Position numbers and translations under genes: made by a program. This document shows positions 1 through 64,000 of a stretch of 64,000 nucleotides of DNA, one piece after another. This DNA comes from Escherichia coli (lineage in GTDB: Bacteria > Pseudomonadota > Gammaproteobacteria > Enterobacterales > Enterobacteriaceae): NCBI RefSeq assembly GCF_017348835.2, contig NZ_CP071375.1, one strand, 5' to 3'. Every line of letters starts with the position of its first letter. Within the stretch, counting starts at the first letter, position 1. The notes under the pieces were generated by a model. It had not been told where the DNA came from. It saw only the letters and a list, made by a program, of their open reading frames with translations, and did not search any database.

Positions 1-2885
1 TCCAGCTGCACCCGCTGGTTTGTGCGGCATATAACGCCGACTTCGATGGTGACCAGATGGCTGTTCACGTACCGCTGACGCTGGAAGCCCAGCTGGAAGC
101 GCGTGCGCTGATGATGTCTACCAACAACATCCTGTCCCCGGCGAACGGCGAACCAATCATCGTTCCGTCTCAGGACGTTGTACTGGGTCTGTACTACATG
201 ACCCGTGACTGTGTTAACGCCAAAGGCGAAGGCATGGTGCTGACTGGCCCGAAAGAAGCAGAACGTCTGTATCGCTCTGGTCTGGCTTCTCTGCATGCGC
301 GCGTTAAAGTGCGTATCACCGAGTATGAAAAAGATGCTAACGGTGAATTAGTAGCGAAAACCAGCCTGAAAGACACGACCGTTGGCCGTGCCATTCTGTG
401 GATGATTGTACCGAAAGGTCTGCCTTACTCCATCGTCAACCAGGCGCTGGGTAAAAAAGCAATCTCCAAAATGCTGAACACCTGCTACCGCATTCTCGGT
501 CTGAAACCGACCGTTATTTTTGCGGACCAGATCATGTACACCGGCTTTGCATATGCAGCGCGTTCTGGTGCATCTGTTGGTATCGATGACATGGTCATCC
601 CGGAGAAGAAACACGAAATCATCTCCGAGGCAGAAGCAGAAGTTGCTGAAATTCAGGAGCAGTTCCAGTCTGGTCTGGTAACTGCGGGCGAACGCTACAA
701 CAAAGTTATCGATATCTGGGCTGCGGCGAACGATCGTGTATCCAAAGCGATGATGGATAACCTGCAAACTGAAACCGTTATTAACCGTGACGGTCAGGAA
801 GAGAAGCAGGTTTCCTTCAACAGCATCTACATGATGGCCGACTCCGGTGCGCGTGGTTCTGCGGCACAGATTCGTCAGCTTGCTGGTATGCGTGGTCTGA
901 TGGCGAAGCCGGATGGCTCCATCATCGAAACGCCAATCACCGCGAACTTCCGTGAAGGTCTGAACGTACTCCAGTACTTCATCTCCACCCACGGTGCTCG
1001 TAAAGGTCTGGCGGATACCGCACTGAAAACGGCGAACTCCGGTTACCTGACTCGTCGTCTGGTTGACGTGGCGCAGGACCTGGTGGTTACCGAAGACGAT
1101 TGTGGTACCCATGAAGGTATCATGATGACTCCGGTTATCGAGGGTGGTGACGTTAAAGAGCCGCTGCGCGATCGCGTACTGGGTCGTGTAACTGCTGAAG
1201 ACGTTCTGAAGCCGGGTACTGCTGATATCCTCGTTCCGCGCAACACGCTGCTGCACGAACAGTGGTGTGACCTGCTGGAAGAGAACTCTGTCGACGCGGT
1301 TAAAGTACGTTCTGTTGTATCTTGTGACACCGACTTTGGTGTATGTGCGCACTGCTACGGTCGTGACCTGGCGCGTGGCCACATCATCAACAAAGGTGAA
1401 GCAATCGGTGTTATCGCGGCACAGTCCATCGGTGAACCGGGTACACAGCTGACCATGCGTACGTTCCACATCGGTGGTGCGGCATCTCGTGCGGCTGCTG
1501 AATCCAGCATCCAGGTGAAAAACAAAGGTAGCATCAAGCTCAGCAACGTGAAGTCGGTTGTGAACTCCAGCGGTAAACTGGTTATCACTTCCCGTAACAC
1601 CGAACTGAAACTGATCGACGAATTCGGTCGTACCAAAGAAAGCTACAAAGTACCTTACGGTGCGGTACTGGCAAAAGGCGATGGCGAACAGGTTGCTGGC
1701 GGCGAAACCGTTGCAAACTGGGACCCGCACACCATGCCGGTTATCACCGAAGTAAGCGGTTTTGTACGCTTTACTGACATGATCGACGGCCAGACCATTA
1801 CTCGTCAGACCGACGAACTGACCGGTCTGTCTTCGCTGGTGGTTCTGGATTCCGCAGAACGTACCGCAGGTGGTAAAGATCTGCGTCCGGCACTGAAAAT
1901 CGTTGATGCTCAGGGTAACGACGTTCTGATCCCAGGTACCGATATGCCTGCGCAGTACTTCCTGCCGGGTAAAGCGATTGTTCAGCTGGAAGATGGCGTA
2001 CAGATCAGCTCTGGTGACACCCTGGCGCGTATTCCGCAGGAATCCGGCGGTACCAAGGACATCACCGGTGGTCTGCCGCGCGTTGCGGACCTGTTCGAAG
2101 CACGTCGTCCGAAAGAGCCGGCAATCCTGGCTGAAATCAGCGGTATCGTTTCCTTCGGTAAAGAAACCAAAGGTAAACGTCGTCTGGTTATCACCCCGGT
2201 AGACGGTAGCGATCCGTACGAAGAGATGATTCCGAAATGGCGTCAGCTCAACGTGTTCGAAGGTGAACGTGTAGAACGTGGTGACGTAATTTCCGACGGT
2301 CCGGAAGCGCCGCACGACATTCTGCGTCTGCGTGGTGTTCATGCTGTGACTCGTTACATCGTTAACGAAGTACAGGACGTATACCGTCTGCAGGGCGTTA
2401 AGATTAACGATAAACACATCGAAGTTATCGTTCGTCAGATGCTGCGTAAAGCTACCATCGTTAACGCGGGCAGCTCCGACTTCCTGGAAGGCGAACAGGT
2501 TGAATACTCTCGCGTCAAGATCGCAAACCGCGAACTGGAAGCGAACGGCAAAGTGGGTGCAACTTACTCCCGCGATCTGCTGGGTATCACCAAAGCGTCT
2601 CTGGCAACCGAGTCCTTCATCTCCGCGGCATCGTTCCAGGAGACCACTCGCGTGCTGACCGAAGCAGCCGTTGCGGGCAAACGCGACGAACTGCGCGGCC
2701 TGAAAGAGAACGTTATCGTGGGTCGTCTGATCCCGGCAGGTACCGGTTACGCGTACCACCAGGATCGTATGCGTCGCCGTGCTGCGGGTGAAGCTCCGGC
2801 TGCACCGCAGGTGACTGCAGAAGACGCATCTGCCAGCCTGGCAGAACTGCTGAACGCAGGTCTGGGCGGTTCTGATAACGAGTAA
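1..2885 (+). CDS. rpoC: DNA-directed RNA polymerase beta-prime subunit, C-terminal ~960 codons; 5' end lies outside the window
   Basis: Frame is open from position 3 and reads [22 protein letters not shown], containing the catalytic NADFDGD motif, then continues through the 942-aa ORF ending 2885. Confidence 0.97.
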
Positions 2886-2906
2886 TCGTTAATCCGCAAA
2901 TAACGT

Positions 2907-2933
2907 AAAAACCCGCTTCGGCGGGTTTTTTTA
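2907..2933 (+). terminator. Rho-independent terminator downstream of rpoC
   Basis: GC hairpin aaaacccgc-ttcg-gcgggt followed by a run of T. Confidence 0.85.
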
Positions 2934-3097
2934 TGGGGGGAGTTTAGGGAAAGAGCATTTGTCAGAATATTTAAGGAATTTCTGAATACTCATAATCAAT
3001 GTAGAGATGACTAATATCCTGAAACTGACTGAACTAATTGAGTCAAACTCGGCAAGGATTCGATACTATTCCTGTGTAACTTTCTTAAGGAACGAGA

Positions 3098-3627
3098 ATG
3101 AAACAGGAAGTGGAAAAGTGGCGACCTTTTGGACATCCGGATGGTGATATTCGTGATTTATCATTTCTTGATGCTCATCAGGCTGTCTACGTTCAGCATC
3201 ATGAGGGCTAGAGTATCGCTTTTGGGTTACCTACTCTCTTCACTGCTTCACAAAAGATTATGAACATCAGACGAACGAAGAAAAACAATCGTTAATGTAC
3301 CACGCGCCTAAAGAATCTCGTCCCTTCTGCCAGCACCGTTATAACTTAGCGCGCACACACTTAAAAAGAACCATTTTGGCGCTGCCAGAAAGCAATGTTA
3401 TTCATGCCGGGTATGGTAGCTATGCCGTGATTGAGGTGGACTTAGACGGAGGAGACAAGGCATTTTACTTTGTTGCGTTCAGGGCTTTCAGGGAAAAGAA
3501 AAAACTCCGTTTGCATGTAACTAGCGCTTACCCCATTTCTGAAAAACAGAAAGGTAAATCAGTGAAATTTTTCACCATTGCCTACAATTTATTGAGAAAT
3601 AAGCAGCTTCCTCAGCCCTCAAAATAA
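3098..3627 (+). pseudogene. yjaZ: yjaZ/htrC-like heat-shock protein gene disrupted by a 1-nt frameshift
   Basis: ATG 3098 with AAGGA RBS opens a frame that stops at TAG 3209-3211 after 37 codons. The frame one base over is open from 3205 to stop 3628-3630 (141 codons). Joined length ~177 aa matches the ~179 aa recalled for HtrC. The break sits at a GGG run. Confidence 0.6.
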
Positions 3628-3629
3628 CA

Positions 3630-3651
3630 AAACCCACCTTAAGGTGGGTTT
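3630..3651 (+). terminator. Hairpin downstream of yjaZ, possible terminator
   Basis: aaacccacc-ttaa-ggtgggttt inverted repeat; the T-run is short. Confidence 0.45.
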
Positions 3652-4036
3652 CGCCAGAGATAATTCTCTGGTATTCAGAACGCCATTACCGGACTTTGCC
3701 TTGACCTTGCGAGAATCGCAGGTTGCGGGATGTCTGAATTTCTTCAGTCTGCTGCATCCTGGAAGATGAGAACATGTGTTCTTATTTTCGTCTCTATCAT
3801 AGTTGAGTATTTACTCTCTTACAATCAGATCTCTTTCATTGCTCAACAGGCGATGGCTTCAGACTTTGCATTACGGAATTTTTAAGAAAGGCAGGGCGAA
3901 ACGAGGAAGAAGCTTTTCGCCCTGGACAACATTCCTGCTGACGGCACTACCATAAAAAAACACAACGCTTTCAACAACCTTGCGTTTTTCATCTTCCGTA
4001 GCGGCTCGGAATAAATTTACGTTCTTACATTCCGTC

Positions 4037-5170
4037 TCATAGTCTTTGCGAGGCGCGTCCCAGATAGCTGTCCCAGTCTTTCCATACCGGCTGCAAACCC
4101 TGAGCGGTTAACGCGGCAGCAACCGCTTCCGGTCTGCGATCGTCGTGCGGTGAGAACTGTTCCAGCTCGGGGTGATTGTCGGCATAGCCACCTGGCTGCG
4201 TTTTCGAAAAAGCGCTGACGTTATTAATTGCCAGCGGAATAACGCGATCGCGAAACCACGGTGATTCCCGCGTGGAGAGTGACAGTTCAATCTCCGGTGC
4301 AAGCAGTCGGAAGGCGCAGATGGTTTGCACTAACTGGCGTTCATCCATAATCGACGCAGGCTCAATGCCGCCAGTACACGGGCGCAGGCGCGGAAAGGAG
4401 ACAGAGTAACGGCTTTGCCAGTAATGCTGTTGCAGCCATAGCAAATGTTCGGCAACCATATAGCAGTCAACGCGCCAGTTGTCGGAAAGGCCAATTAGCG
4501 CGCCGAGGCCTATCTTATCAATCCCCGCACGCCCCAGCCGATCCGGCGTTTCCAGCCGCCAGAAGAAGTCCTGTTTTTTGCCTTTCAGATGATGGCGGGC
4601 ATAAGTCGCCTCGTGATATGTCTCCTGATAAACCATCACGCCATCCAGACCAAGCTGCTTTAACTCGGCGTATTCCGCCTCCGCGAGCGGTTGCACTTCT
4701 ATCTGTAGTGAAGAGAACTGTTCACGCAGGGCAGGGAGATGACGACGAAAGTAATCCATCCCCACTTTCGCCTGATGTTCACCAGTGACTAATAGCAGAT
4801 GTTCAAAGCCCATCTCCCGTATAGCGGCGCTTTCCTTGGCAATATCCGCTTCATCCAGCGTTTTGCGCTTGATGCGATTACTCATGGAAAATCCGCAGTA
4901 CGTGCAGTCGTTAGCGCAAAGATTGGAAAGATAAAGCGGGACGTAGAAACTAACTGTGTTGCCAAATCGCTGACGGGTCAGACGCTGCGCCCGTTGGGCC
5001 AGTTGTTCCAGATAGCCACTGGCGGCTGGCGATAACAGCGCCATCATATCGTCGCGGGTGAATTGCGAGGCATTTAGCGCCCGCTCTACGTCAACAGCCG
5101 TTTTGCCGTTGATACGCAGGCGGATGTCATCCCAGTCCAGTTGTCGCCAGCGATCGCTGAAGGTTTTCAT
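4037..5170 (-). CDS. thiH: Thiazole biosynthesis radical-SAM enzyme (2-iminoacetate synthase)
   Basis: 377-aa ORF with CxxxCxxC radical-SAM motif ([10 protein letters not shown]); position in the thiCEFSGH cluster. Confidence 0.93.
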
Positions 5171-5937
5171 GCCGATGCCTCCAGAAATCCAGTCAGCGGG
5201 CTGGTGGCATGAGCAAAATGACTGCGGCTGCCCGGTCCGGACTGACGTGCCAGCAGGCCTGCTTCTACCGCCAGACGAAATGCCTTCGCCATGTTGACGG
5301 GATCGTCCGCGACGGCAATCGCCGTATTCACTAACACCGCGTCGGCCCCCATTTCCAGCGCCTGCGCGGCATGGCTGGGAACGCCGATGCCAGCATCGAC
5401 AACCACCGGAACTGTGGCCTGCTGGATAATAATCTCCAGCATGGCACGGGTTTCCAGTCCCTGATTCGAGCCAATCGGCGCGCCGAGCGGCATCACCGCT
5501 GCACAGCCGACTTCTTCCAGACGTTTACACAATACCGGATCGGCCCCGCAGTAAGGCAGCACGACAAATCCCTGTTGTACCAGCGTTTCGGCGGCTTTCA
5601 GGGTTTCGATGGGATCGGGCAACAGCCAGCGGGCGTCAGGGTGAATCTCCAATTTTAGCCAGTTTGTGCCTAACGCTTCACGTGCCAGATGGGCGGCGAA
5701 AATGGCTTCTTCCGCTGTTTTCGCCCCGGAAGTATTCGGCAGCAGGGTCACACCCGCCGCGATAAGCGGTTCGAGGATAGCGTCGTTGTGCTGGCGCAAG
5801 TCGACACGTTTCATCGCCAGTGTCACCAGCTGGCTGCCGGAAGCGCGAATCGCCTCCACCATCAGTTGTGAAGAAGCGAATTTCCCGGTGCCGGTAAACA
5901 GATGTGAATCAAACGTTTTGTCCGCAATACGTAACAT
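5167..5937 (-). CDS. thiG: Thiazole synthase
   Basis: Start taken at MLRIADKTF inside the longer ORF, giving 256 aa; overlaps thiH start by 4 nt. Confidence 0.92.
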
Positions 5938-5938
5938 C

Positions 5939-6139
5939 TCAACCCCCTGCAATAACCTGAAAAAGCAGGATCTGGTCGCCATCCTGCACGATATGTTGCA
6001 TCCACTGCTCACGCGGGACGATTTGATGATTAATCGCCAGAGCCGCGCCCGCTTGTCGTTGGTCGAGTTGCTCCAGTAGTTCGTGAACAGTTTGCCCGGC
6101 GCCGCACTGCATCGGTTGATCGTTAAACAGGATCTGCAT
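5939..6139 (-). CDS. thiS: Sulfur-carrier protein ThiS
   Basis: 66-aa product MQILFNDQ...VIAGG with C-terminal GG, typical of ThiS. Confidence 0.9.
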
Positions 6140-6870
6140 TGCTTCCTCCGCATACCGGGCAACCACTGGCGCGGCGCAACGCCAGGCTGCGCCACTGGCT
6201 CGACTTACCGTCGAACAGTCGGAGTTCTCCCGCAGGCGTCTCTATACCGCTTAATAACTTAATGGCTTCCAGTGCCTGCAAAGTGCCCATAACCCCGACC
6301 ACCGGGCCAACCACGCCCGCCGTGCGGCAGTTGCGTTCTGGCTCCTGGTTATCTGGCCACAGGCAGCGGTAACACCCCTGCTCCCAGGGCGGCGTCAGTA
6401 CCATCAACTGACCGCCAAATCCGACCGCGCTGGCGGTGATAAGCGGCGTGTTGAGTGCCACGCAGGCGGCATTAATCTCCTGGCGAGTCGCCATATTGTC
6501 GGTACAGTCGAGCACCACATCGGCTTGTGCAACCGCATCTTTTAACGCCTCACCCGTTAACCGTTGTTGTAATGCTGTCAGTTGAATATCGGGATTCAAC
6601 TGTGTCAGTCGCTGATGGCTGACCTGCGATTTCGGGCGATCGATATCTTCAGTGGTAAAGAGGATTTGTCGTTGCAGATTGCTTAAATGCACATCGTCGT
6701 CATCTGCCAGTACCAGCGTCCCGACGCCAGCGCCCGCCAGGTATAGCGCAGCAGGTGTACCCAGCCCGCCAAGACCGATAATCAGCACCTGGCTGTCGAG
6801 CAGTTTTTGCTGCCCGTCAAGAGCGATATCGTCGAGCAGGATTTGGCGGCTATAACGCATAAAGTCACGG

Positions 6871-6878
<8 letters not shown>
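6123..6878 (-). CDS. thiF: ThiS adenylyltransferase (E1-like)
   Basis: 251 aa from [12 protein letters not shown]; GxGxxG nucleotide-binding motif ([10 protein letters not shown]) and CxxC pairs. Confidence 0.92.
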
Positions 6879-9404
<2,526 letters not shown>

Positions 9405-9444
9405 TCATTCCAAAAAGTTAAGGACGTGGCTTGTCAGACGACGG

Positions 9445-9580
9445 ATGAAGCAAGAGACGATCGCCGCAAAGGCGATGCGATAGCAGATTAACTCTTGTTC
9501 CCTTCGCAGGTATTAGCCTGATCAGGTTCCGCGGATCCCGAATAAACGGTCTCAGCCAGTTAAGGCACTCCGACAAGAAA
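9445..9580 (-). promoter_or_regulatory. TPP riboswitch (THI element) in the thiC leader
   Basis: Minus-strand leader contains CTGAGA followed by AACCTGATCAGGCTAATACCTGCGAAGGGAA, the conserved THI-box core; boundaries approximate. Confidence 0.7.
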
Positions 9581-9633
9581 TTAGCCCCACAAACGGGGCG
9601 TTGAATGTAAATTACGCGTTAACAGCGCAGAAC

Positions 9634-10110
9634 TCAAGCAGGATGTTTGACGCGGGCGGCGTCAAGCACCAGCAGAATCAGCTTATCTTCCAGCACAAAG
9701 CGCGCTTCCAGCGCCTCGCCGATGTCAGATAAAACCTGTTGAAACTCAAGGTAATTATCATGATCGATAGCGGTTTCCAGGCTGGAATCGTAGTAATCCA
9801 TAATCTGTTGGGTATTGGCTTCGAGTTGCGGCCAAATCTTCGCGGCGCGCGCGAGTTGCCCGTTGCCTTCCAGCTTATGAAGAATGCGCTCATAAATACT
9901 GAAATGTCCGGCAGACAAGTAATCGACCAGGCTCTGACAAAAATCATCAAGGGCTTTTTCGTTTAGCCTCATGTACGATTCTTTGCCAGGCTTAATGCCA
10001 ACCAGATTGTAGTAAGCCACGAGCAGATGCTTACGTACATGTAGCCAGCGATCAACCAGTTTGTTACTTCCTCTGACGCGCTCCGTCAGGTTATCGAGCT
10101 GGTTAAGCAT
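9634..10110 (-). CDS. rsd: Regulator of sigma-70 (anti-sigma D)
   Basis: 158-aa ORF MLNQLDNLTERVRGSNKLVDRWLHVRKHLL; position between thiC and nudC. Confidence 0.9.
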   Translation of the reverse strand: MLNQLDNLTERVRGSNKLVDRWLHVRKHLLVAYYNLVGIKPGKESYMRLNEKALDDFCQSLVDYLSAGHFSIYERILHKLEGNGQLARAAKIWPQLEANTQQIMDYYDSSLETAIDHDNYLEFQQVLSDIGEALEARFVLEDKLILLVLDAARVKHPA

Positions 10111-10204
10111 GATTGACTCCGCAAGTTTGTATTCAAAAACTGCTCAGTGAGAAATGTAAAAACCATGTTAAACATGCCAGTGATGCAAAGGTAGTGCAAG
10201 AGCT

Positions 10205-10978
10205 ATGGATCGTATAATTGAAAAATTAGATCACGGCTGGTGGGTCGTCAGCCATGAACAAAAATTATGGTTGCCGAAGGGAGAATTGCCATATGGCGAA
10301 GCGGCAAATTTCGATCTTGTGGGTCAGCGCGCACTACAAATCGGCGAATGGCAGGGGGAACCTGTTTGGTTAATACAACAGCAGCGGCGTCACGATATGG
10401 GGTCGGTACGTCAGGTCATTGATCTCGATGTTGGGCTGTTTCAACTGGCCGGACGTGGCGTGCAACTGGCGGAGTTTTACCGATCGCATAAATACTGTGG
10501 TTACTGCGGGCATGAAATGTATCCAAGCAAAACCGAATGGGCGATGCTGTGCAGCCATTGCCGTGAGCGTTACTACCCGCAAATCGCCCCCTGCATTATT
10601 GTTGCCATCCGTCGCGATGATTCGATCCTCCTCGCCCAGCATACCCGCCATCGTAACGGTGTCCATACGGTACTTGCCGGATTCGTCGAAGTGGGCGAAA
10701 CCCTCGAGCAGGCGGTCGCGCGGGAAGTGATGGAAGAGAGCGGAATTAAAGTTAAAAACTTGCGTTATGTGACTTCCCAGCCGTGGCCGTTTCCTCAGTC
10801 TTTAATGACCGCGTTTATGGCGGAATATGACAGCGGCGACATCGTGATCGACCCGAAAGAATTGCTCGAGGCGAACTGGTATCGCTATGACGATTTGCCG
10901 TTACTCCCGCCGCCCGGCACCGTGGCGCGCCGTCTGATAGAAGATACGGTGGCGCTGTGTCGGGCAGAGTACGAGTGA
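10205..10978 (+). CDS. nudC: NADH pyrophosphatase (Nudix hydrolase)
   Basis: 257-aa ORF with Cys4 zinc motif (CGYCG...CSHC) and Nudix box ([11 protein letters not shown]). Confidence 0.93.
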
Positions 10979-11017
10979 TGATACACTGACCGCCTGACGC
11001 ACTAAGGAACAGCCAAA

Positions 11018-12082
11018 ATGACCGAACTTAAAAACGATCGTTATCTGCGGGCGCTGCTGCGCCAGCCCGTTGATGTCACTCCAGTATGGATGATGCGCCA
11101 GGCGGGTCGCTATCTACCGGAATATAAAGCCACGCGCGCCCAGGCGGGCGATTTTATGTCGCTGTGCAAAAACGCCGAGCTGGCGTGCGAAGTGACTTTG
11201 CAACCGCTGCGTCGCTACCCGCTGGATGCGGCGATCCTCTTTTCCGATATCCTCACCGTGCCGGACGCGATGGGGTTAGGGCTCTATTTTGAAGCCGGAG
11301 AAGGTCCGCGTTTTACCTCGCCAGTCACCTGCAAAGCCGACGTCGATAAACTGCCAATTCCGGACCCGGAAGATGAGCTGGGTTACGTGATGAGCGCGGT
11401 GCGTACCATTCGCCGCGAACTGAAAGGCGACGTTCCGCTGATTGGTTTTTCCGGCAGCCCGTGGACGCTGGCGACCTACATGGTGGAAGGCGGTAGCAGC
11501 AAAGCGTTCACCGTGATCAAAAAAATGATGTATGCCGATCCGCAGGCGCTGCACGCGCTACTCGATAAACTGGCGAAAAGCGTCACCCTATACCTGAACG
11601 CGCAGATTAAAGCCGGTGCTCAGGCAGTGATGATTTTCGACACCTGGGGCGGTGTGCTTACCGGGCGCGATTATCAACAGTTCTCGCTCTATTACATGCA
11701 TAAAATTGTTGATGGTTTACTGCGTGAAAACGACGGTCGCCGCGTACCGGTCACGCTGTTTACCAAAGGCGGCGGACAGTGGCTGGAAGCCATGGCAGAA
11801 ACCGGTTGCGATGCGCTGGGCCTCGACTGGACAACGGACATCGCCGATGCGCGCCGCCGTGTGGGCAATAAAGTCGCGTTGCAGGGTAATATGGATCCGT
11901 CGATGCTGTACGCGCCGCCTGCCCGCATTGAAGAAGAAGTAGCGACTATACTTGCAGGTTTCGGTCACGGCGAAGGTCATGTCTTTAACCTTGGTCACGG
12001 CATTCATCAGGATGTGCCGCCAGAACATGCTGGCGTGTTCGTGGAGGCAGTGCATCGATTGTCTGAACAGTATCACCGCTAA
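11018..12082 (+). CDS. hemE: Uroporphyrinogen decarboxylase
   Basis: 354-aa ORF; N-terminal [27 protein letters not shown] signature. Confidence 0.95.
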
Positions 12083-12091
12083 GGAGCGATT

Positions 12092-12763
12092 ATGGATCTC
12101 GCGTCATTACGCGCTCAACAAATCGAACTGGCTTCTTCTGTGATCCGCGAGGATCGACTCGATAAGGATCCGCCGGATCTGATCGCCGGAGCCGATGTCG
12201 GGTTTGAGCAGGGCGGAGAAGTGACGCGAGCGGCGATGGTGCTGTTGAAACACCCCTCGCTTGAGCTGGTGGAGTATAAAGTGGCCCGCATCGCCACCAC
12301 CATGCCTTACATTCCAGGTTTTCTTTCCTTCCGCGAATATCCTGCGCTGCTGGCAGCGTGGGAGATGCTGTCACAAAAGCCGGATTTAGTGTTTGTCGAT
12401 GGTCATGGGATCTCGCATCCTCGCCGTCTTGGCGTCGCCAGCCATTTTGGTTTGCTGGTGGATGTGCCGACCATTGGCGTAGCGAAAAAACGACTATGCG
12501 GTAAATTCGAACCGCTCTCCAGCGAACCGGGCGCGCTGGCCCCACTGATGGATAAAGGCGAGCAGCTGGCCTGGGTCTGGCGCAGCAAAGCGCGCTGTAA
12601 CCCGTTGTTTATCGCTACCGGCCATCGGGTCAGCGTGGACAGCGCGCTGGCGTGGGTACAACGCTGCATGAAAGGCTATCGTCTGCCGGAGCCAACGCGC
12701 TGGGCGGACGCGGTGGCCTCGGAACGTCCGGCGTTCGTGCGCTATACAGCAAATCAGCCCTAA
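12092..12763 (+). CDS. nfi: Endonuclease V
   Basis: 223-aa ORF 9 nt after hemE; conserved synteny. Confidence 0.93.
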
Positions 12764-12805
12764 TTCAGGTAAACTGCGGATAATTTCCGTATTTGAGAAC
12801 TCAAC

Positions 12806-13396
12806 ATGTTACAAAACCCAATTCATCTGCGTCTGGAGCGCCTGGAAAGCTGGCAGCATGTCACTTTCATGGCTTGCTTATGCGAACGCATGTACCCCAA
12901 TTACGCCATGTTCTGCCAGCAAACCGGTTTTGGTGATGGGCAAATTTACCGTCGTATTCTCGATCTCATCTGGGAAACGCTGACCGTTAAAGACGCAAAA
13001 GTAAATTTCGACAGCCAACTGGAGAAATTTGAAGAAGCGATTCCTTCAGCCGACGATTTCGATCTGTACGGCGTTTATCCGGCAATCGATGCCTGCGTGG
13101 CGTTAAGTGAACTGGTCCATTCGCGTTTGAGTGGTGAAACGCTCGAACACGCGGTGGAAGTGAGTAAGACCTCCATCACGACCGTTGCGATGCTGGAAAT
13201 GACTCAGGCTGGTCGCGAAATGAGCGATGAAGAGCTCAAAGAAAACCCAGCTGTAGAGCAAGAATGGGACATTCAGTGGGAAATATTCCGACTTTTAGCT
13301 GAGTGCGAAGAACGTGATATCGAGCTGATAAAAGGCCTTAGGGCAGACCTGCGTGAGGCGGGTGAGAGCAATATTGGTATAATTTTTCAGCAATAA
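12806..13396 (+). CDS. yjaG: DUF416-family protein
   Basis: 196-aa ORF at the conserved position between nfi and hupA. Confidence 0.85.
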   Translation: MLQNPIHLRLERLESWQHVTFMACLCERMYPNYAMFCQQTGFGDGQIYRRILDLIWETLTVKDAKVNFDSQLEKFEEAIPSADDFDLYGVYPAIDACVALSELVHSRLSGETLEHAVEVSKTSITTVAMLEMTQAGREMSDEELKENPAVEQEWDIQWEIFRLLAECEERDIELIKGLRADLREAGESNIGIIFQQ

Positions 13397-13582
13397 GACC
13401 AGAAAACGTGATTTAACGCCTGATTTGTCGTACCTGGAGTCTTCCCTTTCGCCCCCCGTCTGGTCTACATTTGGGGGGCGAAAAAAAGTGGCTATCGGTG
13501 CGTGTATGCAGGAGAGTGCTATTCTGGCATTTCCGTCGCACTCGATGCTTAGCAAGCGATAAACACATTGTAAGGATAACTT

Positions 13583-13855
13583 ATGAACAAGACTCAACTG
13601 ATTGATGTAATTGCAGAGAAAGCAGAACTGTCCAAAACCCAGGCTAAAGCTGCTCTGGAGTCCACTCTGGCTGCAATTACTGAGTCTCTGAAAGAAGGCG
13701 ATGCTGTACAACTGGTTGGTTTCGGTACCTTCAAAGTGAACCACCGCGCTGAGCGTACTGGCCGCAACCCGCAGACCGGTAAAGAAATCAAAATTGCCGC
13801 AGCTAACGTACCGGCATTTGTTTCTGGCAAGGCACTGAAAGACGCAGTTAAGTAA
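13583..13855 (+). CDS. hupA: Nucleoid protein HU alpha subunit
   Basis: 90-aa [29 protein letters not shown]...; strong RBS. Confidence 0.97.
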
Positions 13856-13861
13856 GATTGC

Positions 13862-14563
13862 GTGGCAGTGAACAGTTTTAACGAAGGGGTGGTTTCACCC
13901 CTTTTGTCTTTCTGGCGTCGATCATTGATGCTGGCCGGCGCTCTGTTTCTCACTGCCTGTAGTCACAACTCTTCACTTCCTCCCTTTACCGCCAGTGGAT
14001 TTGCTGAAGACCAGGGCGCAGTACGTATCTGGCGAAAAGACAGCGGCGATAATGTGCATCTGCTTGCCGTGTTTAGCCCGTGGCGCAGTGGCGATACCAC
14101 GACGCGAGAGTATCGCTGGCAGGGCGATAACCTCACGCTCATCAATATCAATGTTTACAGCAAACCGCCGGTGAACATTCGCGCGCGTTTTGACGATCGC
14201 GGCGATCTGAGCTTTATGCAACGTGAATCCGATGGGGAAAAGCAGCAGCTTTCTAACGATCAAATCGATTTATACCGTTATCGTGCTGATCAGATCCGCC
14301 AGATTAGCGATGCCTTACGTCAGGGGAGAGTCGTGCTGCGCCAGGGGCGCTGGCATGCGATGGAACAGACCGTGACCACCTGCGAAGGGCAAACCATTAA
14401 ACCTGATTTAGATTCGCAGGCGATAGCGCATATCGAGCGCCGCCAGAGCCGCTCTTCTGTTGATGTCAGCGTGGCATGGCTGGAAGCGCCCGAAGGTTCG
14501 CAATTACTGTTGGTGGCAAACTCTGATTTCTGTCGCTGGCAACCCAACGAGAAAACGTTCTGA
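13862..14563 (+). CDS. yjaH: Putative lipoprotein (DUF1481-type); start codon uncertain
   Basis: ORF open from 13862, but the hupA terminator lies inside it. The internal ATG at 13928 precedes a lipobox-like LMLAGALFLTAC, so the real start may be 13928. Confidence 0.8.
   Translation: MAVNSFNEGVVSPLLSFWRRSLMLAGALFLTACSHNSSLPPFTASGFAEDQGAVRIWRKDSGDNVHLLAVFSPWRSGDTTTREYRWQGDNLTLININVYSKPPVNIRARFDDRGDLSFMQRESDGEKQQLSNDQIDLYRYRADQIRQISDALRQGRVVLRQGRWHAMEQTVTTCEGQTIKPDLDSQAIAHIERRQSRSSVDVSVAWLEAPEGSQLLLVANSDFCRWQPNEKTF
13885..13906 (+). terminator. Rho-independent terminator after hupA
   Basis: aggggtg-gtttc-cacccct hairpin followed by TTTT. Confidence 0.8.
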
Positions 14564-14564
14564 T

Positions 14565-14984
14565 TTACCAGTGGCCCATACCCATATGACCGCCACCACC
14601 GCAGCCGCCGTAACCCATTCCGGTACCGCGCGGAATACCCGCTTCAGCCATCGCAATATCTCGTTTCACCCGTAACTCATCTAACGACTGACGCAAATTC
14701 TCCATCTCTTTGGCGACCGCGTTAATTTTGCTGCTATCCGGTGGGTTCGCGGCTAACAGGGCATTGTATTCATAACGCTTCGTCACCAGTTGCTGTTGCA
14801 GTGCGCTGCTTTGAGCGTAAAAGTCATTATGGATTTTCTGCCACGCTGTCTGTTGTTCGCTGGTCAAAGGCGCGGCATTTTGCTGCCACATACCGTGTCC
14901 GCCGTGAGCAAATGCAGATGTCGATCCCATCGCCATTGCTGAAAGCGCCATCATTACCAGGGCAATTTTCGTGTTCCGTTTCAT
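14565..14984 (-). CDS. zraP: Periplasmic zinc-resistance-associated chaperone
   Basis: Start taken at MKRNTKIALVMMALSAMA (signal peptide); Gly/His-rich C-terminus GGCGGGGHMGMGHW. Confidence 0.9.
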   Translation of the reverse strand: MKRNTKIALVMMALSAMAMGSTSAFAHGGHGMWQQNAAPLTSEQQTAWQKIHNDFYAQSSALQQQLVTKRYEYNALLAANPPDSSKINAVAKEMENLRQSLDELRVKRDIAMAEAGIPRGTGMGYGGCGGGGHMGMGHW

Positions 14985-15019
14985 GGTTAATCCTCCAGTG
15001 GTTGTCTTACTTCGGGTAT

Positions 15020-15190
15020 TGCATTTTCCGTGCCAACGGTGAAACGCTGATATGACGGGCAATCTGGCGTGATAGGCGAGTAAAAATGACTCGCCTGCTG
15101 CGGGTGGCGAGTCATTTTTACTCATTGAAACTTAAGTCTTTGTGTTACAGCGCAGGGTAAGCGCTGATAAAAGATGGCATGATTTCTGCT
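15020..15190. promoter_or_regulatory. Divergent sigma-54-type promoters for zraP and zraSR
   Basis: Minus strand TGGCACGGAAAATGCA at 15020-15035; plus strand TGGCATGATTTCTGCT at 15175-15190. Both show GG-N10-GC spacing. Confidence 0.55.
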
Positions 15191-15221
15191 GTCAGAAAGG
15201 GATGAGCAGGCAAAGAAGAAG

Positions 15222-16598
15222 ATGCGTTTTATGCAATGTTCTAAAGACTCCTTCGCTAAATGGTTAAGCGCGATCCTCCCCGTAGTCATTGTTGGGCTGG
15301 TGGGGTTGTTTGCGGTAACGGTGATTCGCGATTATGGGCGCGAGACTGCCGCCGCCAGACAAACGCTGCTGGAAAAAGGCAGTGTACTTATTCGCGCTCT
15401 TGAATCCGGCTCGCGCGTCGGCATGGGGATGCGCATGCATCATGCGCAGCAGCAGGCCTTACTGGAAGAAATGGCCGGGCAGCCTGGAGTACGTTGGTTT
15501 GCGGTCACGGATGAACAAGGAACAATCGTGATGCATAGCAACTCCGGCATGGTGGGAAAACAGCTTTATTCCCCGCAGGAAATGCAGCAGTTACATCCGG
15601 GAGATGAAGAAGTGTGGCGGCGGATCGATAGCGCAGACGGCGAGCCTGTTCTGGAAATTTATCGCCAGTTTCAACCGATGTTTGCTGCTGGAATGCACCG
15701 GATGCGCCATATGCAGCAGTATGCCGCGACACCACAAGCAATTTTCATCGCTTTCGACGCCAGTAATATTGTGAGTGCCGAAGATCGTGAGCAGAGAAAC
15801 ACCCTGATTATCCTCTTCGCCCTGGCGACGGTCTTGCTGGCAAGCGTATTGTCATTCTTCTGGTATCGCCGTTATCTGCGCTCGCGCCAGCTTCTACAAG
15901 ATGAAATGAAGCGCAAAGAGAAGCTGGTGGCGCTGGGGCATCTTGCGGCAGGCGTTGCCCACGAAATCCGTAACCCACTTTCCTCGATTAAAGGACTGGC
16001 GAAATACTTTGCCGAGCGCGCGCCTGCAGGGGGAGAAGCGCATCAACTGGCGCAGGTGATGGCGAAAGAGGCCGACCGTTTAAACCGCGTGGTAAGCGAG
16101 TTGCTGGAACTGGTTAAGCCAACGCATCTGGCATTGCAGGCGGTGGATCTCAACACGCTGATTAACCACTCATTACAGCTGGTAAGCCAGGATGCAAACA
16201 GCCGGGAGATCCAGTTACGCTTTACCGCCAACGACACATTACCGGAAATTCAGGCCGATCCGGACAGGCTGACTCAGGTCCTGTTGAATCTCTATCTCAA
16301 TGCTATTCAGGCGATTGGTCAGCATGGCGTGATTAGCGTGACGGCCTGCGAAAGCGGCGCGGGCGTGAAAATCAGCGTTACCGACAGCGGTAAGGGAATT
16401 GCGGCAGATCAGCTTGAAGCCATCTTCACTCCGTACTTCACCACCAAAGCCGAAGGCACCGGATTGGGGCTGGCGGTCGTGCATAATATTGTTGAACAAC
16501 ACGGTGGTACAATTCAGGTCGCAAGCCAGAAGGGAAAAGGCTCAACGTTCACCCTCTGGCTTCCGGTCAATATTACGCGTAAGGACCCACAAGGATGA
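15222..16598 (+). CDS. zraS: Two-component sensor histidine kinase
   Basis: 458-aa ORF with H-box (AAGVAHEIRNPLSSIKG) and ATPase G-boxes; overlaps zraR by 4 nt. Confidence 0.93.
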   Translation: MRFMQCSKDSFAKWLSAILPVVIVGLVGLFAVTVIRDYGRETAAARQTLLEKGSVLIRALESGSRVGMGMRMHHAQQQALLEEMAGQPGVRWFAVTDEQGTIVMHSNSGMVGKQLYSPQEMQQLHPGDEEVWRRIDSADGEPVLEIYRQFQPMFAAGMHRMRHMQQYAATPQAIFIAFDASNIVSAEDREQRNTLIILFALATVLLASVLSFFWYRRYLRSRQLLQDEMKRKEKLVALGHLAAGVAHEIRNPLSSIKGLAKYFAERAPAGGEAHQLAQVMAKEADRLNRVVSELLELVKPTHLALQAVDLNTLINHSLQLVSQDANSREIQLRFTANDTLPEIQADPDRLTQVLLNLYLNAIQAIGQHGVISVTACESGAGVKISVTDSGKGIAADQLEAIFTPYFTTKAEGTGLGLAVVHNIVEQHGGTIQVASQKGKGSTFTLWLPVNITRKDPQG

Positions 16599-17920
16599 CG
16601 CACGATAATATCGATATTCTGGTGGTGGATGATGACATTAGCCACTGCACTATTTTGCAGGCTTTACTGCGCGGCTGGGGCTATAACGTCGCGCTGGCGA
16701 ACAGCGGGCGACAGGCGCTGGAGCAGGTGCGGGAACAGGTTTTTGATCTTGTGCTTTGCGATGTGCGAATGGCGGAGATGGACGGCATCGCCACGCTGAA
16801 AGAGATCAAAGCGTTAAACCCGGCGATTCCGGTACTGATTATGACCGCGTACTCCAGCGTCGAGACGGCGGTAGAAGCGTTGAAAACCGGGGCGCTGGAT
16901 TATCTCATCAAGCCGCTGGATTTCGATAACCTACAGGCGACGCTGGAAAAGGCGCTCGCGCATACGCACAGTATTGATGCTGAAACACCTGCGGTGACTG
17001 CCAGCCAGTTCGGTATGGTCGGTAAAAGCCCGGCGATGCAACACCTGCTCAGTGAAATCGCCCTCGTCGCGCCATCGGAAGCCACGGTGCTGATCCACGG
17101 CGATTCCGGCACCGGTAAAGAGCTGGTCGCCAGGGCGATTCACGCCAGTAGCGCACGTAGCGAAAAACCGCTGGTAACGCTCAACTGTGCGGCACTCAAC
17201 GAATCCTTGCTGGAATCTGAATTGTTCGGTCACGAAAAAGGGGCGTTTACCGGAGCCGATAAACGCCGGGAAGGGCGCTTTGTTGAGGCGGACGGCGGCA
17301 CGCTGTTTCTCGATGAAATTGGCGATATCTCGCCGATGATGCAGGTGCGTCTGCTGCGTGCGATTCAGGAGCGCGAAGTTCAGCGTGTCGGTAGCAACCA
17401 GACTATCTCGGTTGATGTCCGGCTGATTGCGGCGACCCATCGCGATCTTGCCGCAGAGGTGAATGCCGGGCGTTTTCGCCAGGATCTCTACTATCGCCTG
17501 AATGTGGTGGCGATTGAAGTACCATCGCTGCGGCAACGGCGGGAAGATATCCCTCTGCTGGCTGGCCATTTTCTGCAGCGCTTTGCCGAGCGTAATCGCA
17601 AGGCGGTAAAAGGCTTTACGCCACAGGCGATGGATTTGCTGATCCACTACGACTGGCCGGGAAATATTCGTGAACTGGAAAATGCGGTGGAACGGGCGGT
17701 GGTGCTGCTGACCGGGGAATATATTTCCGAACGCGAGCTGCCGCTGGCGATTGCCGGTACGCCGATCCCGCTGGGGCAAAGTCAGGATATTCAGCCGCTG
17801 GTGGAAGTCGAAAAAGAAGTGATTCTGGCGGCACTGGAGAAAACGGGCGGCAACAAAACCGAAGCCGCCCGTCAGTTAGGGATCACGCGCAAAACGCTAT
17901 TGGCAAAACTGTCGCGTTAG
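16595..17920 (+). CDS. zraR: Sigma-54-dependent response regulator
   Basis: 441-aa ORF with receiver domain, AAA+ sigma-54 interaction domain (GESGTGKE-like [14 protein letters not shown]) and C-terminal HTH. Confidence 0.93.
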
Positions 17921-19206
17921 TTCTGCTCGCGTTCGATGGCGCGCCAGCCGATATCTTTCCGGCAGAAGCAGTCGTCCCAGTGGATATCGGTCATTAAGTC
18001 ATAGGCGCGTTTCTGCGCTTCTGCTACGGTATGACCCAGCGCGGTGACGCACAGTACGCGCCCGCCGCTGGTCACTACCTGCTCGTCATCCGCCAGTTTT
18101 GTGCCCGCGTGGAACACTTTGCCGCCTGCCACTTCTTCCAGCGGCAGGCCGTGGATCACATCACCGGTGCGGTAATCACCCGGATATCCACCCGCAGCCA
18201 TCACCACGCCGAGAGAAGCGCGTTCATCCCACTCGGATGTTTTCTCGTCCAGCTTGCCTTCACAGGCTGCCAGGCAGAGTTCAACCAGATCGGACTTCAT
18301 GCGCAGCATAATCGGCTGGGTTTCTGGATCGCCAAAGCGGCAGTTAAATTCGATAACCTTCGGATTGCCCTGTTTGTCGATCATCAGACCCGCGTAGAGA
18401 AAACCGGTGTAGGTGTTGCCTTCCGCCGCCATGCCTTTCACGGTTGGCCAGATAATACGTTCCATGGTGCGCTGATGAACTTCATCGGTTACTACCGGCG
18501 CGGGGGAGTAAGCGCCCATCCCGCCGGTGTTTGGTCCGGTATCTTTATCGCCTACGCGTTTGTGATCCTGGCTGGTGGCCATCGGCAATACATGCTCGCC
18601 GTCCACCATCACGATAAAGCTCGCTTCTTCGCCATCGAGGAACTCTTCGATAACGATGCGATGACCCGCGTCGCCAAAAGCGTTGCCCGCCAGCATATCG
18701 TGAACAGCCGCTTCCGCTTCTTCCAGCGTCATCGCCACGATAACGCCTTTCCCGGCAGCCAGACCGTCAGCTTTAATGACGATTGGCGCGCCTTTCTCAC
18801 GCAGATACGCCAGCGCAGGTTCTACCTCGGTGAAGTTCTGGTATTCCGCCGTAGGGATCTTATGGCGGGCCAGGAAATCTTTGGTAAACGCTTTTGAGCC
18901 TTCCAGTTGGGCCGCACCTGCGGTTGGGCCGAAGATTTTCAGCCCGGCGGCGCGGAAGGTATCGACCACGCCTTTCACCAGCGGCGCTTCCGGGCCGACG
19001 ATGGTCAGATCAATCTTTTCGTTTTGTGCGAAATCCAACAGCGCCGGGATATCGGTCACGCCGATAGCAACGTTTTGCAGCGCGGGTTCCAGCGCAGTGC
19101 CTGCATTACCCGGAGCAACAAAAACAGTCTCAACCAGCGGCGACTGGGCCGCTTTCCAGGCCAGCGCGTGCTCGCGCCCGCCGTTACCAATCACTAATAC
19201 TTTCAT
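17917..19206 (-). CDS. purD: Phosphoribosylamine-glycine ligase
   Basis: 429-aa ORF MKVLVIGNGGREHALAWK...; operon with purH. Confidence 0.95.
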   Translation of the reverse strand: MKVLVIGNGGREHALAWKAAQSPLVETVFVAPGNAGTALEPALQNVAIGVTDIPALLDFAQNEKIDLTIVGPEAPLVKGVVDTFRAAGLKIFGPTAGAAQLEGSKAFTKDFLARHKIPTAEYQNFTEVEPALAYLREKGAPIVIKADGLAAGKGVIVAMTLEEAEAAVHDMLAGNAFGDAGHRIVIEEFLDGEEASFIVMVDGEHVLPMATSQDHKRVGDKDTGPNTGGMGAYSPAPVVTDEVHQRTMERIIWPTVKGMAAEGNTYTGFLYAGLMIDKQGNPKVIEFNCRFGDPETQPIMLRMKSDLVELCLAACEGKLDEKTSEWDERASLGVVMAAGGYPGDYRTGDVIHGLPLEEVAGGKVFHAGTKLADDEQVVTSGGRVLCVTALGHTVAEAQKRAYDLMTDIHWDDCFCRKDIGWRAIEREQN

Positions 19207-19217
19207 CTATTGCTCCA

Positions 19218-20807
19218 TTAATGGCGGAAGTGGCGCATGTCGGTGAAGAGCATCGCAATACCGTGCTCGTCGGCGGCGGCAATCACTTCGTCATCACGGA
19301 TGGAACCGCCAGGCTGGATTACGCAGGTCACGCCCGCAGCGGCGGCGGCATCAATACCGTCGCGGAACGGGAAGAACGCGTCAGAAGCCATCGAGGAACC
19401 TTTCACTTCCAGGCCTTCATCGGCAGCTTTAATACCGGCGATTTTCGCGGAGTACACGCGGCTCATCTGGCCCGCGCCAATACCGATGGTCATATTGTTT
19501 TTGGCATAGACGATAGCATTGGATTTCACGAACTTCGCCACTTTCCAGCAGAACAGCGCATCACGCAGTTCCTGTTCGGTCGGCTGACGTTGGGTGACGA
19601 CGCGCAGTTCTTCCGCACCGACCATCCCCAGGTCACGATCCTGAACCAGCAGACCGCCGTTCACGCGTTTGAAATCAAGACCCGGAACACGCTCGCCCCA
19701 CTGACCGCAGGTCAGAACGCGTACGTTCTGCTTGGCGGCGGTGATTTTCAGGGCTTCTTCGCTGGCGGAAGGCGCAATAATCACTTCGACAAACTGACGA
19801 GAAATGATGGCCTGTGCGGTTTCCGCATCCAGCTCGCGGTTAAAGGCAATGATGCCGCCGAATGCGGAGGTTGGGTCGGTTTTGTACGCGCGATCGTAAG
19901 CATCAAGAATGGAATTGCCGATAGCCACGCCGCAAGGGTTGGCGTGCTTCACAATCACACATGCCGGCTCGGCGAACTCTTTCACGCACTCCAGCGCCGC
20001 ATCGGTATCGGCGATGTTGTTATAAGAGAGGGCTTTACCCTGAACCTGGGTTGCGGTAGCAACGGAGGCCTCTTTCACATTCTCTTCTATATAGAAGGCA
20101 GCCTGCTGGTGGCTGTTCTCGCCGTAACGCATATCCTGCTTCTTAATGAAGTTCAGGTTCAGCGTGCGTGGGAAGCGACCGGCGGCTTCTTTGCTTTCAC
20201 CGTGGTAAGCCGGAACCATGCTGCCGAAGTAGTTGGCAATCATGCTGTCGTAGGCGGCAGTGTGTTCGAAGGCTTTGATGGCGAGGTCGAAACGGGTTGC
20301 AAGCGTCAGCGATCCTTCGTTGTCATCCATCTCTTTAATAATGGCGTCGTAGTCGCTGCTCTTCACCACGATTGCGACATCTTTATGGTTCTTGGCGGCG
20401 GAGCGCACCATCGTTGGGCCGCCGATATCGATGTTCTCAACCGCATCTTCCAGCGAGCAACCTTCACGGGCCACGGTCTGGGCGAACGGATACAGGTTAA
20501 CAACCACCATATCGATAGGCTGGATCTGATGTTCTTCCATAATGGCATCGTCCTGGCCGCGACGGCCCAGAATGCCACCATGTACTTTCGGATGCAGGGT
20601 CTTCACGCGTCCATCCATCATCTCTGGGAAACCGGTGTAATCGGAAACTTCGGTTACCGGCAGACCTTTTTCTGCTAACAGACGGGCAGTGCCCCCTGTA
20701 GACAGCAGCTCCACACCGCGTGCGGAAAGTGCCTGGGCGAATTCGACGATACCGGCTTTGTCAGAAACACTGAGCAGAGCGCGGCGGACTGGACGACGTT
20801 GTTGCAT
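19218..20807 (-). CDS. purH: Bifunctional AICAR transformylase / IMP cyclohydrolase
   Basis: 529-aa [30 protein letters not shown]... Confidence 0.95.
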
Positions 20808-20914
20808 GGTAAATCCCCTGGATTTGACTATTACAGAGAGCGTTAGCTGAATTTTTCGCGAAAAACTCAGCTAACGCCCCTAACGGGGCATCCTTATTTT
20901 TCGCTCGCATTGTA

Positions 20915-20930
20915 ACGAAAACGTTTGCGC
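20915..20930. promoter_or_regulatory. PurR operator (PUR box) upstream of purHD
   Basis: Minus strand reads GCGCAAACGTTTTCGT, a near-perfect match to the palindromic PurR box. Confidence 0.6.
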
Positions 20931-21094
20931 AACGCTCGCGAATTTTTCTCTTTCAATGGTGATCACAATTTTGACAGTGGTTACCGTGGGAAAAATACAG
21001 AAATTACATTGATGATTGTGGATAACTCTGTGCGTAAAAAGGTATAAAGCGGGCTTTTGCTGGGGAATGCAGCAGTCAGTCATTTTTCAGCAAT

Positions 21095-21245
21095 TTTTCT
21101 ATTGCGGCCTGCGGAGAACTCCCTATAATGCGCCTCCATCGACACGGCGGATGTGAATCACTTCACACAAACAGCCGGTTCGGTTGAAGAGAAAAATCCT
21201 GAAATTCAGGGTTGACTCTGAAAGAGGAAAGCGTAATATACGCCA
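21095..21245 (+). promoter_or_regulatory. rRNA operon tandem promoters P1 and P2
   Basis: P1: TTGCGG (21102-21107), 16-nt spacer, TATAAT (21124-21129), GC-rich discriminator. P2: TTGACT (21212-21217), 17-nt spacer, TAATAT (21235-21240). AT-rich upstream region. Confidence 0.7.
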
Positions 21246-21277
21246 CCTCGCGACAGTGCGCTAAAGCGCGTCGCAAC

Positions 21278-21290
21278 TGCTCTTTAACAA
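21278..21290 (+). promoter_or_regulatory. boxA antitermination element of the rRNA leader
   Basis: TGCTCTTTAACAA matches the rrn boxA consensus. Confidence 0.8.
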
Positions 21291-21421
21291 TTTATCAGAC
21301 AATCTGTGTGGGCACTCGAAGATACGGATTCTTAACGTCGCAAGACGAAAAATGAATACCAAGTCTCAAGAGTGAACACGTAATTCATTACGAAGTTTAA
21401 TTCTTTGAGCATCAAACTTTT

Positions 21422-22963
<1,542 letters not shown>

Positions 22964-23048
22964 CCTTAAAGAAGCGTTCTTTGTAGTGCTCACACAGATT
23001 GTCTGATAGAAAGTGAAAAGCAAGGCGTCTTGCGAAGCAGACTGATAC

Positions 23049-23124
23049 GTCCCCTTCGTCTAGAGGCCCAGGACACCGCCCTTTCACGGCGGTAACAGGG
23101 GTTCGAATCCCCTAGGGGACGCCA
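23049..23124 (+). tRNA. gltV: tRNA-Glu (anticodon UUC) in the 16S-23S spacer
   Basis: GTCCCCTTCGTCTAGAGGCCCAGGACACCGCCCTTTCACGGCGGTAACAGGGGTTCGAATCCCCTAGGGGACGCCA, 76 nt with encoded CCA. Confidence 0.95.
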
Positions 23125-23308
23125 CTTGCTGGTTTGTGAGTGAAAGTCACCTGCCTTGATATCTCAAAACTCATCTTCGGGTGATGTTTGAGATATTTGC
23201 TCTTTAAAAATCTGGATCAAGCTGAAAATTGAAACACTGAACAATGAAAGTTGTTCGTGAGTCTCTCAAATTTTCGCAACTCTGAAGTGAAACATCTTCG
23301 GGTTGTGA

Positions 23309-26212
<2,904 letters not shown>

Positions 26213-26305
26213 CAACGCCGAAGGTGTTTTGGCGGATTGAGAGAAGATTTTCAGCCTGATACAGATTAGATTAACCGGCGGTAAGCGGGTTAATACGACA
26301 GAATT

Positions 26306-26425
26306 TGCCTGGCGGCAGTAGCGCGGTGGTCCCACCTGACCCCATGCCGAACTCAGAAGTGAAACGCCGTAGCGCCGATGGTAGTGTGGGGTCTCCCCAT
26401 GCGAGAGTAGGGAACTGCCAGGCAT
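26306..26425 (+). rRNA. rrfE: 5S ribosomal RNA
   Basis: TGCCTGGCGGCAGTAGCGCGGTGGTCCCACCTGACCCC...GGGAACTGCCAGGCAT, 120 nt. Confidence 0.97.
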
Positions 26426-26434
26426 CAAATTAGA

Positions 26435-26466
26435 AAAACCCCGGTCCATAAGGCCGGGGTTTTTTG
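26435..26466 (+). terminator. rRNA operon terminator
   Basis: aaaaaccccggtccataaggccggggttttttg hairpin with T-run. Confidence 0.85.
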
Positions 26467-26499
26467 CATATCAATTATTTGCATGATGAAGGGAATCTC

Positions 26500-26883
26500 A
26501 TGTCAGTTCTGTATATCCAAATTCGTCGTAATCAAATTACTGTTCGCGATCTTGAAAGCAAACGTGAAGTGTCAGGAGACGCTGCCTTCAGTAACCAGCG
26601 CCTGTTAATCGCCAATTTCTTTGTTGCAGAAAAAGTTCTGCAAGATCTTGTTCTGCAACTCCACCCACGTTCAACCTGGCATTCTTTTTTGCCAGCAAAA
26701 CGTATGGATATTGTTGTGAGCGCGCTGGAAATGAATGAGGGCGGTTTGTCACAGGTTGAGGAACGCATTCTACATGAAGTGGTCGCTGGGGCAACGTTAA
26801 TGAAATATCGCCAGTTCCACATCCATGCGCAATCAGCGGTACTCAGTGATAGTGCGGTCATGGCAATGCTTAAGCAGAAATAA
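26500..26883 (+). CDS. yjaA: Conserved protein of unknown function
   Basis: 127-aa product from MSVLYIQIRRNQ; conserved position after the rrn operon. Confidence 0.85.
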   Translation: MSVLYIQIRRNQITVRDLESKREVSGDAAFSNQRLLIANFFVAEKVLQDLVLQLHPRSTWHSFLPAKRMDIVVSALEMNEGGLSQVEERILHEVVAGATLMKYRQFHIHAQSAVLSDSAVMAMLKQK

Positions 26884-26946
26884 TCGTGTCACCATTGGTG
26901 GGTACGAAACCTGAAGTTCAGCCCACCGGGATGAGAAAAAAATCAC

Positions 26947-27390
26947 CTACGCCCCCACATACGCCAGATTCAGCAACGGATACGGTTTCCCCAAATCGTC
27001 CACCTCAGAGCGTCCCGTAACCTTAAAACCCACCTTCTTATAGAACCCAACCGCCTGCTCATTTTGCTCATTAACGTTGGTTGTCAGTTCCGGTGCCATC
27101 GAGAGCGCATGCTCCACCAGCATCCGACCCACGCCGCAGCCGCGCACATCAGGATCGATAAACAGCGCATCCATATGCTGCCCACTTAACAACATAAACC
27201 CAACCGGCTGATCCCGTTCATTAACCGCGACCCACAACGGTGCTTCCGGCAGAAAGGAACGAACCAGCTCTTCCAGCTCGGCCCGATACTCTGCTGATAA
27301 AAAATCGTGAGTGGCATCGACAGAACGACACCAAATCGCAACGAGTTCCTCCCCTTCCTCATGCCGTGAGCGGCGAATACTAATAACCAT
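26947..27390 (-). CDS. yjaB: GNAT-family N-acetyltransferase
   Basis: 147-aa ORF with GNAT acetyl-CoA motif region (RGCGVGRMLVEHAL). Confidence 0.88.
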   Translation of the reverse strand: MVISIRRSRHEEGEELVAIWCRSVDATHDFLSAEYRAELEELVRSFLPEAPLWVAVNERDQPVGFMLLSGQHMDALFIDPDVRGCGVGRMLVEHALSMAPELTTNVNEQNEQAVGFYKKVGFKVTGRSEVDDLGKPYPLLNLAYVGA

Positions 27391-27495
27391 TTTCTCTCCT
27401 TTTCGTCATTCTTATATTCTAACGTAGCCTTTTCCTTGAAACTTTCTCACCTTCAACATGCAGGCTCGACATTGGCAAATTTTCTGGTTATCTTC

Positions 27496-27527
27496 AGCTA
27501 TCTGGATGTCTAAACGTATAAGCGTAT
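27496..27527 (+). promoter_or_regulatory. Tandem MetJ boxes in the metA promoter
   Basis: Four consecutive 8-bp units AGCTATCT-GGATGTCT-AAACGTAT-AAGCGTAT resembling the AGACGTCT met box. Confidence 0.55.
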
Positions 27528-27546
27528 GTGGTGAGGTAATCAGGTT

Positions 27547-28476
27547 ATGCCGATTCGTGTGCCGGACGAGCTGCCCGCCGTCAATTTCTTGCGTGAAGAA
27601 AACGTCTTTGTGATGACAACTTCTCGTGCGTCTGGTCAGGAAATTCGTCCACTTAAGGTTCTGATCCTTAACCTGATGCCGAAGAAGATTGAAACTGAAA
27701 ATCAATTTCTGCGCCTGCTTTCAAACTCACCTTTGCAGGTCGATATTCAGCTGTTGCGCATCGATTCCCGTGAATCGCGCAACACGCCCGCAGAGCATCT
27801 GAACAACTTCTACTGTAACTTTGAAGATATTCAGGAACAGAACTTTGACGGTCTGATTGTAACCGGTGCGCCGCTGGGCCTGGTGGAGTTTAATGATGTC
27901 GCTTACTGGCCGCAGATCAAACAGGTGCTGGAGTGGTCGAAAGATCACGTCACCTCGACGCTGTTTGTCTGCTGGGCGGTACAGGCCGCGCTCAATATCC
28001 TCTACGGCATTCCTAAGCAAACTCGCACCGACAAACTCTCTGGCGTTTACGAGCATCATATTCTCCATCCTCATGCGCTTCTGACGCGTGGCTTTGATGA
28101 TTCATTCCTGGCACCACATTCGCGCTATGCTGACTTTCCGGCAGCGTTGATTCGTGATTATACCGATCTGGAAATTCTGGCAGAGACAGAAGAAGGAGAT
28201 GCGTATCTGTTTGCCAGCAAAGACAAGCGTATCGCCTTTGTGACGGGGCATCCGGAATACGACGCACATACGCTGGCGCAGGAATATTTCCGCGATGAGG
28301 AAGCCGGACTAAAACCGGATGTACCGTATAACTATTTTCCGCACAACGATCCGCAAAACAAACCGCGAGCGAGCTGGCGTAGTCACGGTAATTTGCTATT
28401 TACCAACTGGCTCAACTATTACGTCTACCAGATCACGCCATACGATCTGCGCCGTATGAATCCAACGCTGGATTAA
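27547..28476 (+). CDS. metA: Homoserine O-succinyltransferase
   Basis: 309-aa [26 protein letters not shown]... Confidence 0.95.
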
Positions 28477-28482
28477 TCCTTA

Positions 28483-28510
28483 CAGCTCCCGAAACTTCAT
28501 TCGGGAGCTG
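28483..28510. terminator. Hairpin between convergent metA and the dehydratase gene
   Basis: cagctcccgaa-acttca-ttcgggagctg, 11-bp stem. Confidence 0.6.
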
Positions 28511-28516
28511 TCTCTG

Positions 28517-29704
28517 TCAGGCCATCCGACAAGCTACTGGTGAATAATCGAAGGCTTTATAGGTCAGAACAAACTCTTTATGCCCCAGCCGCTCTGCGCT
28601 ACAAAGTTTACCGCTGCTGACTTCCTCAATGCAGTGCAACATATCGCTTGCGACATCATCAAGCGATGCACCTTCACTGATAATCCTGCCAGCATTAATA
28701 TCCATATCATCCGCCATATTGGCCCAGGTTTGTGGGTTGTTACAGACTTTAATCACTGGCGCAATTACGGAGCCGATCACTGAACCTCGTCCGGTGGTAA
28801 ACAAAATCATATGACATCCGGTAGCGATAAGTTCCATCGCTTCTGATGAGTCATTGATGTTGGGATAGCCGAAACGCGCTTCGCCGTCGGGAACCACATC
28901 CATCAGATACAGACCAGGGTAAGGGGCATGTTCTGTCGGGAGTAAAACGCCCTGAATAGGGCTATCGCCTGACTTTGTATAGGCACCCAGCGATTTTTCT
29001 TCTTGCGTGGTTAACCCGCCGACGGCGTTACCGTTAGAAAAACTGCCTAAACCCATTGTCGCGTAATAGCGTTTAGCTTTATCCATTGCTGCATCAATCG
29101 CCTCTCTGGCCGCAGGTGTCGCCGCTCGCGCCATCATGTGGCCTTCACAACCAATCAACTCGCCGCTCTCTTCAAAAATGCAGGTCGCGCCTTGTGCGAG
29201 GAGTCGATCAAACGCGCGACCTACGGCAGGATTGCCCGTAATGCCGCTGGTGCCGTCGGAACCGCCGCAAATCGTACCAATAACTAAATCACTGAACGCA
29301 ATCGGGCGAACCGCCACCTGCTTAATTTGCGCCAGCATCTCTGTGACACAAACTTTGCCCCGTTTGATGGTTTCTGTAGTTCCCTTATTTTCCTGGATAA
29401 CCAGCTTATGGCATGGGCGACCACTGGCGATGACATCTTCATAAAGTTTATCGCGATCAAAGTTTTCGCAGCCGAGGGCGATAATCAACACCGCACCAAC
29501 ATTGGGATGGGTCGCCAGTCCTTTTACCAGTCGGTAGCCGTAGTCCGTGGGGTAACAGCCGGAAAAACCAAAATACTGCACGTCTTCATTTGTGAAAGAC
29601 TCAGCGATCGCTTTGGCAACGTGGCTGGCGCATTCCACCATAAAGATGACTTGTACGCTGTTACGTATACCGACTCTGCCATCTTGTCTCATGTAACCCT
29701 GCAT
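28517..29704 (-). CDS. UxaA-family (altronate/galactarate-type) sugar-acid dehydratase, catalytic large subunit
   Basis: 395-aa ORF resembling the C-terminal catalytic part of altronate dehydratase; start ATG overlaps the upstream stop by 1 nt. Confidence 0.7.
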   Translation of the reverse strand: MQGYMRQDGRVGIRNSVQVIFMVECASHVAKAIAESFTNEDVQYFGFSGCYPTDYGYRLVKGLATHPNVGAVLIIALGCENFDRDKLYEDVIASGRPCHKLVIQENKGTTETIKRGKVCVTEMLAQIKQVAVRPIAFSDLVIGTICGGSDGTSGITGNPAVGRAFDRLLAQGATCIFEESGELIGCEGHMMARAATPAAREAIDAAMDKAKRYYATMGLGSFSNGNAVGGLTTQEEKSLGAYTKSGDSPIQGVLLPTEHAPYPGLYLMDVVPDGEARFGYPNINDSSEAMELIATGCHMILFTTGRGSVIGSVIAPVIKVCNNPQTWANMADDMDINAGRIISEGASLDDVASDMLHCIEEVSSGKLCSAERLGHKEFVLTYKAFDYSPVACRMA

Positions 29705-30024
29705 CAGGCCTCTCCTGCTGGCTCATAGCCCGCATTATCATGGTGGAATACGGCGATATAATCGCTGTTCAGGTTATGGGAATGGATATGCTCGCCAATA
29801 GGGATAGCCTGACTGGCAGAGCCAATGCCTGCGCCATATTTACGAACTTTATCGCCCTGACATAACGTTTCGATTGCCAGCTTATGCCCAAGAGCAACGT
29901 AGCTTTGTGCCACAAATTCACCACCGTCATAGTGGACGCGATCGCCTTGCTGAATATCTTCCAGGGCGACAACGCAGTTATCGAGTTTGTGTAATAGCAG
30001 AGCGCGTTTATTCATGTTCACCAA
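29704..30024 (-). CDS. SAF-domain small subunit of a UxaA-family dehydratase
   Basis: 106-aa ORF resembling the N-terminal SAF domain of UxaA-type dehydratases; TGATG overlap with the large subunit. Confidence 0.65.
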   Translation of the reverse strand: MVNMNKRALLLHKLDNCVVALEDIQQGDRVHYDGGEFVAQSYVALGHKLAIETLCQGDKVRKYGAGIGSASQAIPIGEHIHSHNLNSDYIAVFHHDNAGYEPAGEA

Positions 30025-30071
30025 CTCTCCTGGTTGTGGGGATACAGGCGACCCACAGGCCGCCCGACTGT

Positions 30072-30836
30072 TTAGAAACCGATCAGCGCGCCGCCATCGA
30101 CAATCAGAACCTGACCGCTAACGAAACCGGCAGCATCAGAAGCCAGATAGGTTGCAGCCCAGCCGATATCTTCTGGTTTGCCGAATTTTTTCATCGGTGT
30201 ACGACCAAGAATTTTATTTTTACGCTCATCGTCACCCTCAATGGCTTTGCGCAGCATTGGCGTATCAATCCAGCCCGGAGCGACGCCGTTAACGCGGATC
30301 CCTGCGCCAGAAAGTTCGGTTGCCATGCCATGAATCAGCCCGAGGTAGGCAGACTTCGCGGCAGCATAGCCGGTGACATAAGGTTGACCGAGGAACGATG
30401 TCATTGAGGCGGTAAAAAGCACACAGGCATTGCCATGCTGTTTCATATGAGGGACCAGCGAGCGAGTCAGAGCGAACGCGCCAACGACATGGACATCAAG
30501 AACCGATTCAAAATCAGCGACGCTCATCTCTTCGATCGGTTTTTTACAGTGATTTCCGGCGTTATTGACCAGAATATCGATCTGATTATGCTGGCTCAGA
30601 AGGCCGTCTACCCAACTTTCCGTCTCGTCAGTGTGGGCCACATTGAACTGGCTCCAGGATGCATTTGGCCCCAGCGACTCGGCAGCGTTTTTGGCAGCTT
30701 CGCCATTGAGATCGGCAATGATGACTTTTGCGCCACAGGCGATCATGCATTTAGCCATTGCATAGCCCAGGCCACTGGCGGAACCGGTGATCAGGGCAGT
30801 TTTATTTTCCAGTGAAAAGGGGTTATTCATCGTCAT
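30072..30836 (-). CDS. Short-chain dehydrogenase/reductase (SDR) oxidoreductase
   Basis: 254-aa ORF with TGSASGLG cofactor motif and YAAAK catalytic pair. Confidence 0.8.
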   Translation of the reverse strand: MTMNNPFSLENKTALITGSASGLGYAMAKCMIACGAKVIIADLNGEAAKNAAESLGPNASWSQFNVAHTDETESWVDGLLSQHNQIDILVNNAGNHCKKPIEEMSVADFESVLDVHVVGAFALTRSLVPHMKQHGNACVLFTASMTSFLGQPYVTGYAAAKSAYLGLIHGMATELSGAGIRVNGVAPGWIDTPMLRKAIEGDDERKNKILGRTPMKKFGKPEDIGWAATYLASDAAGFVSGQVLIVDGGALIGF

Positions 30837-30861
30837 GATTTTTTTCTCGTCAGATAAAGGG

Positions 30862-31875
30862 TTAGAGGTCGATTAAAATTTTGGTGAATGCGCCGGGATC
30901 GGCGGCCCAGTCGCTGAACGCCCGATCGGCAGTATCAATCGGGTAGTGCGCGGAAATAATTAGCTCAATGGGGTAGCACTGCTTTTCCATTAAAGAGAGA
31001 ACTGCTCTGAAATCGGCAACGGTGGCGTTGCGGGAACCACGGATATCCAGCTCTTTCATGAGGAAGCGCGCGCTCTCATAATTCACCGGTTTTTTCGCAT
31101 AGCCGACGTACACCACGCGCCCGCAGAAGGCAGCCAGCTCGACTGCCTGCTCGATGGTTTTATCCAGGCCAATGGCTTCAATCACCACCGCAGGACCGCG
31201 GTCTTCGTTCAGTTTCGCCAGGATCTCAGCAACATTTTCGCGTGCGCTGTTGATATACCTTTCGGCACCACATGCCTTCGCTACCGCCTGCTTACGATCG
31301 TCGATATCAATGGCTACCACGCGACCGCCCATCGCGTTAGCTGCTGCAATAGCGCCAAGACCAATCACGCCGCAGCCCATAACGACGACCCATTCGCCAA
31401 CATTGATTTGCGCCCGGCGCGCAGCGTGAAGACCAACGGCTAATGGTTCGACTAACGCCAGTTCGTCACTGGAAAGGGAATTACAGACAATGACTTTATT
31501 GGCCGGAATAGACAGCAGCGGCACCATACCGCCCTGGCGCTGAACGCCAAGAGTCTGGTTGTTTTTACAGGCATTCGGGCGACCGCTCAGACAGGAACTG
31601 CAATGACCGCATTCGGTACAGGGCAGAACAACAACACGATCGCCTTCCAGAATATGTTTAACCTGGCTGCCTGTTTGCAGGATCTTGCCGCCGATTTCAT
31701 GACCGGGAATGCAAGGATACTGCGTGAGGGGATTTAGCCCGCGCCAGGTATTTAAATCTGAACCGCATAAACCAACTCGTTCAACACGAATTAATACATG
31801 GTCGGCTGGGCAATCAGGTTCGGCGATATCAATAAATCGCGTTACGGAACCTTTATCAATGGCTAACGCTTTCAT
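30862..31875 (-). CDS. Zinc-dependent medium-chain alcohol/polyol dehydrogenase
   Basis: Start taken at MKALAIDKG (337 aa); GHEIGG zinc motif, structural-zinc Cys cluster CTECGHCSSC, GCGVIG Rossmann motif. Confidence 0.8.
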   Translation of the reverse strand: MKALAIDKGSVTRFIDIAEPDCPADHVLIRVERVGLCGSDLNTWRGLNPLTQYPCIPGHEIGGKILQTGSQVKHILEGDRVVVLPCTECGHCSSCLSGRPNACKNNQTLGVQRQGGMVPLLSIPANKVIVCNSLSSDELALVEPLAVGLHAARRAQINVGEWVVVMGCGVIGLGAIAAANAMGGRVVAIDIDDRKQAVAKACGAERYINSARENVAEILAKLNEDRGPAVVIEAIGLDKTIEQAVELAAFCGRVVYVGYAKKPVNYESARFLMKELDIRGSRNATVADFRAVLSLMEKQCYPIELIISAHYPIDTADRAFSDWAADPGAFTKILIDL

Positions 31876-31888
31876 ATAAAAACCTTTT

Positions 31889-33187
31889 TTAAAGTGAATC
31901 GGATGAAATAACAGAATCGGTATTTTTAATATTTCTCTTAATAGGTTTAACGCCAAAGGCTACCCCAAGAGCGCCGATTACCCCAATGGCACCCGCAAGA
32001 ATAAATGCAGCAATAAAACTATTGGTATATTGGACAATGAAGCCAGTTAAAATAGGGGCGATAATTCCCGAGGTGTTTGCCAGTAAATGTACAAAACCAC
32101 CAACGCCACCGACTTTATCAGGGGAAATATTATCGGAGACAATTGCCCACGGCGCGGCAGCGGCGAGATACATAAAGAAGATACCCATTGCCATTAACAT
32201 CACTGCATTTGTTACGGAGGCAACCTGACCCGCAAAACTGATACAAATAGCCGAGAGAATTAACCCTCCAACGATAATTAACTTTCTGGCCAGCAGCAGA
32301 TTTTTGGTTTTGCGATATAACCAGTCTGAAAACATACCGCCAATAGCAATACCAACGCTACCAATAATCCACGGAATGGCCGAGGCAATACTCATCTCCT
32401 GAATATTTAGTCCCTTTTCCATTGAGAGATAACTTGGAAACCAGGTTAAAAAGAAATACAGAATATAGTTAATAGAGAAGAATGCCAGGCCAGTGAACAG
32501 AACTATAGGCTGGGTCAGGTAGAAGATAAAAGGCACTTTGGCTGAGTCAGTGCCGTAGCCTGGCGCGCCTTTTTGCGCCTCATCATACTCGGCAATTTCT
32601 TCTTTCGATGTATGAGGGTTATTATGTGGACGATCGGTAAATGCTTTAATCCAGAAAAATGTCCAGATAAAACCCAGAGACATTAAAATGATAAAAGCGA
32701 TGCGCCAGTTCCACATCACCACGATTGCGCCAACAATCGGACCCGCAATCGCACCACCCAAAGGGTTGCCCGCGTTTGCGATGCCCACAGCTCTGGCGCG
32801 CTGATCAAGCGGAACCCAGTTACTAATGCATTTGTTGATCGTCGTACTAATCGGGCCTTCGCTCATCCCGAATAATACGCGCACGATAAACAAAGATATA
32901 TAACCGAAAGCGAGGCCAGTCAGCCCACAGAACAATGACCAGGAAAGCATTGCAATGGCAAAAACTTTGCGGGGACCATAGAGATCGGATAAATAGCCAC
33001 CAACAAAGTTAAATAATGCATAACCAAAGAAAAAACTACTCAGCATAATCCCAACTTCGGCTGGGTTTAGGCCAAAATGATCTTTGATATAGGGCATTGC
33101 CACAGAAAATGCCGCACGATCGAGATAATTAATTATTCCAGCGATAAACAGCAGGAATAATATTTTGGAATGCTGTCGTTTGAACAT
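31889..33187 (-). CDS. MFS transporter, anion:cation symporter type (hexuronate/aldonate-like)
   Basis: 432-aa ORF with many hydrophobic segments and NYLDRAAFSVAMP motif near the N-terminus; AT-rich coding sequence. Confidence 0.75.
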   Translation of the reverse strand: MFKRQHSKILFLLFIAGIINYLDRAAFSVAMPYIKDHFGLNPAEVGIMLSSFFFGYALFNFVGGYLSDLYGPRKVFAIAMLSWSLFCGLTGLAFGYISLFIVRVLFGMSEGPISTTINKCISNWVPLDQRARAVGIANAGNPLGGAIAGPIVGAIVVMWNWRIAFIILMSLGFIWTFFWIKAFTDRPHNNPHTSKEEIAEYDEAQKGAPGYGTDSAKVPFIFYLTQPIVLFTGLAFFSINYILYFFLTWFPSYLSMEKGLNIQEMSIASAIPWIIGSVGIAIGGMFSDWLYRKTKNLLLARKLIIVGGLILSAICISFAGQVASVTNAVMLMAMGIFFMYLAAAAPWAIVSDNISPDKVGGVGGFVHLLANTSGIIAPILTGFIVQYTNSFIAAFILAGAIGVIGALGVAFGVKPIKRNIKNTDSVISSDSL

Positions 33188-33254
33188 AGCAAGTCCTGCA
33201 TAAATAATTTATGTGAATAGTGGTAGGGTAGAATTAATAATTTAAATATATGAT

Positions 33255-33941
33255 CTACATCACACCGAACTTTTCAAATACTTCCACGGTGCTCATGCCA
33301 TTTTTTATCGCCAGACGAACATCACTTTCGGTTGCGACTTTATTCAGTGCTTCAGCTATTACCTCCTTTTCAACTTCTTTTGGAATAACTAAAAGACCAT
33401 CGCAGTCGCCATAAATAATATCGCCGGGATTTATCACCACACCGCAAACTTCAACCGGGACGTTATAATCAATGACTTTTCCTCGCGGCCCCTGATCCTG
33501 AGCATAAGTACCATAACTAAATGTGGGGAAATTAATATCAAGAATTTCTTTAGAGTCCCGGACATAACCATCAAGAACAGCACCGGCGGCCTTAAGATGC
33601 ATAGCGCGAGTGGACATTAAACCGCCCCATAATGCGTAACGTAGCGAACTTCCTGTCGCAATATAAACATCGTTTTCTTTCAGCGAATCCAGCGCCTCAA
33701 ACATAATACCGAACGGTTTTTTACCAATTGCTGTATTCCCCGACGATGAGTGCAACTCATAAACATCGGCTTCAAGAACAGGCATAGCCCGCCCTGCGAG
33801 AACCATACTGGAGTGTAAAGGTTTCATTGAAGGAGAAACAAACTGATGCAAATATCCTTTGGTATCAAGAATATCGCCAACAACGGCAGTAAATAACTGC
33901 GTACGCATCAACTGAAAAAGTTCCTTGTCATTGTTCCACAT
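33255..33941 (-). CDS. RraA-like / class II aldolase-decarboxylase family protein
   Basis: 228-aa ORF; length and sequence resemble the RraA/HMG-CHA aldolase fold rather than 161-aa RraA itself. Confidence 0.6.
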   Translation of the reverse strand: MWNNDKELFQLMRTQLFTAVVGDILDTKGYLHQFVSPSMKPLHSSMVLAGRAMPVLEADVYELHSSSGNTAIGKKPFGIMFEALDSLKENDVYIATGSSLRYALWGGLMSTRAMHLKAAGAVLDGYVRDSKEILDINFPTFSYGTYAQDQGPRGKVIDYNVPVEVCGVVINPGDIIYGDCDGLLVIPKEVEKEVIAEALNKVATESDVRLAIKNGMSTVEVFEKFGVM

Positions 33942-33992
33942 AATTAACGATCCTGAATTGTAGTGAGGAGGTGTGAACAGAGACTAGAGTAG

Positions 33993-34025
33993 AACCTATA
34001 AACCTGTCAAACAGGTTTATAGGTT
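33993..34025. promoter_or_regulatory. Perfect 15-bp inverted repeat, candidate operator in the divergent promoter region
   Basis: AACCTATAAACCTGT-caa-ACAGGTTTATAGGTT, 52 bp upstream of the RraA-like gene start and ~210 bp upstream of the GntR-type regulator gene. Confidence 0.55.
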
Positions 34026-34236
34026 GAAGAGTGTAAACGATCGCACTCTGCGAGCCTCTTCACAATTTCAGCTATGGTTTACTGCGATCGCTTTTCAACC
34101 GGATGCGTCCTATCGCTGCTACGCCTTTTTCGGTAACATACGAACCAAAGGTAGGAGGGATTATCTGTAACGCTATGATTTTTAAGTTTTAGATAAGATA
34201 TGTTGCGGCTGAAACAGGTAATATCTGCTCGGTAAA

Positions 34237-34965
34237 TTGATGGCAAGAATGATGACAACGAAAATTCAGCTAGAAAGTAACACGCTCTCAGCCCAGGTAC
34301 GAGACTACATACTGTCGTTAATTGCGCGGCAAAAGTTAACCGTCGGGATGCCGGTGCCCAGTGAAATGCAACTTACCCAGGAACTTGGCGTCAGTAAGGG
34401 CGTTGTCCGTGAGGCCTATCGTTCACTTGCCGCCCTTGGAATACTCGAAACCAAAAGTGGTAAAGTGCCACGCATTAAAGCCTTTGATTCTAGCGTGTTG
34501 CAGGTCATTTTTTCCTTTGCGACGCTGACCGAGCAGGTCAGTTCTTCACAGATACTTGCCGCCAGACGTTGGCTGGAAGCCGGATGCGTACAAATGGCGG
34601 CGCTCAATGGAGATGAAGAGGATTTTGCTGCGCTGAAGCAAGAAATGTCGTTGATACGCGAAGAGTTTTCTGACACCGAGCGTTTCCTGGAACATGATTT
34701 AAATTTCCATTTGCTGTTATCGCAGGCATCTAAAAATCCTTTATTCAGCATTCTGTTGCAGGCTTTACACACCCAGTTAACCCACTCAATGCGAGCGGGT
34801 CTGGAAGCACAACGCAATAATCATGAATATGAGCGTGGGATAATTGCATTGCACCAACGTGTTTGTGACTGTGTTTGTAATCGCGATGCTGAAGGTGCGA
34901 TGAAAGCCATGGATGAGCATTTCAACCTCTCTTCTGATGCTTTAAACAATCAGTCTCCTCTTTAA
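34237..34965 (+). CDS. GntR/FadR-family transcriptional regulator
   Basis: 242-aa ORF with N-terminal winged-HTH (QLTQELGVSKGVVREAYRSLAALGILE) and a C-terminal helical ligand domain; divergent from the catabolic genes. Confidence 0.8.
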   Translation: MMARMMTTKIQLESNTLSAQVRDYILSLIARQKLTVGMPVPSEMQLTQELGVSKGVVREAYRSLAALGILETKSGKVPRIKAFDSSVLQVIFSFATLTEQVSSSQILAARRWLEAGCVQMAALNGDEEDFAALKQEMSLIREEFSDTERFLEHDLNFHLLLSQASKNPLFSILLQALHTQLTHSMRAGLEAQRNNHEYERGIIALHQRVCDCVCNRDAEGAMKAMDEHFNLSSDALNNQSPL

Positions 34966-34989
34966 TTAAGCGATTCAGCACCTTATCTC

Positions 34990-35013
34990 AGGCACCTTCG
35001 GGTGCCTTTTTTG
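34990..35013 (+). terminator. Rho-independent terminator after the GntR-type regulator gene
   Basis: aggcacc-ttcg-ggtgcct followed by TTTTTT. Confidence 0.8.
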
Positions 35014-35213
35014 TACCCGAAACGCCCTTCATAAAGTGAATGTTTTTTATTTATATTGTTATCAATAAGTTATCAAGTATTTTTAATTAAAATGGAAATT
35101 GTTTTTGATTTTGCATTTTAAATGAGTAGTCTTAGTTGTGCTGAACGAAAAGCGCACAACGATCCTTCGTTCACAGTGGGGAAGTTTTCGGATCCATGAC
35201 GAGGAGCTGCACG

Positions 35214-36815
35214 ATGACTGAACAGGCAACAACAACCGATGAACTGGCTTTCACAAGGCCTTATGGCGAGCAGGAGAAGCAAATTCTTACTGCCGAAGCG
35301 GTAGAATTTCTGACTGAGCTGGTGACGCATTTTACGCCACAACGCAATAAACTTCTGGCGGCGCGTATTCAGCAGCAGCAAGATATTGATAACGGAACGT
35401 TGCCTGATTTTATTTCGGAAACAGCTTCCATTCGTGATACAGACTGGAAAATTCGTGGTATTCCCGCGGACTTACAAGATCGTCGAGTCGAGATAACTGG
35501 CCCGGTTGAGCGCAAGATGGTGATCAACGCACTCAACGCCAATGTGAAAGTCTTTATGGCCGATTTCGAAGATTCACTGGCACCAGACTGGAACAAAGTG
35601 ATCGACGGGCAAATAAACCTGCGTGATGCAGTTAACGGCACCATCAGCTATACCAATGAAGCAGGCAAAATTTATCAGCTCAAGCCCAATCCAGCGGTTT
35701 TGATTTGTCGGGTACGCGGTCTGCACTTGCCGGAAAAACATGTCACCTGGCGTGGTGAGGCAATCCCCGGTAGCCTGTTTGATTTTGTGCTCTATTTCTT
35801 CCACAACTATCAGGCACTGTTGGCAAAGGGCAGCGGTCCCTATTTCTATCTGCCGAAAACCCAGTCCTGGCAGGAAGCGGCCTGGTGGAGCGAAGTCTTC
35901 AGCTATGCAGAAGATCGCTTTAATCTGCCGCGCGGCACCATCAAGGCGACGTTGCTGATTGAAACGCTGCCCGCCGTGTTCCAGATGGACGAAATCCTTC
36001 ACGCACTGCGTGACCATATTGTTGGTCTGAACTGCGGTCGTTGGGATTACATCTTCAGTTATATCAAAACGTTGAAAAACTATCCCGATCGCGTCCTGCC
36101 AGACAGACAGGCAGTGACGATGGATAAACCATTCCTGAATGCTTACTCACGCCTGTTAATCAAAACCTGCCATAAACGCGGTGCTTTTGCGATGGGCGGC
36201 ATGGCGGCGTTTATTCCGAGCAAAGATGAAGAGCGCAATAACCAGGTGCTCAACAAAGTAAAAGCGGATAAATCGCTGGAAGCCAACAACGGTCACGATG
36301 GCACATGGATCGCTCACCCAGGCCTTGCGGATACGGCAATGGCGGTATTCAACGACATTCTCGGCTCCCGTAAAAATCAGCTTGAAGTGATGCGCGAACA
36401 AGACGCGCCGATTACTGCCAATCAGCTACTGGCACCTTGTGATGGTGAACGCACCGAAGAAGGTATGCGCGCCAACATTCGCGTGGCTGTGCAGTACATC
36501 GAAGCGTGGATCTCCGGCAACGGCTGCGTGCCGATTTATGGCCTGATGGAAGATGCGGCGACGGCTGAAATTTCCCGTACCTCGATCTGGCAGTGGATCC
36601 ATCATCAAAAAACGTTGAGCAATGGCAAACCGGTGACCAAAGCCTTGTTCCGCCAGATGCTGGGCGAAGAGATGAAAGTCATTGCCAGCGAACTGGGCGA
36701 AGAACGTTTCTCCCAGGGGCGTTTTGACGATGCCGCACGCTTGATGGAACAGATCACCACTTCCGATGAGTTAATTGATTTCCTGACCCTGCCAGGCTAC
36801 CGCCTGTTAGCGTAA
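35214..36815 (+). CDS. aceB: Malate synthase A
   Basis: 533 aa from [21 protein letters not shown]; first gene of aceBAK. Confidence 0.95.
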
Positions 36816-36844
36816 ACCACCACATAACTATGGAGCATCTGCAC

Positions 36845-38149
36845 ATGAAAACCCGTACACAACAAATTGAAGAATTACAGAAAGAGTGGACTCAACCGCG
36901 TTGGGAAGGCATTACTCGCCCATACAGCGCGGAAGATGTGGTGAAATTACGCGGTTCAGTCAATCCTGAATGCACGCTGGCGCAACTGGGCGCGGCGAAA
37001 ATGTGGCGTCTGCTGCATGGCGAGTCGAAAAAAGGCTACATCAACAGCCTCGGCGCACTGACTGGCGGTCAGGCGCTGCAACAGGCGAAAGCGGGTATTG
37101 AAGCAGTCTATCTGTCGGGATGGCAGGTAGCGGCGGACGCTAACCTGGCGGCCAGCATGTATCCGGATCAGTCGCTCTATCCGGCAAACTCGGTGCCAGC
37201 TGTGGTGGAGCGGATCAACAACACCTTCCGTCGTGCCGATCAGATCCAATGGTCCGCGGGCATTGAGCCGGGCGATCCGCGCTATGTCGATTACTTCCTG
37301 CCGATCGTTGCCGATGCGGAAGCCGGTTTTGGCGGTGTCCTGAATGCCTTTGAACTGATGAAAGCGATGATTGAAGCCGGTGCAGCGGCAGTTCACTTCG
37401 AAGATCAGCTGGCGTCAGTGAAGAAATGCGGTCACATGGGCGGCAAAGTTTTAGTGCCAACTCAGGAAGCTATTCAGAAACTGGTCGCGGCGCGTCTGGC
37501 AGCTGACGTGACGGGCGTTCCAACCCTGCTGGTTGCCCGTACCGATGCTGATGCGGCGGATCTGATCACCTCCGATTGCGACCCGTATGACAGCGAATTT
37601 ATTACCGGCGAGCGTACCAGTGAAGGCTTCTTCCGTACTCATGCGGGCATTGAGCAAGCGATCAGCCGTGGCCTGGCGTATGCGCCGTATGCTGACCTTG
37701 TATGGTGTGAAACTTCTACACCGGATCTGGAACTGGCGCGTCGCTTTGCACAAGCTATCCACGCGAAATATCCGGGCAAACTGCTGGCTTATAACTGCTC
37801 GCCGTCGTTCAACTGGCAGAAAAACCTCGACGACAAAACTATTGCCAGCTTCCAGCAGCAGCTGTCGGATATGGGCTACAAGTTCCAGTTCATCACCCTG
37901 GCAGGTATCCACAGCATGTGGTTCAACATGTTTGACCTGGCAAACGCCTATGCCCAGGGCGAGGGTATGAAGCACTACGTTGAGAAAGTGCAGCAGCCGG
38001 AATTTGCCGCCGCGAAAGATGGCTATACCTTCGTATCTCACCAGCAGGAAGTGGGTACAAGTTACTTCGATAAAGTGACGACTATTATTCAGGGCGGCAC
38101 GTCTTCAGTCACCGCGCTGACCGGCTCCACTGAAGAATCGCAGTTCTAA
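36845..38149 (+). CDS. aceA: Isocitrate lyase
   Basis: 434 aa from [15 protein letters not shown]; contains KKCGHMGGK active-site motif. Confidence 0.96.
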
Positions 38150-38159
38150 GCAACCTACA

Positions 38160-38320
38160 AACGTTGCTGACTGTAGGCCGGATAAGGCATTTACGCCGCA
38201 TCCGGCAATCAGTGCACGATGCCTGATGCGACGCTTGCGCGTCTTATCATGCCTACAACCGTTGCCGAACGTAGGCTGGATAAGGCGTTTACGCCGCATC
38301 CGGCAATTCTCTGCTCCTGA
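38160..38320. repeat. REP (repetitive extragenic palindromic) elements between aceA and aceK
   Basis: Repeated GCCGGATAAGGCATTTACGCCGCATCCGGCA / GCCTGATGCGACGCTTGCGCGTCTTATCA units in alternating orientation. Confidence 0.8.
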
Positions 38321-38332
38321 TGAGGGCGCTAA

Positions 38333-42224
<3,892 letters not shown>

Positions 42225-42540
42225 TTAAATATCTCATTGTTTATTGATGTCTTGAATTTTAACTATCAGAACAGTGAAAAAATTTAATATGATTACAACT
42301 AAAGAAATATCATAAATCGCTCAATCTCATAATGCAGCCGTAAAAGTTTCGGTGGAATGAGATCTTGCGATTTTGTTAATAATTAAGTGGTTTGATGTTT
42401 AAAAATAATGCTGAGTTAATAAAAGTGTGTGAAGTGTATGACATTAAGTTATTTTGGCGTCAATGCGATTAACAGACACCCTTATTCTATTGCCACTCAG
42501 GTATGATGGGCAGAATATTGCCTCTGCCCGCCAGAAAAAG

Positions 42541-43365
42541 TCAGCGCATTCCACCGTACGCCAGCGTCACTTCCTTCGCCGCTTTAATCACCATCGCGCC
42601 AAACTCGGTCACGCGGTCATCGGTAATACGTGAAATCGGTCCGGAAATAGAAATTGCGGCAAACGGTTCACGGTGCTCATCGAAAATACACGCTGCAAGG
42701 CAACGTAGCCCCAGTGCATGTTCCTCATCGTCAAATGAATAACCCCGTTTGCGCGTTTGGGCGAGATCTTCTTTTAAATGCACAGGAGACACCAGCGTTG
42801 CGTGGGTATAGGCATGTAACCCTTTGCGGTGCAGCAGCTTCGTCACCTGTTCTTCGCTCAGTTGGGCTAAAAAGGCTTTACCCGCACCGGAAGCGTGCAT
42901 CGGCAATTTACCGCCGATAGGCGCGGACATTCGCATCAGATGCGTACACTGTACCTGGTCGATAATAATCGCTTCGTGATCGCTTTGATCAAGCACCGCC
43001 ATATTGACCGTTTCACCAGATTCTTCCATTAGATTGCGCAGGATAGGGTGAACAATCGCTAACAAATTACGGCTCTGGAGAAAGCTGCTGCCGACCATAA
43101 AGGCATGTGCGCCGATTGCCCAATGTCCTAGTTCGCCGACCTGACGCACGAAACCCTGCTGTTGCATCGTGGTTAGCAGGCGGTGGGTCGTGGAGTTGGG
43201 TAACCCGGCTTGTTGCGCCAGCTCTGTGAGTGCCACACTGCCATTGGATTCGGCAATCCACTCCAGTAATTTCAGGCCACGCGTTAAAGACTGAACCTGT
43301 CCAGTCGCTGGTGCGGTGGCAACGGCGGGTTTTCTGCCGCGTTTCGCGGGAATGGGTGCGACCAT
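42541..43365 (-). CDS. iclR: Glyoxylate-shunt repressor, IclR family
   Basis: Start taken at MVAPIPAKRGRKPAV (274 aa); HTH near the N-terminus. Confidence 0.93.
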   Translation of the reverse strand: MVAPIPAKRGRKPAVATAPATGQVQSLTRGLKLLEWIAESNGSVALTELAQQAGLPNSTTHRLLTTMQQQGFVRQVGELGHWAIGAHAFMVGSSFLQSRNLLAIVHPILRNLMEESGETVNMAVLDQSDHEAIIIDQVQCTHLMRMSAPIGGKLPMHASGAGKAFLAQLSEEQVTKLLHRKGLHAYTHATLVSPVHLKEDLAQTRKRGYSFDDEEHALGLRCLAACIFDEHREPFAAISISGPISRITDDRVTEFGAMVIKAAKEVTLAYGGMR

Positions 43366-43564
43366 GACAGTCTCCTTTTTCTGTATCGTGGAAATCATTT
43401 TCATTTTTATTGTTAGCTAATGCAATAGTTGCTGAACTGATCCGATGAGTTAATGTTGAACAAATCTCATGTTGCGTGGTGGTCGCTTTTACCACAGATG
43501 CGTTTATGCCAGTATGGTTTGTTGAATTTTTATTAAATCTGGGTTGAGCGTGTCGGGAGCAAGT

Positions 43565-47248
<3,684 letters not shown>

Positions 47249-47276
47249 TTCACAAATCTGTCACTTTTCCTTACAA

Positions 47277-47310
47277 CAAACAGGGCGCTCAATGAGTGCC
47301 CTGTCTCTTT
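47277..47310 (+). terminator. Imperfect hairpin downstream of metH, possible terminator
   Basis: aacagggcgctca-a-tgagtgccctgt with one mismatch, followed by a T-rich stretch. Confidence 0.5.
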
Positions 47311-47467
47311 ATTAATATGAAACACTTATACTGGAATCAGGCTGGAATAATCTTAGCTGGAAAAACGAATGTTAAAAGGCACAGTAAAGATGCCAGTCAG
47401 CGTGTTTCCGGTCCTTTGGTCATTCAATTGCTTCAGGAACATATAACGATAAGGAGAACCTGAACTC

Positions 47468-49099
47468 GTGTTAACGCTGCTTCACCTGCTTTCTGCCGTC
47501 GCCCTGCTGGTCTGGGGGACTCATATTGTTCGAACCGGCGTAATGCGCGTCTTCGGCGCGCGTCTGCGTACTGTCCTTAGCCGGAGCGTCGAAAAAAAGC
47601 CGCTCGCCTTTTGCGCGGGGATCGGCGTTACCGCACTGGTACAGAGCAGTAATGCCACCACCATGCTGGTGACCTCGTTCGTCGCTCAGGATCTGGTAGC
47701 CCTCGCACCGGCTCTGGTGATTGTGCTGGGGGCAGATGTCGGGACGGCGCTAATGGCGCGTATTCTCACCTTCGACTTATCCTGGCTGTCACCGTTACTT
47801 ATTTTTATCGGCGTGATTTTTTTCCTCGGACGCAAACAGTCACGCGCCGGGCAACTGGGCCGCGTCGGTATTGGTCTTGGGCTGATTTTACTGGCGCTGG
47901 AGTTGATTGTGCAGGCCGTAACGCCGATCACCCAGGCAAACGGCGTTCAGGTGATCTTTGCCTCGCTGACCGGCGATATTCTGCTGGATGCGCTGATTGG
48001 CGCGATGTTCGCCATTATCAGCTACTCCAGCCTTGCTGCTGTACTGCTGACCGCGACTCTGACCGCCGCAGGCATTATCTCCTTCCCCGTGGCACTCTGT
48101 CTGGTGATTGGTGCTAACCTCGGTTCCGGCCTGCTGGCGATGCTCAACAACAGTGCCGCCAATGCCGCAGCCCGCCGTGTCGCGCTGGGTAGTCTGCTGT
48201 TTAAGCTGGTGGGTAGCCTGATTATCCTGCCGTTTGTCCATTTGCTGGCAGAGACAATGGGGAAGCTGTCATTGCCAAAAGCGGAACTGGTTATCTATTT
48301 CCACGTCTTCTACAACCTTGTACGTTGCCTGGTCATGCTGCCATTTGTTGACCCGATGGCACGGTTTTGCAAAACGATTATTCGCGATGAACCGGAACTG
48401 GATACCCAGCTACGGCCTAAACATCTGGATGTCAGCGCGCTGGATACACCCACGCTTGCTCTGGCGAACGCCGCGCGCGAAACCCTGCGCATTGGCGACG
48501 CCATGGAACAGATGATGGAAGGGCTGAATAAAGTGATGCACGGCGAGCCAAGGCAGGAGAAAGAGCTGCGTAAGCTGGCAGATGATATCAACGTTCTCTA
48601 TACCGCCATTAAGCTGTATCTGGCGCGGATGCCAAAAGAGGAACTGGCAGAAGAAGAGTCGCGCCGCTGGGCGGAGATCATCGAAATGTCGCTCAACCTT
48701 GAACAGGCCTCCGATATCGTCGAGCGCATGGGGAGCGAAATTGCCGACAAATCGCTGGCTGCAAGGCGAGCATTTTCGCTTGATGGCTTGAAGGAACTGG
48801 ATGCGCTCTATGAGCAATTGCTCAGTAATTTAAAGCTGGCAATGTCGGTGTTCTTCTCTGGTGATGTTACCAGCGCCCGTCGTTTGCGCCGCAGCAAGCA
48901 TCGCTTTCGCATTCTTAATCGCCGCTATTCCCACGCCCACGTCGATCGCCTGCATCAGCAAAACGTGCAGAGCATTGAAACCAGTTCGCTACATTTAGGC
49001 TTACTGGGAGATATGCAGCGTCTGAACTCGCTGTTTTGTTCGGTGGCTTACAGTGTGCTGGAACAGCCGGATGAAGATGAAGGACGGGACGAGTATTAA
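47468..49099 (+). CDS. yjbB: Na/Pi-cotransporter-family membrane protein
   Basis: 543-aa ORF; hydrophobic N-terminal half and soluble C-terminal region. Confidence 0.88.
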   Translation: MLTLLHLLSAVALLVWGTHIVRTGVMRVFGARLRTVLSRSVEKKPLAFCAGIGVTALVQSSNATTMLVTSFVAQDLVALAPALVIVLGADVGTALMARILTFDLSWLSPLLIFIGVIFFLGRKQSRAGQLGRVGIGLGLILLALELIVQAVTPITQANGVQVIFASLTGDILLDALIGAMFAIISYSSLAAVLLTATLTAAGIISFPVALCLVIGANLGSGLLAMLNNSAANAAARRVALGSLLFKLVGSLIILPFVHLLAETMGKLSLPKAELVIYFHVFYNLVRCLVMLPFVDPMARFCKTIIRDEPELDTQLRPKHLDVSALDTPTLALANAARETLRIGDAMEQMMEGLNKVMHGEPRQEKELRKLADDINVLYTAIKLYLARMPKEELAEEESRRWAEIIEMSLNLEQASDIVERMGSEIADKSLAARRAFSLDGLKELDALYEQLLSNLKLAMSVFFSGDVTSARRLRRSKHRFRILNRRYSHAHVDRLHQQNVQSIETSSLHLGLLGDMQRLNSLFCSVAYSVLEQPDEDEGRDEY

Positions 49100-49188
49100 T
49101 ACCGTGACCCTGTAGGCCTGATAAGACGCGTAAAGCGTCGCATCAGGCACTATGAACAAGATGCCGGATCATGCATCCGGCAATTCAC
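49100..49188. repeat. REP elements between yjbB and pepE
   Basis: GCCTGATAAGACGCGTAAAGCGTCGCATCAGGC and GCCGGATCATGCATCCGGCA palindromic units. Confidence 0.75.
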
Positions 49189-49878
49189 TTAAAAACGGTG
49201 ACCCGCTTCCAGCGGAACCGCTTCTTCACCGGCCTTAAACACATAGGTGGTGTTCGGGCCACCCAGCGTTGCGTGACCTTTACTCACTGTGATCCAGTTA
49301 CCTTCCGGTAGACCAATAATTGTGAGTTCTGGCGCGACGACCAGCAGTTCGCGAATACGCTGTTCACGGGTTTCACCTTTATGGCCTTCCGGCAGCGCGT
49401 TGGTGAAGTGCGGGTTGATTTGCAACGGGAACAGATTCAGCGCATCGAAACCTTGTGGATCGACAATCGGCATATCGTTGGTGGTACGAATGGTTGGGCA
49501 AGCAAGGTTAGCGCCAGCGCTCCAGCCAATATACAGCGCGCCACGTTTAACCACGTCAGTAATTGGTGCCAGCAGCCCGCGCTCGCGGCACTGTTTCAGC
49601 AACTGGAAAGTATTACCGCCGCCGACAATCACGATCTCAGCATTTTCAATCGCGGCAACGGGATCGACAACGCTATGAATACCGGTGACAGAAACACCCA
49701 GCGGAGCAAGAACCGCAGCCGTTTTCGCTGTGTAATCATCCCAGGTCTGCGTTACGCCAGCGAAAGGGATAAACACCGCTGAGCGGCGACCCTGCAACTG
49801 TTCAGCAATTAGCGGCAGTGCATGTTCCAGCCAGGCTTTACCCGGCAGCGTCGAGTTACTCAATAAAAGCAGTTCCAT
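49189..49878 (-). CDS. pepE: Dipeptidase E (alpha-aspartyl dipeptidase)
   Basis: 229-aa [31 protein letters not shown]... Confidence 0.93.
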
Positions 49879-49959
49879 TACTTCTCCGGTTAGTAAGAAA
49901 TCACGGAAGGAATGCTACCACTGCGAATTTAACCACTTACTGACATGGCTCACGATGTC

Positions 49960-50110
49960 ACGTATTGCACAGGCGCTGAGACTGATGACAAACACAGCAT
50001 TGCCTGATGCGCTACGCTTACCTGACCTACCAGATAACTGCAATATATTGAATTTTCAAAATTATGTAGACCGAATAAGGCTTCATTCCGCATCCGGCAT
50101 AAACAATGTG
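49960..50110. repeat. REP-like elements downstream of pepE
   Basis: GCCTGATGCGCTACGCTTACCTGACCTAC and CATTCCGCATCCGGCATAAACAATGTGCAC units. Confidence 0.65.
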
Positions 50111-50258
50111 CACTTTGCCACCAATTTGAGCGCCCCTTAAGGCGCTGATATTTTTTATGCTTCTCGTGCAAATTGTGCTGCTTCAGCAATCAGCAGCTCA
50201 TCCGGTCGCGAAGTTGCTGGTGCGACCAGCCAGCGACATGCAGAGTTGAGTAACGCGA

Positions 50259-51488
50259 TTAATCATGGGAAATTGCCTCTGCATGAGTGAGCAGATATTG
50301 CTCCGCCTCACCGGACCAGATCCCCTGATGACGCGCCAGAATCGCCGCCAGTGCTTGATCCTGAATCTGCGTGAGTGACGTCAGCGGCAGGTATTTCTCG
50401 GTATACACCAGCTTTTTGCCGCCGCCGACGGCAGGCAATTCAAGCGTGGTTTCGCCCGCGGCATTCAGCCCAAGAATATGTGTTACCACTTTTGCGGCCT
50501 GCACTTTTTTCTCTTCGATCAGTTTGACCGCCGCGCGCATGTCGTCGGTATTGCCGCCTGACGTGCCCACGTAGTGGGTAAATGCATAATGCACATCGTA
50601 GAAATTAATTGGCGCGCTGAAATGTTTATCCTGCGGTCCGGCGAAGAAATTCAGGCAACCATCTGTCGCCAGCAAGGAAGAGGCGAGAGTCACCAGTCCT
50701 TCATTAGGCACAAAGACGAAAATATCATCGAAGCCGTGACCGCCACTCAGCGCCATTAGCGTATCAAATGCTGCATCGGTGGCATTGAGATAATGAATCA
50801 GTGTTTGCGGTTCTGATGGATAGTGCTTGCGCGCATAACTCAATTTATCGTTGTCGGTATCGGTAATGACGAGCAGCGACGGGTTAACGGGTCCATGTAG
50901 CGCATAATCAATCGCCAACAGTCCCATTGGTCCGGTGCCGCCGAGGATCAGCGTGCGCCCTTGCGGGCGAATCCCCATCGTGTGGTTATAACTACCTTCC
51001 TGAAGATGATAGTTGGCGTTGAACGCGCCAATCACGCAGGAAAGTGGTTCAACCAGCGAGCCTTCAAAATAGGTTTCGCCGTCGTATGCCAGCAGGCAAT
51101 CTTGTTCCATGACCTCGTTGGGAATAACCACATGCGTGGCTTCGCCGCCCACCCACGGGAAGGAGTAGCCGGGGCAGTCCGGGCGATCCGGCAATTGCAG
51201 GTTGGCCTGAATCACATAACGCTGACCCGGCTGGAATTTGTGCTGCCACTTTTTACCCACGGCCAGAATATCGCCGCAAAACTCGTGGCCGATGATGATT
51301 GGGTTGGTCGCCACATCGTCGGGTACTTTTTTATGGTTTTCACCCAGGTTGGCCTCTTTCCAGGAAGAGAGGCACAGGCTGTCAGTGACCACCGTCGCGA
51401 GGATTTCATCCTCCTGCATTTCAGGAAGGTCAAAGGTTTCCAGGCGTAAATCACGTTTACCATAAAGACGCAGAGCTGTTGTTTTCAT
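50259..51488 (-). CDS. sorE: Zinc-dependent dehydrogenase, sorbose-1-phosphate reductase-like
   Basis: Start taken at MKTTALRLYG with GAGGTG RBS (409 aa); GHEFCG zinc motif; last gene of a sor-type operon. Confidence 0.7.
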   Translation of the reverse strand: MKTTALRLYGKRDLRLETFDLPEMQEDEILATVVTDSLCLSSWKEANLGENHKKVPDDVATNPIIIGHEFCGDILAVGKKWQHKFQPGQRYVIQANLQLPDRPDCPGYSFPWVGGEATHVVIPNEVMEQDCLLAYDGETYFEGSLVEPLSCVIGAFNANYHLQEGSYNHTMGIRPQGRTLILGGTGPMGLLAIDYALHGPVNPSLLVITDTDNDKLSYARKHYPSEPQTLIHYLNATDAAFDTLMALSGGHGFDDIFVFVPNEGLVTLASSLLATDGCLNFFAGPQDKHFSAPINFYDVHYAFTHYVGTSGGNTDDMRAAVKLIEEKKVQAAKVVTHILGLNAAGETTLELPAVGGGKKLVYTEKYLPLTSLTQIQDQALAAILARHQGIWSGEAEQYLLTHAEAISHD

Positions 51489-51539
51489 AAACCACCTCAT
51501 GTTGAGCGATGGCCCCGGCAGTCGTGCCGGGGCGAAGAA

Positions 51540-52394
51540 TCAGGACAGGAAGCCCAGCGCATTGCCGATAATCCCTAAGCCAAACAGGGCGAAAATCAGC
51601 CATACCGGGTTAATTTTTTTGTTGAGCAGACGAACCATTAGTAGCGTCAGACCGAGCGCCAGCAAACCAGGGCAAAGTTGGTCGAGAATGTTCTGCACGG
51701 TCATGATGACGGTGGAGCCATCGGCGGCATGCGTTTGTGAAACCACCAACGGTACGTTGATTGACGTCCATTTGGTGACCAGCACGCCCATCACAAACAG
51801 TCCGAGAATCGACGCGCCTTCGGTGAGTTTTTGCAGCAAATTACCGCCCATATCGCTGACGATATTCACCCCTTTGCGAAAGCCGAGCTGGAGGCCATAC
51901 CACTTCATCGCCAGACGCACCGCGTTGAAAATAAAGAAGAACAGCAGCGGGCCGAGAATGTTGCCCGAAAGTGCCAGAGATGCGCCGAGCGCGGCGGTAA
52001 TCGGGCGCAGCGTTCCCCAGACCAGTGGATCGCCAACCCCTGCCAATGGTCCCATCAGACCGACTTTGATGCCGTTAATGGTGCCGTCATCAATTTCCGC
52101 GCCGTTGGCCCGCGCCTCTTCCATGGCGGCAGTGACGCCGATGACCGGGCCACATACGGCTGGCGTGGTATTGAAGAACACCAGGTGTCGCCTGAGCGCC
52201 GCAACCTGATCCTCTTTTAATGGGTAAAGTCGCTTGATGGCGGGGATCATGTCGTAGCAAAAGCCCAGCCCGTGAATACGTTCAAAGTTAAAGGACGCCT
52301 GTTGCAGGTTGGAGCGCAGAAACATGCTCACCAGATCGCTGCGTGTAATTTTTCTCTGTTCCATGATGGCTCCGTTAATCGTCAAGTTGGTCAA
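51540..52394 (-). CDS. sorM: PTS mannose/sorbose-family EIID component
   Basis: 284-aa hydrophobic ORF; start may be the internal MEQRK at 52364. Confidence 0.8.
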   Translation of the reverse strand: MTNLTINGAIMEQRKITRSDLVSMFLRSNLQQASFNFERIHGLGFCYDMIPAIKRLYPLKEDQVAALRRHLVFFNTTPAVCGPVIGVTAAMEEARANGAEIDDGTINGIKVGLMGPLAGVGDPLVWGTLRPITAALGASLALSGNILGPLLFFFIFNAVRLAMKWYGLQLGFRKGVNIVSDMGGNLLQKLTEGASILGLFVMGVLVTKWTSINVPLVVSQTHAADGSTVIMTVQNILDQLCPGLLALGLTLLMVRLLNKKINPVWLIFALFGLGIIGNALGFLS

Positions 52395-53172
52395 GGGCGG
52401 TGGAAGCGGGGGCCTGGAGCTGAGGTTCAGCTTTACGCCACTGTGGATTTAACTGGATGTAGACCAGGGCCATGATCACGCCGACGCCACCGAACGCCAG
52501 CAGACTGAGATCGAGGTAGCCACCTGCGAGGAAACCGAGGAAAAAGAAAGGCATCAAATATTTCACGCCCATCATACGTAGCACCATGGCGTAACCGACC
52601 ACCACGATAAAACCGCCAGCAATCTGTAGTCCTCGGGTCACAAATTCGGGAATGGCGTTTAACATATTGCTCACCATATCGGCGCTGACGAACAGCGAGA
52701 CAATCAGTGCCGGAACAGCAACGCGCAGCGCCTGCACGCCAAGCGCGGAGACATGCAGAATATCGAGAGTGCGAAACCGTGCTTCTTCCGCTGCTTTATC
52801 CGCCGCGTGCTGGAACACTACGGTGATGGTACGTGCAAACACCGTCAGCACCTGGCCTGCCGCAGCCACAGGCAACGCGATGGCGATTCCGGTGGCGATG
52901 CTTTGCTGACCAACGATAACCAGAATGGCGGAGATTATGCTGGCGAGTGCAGAATCCGGAGATTGCGCCGCGCCGACGTTCATCCAGCCGAGAGCTATCA
53001 ATTCCAGCGTACCACCGAGTATTATTCCGGTTTTTAAATCACCGAGAATTAAACCAATCACCGTACAGGCAATTAACGGGCGATGAGTCTGGAATTCATC
53101 CAGCACGCTGCCCATTCCGGCAATACAGGAAAAAAGAAATATAGCAATAATTTGTAGGGTACTTATTTCCAT
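52375..53172 (-). CDS. sorA: PTS mannose/sorbose-family EIIC component
   Basis: 265-aa integral membrane ORF MEISTLQIIAIFLFSCIAGMGSVLDEF... Confidence 0.8.
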   Translation of the reverse strand: MEISTLQIIAIFLFSCIAGMGSVLDEFQTHRPLIACTVIGLILGDLKTGIILGGTLELIALGWMNVGAAQSPDSALASIISAILVIVGQQSIATGIAIALPVAAAGQVLTVFARTITVVFQHAADKAAEEARFRTLDILHVSALGVQALRVAVPALIVSLFVSADMVSNMLNAIPEFVTRGLQIAGGFIVVVGYAMVLRMMGVKYLMPFFFLGFLAGGYLDLSLLAFGGVGVIMALVYIQLNPQWRKAEPQLQAPASTALDQLDD

Positions 53173-53237
53173 GATTTGTCACCTTTTAAGTGTCGTCATC
53201 CCTGCCTGTTAAAGCATATGTACACAGGCGCTATTAT

Positions 53238-53732
53238 TTAATTTGCGATTAACTGTTCGTTTATTTTGTCGATAATATTGATTGAGGGATCTGACGCTAC
53301 GACGCGTAAATCCAGTATGACGCCAAGATTATTTAACTCATGAAATGCGTTAATATCATCATCATCTAATGAAACCGCTTTGGTTAACTGTTTTTTACCG
53401 GGCCGCCAGGCCATGCCGCCAATATTCAGGGTGCCTATTTTTACCCCCTGGCGAACCATCGCTAAGGCATCCTGTGGGCGAGTGAAAAGATAAAAAACGG
53501 TTTCGTCCTGATATTGCGGGTTGTGATAAACCGCGACGGCTTTTTCAATATTGACCACGTTAACCTTCATTCCCGGTGGCGCAGCCTGACGCAATAATGT
53601 CCGGCGAACTTCATCGTTATAAACTTCGTCATTGCAGATAATAATGCGCTGGGCGTTAGCCACTTTCGACCAGACGGTAGTGACCTGACCGTGGATCAGG
53701 CGGTCATCAATGCGGGCGAGCGTAATGTTCAT
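53238..53732 (-). CDS. sorB: PTS mannose/sorbose-family EIIB component
   Basis: 164-aa ORF with the IIB-Man signature ARIDDRLIHGQV (phospho-His). Confidence 0.85.
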   Translation of the reverse strand: MNITLARIDDRLIHGQVTTVWSKVANAQRIIICNDEVYNDEVRRTLLRQAAPPGMKVNVVNIEKAVAVYHNPQYQDETVFYLFTRPQDALAMVRQGVKIGTLNIGGMAWRPGKKQLTKAVSLDDDDINAFHELNNLGVILDLRVVASDPSINIIDKINEQLIAN

Positions 53733-54139
53733 CAGAAATCCTCCTCTGCCGTTGCCACCTGTCTCCAGACGACGCAGGATTGCTTTGCGATTTGCGTCAG
53801 GTGTTCACACAGTTCATCAACATTCATGCTGTCCTGGTTATCAACCAGTTCGAGCGCCAGCGGCAGAGAAAGGCCGCTGATTACCCGCAAACGAGGATTG
53901 CGCATCGCAAGCATCGCTGCCGCATTCCACGGGCTGCCGCACTGTAAATCCACGGCAATCAGCCACTCATCTTGATTGTGAATGCTTACTAACTTTTCCA
54001 GCTTTACCACAATGTCTCCGGCGTTTTCACCGGGCACAAATTCAACGGCTTCAACATTGGCGTTGCCGTAAACCATCTGAACCGATTCCAGCATGGCGCA
54101 AGCTAATTTGCCGTGGGCACAAAAAATGGCGTTGACCAT
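53732..54139 (-). CDS. sorF: PTS mannose/sorbose-family EIIA component
   Basis: 135-aa ORF MVNAIFCAHGKLA... (IIA-Man N-terminal His); 1-nt overlap with sorB. Confidence 0.8.
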   Translation of the reverse strand: MVNAIFCAHGKLACAMLESVQMVYGNANVEAVEFVPGENAGDIVVKLEKLVSIHNQDEWLIAVDLQCGSPWNAAAMLAMRNPRLRVISGLSLPLALELVDNQDSMNVDELCEHLTQIAKQSCVVWRQVATAEEDF

Positions 54140-54148
54140 AAAGCCTCC

Positions 54149-54955
54149 TTATCCGCGCGTTTTGCCGCCCGCAATGTTAGTGGTTACTCCGGTGATGTAG
54201 CTGGCGCGTTCAGACAACAGATAACAAACAAAATCAGCGACTTCTGCTAATCTACCGGCGCGCCCAATAGGAATGGCGTTTTTGGTATAGCCTTCACGCA
54301 GCTGCTCGACGGTGATATTGCGCGTCCACGCCAGCGCTTCTTCATATTCCGGCGTGCGCAGTCCTGTTTTTTCCAGAATCCCCGGCGCGATACCGACCAC
54401 ACGGATACCGTGTTTACCCAATTCTTTCGACCAGGAGCGCGTGAAGCTATTGAGCGCGGCTTTGGTAGCGGCGTAACAGCTTTGTCCTTCTGAGCCTTCC
54501 AGCCCACTTTCTGAGGAAACATTCACAATCACGCCATCATGTTGTTTGACCATCTGTCGCGCCACCGCCTGCGACATCAGAAAAACACCTTTCTGGTTGA
54601 TATTGACCATTTTTTCGAATGCAGCTTCGTTGAGTTCATACTGCCCGGCAGGCGCTTTCTCATCGACCAGCAGACGCGGGAAATTGACCCCGGCGTTATT
54701 GACCAGACCGTCGATGCGACCAAAACGCTGGATAATTTCCGCTACCGTATGATTTACCTCTTTGGCGCTGGAAATATCGGTCGGCCAAAACTGATAGCCT
54801 TTATGACCTTCATATTGTCCATCGCCACCGTGAATATCGACCATCTGTACATTCGCGCCTTGTGCTAATAATTCCTCTACAATCGCCAGACCAATACCGG
54901 ATGCGCCGCCGGTGACGATAATGATTTTATCCTGCAAATTTAACCACGTTTGCAT
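54149..54955 (-). CDS. sorD: SDR dehydrogenase, sorbitol-6-phosphate dehydrogenase-like
   Basis: 268-aa ORF with TGGASGIG and YAATK motifs. Confidence 0.78.
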   Translation of the reverse strand: MQTWLNLQDKIIIVTGGASGIGLAIVEELLAQGANVQMVDIHGGDGQYEGHKGYQFWPTDISSAKEVNHTVAEIIQRFGRIDGLVNNAGVNFPRLLVDEKAPAGQYELNEAAFEKMVNINQKGVFLMSQAVARQMVKQHDGVIVNVSSESGLEGSEGQSCYAATKAALNSFTRSWSKELGKHGIRVVGIAPGILEKTGLRTPEYEEALAWTRNITVEQLREGYTKNAIPIGRAGRLAEVADFVCYLLSERASYITGVTTNIAGGKTRG

Positions 54956-55024
54956 AACAGACTCCTGATTTTAGATAATAGGGACCCGCCGTAATTTTTA
55001 TTACGATAAACATCGGGAAGATTT

Positions 55025-55972
55025 TTATTTCAGTAATAGTTCAGCTGTGCTGCTATTCGTTACCAGACAATTAATATATTTTCCACGCAGTGCACCAATA
55101 ATTCCGCTGTATTTTTCTTCACTCATGGCAATGCCAATGGAATATCGTGCCTGCTTTAATTTATTCATTTCGATAGAGAGTGTTTTTTCGCTCATATTCG
55201 TTTCAACCATTGCGCCGTGAATATCAAAAAAGCGCGAGCAAATATCGCCAGCAACCTGGCGGGCATTCAGGTCGTCACTCTCTTCACCACCATAAAACGC
55301 ATGCCAGTTAGCGCCGTCGCGAATGGCCGGTGAGCCAATTCCCACCAGGGCGACATCCAGATTATCCCAGTAGGCAGAGATGGTTTTAAAGTGCTGAGAC
55401 TGCATGATCCCATTACGAATTAAGGGGTTATCCAGCAGAGCCGGAAAATCCGCGAGATGCGATTCCCCTTTCAGCTTCGCTGCCGCGCTGTAGGTTAATG
55501 TGTTTACGTGATAGCGGCTTTCGAGTTTACCGGACGGTCCGCCAATAATTGGCACGCAGATTAACTGCCGCGATTGCCCCGCTTGCGGCAAGTTTTCAAC
55601 CAGTGCGCTCACCGCGCGACCCCAGGAAAAACCGACAATATCGCCAGGCTCCAGCAAGCGATCCAGCAGTTGCGCGCCGTGTAACCCCATCATCGCCAGT
55701 TGAGTCTCTTCATCCTCATCATTTCCCGACACCACCACAACGTCTTTCAGGCCAAACTTTTGCTTCAGTTGCTGCTCGAGCCAGAGATTTTCGTTGTAGT
55801 CATAGTTGATGGCGATGGTGACAATTCCCTGATCGCGGCCTCGTTTAAGCAAGCGGCTGATGGTGGTGCGGTAAATACCCAGTTCGCGCGCGATTTGCGC
55901 CTGCGTCATATCCTGTTCGTAATAGAGTTGGGCAATCTTCACAATCAAACGGATATCGTCACTGTTTTCCAT
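55025..55972 (-). CDS. sorC: SorC-family transcriptional regulator
   Basis: Start taken at MENSDDIRL with AGGAGG RBS (315 aa); N-terminal HTH (MTQAQIARELGIYRTTISRLL) plus sugar-binding domain. Confidence 0.8.
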   Translation of the reverse strand: MENSDDIRLIVKIAQLYYEQDMTQAQIARELGIYRTTISRLLKRGRDQGIVTIAINYDYNENLWLEQQLKQKFGLKDVVVVSGNDEDEETQLAMMGLHGAQLLDRLLEPGDIVGFSWGRAVSALVENLPQAGQSRQLICVPIIGGPSGKLESRYHVNTLTYSAAAKLKGESHLADFPALLDNPLIRNGIMQSQHFKTISAYWDNLDVALVGIGSPAIRDGANWHAFYGGEESDDLNARQVAGDICSRFFDIHGAMVETNMSEKTLSIEMNKLKQARYSIGIAMSEEKYSGIIGALRGKYINCLVTNSSTAELLLK

Positions 55973-56319
55973 TGCCGCCTCCTGGTTCTGCACATTTGTG
56001 CAAATACGCTTTCTCACCGCTTGATCTGATATAACCCCATCATGATGGCCTTTCAAAGCGATTTTTCACTCTTTGCATGGGGAGAAATAGCGCTTTCTCT
56101 TGCACATTTGTTTCTCTGCGCAGTAGTCATCAGCACAGGTGTGCAGCGATTCGTAATATGTTGATTATCCTTATTTTGCCAGGCAAATTTGCATTGTACT
56201 TCCGGAGACACTTTTGTGATAAAAGGCGTGGCAGATCACATTTAATTTCGACGTTGCCGCATAACTCTGTTTTTCCCTGCTAAGAGGTACGGTATATTCC
56301 GCGTTTTACAGGAGAATTT

Positions 56320-57192
56320 ATGCTGCCCGACTCATCAGTCCGTTTAAATAAATACATCAGCGAAAGCGGAATTTGCTCACGCCGCGAAGCGGATCGCTAT
56401 ATCGAGCAAGGCAATGTGTTCCTTAATGGCAAGCGAGCCACCATTGGCGATCAGGTGAAACCCGGCGACGTTGTGAAAGTAAACGGTCAGTTGATTGAGC
56501 CTCGGGAAGCCGAAGATTTGGTACTTATCGCCTTGAACAAGCCCGTCGGTATTGTCAGCACCACCGAAGATGGCGAGCGCGATAACATTGTCGATTTCGT
56601 TAACCACAGCAAACGCGTGTTCCCGATTGGTCGTCTGGATAAAGATTCCCAGGGGCTGATTTTCCTCACCAACCACGGTGATCTGGTGAATAAGATCCTG
56701 CGTGCTGGCAATGATCATGAAAAAGAGTATTTGGTAACGGTCGATAAACCGATTACCGATGAATTTATTCGTGGTATGGGGGCGGGAGTGCCGATCCTCG
56801 GGACGGTGACGAAAAAGTGCAAAGTCAAAAAAGAAGCACCGTTTGTCTTCCGCATTACCCTGGTGCAGGGGTTGAACCGTCAGATCCGTCGCATGTGCGA
56901 GCACTTTGGTTACGAAGTGAAAAAGCTGGAACGTACGCGCATTATGAACGTCAGCTTAAGCGGCATTCCGCTGGGTGAGTGGCGCGATTTAACTGACGAT
57001 GAGTTAATCGACCTCTTTAAGCTCATCGAAAATTCCTCTTCCGAGGCAAAACCTAAAGCGAAGGCCAAACCGAAAACAGCGGGCATCAAACGTCCAGTCG
57101 TTAAGATGGAAAAAACGGCGGAAAAAGGCGGTCGCCCGGCGTCCAACGGTAAGCGTTTTACCTCGCCGGGGCGAAAAAAGAAGGGGCGCTAA
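56320..57192 (+). CDS. rluF: 23S rRNA pseudouridine synthase F
   Basis: 290-aa ORF with S4 domain and RsuA-type catalytic core; Lys/Ala-rich tail. Confidence 0.93.
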
Positions 57193-57465
57193 TCAGCGCC
57201 TGCCGCGCGTCGACGTATTTGCTGACCAGCTAAATGACGCTTCAGGATCCGGTTTATAAGCCTGCTTTTTCTTTAACTGGCGGGCTTTTTTCGCTTCAGC
57301 CTCACGCTCGACCATTAATTTATCGATGTACTCTTTCTTAATGCTGTTGGTTTCGGAGTTGGTCAGTACGCGACCATGCGCAATCCGCGCCCGATCCAGC
57401 AGTGTTTTAAGTTCACGTTGCTCGCGTTCAGTCATCTCTTTTTGAGTAATACGGGGGAGTGCCAT
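57193..57465 (-). CDS. yjbD: DUF3811-family small protein
   Basis: 90-aa ORF; its stop codon abuts the rluF stop codon. Confidence 0.85.
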   Translation of the reverse strand: MALPRITQKEMTEREQRELKTLLDRARIAHGRVLTNSETNSIKKEYIDKLMVEREAEAKKARQLKKKQAYKPDPEASFSWSANTSTRGRR

Positions 57466-57678
57466 GATGGTGCCCTCAGTGAGCCAGAGAGTTCAGTGTA
57501 CGGGAATTCGTTTGCGAGCAGAACTGATAATATTCCTTTGTTCTCTTCTTAAATATTTATCTTTCTTGATAATTGACGATAAATACAGATACAAATTTAG
57601 CGAAAAAATCTCCCCCTACAAACAACAATGATTTATTAAATCTTTATTTTTCATGTAATTAAAATTTTTTATCACTTC

Positions 57679-57694
57679 TGGCACGCTTCTCGCA
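57679..57694 (+). promoter_or_regulatory. Candidate sigma-54-type promoter ~300 nt upstream of the SPFH gene
   Basis: TGGCACGCTTCTCGCA with GG-N10-GC spacing; motif match only. Confidence 0.3.
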
Positions 57695-57993
57695 ATAACA
57701 CTTTTGCGTTGATACTGAATTACAAAGGGGGTTAAACCCCGTCGGCACACCAGGAACGGCCAGGCTGTTTTCCGGGCGTGTTCCGTCAGCCTTTGACGCC
57801 AATTACGGGTTCGATTCCCACATTCATTCCTGAAATGAATACTGGTTGTAACTTATTAAATAAAAAATGAGGGATTGCGCAGTCTGCGGTCCCCGATAAC
57901 GTCACCGATAAAGATGCCGGGTAACAGGCAAAAGGGAATTCCCCTGTCGCTTCGTGTCTGCTTCCGCGACGGCTATTAAGCAAGGAATAGATA

Positions 57994-59121
57994 ATGATTA
58001 AAAAAATAAGCGTAAGAAAAGATCAGCTGGCATTACTCTCCAGAAACGGCGATTACTACAAAGTGCTGCATGCAGGCGAGCATATTTTACCCTGGTTAAA
58101 TACCCCGGAAGTGTTGCTGATTACGCTGGATGGTAGCGAAGTTCCCGACGTGCTTGCGGATTATTTGCGCCGCTTTCAGCCTGATTGGGTGGAGAAATAT
58201 TGCCTGGTGGCAGACTTGTCGGAGACTGAAGCCGGGGTGTTGTATATGGACGGTATTTTGTTGGAGATCCTGCCGCCATCAACGCGTCGTTTGTACTGGC
58301 GTGTAGAGGATGATTTGACGCTGGTGCGGATGAATACGCAGCAAGTCCCGGTACAAACGGAGGTGATGAATGCGGTATTACAGCCACGGCGCAAAGGAGT
58401 TGTTAAAGGCCGCGATGCGATACTGACGGTGCAGGTTCCGGCCTGGCATGTAGGCGTGCTGAAAATCGATGGTGAAACGCAGGCGCTGTTACCGCCGGGG
58501 CTGACTGCGTACTGGAAAATAAATCATCTGGTTGAAGCTGAAGTTGTCGACACCCGCTTGCAGGTACTGGAAGTCAGCGGGCAAGAAATCTTAACGAAAG
58601 ATAAGGTCAATCTGCGGATTAATCTCGCCGCTAACTGGCGCTATAGCGATGTGTTGCTGGCATTTAGTCAGCTAACGAAGCCGATTGATCATTTGTATCG
58701 GGAATTACAATTTGCCCTGCGTGAAGCGGTAGGTACGCGCACACTGGATGAACTGCTGGAAGATAAACAGGTCATTGATGACGTTGTTAGCGAGCAGGTG
58801 AAACTACGCATGAAGCCGTTCGGTATGGAGATCGCTTCGTTAGGAGTAAAAGATATCGTCCTGCCTGGCGATATGAAAAATATTCTTGCGCAACTGGTAG
58901 AGGCGGAGAAATCCGCGCAGGCCAATGTGATTCGCCGACGTGAAGAAACGGCAGCGACGCGCTCGTTACTGAACACCGCCAAAGTCATGGAGAACAATCC
59001 GGTAGCGTTGCGTTTAAAAGAGCTGGAAACGCTGGAGAGAGTGGCTGAGCGGATTGATAACATCTCTGTATTTGGCGGTCTGGATCAGGTTCTGCATGGG
59101 TTGGTTAATATCAAAGGGTGA
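57994..59121 (+). CDS. SPFH/band-7 (stomatin-like) domain protein with an unassigned ~180-aa N-terminal region
   Basis: 375-aa ORF with RBS. C-terminal half (GQEILTKDKVNLRINLAANWRY...IASLGVKDIVLPGDMKNILAQLVEAEKSAQANVIRRRE...) is stomatin/prohibitin-like. No obvious transmembrane helix. Confidence 0.7.
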   Translation: MIKKISVRKDQLALLSRNGDYYKVLHAGEHILPWLNTPEVLLITLDGSEVPDVLADYLRRFQPDWVEKYCLVADLSETEAGVLYMDGILLEILPPSTRRLYWRVEDDLTLVRMNTQQVPVQTEVMNAVLQPRRKGVVKGRDAILTVQVPAWHVGVLKIDGETQALLPPGLTAYWKINHLVEAEVVDTRLQVLEVSGQEILTKDKVNLRINLAANWRYSDVLLAFSQLTKPIDHLYRELQFALREAVGTRTLDELLEDKQVIDDVVSEQVKLRMKPFGMEIASLGVKDIVLPGDMKNILAQLVEAEKSAQANVIRRREETAATRSLLNTAKVMENNPVALRLKELETLERVAERIDNISVFGGLDQVLHGLVNIKG

Positions 59122-59126
59122 GTAAC

Positions 59127-59918
59127 ATGCCATTAAATGGAGTCAGTGCTGCGATGCGCGAAAGGGTATCGCAGCAGTTAAAAGAAATTGAACGTCGCTA
59201 TGGCGTGAAAGTGCTGTACGCCTGCGAATCGGGGAGTCGCGGCTGGGGATTTGCTTCGCCCGACAGCGATTACGATGTGCGGTTTTTGTATGTCCATCCG
59301 CTGGAATGGTATCTGCGGGTAGAGGCACCACGCGATGTTATCGAACTGCCCATCGACGACGAGTTAGATGTTTCCGGTTGGGAATGGCGCAAAGCGCTGG
59401 GATTGCTGAAAGGTGCGAATCCCACGCTAATTGAATGGCTGGATTCACCGGTGGTCTATCAGCAAGATGAAGAGACGATAACGGCGCTTAAGGCAATGGT
59501 CCCAACGTGGTTTTCTCCGTTGCGTGCGCGCTGGCATTACTATTCGATGGCGCAGAAAAACTTCCGCGGATATTTGCAGGGCGATGAAGTTCGACTGAAA
59601 AAATACTTTTACGTGCTGCGTCCGTTGCTGGCCGTGCGTTGGGTTGAAGCGGGAAAAGGCGTACCGCCAATGCGTTTTTCCGAATTGCTGGCGGGAAGTG
59701 AGTTGGATGCGGCCTTACGCGCAGAAATAGATGAATTACTGGAACGTAAACAGCGTGCGGGTGAAGCGGAATATGGCCCACGCCGTCCATTGCTACATGC
59801 GTTTATCCATGCGGAACTGGCGCGTGGGGAAATTCCGCCTGTGTTACCGGATAGTAGAGAAGGGGACGTTAAGAAACTGGATAGCTTACTGTACCAGACG
59901 GTAATGCGCCGGGCGTGA
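59127..59918 (+). CDS. Pol-beta-superfamily nucleotidyltransferase
   Basis: 263 aa from ATG 59127 (a GTG at 59118 would overlap the upstream stop by 4 nt); motif GSRGWGFASPDSDYDV fits GS-x10-DhDh. Confidence 0.7.
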   Translation: MPLNGVSAAMRERVSQQLKEIERRYGVKVLYACESGSRGWGFASPDSDYDVRFLYVHPLEWYLRVEAPRDVIELPIDDELDVSGWEWRKALGLLKGANPTLIEWLDSPVVYQQDEETITALKAMVPTWFSPLRARWHYYSMAQKNFRGYLQGDEVRLKKYFYVLRPLLAVRWVEAGKGVPPMRFSELLAGSELDAALRAEIDELLERKQRAGEAEYGPRRPLLHAFIHAELARGEIPPVLPDSREGDVKKLDSLLYQTVMRRA

Positions 59919-59933
59919 TGCCCGGCGTTATTT
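59908..59933. terminator. Bidirectional terminator-like hairpin between convergent genes
   Basis: cgccgggc-gtga-gcccggcg followed by TTATTT; spans the nucleotidyltransferase stop codon. Confidence 0.6.
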
Positions 59934-59950
59934 CAGGTCATCAGCTTTTA

Positions 59951-60880
59951 TTATTCTTGTGCACTTCCGCTGATTTCATTTTGTATATGCGTTGCAATAT
60001 CGCAATTGGTTGCCGCTTGTGAACTAAATATCATCTTCTCACGCGAATACACCGCAAACTTATCTGCCAGGTTTGAAGCAAACACCTTGCTGGCATTTTC
60101 TGCTAGCAAATCGGTAACGATATCATGGTGATTTTTATCCACTTTGCGGGCGATATTTCCCGCCTCTTTGTCCTTATTATACCCTTCGTTGGTGCTTTCC
60201 CAGCTTAATGCCGCTGAGGTGGTTTTTATCATGACTTCTGTTCGGTAGCCTGCATCTTTGAGTTTTTTTAATGTTTGTAGCGGCGTAGCGGCATTACGAA
60301 ATGTTCCTTCGACAACAATATTGAGTTTATTGGCTATGGCCCTCTCTATTGCACGTTCGACCGTTTCGCCGGAAAATTTTGCCGTATGGGTAACAAAATC
60401 GTCGCCATAAGTTTGATATATATAATTAAAATCAGGGTGTAGAAATCTGAAATCATCACCATTAATAATCATTATATTATTCTTTGTTTCCCTTTTTGCT
60501 AATTCGATTAGGGCGGATTTTCCGGCTCCTGGTTGTCCACCTAAAACAAAACCAATGGGACTCTGCTGGGATGTGACGTCATGGTTTGTCAGACGCTGCC
60601 AAATAGAATCAAAAGACGCTTTATTTTCTGAATGCGCAGTATTATTAAATTCACGCTGATACTTTTTTCTGACCTGCTGGAGGCGTAACTTTCCCTGTGT
60701 AAAATCAACAAGTTCTGCTGGAGTGGAATAAAGATTGTCGCGATAGCTGACTAATTGTGATAGCTCATCGTCTGAGTCCTGAACTTGTGAGGAAAAACAA
60801 CTGTCGACGATATTTGATAAAAACGCGATGCACTGACTGGTGCCGTTTAAAAGTGCATCTTTTTCCATTAAAGTAGCCAT
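59951..60880 (-). CDS. Zeta-toxin-family kinase with ~100-aa N-terminal extension (EzeT-like)
   Basis: 309 aa from ATG 60880 with AGGAG RBS; Walker A GGQPGAGKS ~115 residues from the N-terminus; AT-rich codon usage. Confidence 0.65.
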   Translation of the reverse strand: MATLMEKDALLNGTSQCIAFLSNIVDSCFSSQVQDSDDELSQLVSYRDNLYSTPAELVDFTQGKLRLQQVRKKYQREFNNTAHSENKASFDSIWQRLTNHDVTSQQSPIGFVLGGQPGAGKSALIELAKRETKNNIMIINGDDFRFLHPDFNYIYQTYGDDFVTHTAKFSGETVERAIERAIANKLNIVVEGTFRNAATPLQTLKKLKDAGYRTEVMIKTTSAALSWESTNEGYNKDKEAGNIARKVDKNHHDIVTDLLAENASKVFASNLADKFAVYSREKMIFSSQAATNCDIATHIQNEISGSAQE

Positions 60881-60981
60881 TAACACTCCTGTTAAATAAT
60901 ATTTTTCGGTGATTATAATACTGTTCTACAGGAGTGATTTTGCATTTCAGATATTATTTAATCTATGTTTGCAGTGAGGAT

Positions 60982-61012
60982 GGCGTATAACAATTGGTGA
61001 GCGTTATACGCC
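60982..61012. promoter_or_regulatory. 10-bp perfect inverted repeat between lysC stop and the zeta-like gene
   Basis: GGCGTATAAC-11 nt-GTTATACGCC; no T-run follows on either strand. Confidence 0.4.
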
Positions 61013-61024
61013 AGTAGGAAAATA

Positions 61025-62374
61025 TTACTCAAACAAATTACTATGCAGTTTTTGCACCACCTGCTCGGCATCTTCGCCGGGCACCAGGAAGCACAGGTTA
61101 TGGCTGGATGCGCCGTAACAAATCATGCGAATGTTGAACGGTTCCAGTACGCCGAATACCTCTTTGCCAACGCCGCAGGCTTTTGACAGGTCATTGCCAA
61201 TCAACGCGACCAGCGCCAGACCTTCTTCTACTTCCACCCGGCACAGTGCGGAAAGCTCCATCAGCAGAGATTGCGTCAGCAACGTATCGCCAGTGGAGGT
61301 TGAACCGGTGGTATCAAGGGTTAATGCCACGCTCACTTCTGACGTGGTGATTAAGTCTACCGAAATATTATGCCGCGCGAGGATGCCGAAAACTTCCGCG
61401 AGGAAGCCGCGAGAATGCAGCATATTCAGGCTGTGCAAAGTGAGCAGAGTCTGATTGCGACGAAGCGCCAGCGCGCGGAACAGCGGCGGATTTTCAGTTT
61501 TATTGCATACCAGCGTACCACCTGCGCGTGGGTCTTTGCTGGAGCCGACAAAGACCGGGATATCGCTGCGTACTGCGGGTAGCAATGTTGCCGGATGCAG
61601 TACTTTTGCACCAAAAGTTGCCATCTCTGCTGCTTCGGCAAACGCGATTTCATCAATGCGTTTTGCTGCGGAAACCACGCGTGGATCGGTGGTGTAGATG
61701 CCCGGGACGTCGGTCCAGATATCAACACGAGATGCGTGTAAAGCCTCCGCCAGCAAGGCTGCCGTATAATCGCTGCCTCCACGGCCAAGCGTCGTTGTAC
61801 GACCTTTATTTTCGCTACCGATAAATCCCTGGGTGATCACTAAACCTTCATTGAGACGTGGGAGCAGCTGCAGCGCGGCCAGTTCCGCCAGCGCGGCTAT
61901 ATCTGGCTCTGCACGACCAAATCGGTCGTTGGTACGCATCACTTTACGTACATCAAACCACTGTGCCTGAACATCGCGTTCGCGCAGGATCTCAACAAAC
62001 AGCAGGGTCGACATCAGCTCGCCGTGGCTGACCAGCTCATCTGTCAGCGCCGGAGACGTTGCCAGCGCCGCCGCTTCTGCCAGAACAGTAATGTTCTCCA
62101 GCAGACGTTCAATCTCTTCACGGATAACGTTCGGGTAACGCAGACGTTCCAGAATGGCAAACTGGATGTTGCGAATAGCGTCGAGTTTTTCGAATCGCTC
62201 GCCAGGTTCCAGCCCTTCCGCTAAAGCGACCAGCAGATTAGTGATACCAGCAGAAGCCGAGAGGACAACTAAACGCACGTTGGCATCAGAAAGCACAATA
62301 TCAGCGCTGCGGTTCATGGCGTCAAAATCAGCTACGCTGGTACCGCCAAATTTGGAGACAACAATTTCAGACAT
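61025..62374 (-). CDS. lysC: Lysine-sensitive aspartokinase III
   Basis: 449-aa ORF MSEIVVSKFGGTSVADFDAMNRSADIVL... with C-terminal ACT domains. Confidence 0.96.
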   Translation of the reverse strand: MSEIVVSKFGGTSVADFDAMNRSADIVLSDANVRLVVLSASAGITNLLVALAEGLEPGERFEKLDAIRNIQFAILERLRYPNVIREEIERLLENITVLAEAAALATSPALTDELVSHGELMSTLLFVEILRERDVQAQWFDVRKVMRTNDRFGRAEPDIAALAELAALQLLPRLNEGLVITQGFIGSENKGRTTTLGRGGSDYTAALLAEALHASRVDIWTDVPGIYTTDPRVVSAAKRIDEIAFAEAAEMATFGAKVLHPATLLPAVRSDIPVFVGSSKDPRAGGTLVCNKTENPPLFRALALRRNQTLLTLHSLNMLHSRGFLAEVFGILARHNISVDLITTSEVSVALTLDTTGSTSTGDTLLTQSLLMELSALCRVEVEEGLALVALIGNDLSKACGVGKEVFGVLEPFNIRMICYGASSHNLCFLVPGEDAEQVVQKLHSNLFE

Positions 62375-62399
62375 AACTACCTCGTGTCAGGGGATCCAT

Positions 62400-62640
62400 T
62401 TTCAGCCTTGGCACAAGGGAAGAGCGGAAGACGGGTGGGCGCAGAGCGATACTTCGCTACTATTTTCACCCAGAAGTGCTCCACCACTTGCGAAACGCCC
62501 GACTGCGAACGCTTCTGGTGACAACCCAGGGGATTCAGCCCCTGTAGCCGATGATGAACGTGGCCAGCCGTTCAATCACCTCGGCGATGCACCCCCTCAG
62601 GTGTTATCACAGGACTGGCTCCTCCAACACCGTTACTTGG
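62400..62640 (-). promoter_or_regulatory. Lysine riboswitch (LYS element) in the lysC leader
   Basis: Long structured leader within the ~525-bp divergent lysC-pgi region; assigned from the known lysC leader, boundaries approximate. Confidence 0.5.
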
Positions 62641-62844
62641 GCAACGCGCCTCTTCTGGCCTGCGCTAGCGCAGGTAGTACATTTATAAATAAAGGGTGAG
62701 CGGGGCGGTTGTCAACGACGGGGTCATGCGGATTTTTCATCCACTCCTGGCGGTCAGTAGTTCAGCTAATAAATGCTTCACTGCGCTAAGGGTTTACACT
62801 CAACATTACGCTAACGGCACTAAAACCATCACATTTTTCTGTGA

Positions 62845-64000
<1,156 letters not shown>

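What the first reader, a model, noticed from the sequence alone, without database searches (positions are those of the whole stretch)
57679..57993. Sigma-54-like promoter motif and long structured leader upstream of the SPFH gene
TGGCACGCTTCTCGCA (GG-N10-GC) sits about 300 nt upstream of the start codon. The intervening leader holds several short hairpins (GGGGGTTAAACCCC; ATTCAT/ATGAAT; CGCAG/CTGCG; GGGAATTCCC; GTCGC...GCGAC). A long 5' UTR behind an enhancer-dependent promoter would imply tight conditional control, unusual for a housekeeping gene.
Basis: seen in the sequence. Interest (0 to 1): 0.45.

Follow-up and report, generated by a model that had tools for sequence, protein, structure and literature searches.

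The report
RtcR-type sigma-54 promoter, structured leader
The motif is very probably a real sigma-54 promoter left over from an RNA-repair (Rtc) operon, and the 290-nt stretch behind it is a conserved folded RNA carrying a remnant of a tRNA-like element, so about 30% of E. coli strains are predicted to switch on a two-gene RNA-repair accessory module when RNA is damaged.

Summary
TGGCACGCTTCTCGCA lies at 57679-57694, 315 nt before the SPFH/slipin start codon (57994).

By itself the motif is not above chance, and the leader does not fold more stably than shuffled sequence. Comparison with other genomes settles the question.
- In 52 of 80 loci encoding the same slipin subfamily, the gene is the first of an operon (slipin-rtcB-rlaP-rtcA) divergent from rtcR, the sigma-54 activator of RNA repair.
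- All 49 rtcR-slipin intergenic regions analysed carry the same -24/-12 motif at the same position, followed by a 300-680 nt leader.

The E. coli window keeps the enhancer repeats (57557-57593), an IHF-like site, the promoter and the leader. The adjacent rtcR and rtcB genes are gone. I infer activation in trans by the unlinked RtcR, whose DNA-binding helix is identical.

The leader is a structured RNA supported by covariation: 55 pairs, 90% paired against about 44% in controls. It contains an invariant tRNA T-arm. More distant relatives carry complete tRNA-like genes at that position.

The gene is accessory, not housekeeping. No transcription or function was tested experimentally.

The parts
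57557..57593 (+). Enhancer (UAS): repeats TTATC-N6-GATAA-N5-CGATAA-N5-GATAC, the predicted RtcR binding sites
   Evidence: A weight matrix was built from the rtcR-proximal blocks of 9 other enterobacterial genera, with the window excluded. Its best hit in the whole 64-kb window, both strands, is here at 18.3 bits; the next unrelated hit scores -2.8. The block aligns with the orthologous blocks and with the K-12 rtcR-rtcB region. RtcR binding was not tested.
57649..57661 (+). IHF-like site TTTCATGTAATTA in the AT-rich stretch between the enhancer and the promoter
   Evidence: It aligns with a conserved block (T/A)TCA-N4/5-ATTAAAA in all enterobacterial orthologs and in the K-12 rtcBA region. 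An IHF site in the rtcBA promoter is reported in PMC9650030. This rests on pattern resemblance only.
57679..57694 (+). Sigma-54 -24/-12 element TGGCACGCTTCTCGCA
   Evidence: locate it. It is invariant in three E. coli alleles that are 94-100% identical overall. The same motif occurs at the same relative position in 49 of 49 rtcR-slipin intergenic regions: 37 score 11/12, 11 score 10/12 and 1 scores 9/12. It resembles the K-12 rtcBA promoter TTCTGGCACGACGGTTGCAAT.
57704..57706 (+). Predicted transcription start, about 12 nt after the -12 GC
   Evidence: Inferred from the usual geometry of sigma-54 promoters. It has not been mapped.
57724..57742 (+).
   Evidence: Six pairs, all with compensatory changes, 95.6% paired across 15 leaders.
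57743..57785 (+). Leader helices P3 (57743-51 with 57775-85) and P4 (57755-60 with 57764-69): a long hairpin, the 5' domain
   Evidence: 96.7% and 96.6% paired; 9 of 14 pairs show compensatory changes. Covariance model R1 finds it only at the homologous leader position in 24 loci, including Pseudomonas, Burkholderia and beta-proteobacteria, within 955 kb searched. Covariation holds across those taxa, but that alignment was fitted to the model.
57806..57820 (+). tRNA T-arm remnant CGGG-TTCGATT-CCCA. GGTTCGAWTCC is the most conserved block of the leader
   Evidence: The block is invariant in 15 of 15 Enterobacterales leaders and its stem covaries. It aligns with the T-arm of the tRNA-like genes that ARAGORN and the Rfam tRNA model call at the same place in more distant loci. 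In this allele the outer stem pair is a C-A mismatch; other E. coli alleles have U-A or U-G.
57822..57840 (+). Hairpin ATTCATT/AATGAAT directly after the T-arm
   Evidence: Kept, with a C/T-G/A covarying pair, in Phytobacter, Pseudocitrobacter and Pluralibacter. It is absent from the other genera, which instead have an acceptor-like GCRAA/TTYGC pairing.
57871..57893 (+). Middle hairpin GGGATTG...CGGTCCC
   Evidence: Seven pairs, all with compensatory changes but only 72-75% paired. Support is moderate.
57900..57971 (+). Long 3' hairpin (57900-09 with 57962-71; 57913-32 with 57939-58), ending 22 nt before the start codon
   Evidence: 24 pairs, 18 with compensatory changes, 84-93% paired. Conserved G-U pairs fix the strand as +. 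Covariance model R2 finds it directly upstream of slipin in all Enterobacterales loci and in Snodgrassella and Gilliamella, including loci not used to build the model.
57982..57987 (+). Shine-Dalgarno AAGGAA of the slipin gene, outside the conserved helices
   Evidence: No conserved pairing covers it.
57994..59121 (+). Slipin/SPFH gene (375 aa): a stomatin-like C-terminal part plus an N-terminal domain of about 150 aa specific to this subfamily
   Evidence: Pfam Band_7, E = 1.8e-26. PDB stomatin 3bk6, E = 3.7e-22, over residues 181-356. Annotated as a slipin family protein. 545 clusters match at E <= 1e-30.
59127..59918 (+). rlaP: nucleotidyltransferase of the RNA-repair-associated Pol-beta family
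   Evidence: Pfam PF10127 RlaP, E = 1.1e-96. The annotated CDS is given. RlaP adds 1-2 NMP to the 3'-OH of damaged RNA (PMC12776372).

Best explanation
The motif is the -24/-12 element of an RtcR-type, sigma-54-dependent promoter. It heads a cut-down Rtc RNA-repair operon, slipin-rlaP.

The complete control region survives: GATA-type enhancer repeats at 57557-57593, an IHF-like bend site, and the promoter. The rtcR and rtcB genes that flank it in other bacteria have been lost. It now sits as an orphan between yjbD and lysC in about 30% of E. coli genomes.

Most likely mechanism (inferred). RNA damage activates the unlinked E. coli RtcR, encoded next to rtcBA. RtcR binds the enhancer, IHF bends the DNA, and RtcR remodels the sigma-54 holoenzyme. 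Transcription then starts near 57705.

The first 290 nt of the transcript are not a passive UTR. They form a conserved multi-domain RNA:
- a 5' hairpin domain;
- an invariant tRNA T-arm, the relic of the tRNA-like gene(s) found at this place in Pseudomonas, Burkholderia and beta-proteobacteria;
- a long 3' hairpin.

I propose that this RNA is the partner or cofactor of the slipin and RlaP proteins, as Y RNA is for Ro in the Salmonella rsr-yrlBA-rtcBA operon. I do not think it is a ligand-sensing riboswitch.

Shown here: conservation of the promoter, the enhancer and the RNA structure, and the synteny with rtcR. Inferred: trans-activation by RtcR, the transcription start, and the RNA's role.
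For: Synteny. 52 of 80 slipin-homolog loci have a divergent rtcR directly upstream, mostly followed by rtcB, rlaP and rtcA.

Promoter. It is conserved at a fixed distance of 112-181 nt from the rtcR ATG in 49 of 49 intergenic regions, against a background of roughly 1 comparable match per 260 kb. It resembles the K-12 rtcBA promoter.

Enhancer. A weight matrix built without the window picks 57557-57593 as the single outlier in 128,000 positions. The same matrix picks the rtcR-proximal site in Providencia, Proteus, Xenorhabdus, Pseudomonas and Burkholderia, and picks the K-12 rtcR-rtcB intergenic region as its top hit, though weakly at 4.3 bits.

Activator. The C-terminal DNA-binding segment NDADRLRKYLARFGL is identical in K-12 RtcR and in the slipin-linked RtcRs. 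rtcR is present in 5424 of 5426 E. coli genomes.

Alternative signals. The simple consensus scan finds no sigma-70-like promoter and no + strand terminator in 57100-58300.

Leader structure. 55 pairs are 90.3% paired against 41-47% in slid controls. 42 pairs show compensatory changes. Covariation is 0.48 against 0.09-0.15. Conserved G-U pairs fix the + strand. Models R1 and R2 hit only leaders.

tRNA-like genes at the homologous position in relatives.

Literature. P. aeruginosa has rtcR, tRNA gene PA4581.1, PA4582 (SPFH), rtcB, PA4584 (RlaP) and rtcA (PMC8619066, PMC13086221, PMC8743555). rtcBA has an RtcR UAS and an IHF site (PMC9650030). RlaP acts on damaged RNA 3' ends.
Against: There are no expression data of any kind for this locus. 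The TSS and the rpoN and rtcR dependence are untested.

The cognate rtcR is missing. The enhancer-to-promoter distance is 122 nt here against 131-135 nt in the orthologs. The K-12 rtcBA enhancer matches the weight matrix only weakly, at 4.3 bits. Cross-recognition by the resident RtcR is therefore plausible but not shown.

The -12 element is TCGCA rather than TTGCA, and the related rtcBA promoter is reported to be weak in vitro.

The tRNA-like element is reduced to a T-arm. In this allele its stem has only 3 Watson-Crick pairs. Neither ARAGORN nor the Rfam tRNA model recognises it.

Nothing here shows that the leader is processed, is stable, or binds slipin or RlaP.

The folding energy is not exceptional.
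Confidence: 0.62

Rival explanations
1. The control region is a fossil. The promoter, enhancer and leader descend from an Rtc operon, but with rtcR and rtcB lost the promoter is silent in E. coli. If slipin-rlaP is expressed at all, it is expressed from an unrecognised promoter or by read-through.
For: The adjacent rtcR and rtcB are absent. The enhancer-to-promoter spacing differs by about 10 nt from the orthologs. This allele's T-arm has a mismatch. About 70% of E. coli genomes lack the module altogether, keeping only a decayed enhancer copy that scores 3.7 bits.
Against: Both ORFs are intact and 98-100% identical across very many E. coli contigs. The -24/-12 element and almost all leader helices are unchanged between alleles that differ at 5-6% of intergenic positions. 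The RtcR DNA-binding segment is identical to that of the slipin-linked RtcRs. A shift of about 10 nt keeps the same face of the DNA helix. Four other genera also keep slipin-rlaP without rtcB, so the two-gene module is a viable unit.
Confidence: 0.2
2. The leader is a cis-acting regulatory element, such as a riboswitch, an attenuator or a protein-binding translational operator. On this view it gates slipin expression after RtcR-dependent initiation, and it is not a functional RNA in its own right.
For: It is a long, conserved, structured RNA placed between the promoter and the first gene. The long 3' hairpin ends 22 nt before the ATG and is conserved across Enterobacterales, Gilliamella and Snodgrassella.
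Against: There is no intrinsic terminator on the + strand in the leader. No conserved pairing covers the Shine-Dalgarno sequence. A possible 5'-end/SD pairing seen in the single-sequence fold is not kept in another E. coli allele. No Rfam riboswitch or leader family matches. In relatives the same position holds complete tRNA-like genes, which are gene-like rather than switch-like.
Confidence: 0.13
3. The motif is a chance match. The slipin gene is transcribed from a sigma-70-type promoter, and the similarity to sigma-54 promoters is coincidental.
For: Within the window, matches with at most 1 mismatch are not enriched: 6 against 3.2 expected. An equally good match lies inside an ORF at 15035.
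Against: The motif is conserved in 49 of 49 orthologous intergenic regions, from Enterobacterales to beta-proteobacteria, always next to the sigma-54 activator gene rtcR. Enhancer repeats co-occur with it. The consensus scan finds no sigma-70-like promoter.
Confidence: 0.03

Closest known systems
E. coli rtcBA promoter with its divergent activator gene rtcR (Genschik et al. 1998; PMC9650030)
   Same: The -24/-12 element is nearly identical in its extended form: TTCTGGCACG-N4-T(T/C)GCAAT. There is an AT-rich IHF-like block upstream. GATA/TATC-type repeats lie about 120-135 nt upstream. The activator's DNA-binding segment is identical.
   Different: No rtcR is adjacent here. The genes driven are slipin-rlaP, not rtcB-rtcA. 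rtcBA has only about 50 nt between the -12 element and the rtcB ATG and lacks the 5' domain: model R1 gives no hit in L003. The window has a structured leader of about 290 nt.
SPFH-type Rtc loci, e.g. P. aeruginosa PA4581 rtcR / tRNA PA4581.1 / PA4582 (PaFlo8) / rtcB / PA4584 RlaP / rtcA. From memory, Burroughs & Aravind 2016 described an SPFH/Band-7 module with a cognate 'novel tRNA-like molecule'.
   Same: The slipin subfamily is the same (56-58% identity) and so is RlaP. Promoter, enhancer and the 5' leader domain are shared. A T-arm sits at the position of the tRNA-like gene (PMC8619066, PMC13086221).
   Different: E. coli lacks rtcR, rtcB and rtcA at this locus. The tRNA-like gene is reduced to a T-arm plus a local hairpin. 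The long 3' hairpin found in Enterobacterales was not detected in the Pseudomonas or Burkholderia leaders. The Burroughs & Aravind paper could not be retrieved here, so that comparison rests on my recollection of its abstract.
Salmonella rsr-yrlBA-rtcBA operon: Y RNAs (YrlA) with a tRNA-like domain, bound by Ro60/Rsr (PMC4201824, PMC7790460)
   Same: A non-coding RNA with a tRNA T-arm is co-transcribed from an RtcR/sigma-54 promoter with a putative scaffold protein and RNA-repair enzymes.
   Different: There is no rsr gene in the window, and rsr was not searched for in the related loci. No Ro-binding terminal stem was found. The RNA lies upstream of the first gene rather than between genes. 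The protein partner would be an SPFH protein rather than a TROVE protein.

Membership tests
Sigma-54 (RpoN)-dependent promoter | GG at -24 and GC at -12, spaced as in TGGCAC-N5-TTGCW | tested here: met
   TGGCACGCTTCTCGCA has one deviation (TCGC for TTGC). The same deviation, or TGGC, is the norm in the orthologous promoters.
Sigma-54 (RpoN)-dependent promoter | Upstream enhancer for a bacterial enhancer-binding protein, roughly 80-150 nt upstream, often with an IHF site in between | tested here: met
   The enhancer block at 57557-57593 is the only strong weight-matrix hit in the window. An IHF-like block at 57649-57661 aligns with the orthologs. Protein binding was not tested.
Sigma-54 (RpoN)-dependent promoter | Transcription start about 12 nt downstream of -12, dependent on rpoN and on an activator ATPase | not testable with these tools
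   This needs 5' RACE or RNA-seq in rpoN and rtcR mutants of an island-bearing strain.
RtcR regulon / Rtc RNA-repair operon | rtcR encoded adjacent and divergent | tested here: not met
   yjbD occupies that position in the window. rtcR is adjacent in 52 of 80 related loci. In E. coli rtcR is unlinked, next to rtcBA.
RtcR regulon / Rtc RNA-repair operon | Operon encodes the RtcB ligase and/or the RtcA cyclase | tested here: not met
   Only slipin and rlaP are present. Superficieibacter, Mangrovibacter, Hafnia and Pseudocitrobacter likewise have rtcR with slipin-rlaP and no rtcB.
RtcR regulon / Rtc RNA-repair operon | Promoter and enhancer homologous to those of rtcR-linked operons, and an activator able to read them | tested here: met
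   for the DNA. for the identical RtcR C-terminal DNA-binding segment.
tRNA / tRNA-like gene | Cloverleaf with acceptor, D, anticodon and T arms, recognised by tRNA models | tested here: not met
   ARAGORN finds none. The Rfam tRNA model gives no hit at E <= 10 on the leader alone. Only the T-arm is present. Relatives meet the criterion.
tRNA / tRNA-like gene | T-arm: a 5-bp stem with a 7-nt loop TTCRAWT | tested here: met
   GGGTTCGATTCCC is invariant across 15 leaders and its stem covaries. The stem is 3-4 bp in the E. coli alleles.
Bacterial Y RNA (YrlA type) | Encoded next to rsr (Ro60), with a terminal stem carrying the Ro-binding site | tested here: not met
   No rsr gene is present in the window. 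Rsr was not searched for in the related loci. No 5'/3' terminal stem is supported. No Rfam Y-RNA-type hit was found.
Riboswitch or other curated cis-regulatory RNA (Rfam 15) | Match to a curated covariance model | tested here: not met
   Nothing is found in 57690-57993 at E <= 10 apart from a meaningless snoRNA hit on the other strand. Nothing is found in the orthologous leaders at gathering scores except tRNA.

The most novel reading that the evidence does not exclude
The leader is an undescribed class of multi-domain non-coding RNA: a 5' hairpin domain, a T-loop element and a long 3' hairpin. It would be made only when RtcR fires. It would then serve in one of two ways. It could be the RNA subunit of a soluble slipin (SPFH) assembly that presents damaged tRNA-like substrates to RlaP and RtcB. 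Or it could be a sentinel or decoy whose cleavage by anticodon nucleases yields the cyclic-phosphate fragments that feed back on the RtcR CARF domain. The hypervariable anticodon arms of its tRNA-like relatives would fit a decoy under arms-race selection.
Probability: 0.25. Interest if true: 0.75.

Novelty: new variant of a known kind. Interest (0 to 1): 0.55.

Why it matters
RtcR is generally treated as controlling a single operon in E. coli, rtcBA. This locus predicts a second, unlinked RtcR/sigma-54 target in about 30% of strains, so the E. coli RNA-damage response would differ between strains.

It also offers a genetically tractable host for two open questions about Rtc systems:
- what the SPFH/slipin protein does in RNA repair;
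- what the co-transcribed tRNA-like RNA is for.

The E. coli version is a natural minimal form, with no rtcB, no rtcA and only a T-arm. That should help separate the role of the RNA-slipin-RlaP trio from ligation itself.

The conserved 5' and 3' leader domains are not in Rfam and could be registered as a family.

Tried and rejected
- Rfam scans (8 kb at E <= 1; the leader alone at E <= 10) and ARAGORN on the window found nothing in the leader.
- Single-sequence folding gave z = -0.2, which is uninformative.
- RNAalifold on an alignment that still contained the promoter paired promoter DNA with the leader. I discarded that result.
- Two hand-proposed helices lost to the P3 helix on pair counts: CGCTG/CGGCG upstream of P2, and GGAAC/GTTCC.
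- A cloverleaf-like closing stem, ACACCAG/CTGGTTGT, seen in the MFE fold uses bases that P3 needs and is not conserved.
- A 5'-end/Shine-Dalgarno pairing from the MFE fold is broken in E. coli allele GYX208 with no compensating change.
- MAFFT misaligned the 5' strand of P2 in the short sub-alignments, so P2 was left unpaired in model R1.
- The right end of the island could not be aligned to the K-12-type empty site. Insertion versus deletion therefore remains open, although the decayed enhancer kept in empty-site strains favours loss.
- I tried to find rtcR in the window's own genome (PE164) by guessing coordinates, and missed. I rely on rtcR being present in 5424 of 5426 genomes.
- Burroughs & Aravind 2016 could not be retrieved.
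Full report
**Where the finding sits**

The window is E. coli chromosome and is 100% identical to strain PE164 over this region. The stretch 57679-57993 lies in the 528-bp gap between yjbD (- strand, 57193-57465, DUF3811) and a 375-aa SPFH gene annotated as a slipin family protein (57994-59121). That gene is followed 5 nt later by a nucleotidyltransferase of Pfam family RlaP (PF10127, E = 1.1e-96; 59127-59918). A convergent zeta-toxin-family gene follows (59951-60886, - strand), then lysC with its lysine riboswitch.

The module is not universal. Only 1628 of 5426 complete E. coli genomes carry the full intergenic region. K-12-like genomes have yjbD directly next to lysC, and their similarity to the window stops at about 57595. 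The SPFH gene is therefore accessory, not housekeeping.

**Checking the observation**

The motif TGGCACGCTTCTCGCA is at 57679-57694, 315 nt before the ATG. Taken alone it is not above chance: 6 matches with at most 1 mismatch in the window against 3.2 expected, including an equally good match inside an ORF at 15035. The leader also folds no better than shuffled sequence (z = -0.2). Rfam and ARAGORN find nothing in it. The simple consensus scan finds no sigma-70-type promoter and no + strand terminator between yjbD and the start of the slipin gene. The sequence alone therefore leaves the question open.

**What related loci show**

The slipin belongs to a large subfamily, with 545 clusters at E <= 1e-30. 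A scan of one genome per species returned 80 loci.

- In 52 of them an rtcR gene lies directly upstream and divergent. Downstream, most have rtcB, rlaP and often rtcA.
- RtcR is the sigma-54 enhancer-binding activator of the rtcBA RNA-repair operon (PMC7790460, PMC9650030). The P. aeruginosa locus has the same layout, with PA4582 as the SPFH protein and PA4584 as RlaP (PMC8619066, PMC13086221).
- Four enterobacterial genera (Superficieibacter, Mangrovibacter, Hafnia, Pseudocitrobacter) have rtcR with slipin-rlaP and no rtcB.

The E. coli module is thus the slipin-rlaP core of an Rtc operon that has lost its adjacent rtcR.

**The promoter**

All 49 rtcR-slipin intergenic regions analysed carry a TGGCACG-N4-T(C/G/T)GCW motif on the slipin strand. 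It lies 112-181 nt from the rtcR start codon and 308-685 nt before the slipin ATG. Of the 49, 37 score 11/12, 11 score 10/12 and 1 scores 9/12. Across 1.82 Mb of these loci, both strands, only 46 matches reach 11/12, and most of those are these promoters. The extended sequence also resembles the K-12 rtcBA promoter: TTCTGGCACGACGGTTGCAAT against TTCTGGCACGCTTCTCGCAAT here. The motif is invariant in E. coli alleles whose intergenic regions differ by 5-6%.

**The enhancer**

Next to the rtcR start codon, the enterobacterial loci share a block TTATCC-N5-GATAA-N5-CGATA-N6-GATAA. An AT-rich block resembling an IHF site lies closer to the promoter. The K-12 rtcR-rtcB region has GATA/TATC repeats and the same AT-rich block, and an RtcR UAS and an IHF site are reported for rtcBA (PMC9650030).

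I built a weight matrix from nine genera, leaving the window out.

- Its single outlier among 128,000 window positions is 57557-57593 at 18.3 bits. The next unrelated hit scores -2.8.
- It also picks the rtcR-proximal site in Providencia, Proteus, Xenorhabdus, Pseudomonas and Burkholderia.
- It picks the K-12 rtcR-rtcB intergenic region as its top hit, but weakly, at 4.3 bits.

The enhancer-to-promoter distance is 122 nt here against 131-135 nt in the orthologs, about one helical turn less. The enhancer lies in the part shared with empty-site strains, which keep a decayed copy scoring 3.7 bits. That suggests the module was lost from those lineages rather than gained here.

The RtcR C-terminal DNA-binding segment (SLSxAGRxLFxVSRQ...NDADRLRKYLARFGL) is identical or nearly so between K-12 RtcR and the slipin-linked RtcRs. 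rtcR is present in 5424 of 5426 E. coli genomes. I therefore infer that the resident, unlinked RtcR can drive this orphan promoter. This step is inferred, not shown.

**The leader**

From the predicted start near 57705 to the ATG, the sequence aligns across ten enterobacterial genera and further to Hafnia, Xenorhabdus, Proteus and Providencia.

A structure of 55 pairs in eight helices was assembled from RNAalifold output and pair counts. It is 90.3% paired, against 41-47% when partners are slid by 1-3 columns. 42 pairs have compensatory changes. The covariation score is 0.48, against 0.09-0.15 in the slid controls, and no shuffle out of 500 reaches it. Many conserved G-U pairs would be A-C mismatches on the other strand, so the RNA is read on the + strand.

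In window coordinates the helices are:

| Element | Coordinates |
|---|---|
| P2 | 57724-30 with 57737-42 |
| P3 | 57743-51 with 57775-85 |
| P4 (enclosed by P3) | 57755-60 with 57764-69 |
| T-arm (loop TTCGATT) | 57806-09 with 57817-20 |
| Local hairpin | 57822-40 |
| Middle hairpin | 57871-77 with 57887-93 |
| Long 3' hairpin | 57900-09 with 57962-71, and 57913-32 with 57939-58 |

The Shine-Dalgarno sequence (57982-87) lies outside all conserved helices.

The other three are not the conserved pairings.

A covariance model of P3/P4 hits 24 loci and nothing else in 955 kb. Every hit is at the homologous leader position. The hits include Pseudomonas, Burkholderia and several beta-proteobacteria, and there is none in K-12 rtcBA. 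Covariation persists across these taxa, although that alignment was fitted to the model. A model of the 3' hairpin hits all Enterobacterales leaders plus Snodgrassella and Gilliamella, directly upstream of slipin, including loci not used to build it.

**The tRNA connection**

The most conserved block of the leader is GGGTTCGAWTCCC, a textbook tRNA T-arm. In Pseudomonas, Burkholderia, Chitinimonas, Rhodocyclales, Gilliamella, Snodgrassella and others, ARAGORN and the Rfam tRNA model call one or two tRNA-like genes at exactly this place in the leader. P. aeruginosa PA4581.1 is the annotated example (PMC8743555).

Aligned together, these genes share acceptor, D and T arms. Their anticodon stems covary, but their anticodon loops differ in sequence and even in length, so they are unlikely to decode.

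Within Enterobacterales the element decays in steps:

- Enterobacter, Kosakonia, Siccibacter, Superficieibacter and Mangrovibacter keep an acceptor-like GCRAA/TTYGC pairing around the T-arm.
- E. coli, Phytobacter, Pseudocitrobacter and Pluralibacter have lost the 5' acceptor strand and have a local hairpin instead.
- One Providencia locus has lost the T-arm altogether.

The window therefore fails the test for a tRNA gene but keeps the part that is under the strongest constraint.

From memory, Burroughs & Aravind (NAR 2016) proposed that SPFH/Band-7 modules in RNA-repair operons come with a cognate novel tRNA-like RNA, and they named RlaP. I could not retrieve that paper here.

**How it most likely works**

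RNA damage activates RtcR. [quoted passage not shown] RtcR bound at 57557-57593, helped by IHF, opens the sigma-54 closed complex at 57679-57694. The transcript begins with the structured leader and continues into slipin and rlaP.

RlaP adds one or two nucleotides to damaged RNA 3' ends (PMC12776372). The slipin is stomatin-like over residues 181-373 and has a private N-terminal domain. By my reading of the sequence it has no evident membrane segment; no predictor was run.

By analogy with Ro and Y RNA in the Salmonella rsr-yrlBA-rtcBA operon (PMC4201824), I favour a role for the leader RNA as partner of the slipin/RlaP machinery. A cis-regulatory role is the main alternative for the RNA. A silent fossil promoter is the main alternative for the DNA.

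**Verdict**

It is wrong about the nature of the gene and incomplete about the nature of the leader.

The kind of system is known: RtcR/sigma-54 control, and SPFH-type Rtc operons with a tRNA-like RNA. The new features are the orphan arrangement, predicted to be activated in trans, in a third of E. coli strains; the degenerate T-arm-only RNA; and the conserved flanking RNA domains that are absent from Rfam. Nothing has been tested experimentally.

Noticed in passing
L016 5560-5705, L019 5579-5717, L052 5575-5714, L015 5666-5738, L036 5651-5724, L029 5646-5720 and others (slipin at about 6001): The tRNA-like genes in the leaders of SPFH-type Rtc operons share acceptor, D and T arms. Their anticodon stems covary, while their anticodon loops differ in sequence and length (5-7 nt) between species. 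ARAGORN reports 'tRNA-???' or odd anticodons such as AAA, ACG, AGG, ATT and CAT. This pattern would suit a decoy or sentinel for anticodon nucleases.
   Followed up: partly
L002 3092-3130 (K-12-like empty site, upstream of yjbD): E. coli genomes without the slipin-rlaP module still carry a decayed copy of the RtcR-type enhancer repeats, TTATCTCTTTCGATAATTAATTAGAGATGCAGATAA, scoring 3.7 bits. Similarity to the window ends right after it, at about 57595. This suggests the module was deleted from those lineages.
   Followed up: partly
window 59951-60886 (- strand): A zeta-toxin-family P-loop protein (Pfam Zeta_toxin, E = 6e-39; 311 aa with an N-terminal extension of about 100 aa) lies convergent to slipin-rlaP. 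It is variable cargo: in strain CUVET16-465 (L005) the same position holds a hypothetical gene, a DUF4376 gene and phage tail gene fragments. Whether it acts as an RNA kinase-type partner of the repair module is unknown.
   Followed up: no
window 15020-15035 (- strand): A second sigma-54-like match, TGGCACGGAAAATGCA, scores 11/12. It lies inside a 186-aa ORF (14565-15125, - strand). It is probably a chance match or an intragenic site.
   Followed up: partly
window 62466-62662 (- strand): A canonical lysine riboswitch lies upstream of lysC (Rfam RF00168, 99.5 bits). This is ordinary.
   Followed up: yes
L021, L029-L032, L042, L045, L049 (slipin match about 1500 nt instead of about 1125 nt): In Providencia, Gilliamella, Snodgrassella and Xenorhabdus the slipin is about 500-520 aa long. 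tblastn matches the N-terminal domain twice, so that domain appears to be duplicated.
   Followed up: no
window 57835-57870 (+ strand): An 11-codon ORF (MNTGCNLLNKK) starts in the 3' arm of the hairpin after the T-arm. Its ATG is not kept in Phytobacter (GTG at the aligned position), and the region is poorly aligned in the more distant genera. It is probably not a leader peptide.
   Followed up: partly
window 57728-57740 (- strand): The terminator scan reads helix P2 on the opposite strand as a terminator-like site (GGGGTTTAACCCC followed by CTTTGTAATT). G-U pairs in the neighbouring helices show that the conserved RNA is on the + strand, so this is probably incidental.
   Followed up: partly

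Follow-up and report, generated by a model that had tools for sequence, protein, structure and literature searches.

The gene pair at 57994-59918 of a 64,000-nucleotide stretch of Escherichia coli DNA (hereafter the window; coordinates refer to it, and features lie on its + strand unless stated otherwise) on balance probably belongs to a reduced RNA-repair module of the rtc type and not to a signalling system. What E. coli has is a pared-down form of a system type predicted in 2016, when Burroughs and Aravind reportedly predicted RNA-repair operons consisting of Band-7, a tRNA-like ncRNA, RtcB and RlaP. The evidence comes from domain identities, conservation of a promoter and upstream motifs, covariation in a leader RNA, gene linkage across taxa and purifying selection.

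The upstream gene (ORF A, 57994-59121) encodes a 375-aa SPFH/Band-7 ("slipin") protein, and the downstream gene (ORF B, 59127-59918) encodes a 263-aa RlaP-family Pol-beta nucleotidyltransferase, whose ATG start is that of the RefSeq annotation. With this start the gap is 5 nt, in agreement with an earlier note on this DNA, which had described two same-strand ORFs at most 6 nt apart; translation might instead begin at a GTG at 59118, which shares bases with the TGA stop of ORF A (GTGA). The SPFH-rlaP unit was found in 1631 of 5426 complete E. coli genomes (30%), in all carriers on the chromosome and at the yjbD-lysC site, and was intact in 1624 of the 1631 carriers (99.6%). Thus the block is strain-variable, as the note had claimed, and E. 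coli strains inherit the two genes together. SE11 and O104:H4 FDAARGOS_348 are among the carriers, and K-12 is without the unit. When two E. coli alleles were compared (dS 0.22-0.43), dN/dS was 0.060 for the SPFH gene and 0.043 for rlaP: both genes are real and under purifying selection. An intrinsic-terminator-like hairpin (59906-59934; a 9-bp GC stem followed by UUAUUU) overlaps the RlaP stop codon; its predicted folding energy was -20.3 kcal/mol (z = -2.7), and it was not listed by a consensus terminator scan. The toxin-like neighbour mentioned in the note is present, as a zeta/PezT-like gene adjoining the pair on the - strand (59951-60886), but a functional link with the pair is not supported; the gene was absent at all of the 80 non-E. 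coli orthologous loci, and prophage genes stand in its place in some E. coli.

Residues 147-318 of ORF A matched Pfam Band_7 (E 7.6e-24), where an SPFH domain in the C-terminal half had been expected, and residues 1-146, which the note had left unrecognised, indeed had no match in Pfam, NCBIfam, PADLOC or PHROGs. Both the sequence and the fold of a monomer model placed the protein in the SPFH superfamily. Its layout comprises three small beta-rich repeats (about residues 3-69, 70-129 and 143-174), the SPFH domain (about 180-290) and long helices (291-353) with the motif RRREETAATRSLLNTAK...RLKELE. The modelled fold resembles stomatin and major vault protein (MVP): eukaryotic MVP runs in the same order, from N-terminal small beta repeats through an SPFH-like shoulder to long helices, and was aligned across the whole query; moreover, a small structured RNA is associated with the eukaryotic vault as well as with the SPFH locus. 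The N-terminal half tested alone gave marginal scores, and an "MVP repeat" identity is not claimed for it. An N-terminal membrane anchor is typical of stomatin, HflK/C, prohibitin and flotillin, whereas the window protein has none: the absence of a transmembrane helix noted earlier was confirmed by a top Kyte-Doolittle 19-mer of 1.0, and no hydrophobic hairpin was present. Among 39 aligned family members only two had a 19-mer above 1.6, and both segments were internal rather than N-terminal. Without an anchor, the proposed role as a membrane-scaffold effector is not supported. Full-length orthologues, gathered from a 50%-clustered protein library, occurred in rtc operons at 42-81% identity, N-terminal repeats included. 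No phage homologues of the SPFH protein were found, and a prophage origin of the scaffold was therefore dropped.

ORF B is RlaP in full length: its residues 13-259 aligned with positions 1-248 of the 249-position PF10127 model (E 1.3e-96). It also matched PHROG 14344 (E 9e-123). Profile searches thus upheld its assignment as a Pol-beta-type nucleotidyltransferase with an intact active site: the GS-x10-DhDh signature read earlier corresponds to G36-S37, ten residues and D48-Y-D50-V, and is invariant in 12 orthologues, as is the third acidic residue, D81. On the other hand, the nucleotide signalling or nucleotidylation suggested in the note was not sustained, since the enzyme is RlaP and neither a CD-NTase/SMODS nor an AbiEii/MNT enzyme. 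ORF B had no CD-NTase/SMODS match in Pfam or PADLOC, and no effector-type neighbour was present at the 80 loci; the NTP_transf_2 and Polbeta profiles were insignificant (E 0.3-0.5), and MNT/AbiEii nucleotidyltransferases pair with HEPN or AbiEi, whereas the partner here is an SPFH protein. PADLOC matched neither the SPFH protein nor RlaP, and no RlaP structure in the PDB was detectable by sequence. RlaP of P. fluorescens and P. aeruginosa adds one or two NMPs to RNA 3'-OH ends in vitro, with a preference for damaged RNA, and tRNA that it has repaired can be aminoacylated again (bioRxiv 10.64898/2025.12.29.696909). The authors of that study flagged an end mismatch, as RlaP leaves a 3'-OH while RtcB needs a 3'-phosphate or cyclic phosphate (bioRxiv 10.64898/2025.12.29.696909); this mismatch was counted against the repair reading.

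A sigma54-type -24/-12 promoter, TGGCACGCTTCTCGCA, lies at 57679-57694. The pattern TGGCAC-N5-TYGCW occurs twice in the window, where 0.24 occurrences would be expected; across 12 enterobacterial leaders the GG and GC elements did not vary, and the canonical rtcB promoter has the same architecture. This promoter and a conserved leader RNA directly upstream of the gene pair had been overlooked in the earlier reading. An A/T-rich element, AATTAAAA (57657-57664), precedes the -24 box by about 15-20 nt; it was conserved in the window, in four related Enterobacterales and between rtcR and rtcB of the canonical E. coli locus (alignment A5), and is possibly an IHF or bending site. Further upstream, the inverted repeat TTATC-N6-GATAA (57557-57572), together with a further GATAA (57578-57582), forms a candidate upstream activating site at which RtcR may bind: the repeat has a single occurrence in the 64-kb window, where 0.03 would be expected, and was found between rtcR and the sigma54 promoter at about 18 RtcR-linked loci from several orders (alignment A5, motif search). 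Beyond about 57665, blastn against relatives detected no similarity in the upstream region of the island; the short conserved elements there emerged with MAFFT alignment and motif searches. The stretch between the canonical rtcR and rtcB of E. coli lacks the exact TTATC-N6-GATAA, so recognition of the island by the canonical RtcR is uncertain.

Transcription from this promoter would start at about 57705 and give a structured leader RNA of ~290 nt (57705-57993, predicted ends), which was recognised through comparison with distant loci; ARAGORN and Rfam (E up to 10) had no match on 57300-58100. In a 12-species alignment (A3) with 57 pairs, 93.6% of cells were paired against 42-47% with the partners slid, and 39 pairs were changed on both sides against 7-11 with the partners slid; these values were matched by none of 500 shuffles. 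The folding energy of the single sequence was no better than that of shuffles (z-scores insignificant), and its MFE structure was without the T-arm; it is thus covariation that carries the claim of structure. The two E. coli alleles differed at 5% of leader positions, compared with synonymous divergence of 0.22-0.43. The 5' domain consists of H1 (57714-57718/57786-57790, with A-U/G-C covariation), P1 (57724-57730/57737-57742), P2 (57744-57751/57775-57782) and P2b (57755-57760/57764-57769), while the 3' domain spans about 57869-57975. Two other pairings were rejected: RNAalifold paired the -24 box with 57785-57789, and because the box is upstream of the predicted transcription start, H1 was used instead; a GGAAC/GUUCC pairing for P2, which finds no support in the Providencia sequence, was replaced by the RNAalifold pairing, which that sequence supports by several double changes.

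The only remnant of a tRNA-like module in this leader is a tRNA T-arm (57806-57820; core GGG-UUCGAUU-CCC at 57807-57819). When 34 tRNA-like modules from other lineages were made into a covariance model (R1), it matched only at this arm (11.5 bits, E 2e-4, model positions 57-69); the modules of other lineages scored 38-73 bits and form one or two near-complete cloverleaves. Upstream of SPFH genes the T-loop motif was 58-fold enriched on the coding strand (69 of 78 loci) and was seen at none on the other strand. The T-arm is followed by a predicted hairpin (AUUCAUU-CCUGA-AAUGAAU, 57822-57840); as read by eye, other Enterobacterales have a hairpin of different sequence at this place, and beta- and gamma-proteobacteria have one after the tRNA-like module. 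The conserved E. coli leader stands where the full systems have their tRNA-like RNA, upstream of the SPFH gene, and is best explained as a diverged descendant of that RNA. Its tRNA likeness is recognisable only in the 13-nt T-arm, which was counted against the repair reading. YrlA (Rfam RF02553) had no match in the window, and the relatives' RNAs scored 33 and 30 bits against it (gathering score 69).

The SPFH orthologues at 80 loci stand in rtc operons controlled by RtcR and sigma54. Neighbour genes were located by tblastn with verified queries and their identities were checked with NCBIfam (for SPFH-linked RtcR, 768 bits against a cutoff of 650); antisense ORF clusters in high-GC loci (C2 and C11) were rejected as mis-annotation from naive ORF calling. 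Among the 56 loci with adequate flanks, the most constant partner of the SPFH gene was the upstream T-loop RNA (51 loci, 91%), and the other partners were RtcB (42, 75%), RtcR (37, 66%), RlaP (23, 41%) and RtcA (15, 27%); RtcB preceded RlaP in 20 of the 23 RlaP-containing loci. At 11 of the 56 loci the SPFH gene and the RNA were present without RtcB or RlaP within 6 kb, and hence the SPFH-RNA pair may have a role other than repair; such persistence without a nearby repair enzyme gene also suggests a direct partnership between the two. Related Enterobacterales have the arrangement rtcR <-> RNA-SPFH-(RtcB)-RlaP at the site of the E. coli island (rluF-yjbD...lysC-pgi), and SPFH-RlaP arrangements without RtcB recur in Superficieibacter, Mangrovibacter, Pseudocitrobacter and Hafnia. 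The E. coli island contains no rtcR, no ligase and no remnants of either, the 64-kb window encodes neither RtcB nor any other ligase, the kind of neighbour to which RlaP owes its name, and the full arrangement occurred in no E. coli genome. Thus the repair pathway is incomplete locally and would depend on action in trans. A canonical rtcR-rtcB is found elsewhere in 4838 of 5426 E. coli genomes (89%); its RtcR shares 57-72% identity with the RtcRs linked to SPFH genes, C-terminal region included.

The note had not recognised the pairing as a named system; according to the passages of PMC13404743 and PMC6514570 that cite it, the association of Band-7/MVP-like proteins with an ncRNA, RtcB and RlaP had been described by Burroughs and Aravind in 2016. 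Bacterial MVP/Band-7 homologues, operon ncRNAs and RtcB have also been tied to RNA repair independently (PMC13404743). The island has in common with that system the SPFH family with N-terminal repeats, the RlaP family and an upstream RNA with a tRNA T-arm. It differs in lacking RtcB, RtcA and RtcR, all three of which occur in orthologous loci, and in the RNA, which has lost the cloverleaf and has a distinct fold supported by covariation; furthermore, it lies at yjbD-lysC, apart from the canonical rtcR-rtcBA locus, to which it is a satellite. Like the island, this canonical locus has a sigma54 -24/-12 promoter after an A/T-rich element, but it is without an SPFH gene, RlaP or a long structured leader, the leader there measuring about 40 nt, whereas the island is without ligase and cyclase.

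Orthologues of both window proteins are present in the rtc locus of P. aeruginosa (rtcR / PaFlo8-rtcB-rlaP-rtcA), within which PaFlo8 has been located (PMC13086221); at three Pseudomonas loci (L012, L015 and L041) identity to the window proteins was 56-58% for SPFH and about 59% for RlaP. The Pseudomonas rtc locus is complete and has two canonical tRNA-like modules, whereas the E. coli locus is a minimal form. A single genetic test was found: P. aeruginosa with PaFlo8 deleted showed no phenotype in generic assays, a result also counted against the repair reading. The Ro60 (TROVE)-Y RNA/YrlA RNP of the Salmonella rsr-yrlBA-rtcBA operon likewise joins a protein scaffold and a tRNA-like ncRNA in an RtcR-controlled repair operon, but its scaffold is a TROVE protein, while here the scaffold has an SPFH fold; no TROVE gene was seen in the SPFH locus neighbourhoods.

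For the repair module we infer regulation in trans, an RNP and the following order of steps. The sigma54 promoter would drive a single transcript running from the ~290-nt leader RNA through the SPFH gene to rlaP. RNA damage, in the form of tRNA and rRNA fragments made by ribotoxins, would activate the RtcR encoded elsewhere in the chromosome, and the activated RtcR would switch on the island promoter together with rtcBA. Like SPFH proteins and major vault proteins at large, the anchor-less SPFH protein may oligomerise, here as a soluble ring or cage, which together with the leader-derived RNA may serve as a platform for broken RNAs, on the model of Ro/Y-RNA and vault RNPs. RlaP would then restore one or two nucleotides to nuclease-trimmed 3' ends, and sealing would be performed by a ligase in trans, most likely RtcB. 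The more specific proposal, in which the SPFH protein and the leader RNA form a soluble vault- or Ro-like RNP that captures damaged tRNA or rRNA and offers the ends to RlaP as well as, in trans, RtcB, so that the island would be a naturally minimised three-part version (RNA, scaffold and end-healing nucleotidyltransferase) within the RtcR regulon, is tentative: we regard it as possible but would not expect it.

In the signalling or defence module that the note had envisaged, the nucleotidyltransferase would make a nucleotide signal or nucleotidylate a target, and the SPFH protein would be a membrane-scaffold effector of a CBASS-like or AbiE/MNT-like system, possibly together with the zeta toxin. 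Such a module would fit a Pol-beta enzyme with an intact GS...DxD site, a strain-variable block adjoining a zeta-like gene and the usual nature of SPFH proteins as membrane scaffolds, but it is very improbable, given that Pfam identifies the enzyme as RlaP at E 1e-96 with the generic NTP_transf_2 and Polbeta profiles insignificant, that PADLOC matches neither protein, that neither a TM segment nor a hydrophobic hairpin is present in the SPFH protein, and that the zeta gene is confined to E. coli and dispensable. Furthermore, the conserved neighbours at the 80 loci are RtcB, RtcR, RtcA and the tRNA-like RNA rather than effectors or sensors, and the measured activity of RlaP is RNA 3'-end extension.

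Alternatively, the leader might be mainly a cis-regulatory sensor, whose T-arm fold would bind either a protein or a tRNA that is damaged or uncharged, and would thereby control translation or stability of SPFH-rlaP, with the SPFH protein acting as a protein chaperone or scaffold for the repair enzymes only. The position of the RNA agrees with this: it is always in the 5' leader and on the coding strand, its covarying 3' domain stops a few nt short of the ribosome-binding site, and no terminator separates it from the ORF. However, in other lineages the element consists of a near-complete tRNA-like cloverleaf or a pair of them, a kind typically excised as stable RNAs (e.g., the YrlA tRNA-like domain of the Salmonella rsr-yrlBA-rtcBA operon), and the SPFH gene and the RNA are kept together even where no repair enzyme gene is near; we thus consider a mainly cis-acting role unlikely. 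Quite unlikely, in our judgement, is that the island is an evolutionary leftover, i.e., a fragment of an SPFH-rtc operon that has lost its regulator and ligase and is either not usefully expressed or co-opted outside RNA repair, for instance for tailing of the leader or other RNAs by RlaP for decay. Although rtcR and rtcB are missing from the island, the cloverleaf has degenerated to a T-arm and 70% of strains are without the island, a leftover is hard to reconcile with dN/dS of 0.04-0.06 despite high synonymous divergence, with a unit intact in nearly every carrier (1624/1631), with a promoter, upstream motif and leader conserved beyond synonymous sites, or with the recurrence of SPFH-RlaP lacking RtcB in four other genera (Superficieibacter, Mangrovibacter, Pseudocitrobacter and Hafnia).

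With the reduced repair module as the preferred reading, the promoter, structured RNA, scaffold and nucleotidyltransferase make up a compact unit of ~2.4 kb that is selectively maintained in 30% of E. coli. By repairing RNA, cells defend themselves against the attack of ribotoxins, among them colicins, anticodon nucleases and the RNases of toxin-antitoxin systems, and the note was correct in placing the module in the sphere of conflict or stress. RlaP has been characterised in vitro only recently, and since ligase and regulator are encoded apart from the island, the contribution of each part is easy to test genetically in E. coli. Should the scaffold-RNA particle not be real, the locus would still be re-annotated as an accessory of the Rtc regulon instead of a new defence system. 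If the particle is real, it would bear on how vault and Ro RNPs arose and what they do, and would provide a genetically tractable E. coli model for the handling of small RNAs by SPFH/MVP-type cages, a question that eukaryotic vaults pose as well.

The window is a stretch of Escherichia chromosome in which a sorbose PTS operon precedes rluF (56320-57192), followed by yjbD (57193-57465, minus strand), the island, lysC (61025-62374, minus strand) and pgi. Between yjbD and lysC, the two ORFs described in the earlier note as separated by 6 nt or less are both present: ORF A (57994-59121, 375 aa) ends in a TGA 5 nt before the ATG of ORF B (59127-59918, 263 aa), which at 59127 is also the RefSeq start, while an alternative GTG start at 59118 would overlap the ORF A stop. 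Compared with the common E. coli allele (that of strain SE11), the window allele gave a dN/dS of 0.060 at dS 0.22 for the SPFH gene (ORF A) and of 0.043 at dS 0.43 for rlaP (ORF B). Thus both are genuine genes under purifying selection, and not chance ORFs.

By Pfam, ORF B encodes a full-length RlaP protein (“RNA repair pathway DNA polymerase beta family”; E 1.3e-96), while its matches to generic minimal-NTase profiles in Pfam were insignificant; of the “minimal nucleotidyltransferase” proposed earlier, the nucleotidyltransferase stood and the minimal type did not. The GS-x10-DhDh active site recognized by eye is there as G36-S37-x10-D48-x-D50 and, with D81, is invariant among orthologues. A PADLOC search matched neither protein. 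For two Pseudomonas RlaPs, whose genes lie between rtcB and rtcA, a December 2025 preprint reported that RNA was the sole substrate accepted, that 1 or 2 NMPs were added at RNA 3'-OH ends with damaged RNAs preferred, and that aminoacylation could be restored in repaired tRNA after nucleotide loss; its authors proposed RlaP as an antidote to cut-then-trim “smart” ribotoxins (Carruthers, Fatma and Huang, 10.64898/2025.12.29.696909). RlaP is common in Pseudomonas jumbo phages, as also noted previously (PMC7824862).

In ORF A, Pfam Band_7 covered residues 147-318 (E 7.6e-24) and the first ~146 residues matched nothing in Pfam, NCBIfam, PADLOC or PHROGs, in agreement with the unrecognized N-terminal half and SPFH C-terminal half noted before. 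The protein belongs to a large and distinct family (545 representatives at E<=1e-30, 50% clustering), most members of which align end to end, N-terminal half included; no phage homologues of the family were found. AlphaFold models were confident (pLDDT 88.9 over the full length and 90.9 over the N-terminal half) and placed three small beta-rich repeats before the SPFH domain, followed by long helices bearing a nearly invariant RRREETAATRSLLNTAK...RLKELE motif. In the PDB comparison, stomatin, HflK and prohibitin matched only the C-terminal ~230 columns. Comparison with the major vault protein (MVP) was mixed, so an MVP-like architecture is suggestive but not established. Many family members (P0122, P0125, P0127, P0137 and others; also L022, L033 and L058-L073) are 500-660 aa long, with ~140-290 additional N-terminal residues in which the query N-terminal repeats are matched once or twice more; thus the number of beta-repeats is variable, which would suit a modular wall protein.

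Scanning species genomes by alignment identified 80 SPFH loci in Enterobacterales, Pseudomonas, Burkholderiales, Rhodocyclales, Neisseriales, Orbales, Cyanobacteria and Myxococcota. Neighbours were counted via tblastn in the 56 loci with adequate flanks, using as queries neighbours whose identity NCBIfam had confirmed (RtcR at 768 bits, cutoff 650; RtcB; RtcA): an upstream T-loop-bearing RNA accompanied the SPFH gene in 51 (91%), RtcB in 42 (75%), a divergently transcribed RtcR in 37 (66%), RlaP in 23 (41%) and RtcA in 15 (27%), the usual order being rtcR <-> RNA-SPFH-RtcB-RlaP-(RtcA). Thus the SPFH-RlaP pairing on which the earlier note centred is real but secondary, and the constant partners of SPFH are the RNA and the ligase. 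Only in Superficieibacter, Mangrovibacter, Pseudocitrobacter, Hafnia and E. coli did the SPFH gene and rlaP adjoin directly with no RtcB, which is a derived state. A fuller operon occupies the rluF-yjbD...lysC-pgi site in related Enterobacterales; the E. coli island held no traces of rtcR or rtcB, and the full arrangement was found in none of the E. coli genomes. Gilliamella sp. wkB308 carries one SPFH-rtc locus with identical flanking genes on three contigs of one assembly (L022, L023 and L024), so that the locus is either triplicated or misassembled. In Aliikangiella marina, a GOLLD RNA match (L064:10966-11421; 146.6 bits, E 5.5e-39, narrowly below the gathering score, 150) sits inside a 17-tRNA array (L064:7986-11697) immediately downstream of the SPFH gene.

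The unit also extends upstream, where the two-gene description had missed a sigma54 promoter and an RNA. Across the 528-nt spacer between yjbD and the SPFH gene, E. coli alleles share 97% identity, versus 91-95% in their coding regions. This spacer contains a sigma54 -24/-12 element (TGGCACGCTTCTCGCA, 57679-57694), whose GG and GC dinucleotides do not vary among 12 enterobacterial leaders, and, about 110 nt upstream of it, TTATC-N6-GATAA (57557-57572), which occurs once in the window versus 0.03 times expected. TTATC-N6-GATAA stands in the equivalent place between rtcR and the promoter at about 18 loci, from Enterobacterales to Pseudomonas, Burkholderia and Rhodocyclales, and an AATTAAAA element recurs even at the canonical rtcB promoter of E. 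coli. The sigma54-type pattern TGGCAC-N5-TYGCW has one further exact match in the window, at 36299-36314 (plus strand; TGGCACATGGATCGCT).

Downstream of the promoter, other lineages carry one or two tRNA-like modules (ARAGORN; Rfam tRNA model, 38-72 bits) with aberrant or locus-specific anticodon loops, no CCA and weak overlapping YrlA matches. The T-loop motif was 58-fold enriched upstream of SPFH genes on the coding strand (69/78 loci, versus 0/78 on the opposite strand). A covariance model of the module scored 59-73 bits in Neisseriales, Orbales, cyanobacterial and other loci, but in the window it matched a T-arm only (57807-57819, 11.5 bits), as in other Enterobacterales. The enterobacterial leader has its own conserved fold of 57 pairs in 9 helices, with 93.6% of cells paired (42-47% in slid controls) and double changes in 39 pairs (7-11 in slid controls); none of 500 shuffles reached any of the five observed measures. 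Single-sequence folding energetics were unremarkable, so the case for this structure is the covariation alone. The window leader has no Rfam entry. A CAGTACCCG(C)CGG motif follows the post-tRNA hairpin in beta-proteobacterial and some enterobacterial leaders (L011, L017, L020, L029 and L034, about 40-60 nt past the tRNA-like module; also L004, L005 and L006), not in those of E. coli or Phytobacter; its conservation indicates that the long leader holds further conserved elements.

The best-supported reading of the locus is a reduced rtc-type RNA-repair module. What the analysis itself shows is who the domains are related to, how the genes are linked, that promoter and RNA are conserved, and that selection is purifying; the working of the module is inferred. 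The canonical RtcR, whose rtcR-rtcB locus occurs in 89% of E. coli genomes and which is 57-72% identical to SPFH-linked RtcRs, would activate the island promoter in trans; the SPFH protein would form a soluble oligomer and, with the leader-derived RNA, hold damaged RNAs; and RlaP would refill trimmed 3' ends before RtcB ligates them in trans. Weak points of this repair reading are the absence of the exact TTATC-N6-GATAA motif at the canonical rtcB promoter, the lack of a phenotype for PaFlo8 (the P. aeruginosa SPFH orthologue) in generic assays, the 11 loci with SPFH and RNA where repair enzymes are not nearby, and an end-chemistry mismatch, as RlaP leaves a 3'-OH while RtcB uses a 3'-phosphate or cyclic phosphate (10.64898/2025.12.29.696909). 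Among the RtcR genes compared (L083:1005-2603, the canonical E. coli gene, versus those of L003-L051, L011 and L012), canonical RtcR was 69-72% identical (aa) to the SPFH-linked RtcRs of Chitinimonas and Pseudomonas but only 60-63% to those of fellow Enterobacterales, a pattern that hints at horizontal transfer of rtc loci.

Converging on rlaP is a gene for a zeta/PezT-like P-loop kinase (59951-60886, minus strand; 311 aa; NF041574 at 124 bits, under the cutoff of 470; PHROG 25145, E 4.6e-169), with no obvious antitoxin ORF adjoining. Unit and zeta-like gene occurred together in 1424 genomes of the E. coli survey. This gene accompanies the SPFH-RlaP pair in E. coli only, and P2-like prophage genes take its place in some strains (P2-like tail genes in Res13-Lact-ER01-35); thus the toxin-like gene once offered as context for the module lies next to it without being part of it. 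Of 5426 complete E. coli genomes, 1631 carry the unit itself, in every case on the chromosome, and in 1624 of these 1631 at least 80% of leader, SPFH and RlaP lies in one piece, so the block is strain-variable and co-inherited as had been supposed. The dS of the island genes between the window allele and SE11 (0.22 and 0.43) was far above that of the flanking rluF (0.13) and lysC (0.04), and the window's allele occurred at at least 99% identity in 4 of 5426 genomes; this divergence and rarity point either to a long-standing polymorphism or to import of the allele.

The novelty claimed for the pair shrinks, since comparative genomics had already predicted this type of system and the biochemistry of RlaP has now been characterized; the enterobacterial form may already figure in the 2016 prediction (Burroughs and Aravind). 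Specific to this locus are the loss of ligase and regulator with RtcR-type promoter architecture retained, and a remodelled leader RNA, outside Rfam, that keeps the T-arm alone. The locus offers an unusually tractable way into the predicted scaffold-RNA half of the system.

Follow-up and report, generated by a model that had tools for sequence, protein, structure and literature searches.

Does a zeta-toxin-like kinase gene with no antitoxin gene beside it carry its antitoxin within the same chain, and does the copy in this Escherichia coli genome still encode a working toxin? The gene lies on the minus strand at 59951..60880 of the window (the whole 64,000-nt stretch of DNA that was analyzed). 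The original prediction was that it encodes a zeta-toxin-like kinase with an N-terminal extension, and that its architecture is that of EzeT, with an N-terminal domain acting as an antitoxin in cis. EzeT of E. coli was reportedly described by Rocker and Meinhart in 2015 (Mol Microbiol 97:589). We conclude that the gene is an allele of ezeT and describe relatives in which the two halves of the protein are encoded separately. We further propose, with a probability of roughly 0.65, that the window copy is a disarmed toxin, its kinase catalytically dead or crippled by the loss of one otherwise invariant arginine.

The window gene is an allele of ezeT

The gene encodes a protein of 309 amino acids. 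The ORF listing gives a minus-strand ORF at 59951..60886, which is 311 amino acids long when read from GTG, and the ATG at 60880 opens a CDS of 309 codons plus stop. A Shine-Dalgarno sequence, AGGAG (60890..60886), lies 5 nt before this ATG, and the alternative GTG start falls within that same AGGAG. Both observations argue that the real product is the 309-residue protein encoded at 59951..60880. RefSeq places the CDS at exactly these borders in PE164, an identical strain. At the nucleotide level, the CDS is 100% identical to its counterparts in E. coli PE164 and F2_81, both annotated as a “zeta toxin family protein,” and the protein is identical to WP_053883826.1.

The Walker A motif (P-loop), GGQPGAGKS, occupies residues 114-122 (60515..60541, minus strand), in agreement with its predicted position about 115 residues into the chain. 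An N-terminal extension, about 80-100 residues long, accounts for this displaced position. Six residues of the motif (G114, G115, Q116, P117, G120, and K121) are invariant across an alignment of 65 sequences.

The absence of a small ORF upstream, also predicted, is confirmed by six-frame translation. The lysC stop lies at 61025, and the 144-nt gap that separates it from the ezeT ATG (60881..61024, minus strand) has stops in all six frames. The sole ORF of at least 30 amino acids near the gap (60958..61071, 37 amino acids) was rejected as a cryptic antitoxin, since it begins in lysC, in another frame, and crosses a hairpin past the lysC stop. This hairpin (61012..60982), just downstream of the stop, is presumably the lysC terminator. 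A perfect -10 element, TATAAT, lies upstream of ezeT at 60917..60912 and has no -35 element. The published ezeT promoter is likewise a -10 without a -35 (PMC4803016), a feature that reference and window alleles share. A consensus scan returned no full sigma-70 -35/-10 promoter upstream of ezeT, a result that agrees with the literature and is not independent evidence. Upstream of lysC, there is a lysine riboswitch at 62466-62662 on the minus strand (Rfam RF00168, 99.5 bits).

The experimentally characterized EzeT has the accession WP_000212693.1 and adjoins aspartokinase 3 (PMC10532202), and its gene sits in a “3.4-kb islet” (PMC5812544). We find that the window protein is 88% identical to WP_000212693.1 end to end, over 308 residues. 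In E. coli FORC_028, WP_000212693.1 is annotated at the same position, in the order yjbD, slipin, nucleotidyltransferase, zeta, and lysC. The same islet and the full-length identity indicate that the window gene is ezeT itself rather than a look-alike, which supports the EzeT-type attribution and goes beyond it. We are thus highly confident that it is ezeT, a single-chain toxin-antitoxin gene with the architecture and mode of action described for the reference.

The two alleles share the species, the islet between yjbD and lysC, the slipin and nucleotidyltransferase neighbors, and the two-domain architecture. They differ in length (309 amino acids in the window, 308 in the reference) and in the distribution of their substitutions, 21 of the 36 amino acid differences falling within the 83-residue antitoxin domain. 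The window allele also has glycine in place of an invariant arginine at position 233 (R233G), and it belongs to a rare haplotype that is deeply diverged from the reference: about 48 of the 1433 complete genomes with ezeT have an allele at least 90% identical to the window at the nucleotide level. The identity, architecture, and locus of the gene are already known from the published, experimentally characterized ezeT. What is mildly new is the natural substitution at the position equivalent to zeta R158, the deep division of the islet into two haplotypes, and the record of the fusion preserved in the split relatives. In a protein collection clustered at 90% identity, the reference EzeT is grouped with lysC (aspartokinase 3) sequences under a representative of 449 amino acids; this looks like an artifact, and EzeT cluster sizes are thus unreliable.

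The C-terminal domain is a zeta-type kinase

EzeT matches the zeta family in both sequence and predicted fold. Residues 84-309 (59954..60631, minus strand) comprise a linker and a zeta-type UDP-GlcNAc kinase domain, and a profile search for zeta similarity returned a clear match to the Pfam family Zeta_toxin (PF06414) over residues 104-284, with E 8.9e-39. Together with the ORF, this match bears out the predicted kinase with an N-terminal extension at 59951-60880. Among solved structures, the best sequence relatives by phmmer are PezT (2p5t_B, E 3e-31) and the zeta toxin of pSM19035 (1gvn_B, E 1e-26). An AlphaFold2 (AF2) model was built on the 65-sequence alignment (pLDDT 90.1, pTM 0.89), and its C-terminal part aligns to 1gvn_B in Foldseek with E 5.7e-16, an rmsd of 1.5 Å over 217 columns, and a target-normalized TM of 0.76. 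The NCBIfam PezT model scores 124 bits, below its equivalog cut-off of 470 bits.

A different reading is that no toxin-antitoxin is involved and that the protein has a housekeeping function, as a P-loop kinase or ATPase of the ordinary kind whose N-terminus is extended by helices. Weak Pfam matches to two generic families of P-loop proteins, AAA_33 (E 2.7e-4) and KAP_NTPase (E 5.8e-4), would fit it. We regard this reading as extremely improbable. The zeta-family matches are specific and strong, the protein has the zeta-specific GTXR motif as well as the catalytic Asp, and the gene is accessory (1433 carriers among 5426 complete E. coli genomes). Moreover, the orthologue is an experimentally characterized toxin, and this reading is contradicted by the published experiments.

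Alignment with zeta pairs K121 with K46, D142 with D67, E175 with E100, E191 with E116, T203 with T128, and R245 with R171. The GTXR substrate-binding motif is present as EGTFR (residues 191-195, with T193 and R195) and is invariant across the 65 sequences. The residues essential in zeta are K46, D67, E116, R158, and R171. Window EzeT has K121, D142, E191, and R245, and the equivalent of R158 is Gly233, which is the sole gap in the set. Judged by its sequence, the window EzeT belongs to the zeta/PezT family by descent, with an active-site set that is incomplete.

The same comparison sets EzeT against the classical systems, epsilon/zeta (pSM19035, S. pyogenes) and PezAT (S. pneumoniae). Common to all are the kinase fold, the Walker A motif, the catalytic Asp, GTXR, and the second Arg, and the EzeT orthologue resembles both systems in its UDP-GlcNAc kinase activity, its lytic phenotype, and its inhibition by a small helical protein or domain. 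Unlike epsilon/zeta and PezAT, in which the antitoxin is a separate gene, EzeT has its antitoxin fused in cis, and it is accompanied by neither an omega nor an HTH repressor. The window EzeT differs further in having lost the Arg158/157 of zeta/PezT.

The N-terminal domain derives from a separate antitoxin gene

We delimit an N-terminal cis-antitoxin domain at residues 1-83 (60632..60880, minus strand) from the AF2 model and from identity to free-standing 82-aa proteins. The model predicts three helices in this domain, at residues 4-27, 32-52, and 60-73, with a pLDDT of about 90. Across a set of 303 homologs, the ~83-residue domain is confined to Escherichia, Pseudocitrobacter, and a few metagenomic proteins. 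The closest kinase relatives that lack it (P0009-P0012) are 68-69% identical and begin just before the kinase core.

The contigs of these unfused relatives carry an 82-aa ORF immediately upstream of the toxin gene, overlapping it by 11 nt. The encoded protein is 56% identical to residues 1-80 of window EzeT (BLASTP E 4e-31), and the two share the N-terminus MATLMEKDALLNG, the first 13 residues being nearly invariant between fused and split forms. This identity to a free-standing protein encoded upstream of the closest unfused zeta homologs provides independent sequence evidence that the N-terminal domain is antitoxin-derived, and it supports the prediction of an antitoxin domain acting in cis.

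In the unfused relatives, two overlapping genes meet at an ATGA-type junction (for the toxins P0010 and P0012, the kinase is 68% identical to that of EzeT), whereas EzeT is one ORF. At the DNA level, ezeT corresponds to the split form plus a net insertion of 11 nt at the junction, which would bring the two overlapping frames into one. From these sequence comparisons, we show that ezeT descends from a two-gene antitoxin/toxin operon whose reading frames were joined at the 11-nt junction. The split relatives and the junction difference thus give direct support to the operon-fusion origin proposed by the discoverers (PMC4826407).

At the unfused loci, the zeta toxin gene encodes 232-266 amino acids and the antitoxin gene 82. 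One pair (L009, 2763-3699) is flanked on a 122-kb scaffold by cysJ/queD-like and queE-like genes, and a second (L010) is at 823-1759. The remaining two (L011 and L012, each at 2763-3801) lie beside ParB_N, PsiA, and PcfJ genes, neighbors that suggest a plasmid-like context, possibly the leading region of a conjugative plasmid. The split form was seen solely in metagenome and Logan assemblies. A “distant” blastn search of the 72,556 plasmids in PLSDB did not find it and returned two E. coli records of chromosomal size with an ordinary ezeT.

We use “epsilon-like” for the N-terminal domain as an architectural description and not as demonstrated homology, because similarity searches linked it to neither Epsilon_antitox nor PezA. 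Pfam returned no match to Epsilon_antitox (PF08998) even at E ≤10, and phmmer found no PDB sequence match to epsilon or PezA (1gvn_A, 2p5t_A). Foldseek of the isolated domain model against the PDB retrieved only generic helical bundles (copper storage proteins and Dps, E >0.07). This search is uninformative, in part because residues 85-98, the first kinase helix, are packed into an artificial bundle. The three-helix architecture is compatible with epsilon/PezA and is not diagnostic of them.

The ezeT islet occurs as two deeply diverged haplotypes

The gene is part of a three-gene islet at 57575..61024. BLAST against K-12 MG1655 shows that this 3,450-bp segment stands in place of 143 bp between yjbD and lysC, and its borders agree with those of the published 3.4-kb islet. 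Besides ezeT, it contains, on the plus strand, a slipin (SPFH) gene at 57994..59121 (Pfam Band_7, E 7.6e-24) and a gene at 59127..59918 for an RlaP-family nucleotidyltransferase (PF10127, “RNA repair pathway”; E 1.2e-96). The slipin and nucleotidyltransferase genes form a tight pair with a gap of 5 nt. The islet was considered as a defense system and rejected: PADLOC, run on the three islet proteins, returned nothing for the slipin or the nucleotidyltransferase and only a marginal match for EzeT (E 0.0012, to a candidate model).

The nucleotidyltransferase gene and ezeT converge across a 32-nt gap. A GC-rich hairpin at 59906-59935 (GCGCCGGGCG tga TGCCCGGCG), followed by TTATTT, is probably a terminator shared by both genes; it was read from the sequence, and the consensus scan did not flag it.

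Most ezeT alleles are far from the one in the window. Nucleotide identity to the window gene is 80-90% in 1385 of the 1433 carriers and at least 99% in 43, with 5 intermediate. The divergence spans all three genes and ends sharply at the islet edges. Between the haplotypes, dS is 0.25 for the slipin, 0.41 for the nucleotidyltransferase, and 0.44 for ezeT as a whole; in the lysC flank it is 0.03. The corresponding dN/dS values are 0.05, 0.05, and 0.14, and within ezeT they are 0.19 for the N-terminal domain and 0.10 for the kinase domain. The low dN/dS in both halves of ezeT indicates long-term purifying selection on both domains. The two haplotypes suggest either balanced alleles of long standing or acquisition from a different lineage of Escherichia.

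Elsewhere in the window, Rfam identifies ordinary E. coli features: the sroH sRNA (3629-3789), a TPP riboswitch (9482-9582), a complete rRNA operon (16S, a tRNA, 23S, and 5S; 21422-26423), and naRNA4 (38176-38253). Another strain-variable segment lies to the left of rluF. In a comparison of 55000-64000 with K-12, the stretch at about 55000-56285 did not align to pepE/yjbB; in PE164, a sugar-binding regulator, an SDR oxidoreductase, and mannose-family PTS genes are found there.

How the fused protein is expected to work

Experiments on the reference allele give the model for how EzeT functions. Full-length EzeT is harmless. A version lacking the first 83 residues (EzeT delta-N83) lowers viability, permeabilizes cells, and leads to accumulation of UNAG-3P, with these effects confined to temperatures below 30 C; providing EzeT(1-82) in trans neutralizes it (PMC4803016). 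EzeT function is also covered in PMC4826407.

Carried over from this 88%-identical allele, residues ~84-309 would act as a kinase of the zeta/PezT type that phosphorylates UDP-N-acetylglucosamine, thereby blocking peptidoglycan synthesis. The helical domain made up of residues 1-83 would fold back onto the kinase and hold it inactive, and its removal would yield a protein that is lytic at or below 30 C. By analogy, we assume that an N-terminal helix may block the nucleotide (ATP) site in the manner of epsilon. From the sequence comparisons, this arrangement arose when a two-gene antitoxin/toxin operon became one ORF through the net 11-nt difference at the junction.

An invariant arginine has been lost from the window allele

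The window copy carries glycine at a position where its relatives have arginine. Codon 233 (60182..60184, minus strand) reads GGG, and in phmmer alignments the residue aligns with R158 of zeta and R157 of PezT, within the ERY motif. All 64 aligned homologs have arginine at this position, among them the reference EzeT, the split relatives, and proteins from Neisseria and Campylobacter. Relative to the sister alleles (L003-L005), the change from CGG to GGG is a single C-to-G substitution at CDS nt 697 (window 60184).

R233G is a real lineage marker. A 71-nt probe centered on codon 233 has full-length matches at 100% identity in two of 5426 complete genomes, among the matches listed; these are PE164, from a pig in China, and F2_81, from a pig in Australia. 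In a large protein collection, the exact window protein is present on 97 contigs. We thus reject a sequencing error at this codon, since the variant is identical in two independent complete genomes and on these contigs.

Published work on zeta suggests what the substitution does. The R158A mutant, like K46A, D67A, E116A, and R171A, loses both ATPase activity and toxicity (PMC6356619), and R158 is also a residue that contacts the antitoxin (PMC6362051). With the invariant arginine gone and zeta R158A non-toxic, the window copy is probably disarmed, a prediction that extrapolates to R-to-G from the R-to-A mutant of a toxin that is ~29% identical. A recent CGG-to-GGG change would have replaced Arg233, which, as the equivalent of zeta R158, would contact an ATP phosphate as well as the antitoxin, and its loss would leave the kinase dead or severely crippled. 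The kinase domain of the window allele, taken alone, is probably non-toxic because of R233G.

It is nevertheless conceivable that the window gene is a fully functional ezeT, its G233 variant still active enough as a UDP-GlcNAc kinase to be toxic when the N-terminal domain is removed or inactivated. The ORF is otherwise fully intact; K121, D142, E191, T193/R195, and R245 are conserved; and exactly this variant is retained in a lineage known from two continents and is present on the 97 contigs. Furthermore, an 8- to 30-fold drop in activity leaves some zeta mutants (E100A and T128A) toxic (PMC6356619). However, we judge this reading to be unlikely. ATPase activity is not measurable in zeta R158A, which is also non-toxic, the position is arginine in every aligned homolog, and glycine both removes the whole side chain and adds backbone flexibility. 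The disarmed reading is the one we favor. The R233G lineage has only ~3 substitutions of its own, and relaxed selection gives no statistical signal in it.

ezeT has been inactivated repeatedly in sister lineages

Independent inactivations of ezeT are observed in lineages related to that of the window. In the O145:H28 clade (L003, RM9872), whose gene is 99.6% identical to that of the window, a 1-nt deletion at CDS nt 612 (A in the window) disrupts the gene, which is annotated as frameshifted. An environmental Dutch isolate, 23S01245-7 (L007), has an early frameshift in ezeT, and the pigeon isolates PT62 and LP5-1 have an IS1 insertion in it. The slipin and nucleotidyltransferase pair is present in 1631 of 5426 genomes and ezeT in 1433, which leaves ~200 with the pair and without a detectable ezeT. 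Repeated loss of ezeT suggests weak or conditional selection for the toxin. The neighboring genes also vary: XJ34 (L004) has a truncated slipin gene and lacks the nucleotidyltransferase.

An alternative is that a kinase-dead EzeT has been kept for its antitoxin, acting in trans as an anti-addiction factor against split, plasmid-borne zeta relatives and so protecting the host from post-segregational killing. The N-terminal domain resembles the antitoxin of the split relatives at 56% identity, with its first 13 residues almost invariant between the two forms, and some of these relatives have plasmid-like neighbors (ParB, PsiA, and PcfJ). Published EzeT(1-82), moreover, neutralizes in trans. This idea is purely speculative, though, and we consider it improbable. 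Exposure to split toxins appears to be rare, given that the search of the PLSDB plasmids did not find them, and the loss of ezeT by frameshifts and IS1 in sister lineages points to neutral decay. R233 is also an antitoxin-contact residue, though this is relevant to cis docking only. In the disarmed reading, which we prefer, the window ezeT would be a remnant en route to decay.

Implications for chromosomal zeta toxins

At the arginine that matches zeta R158, the window allele would provide a loss of function that arose naturally, its inactivation being predicted from the zeta mutants. The unfused relatives, for their part, offer a matched pair of split and fused forms for comparing inhibition in cis and in trans. 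If EzeT were instead kept as an antitoxin, an E. coli lineage associated with pigs would be using a kinase-dead protein as an anti-addiction module. By extension, conflicts with split zeta toxins on mobile elements would then account for the maintenance of both ancient haplotypes of the islet, a joint scenario that we rate as equally improbable. R233G, together with the independent frameshift and IS1 alleles, suggests that ezeT is dispensable and decays repeatedly in some lineages. This decay is relevant to the long-running debate on whether selection favors chromosomal toxin-antitoxin systems.
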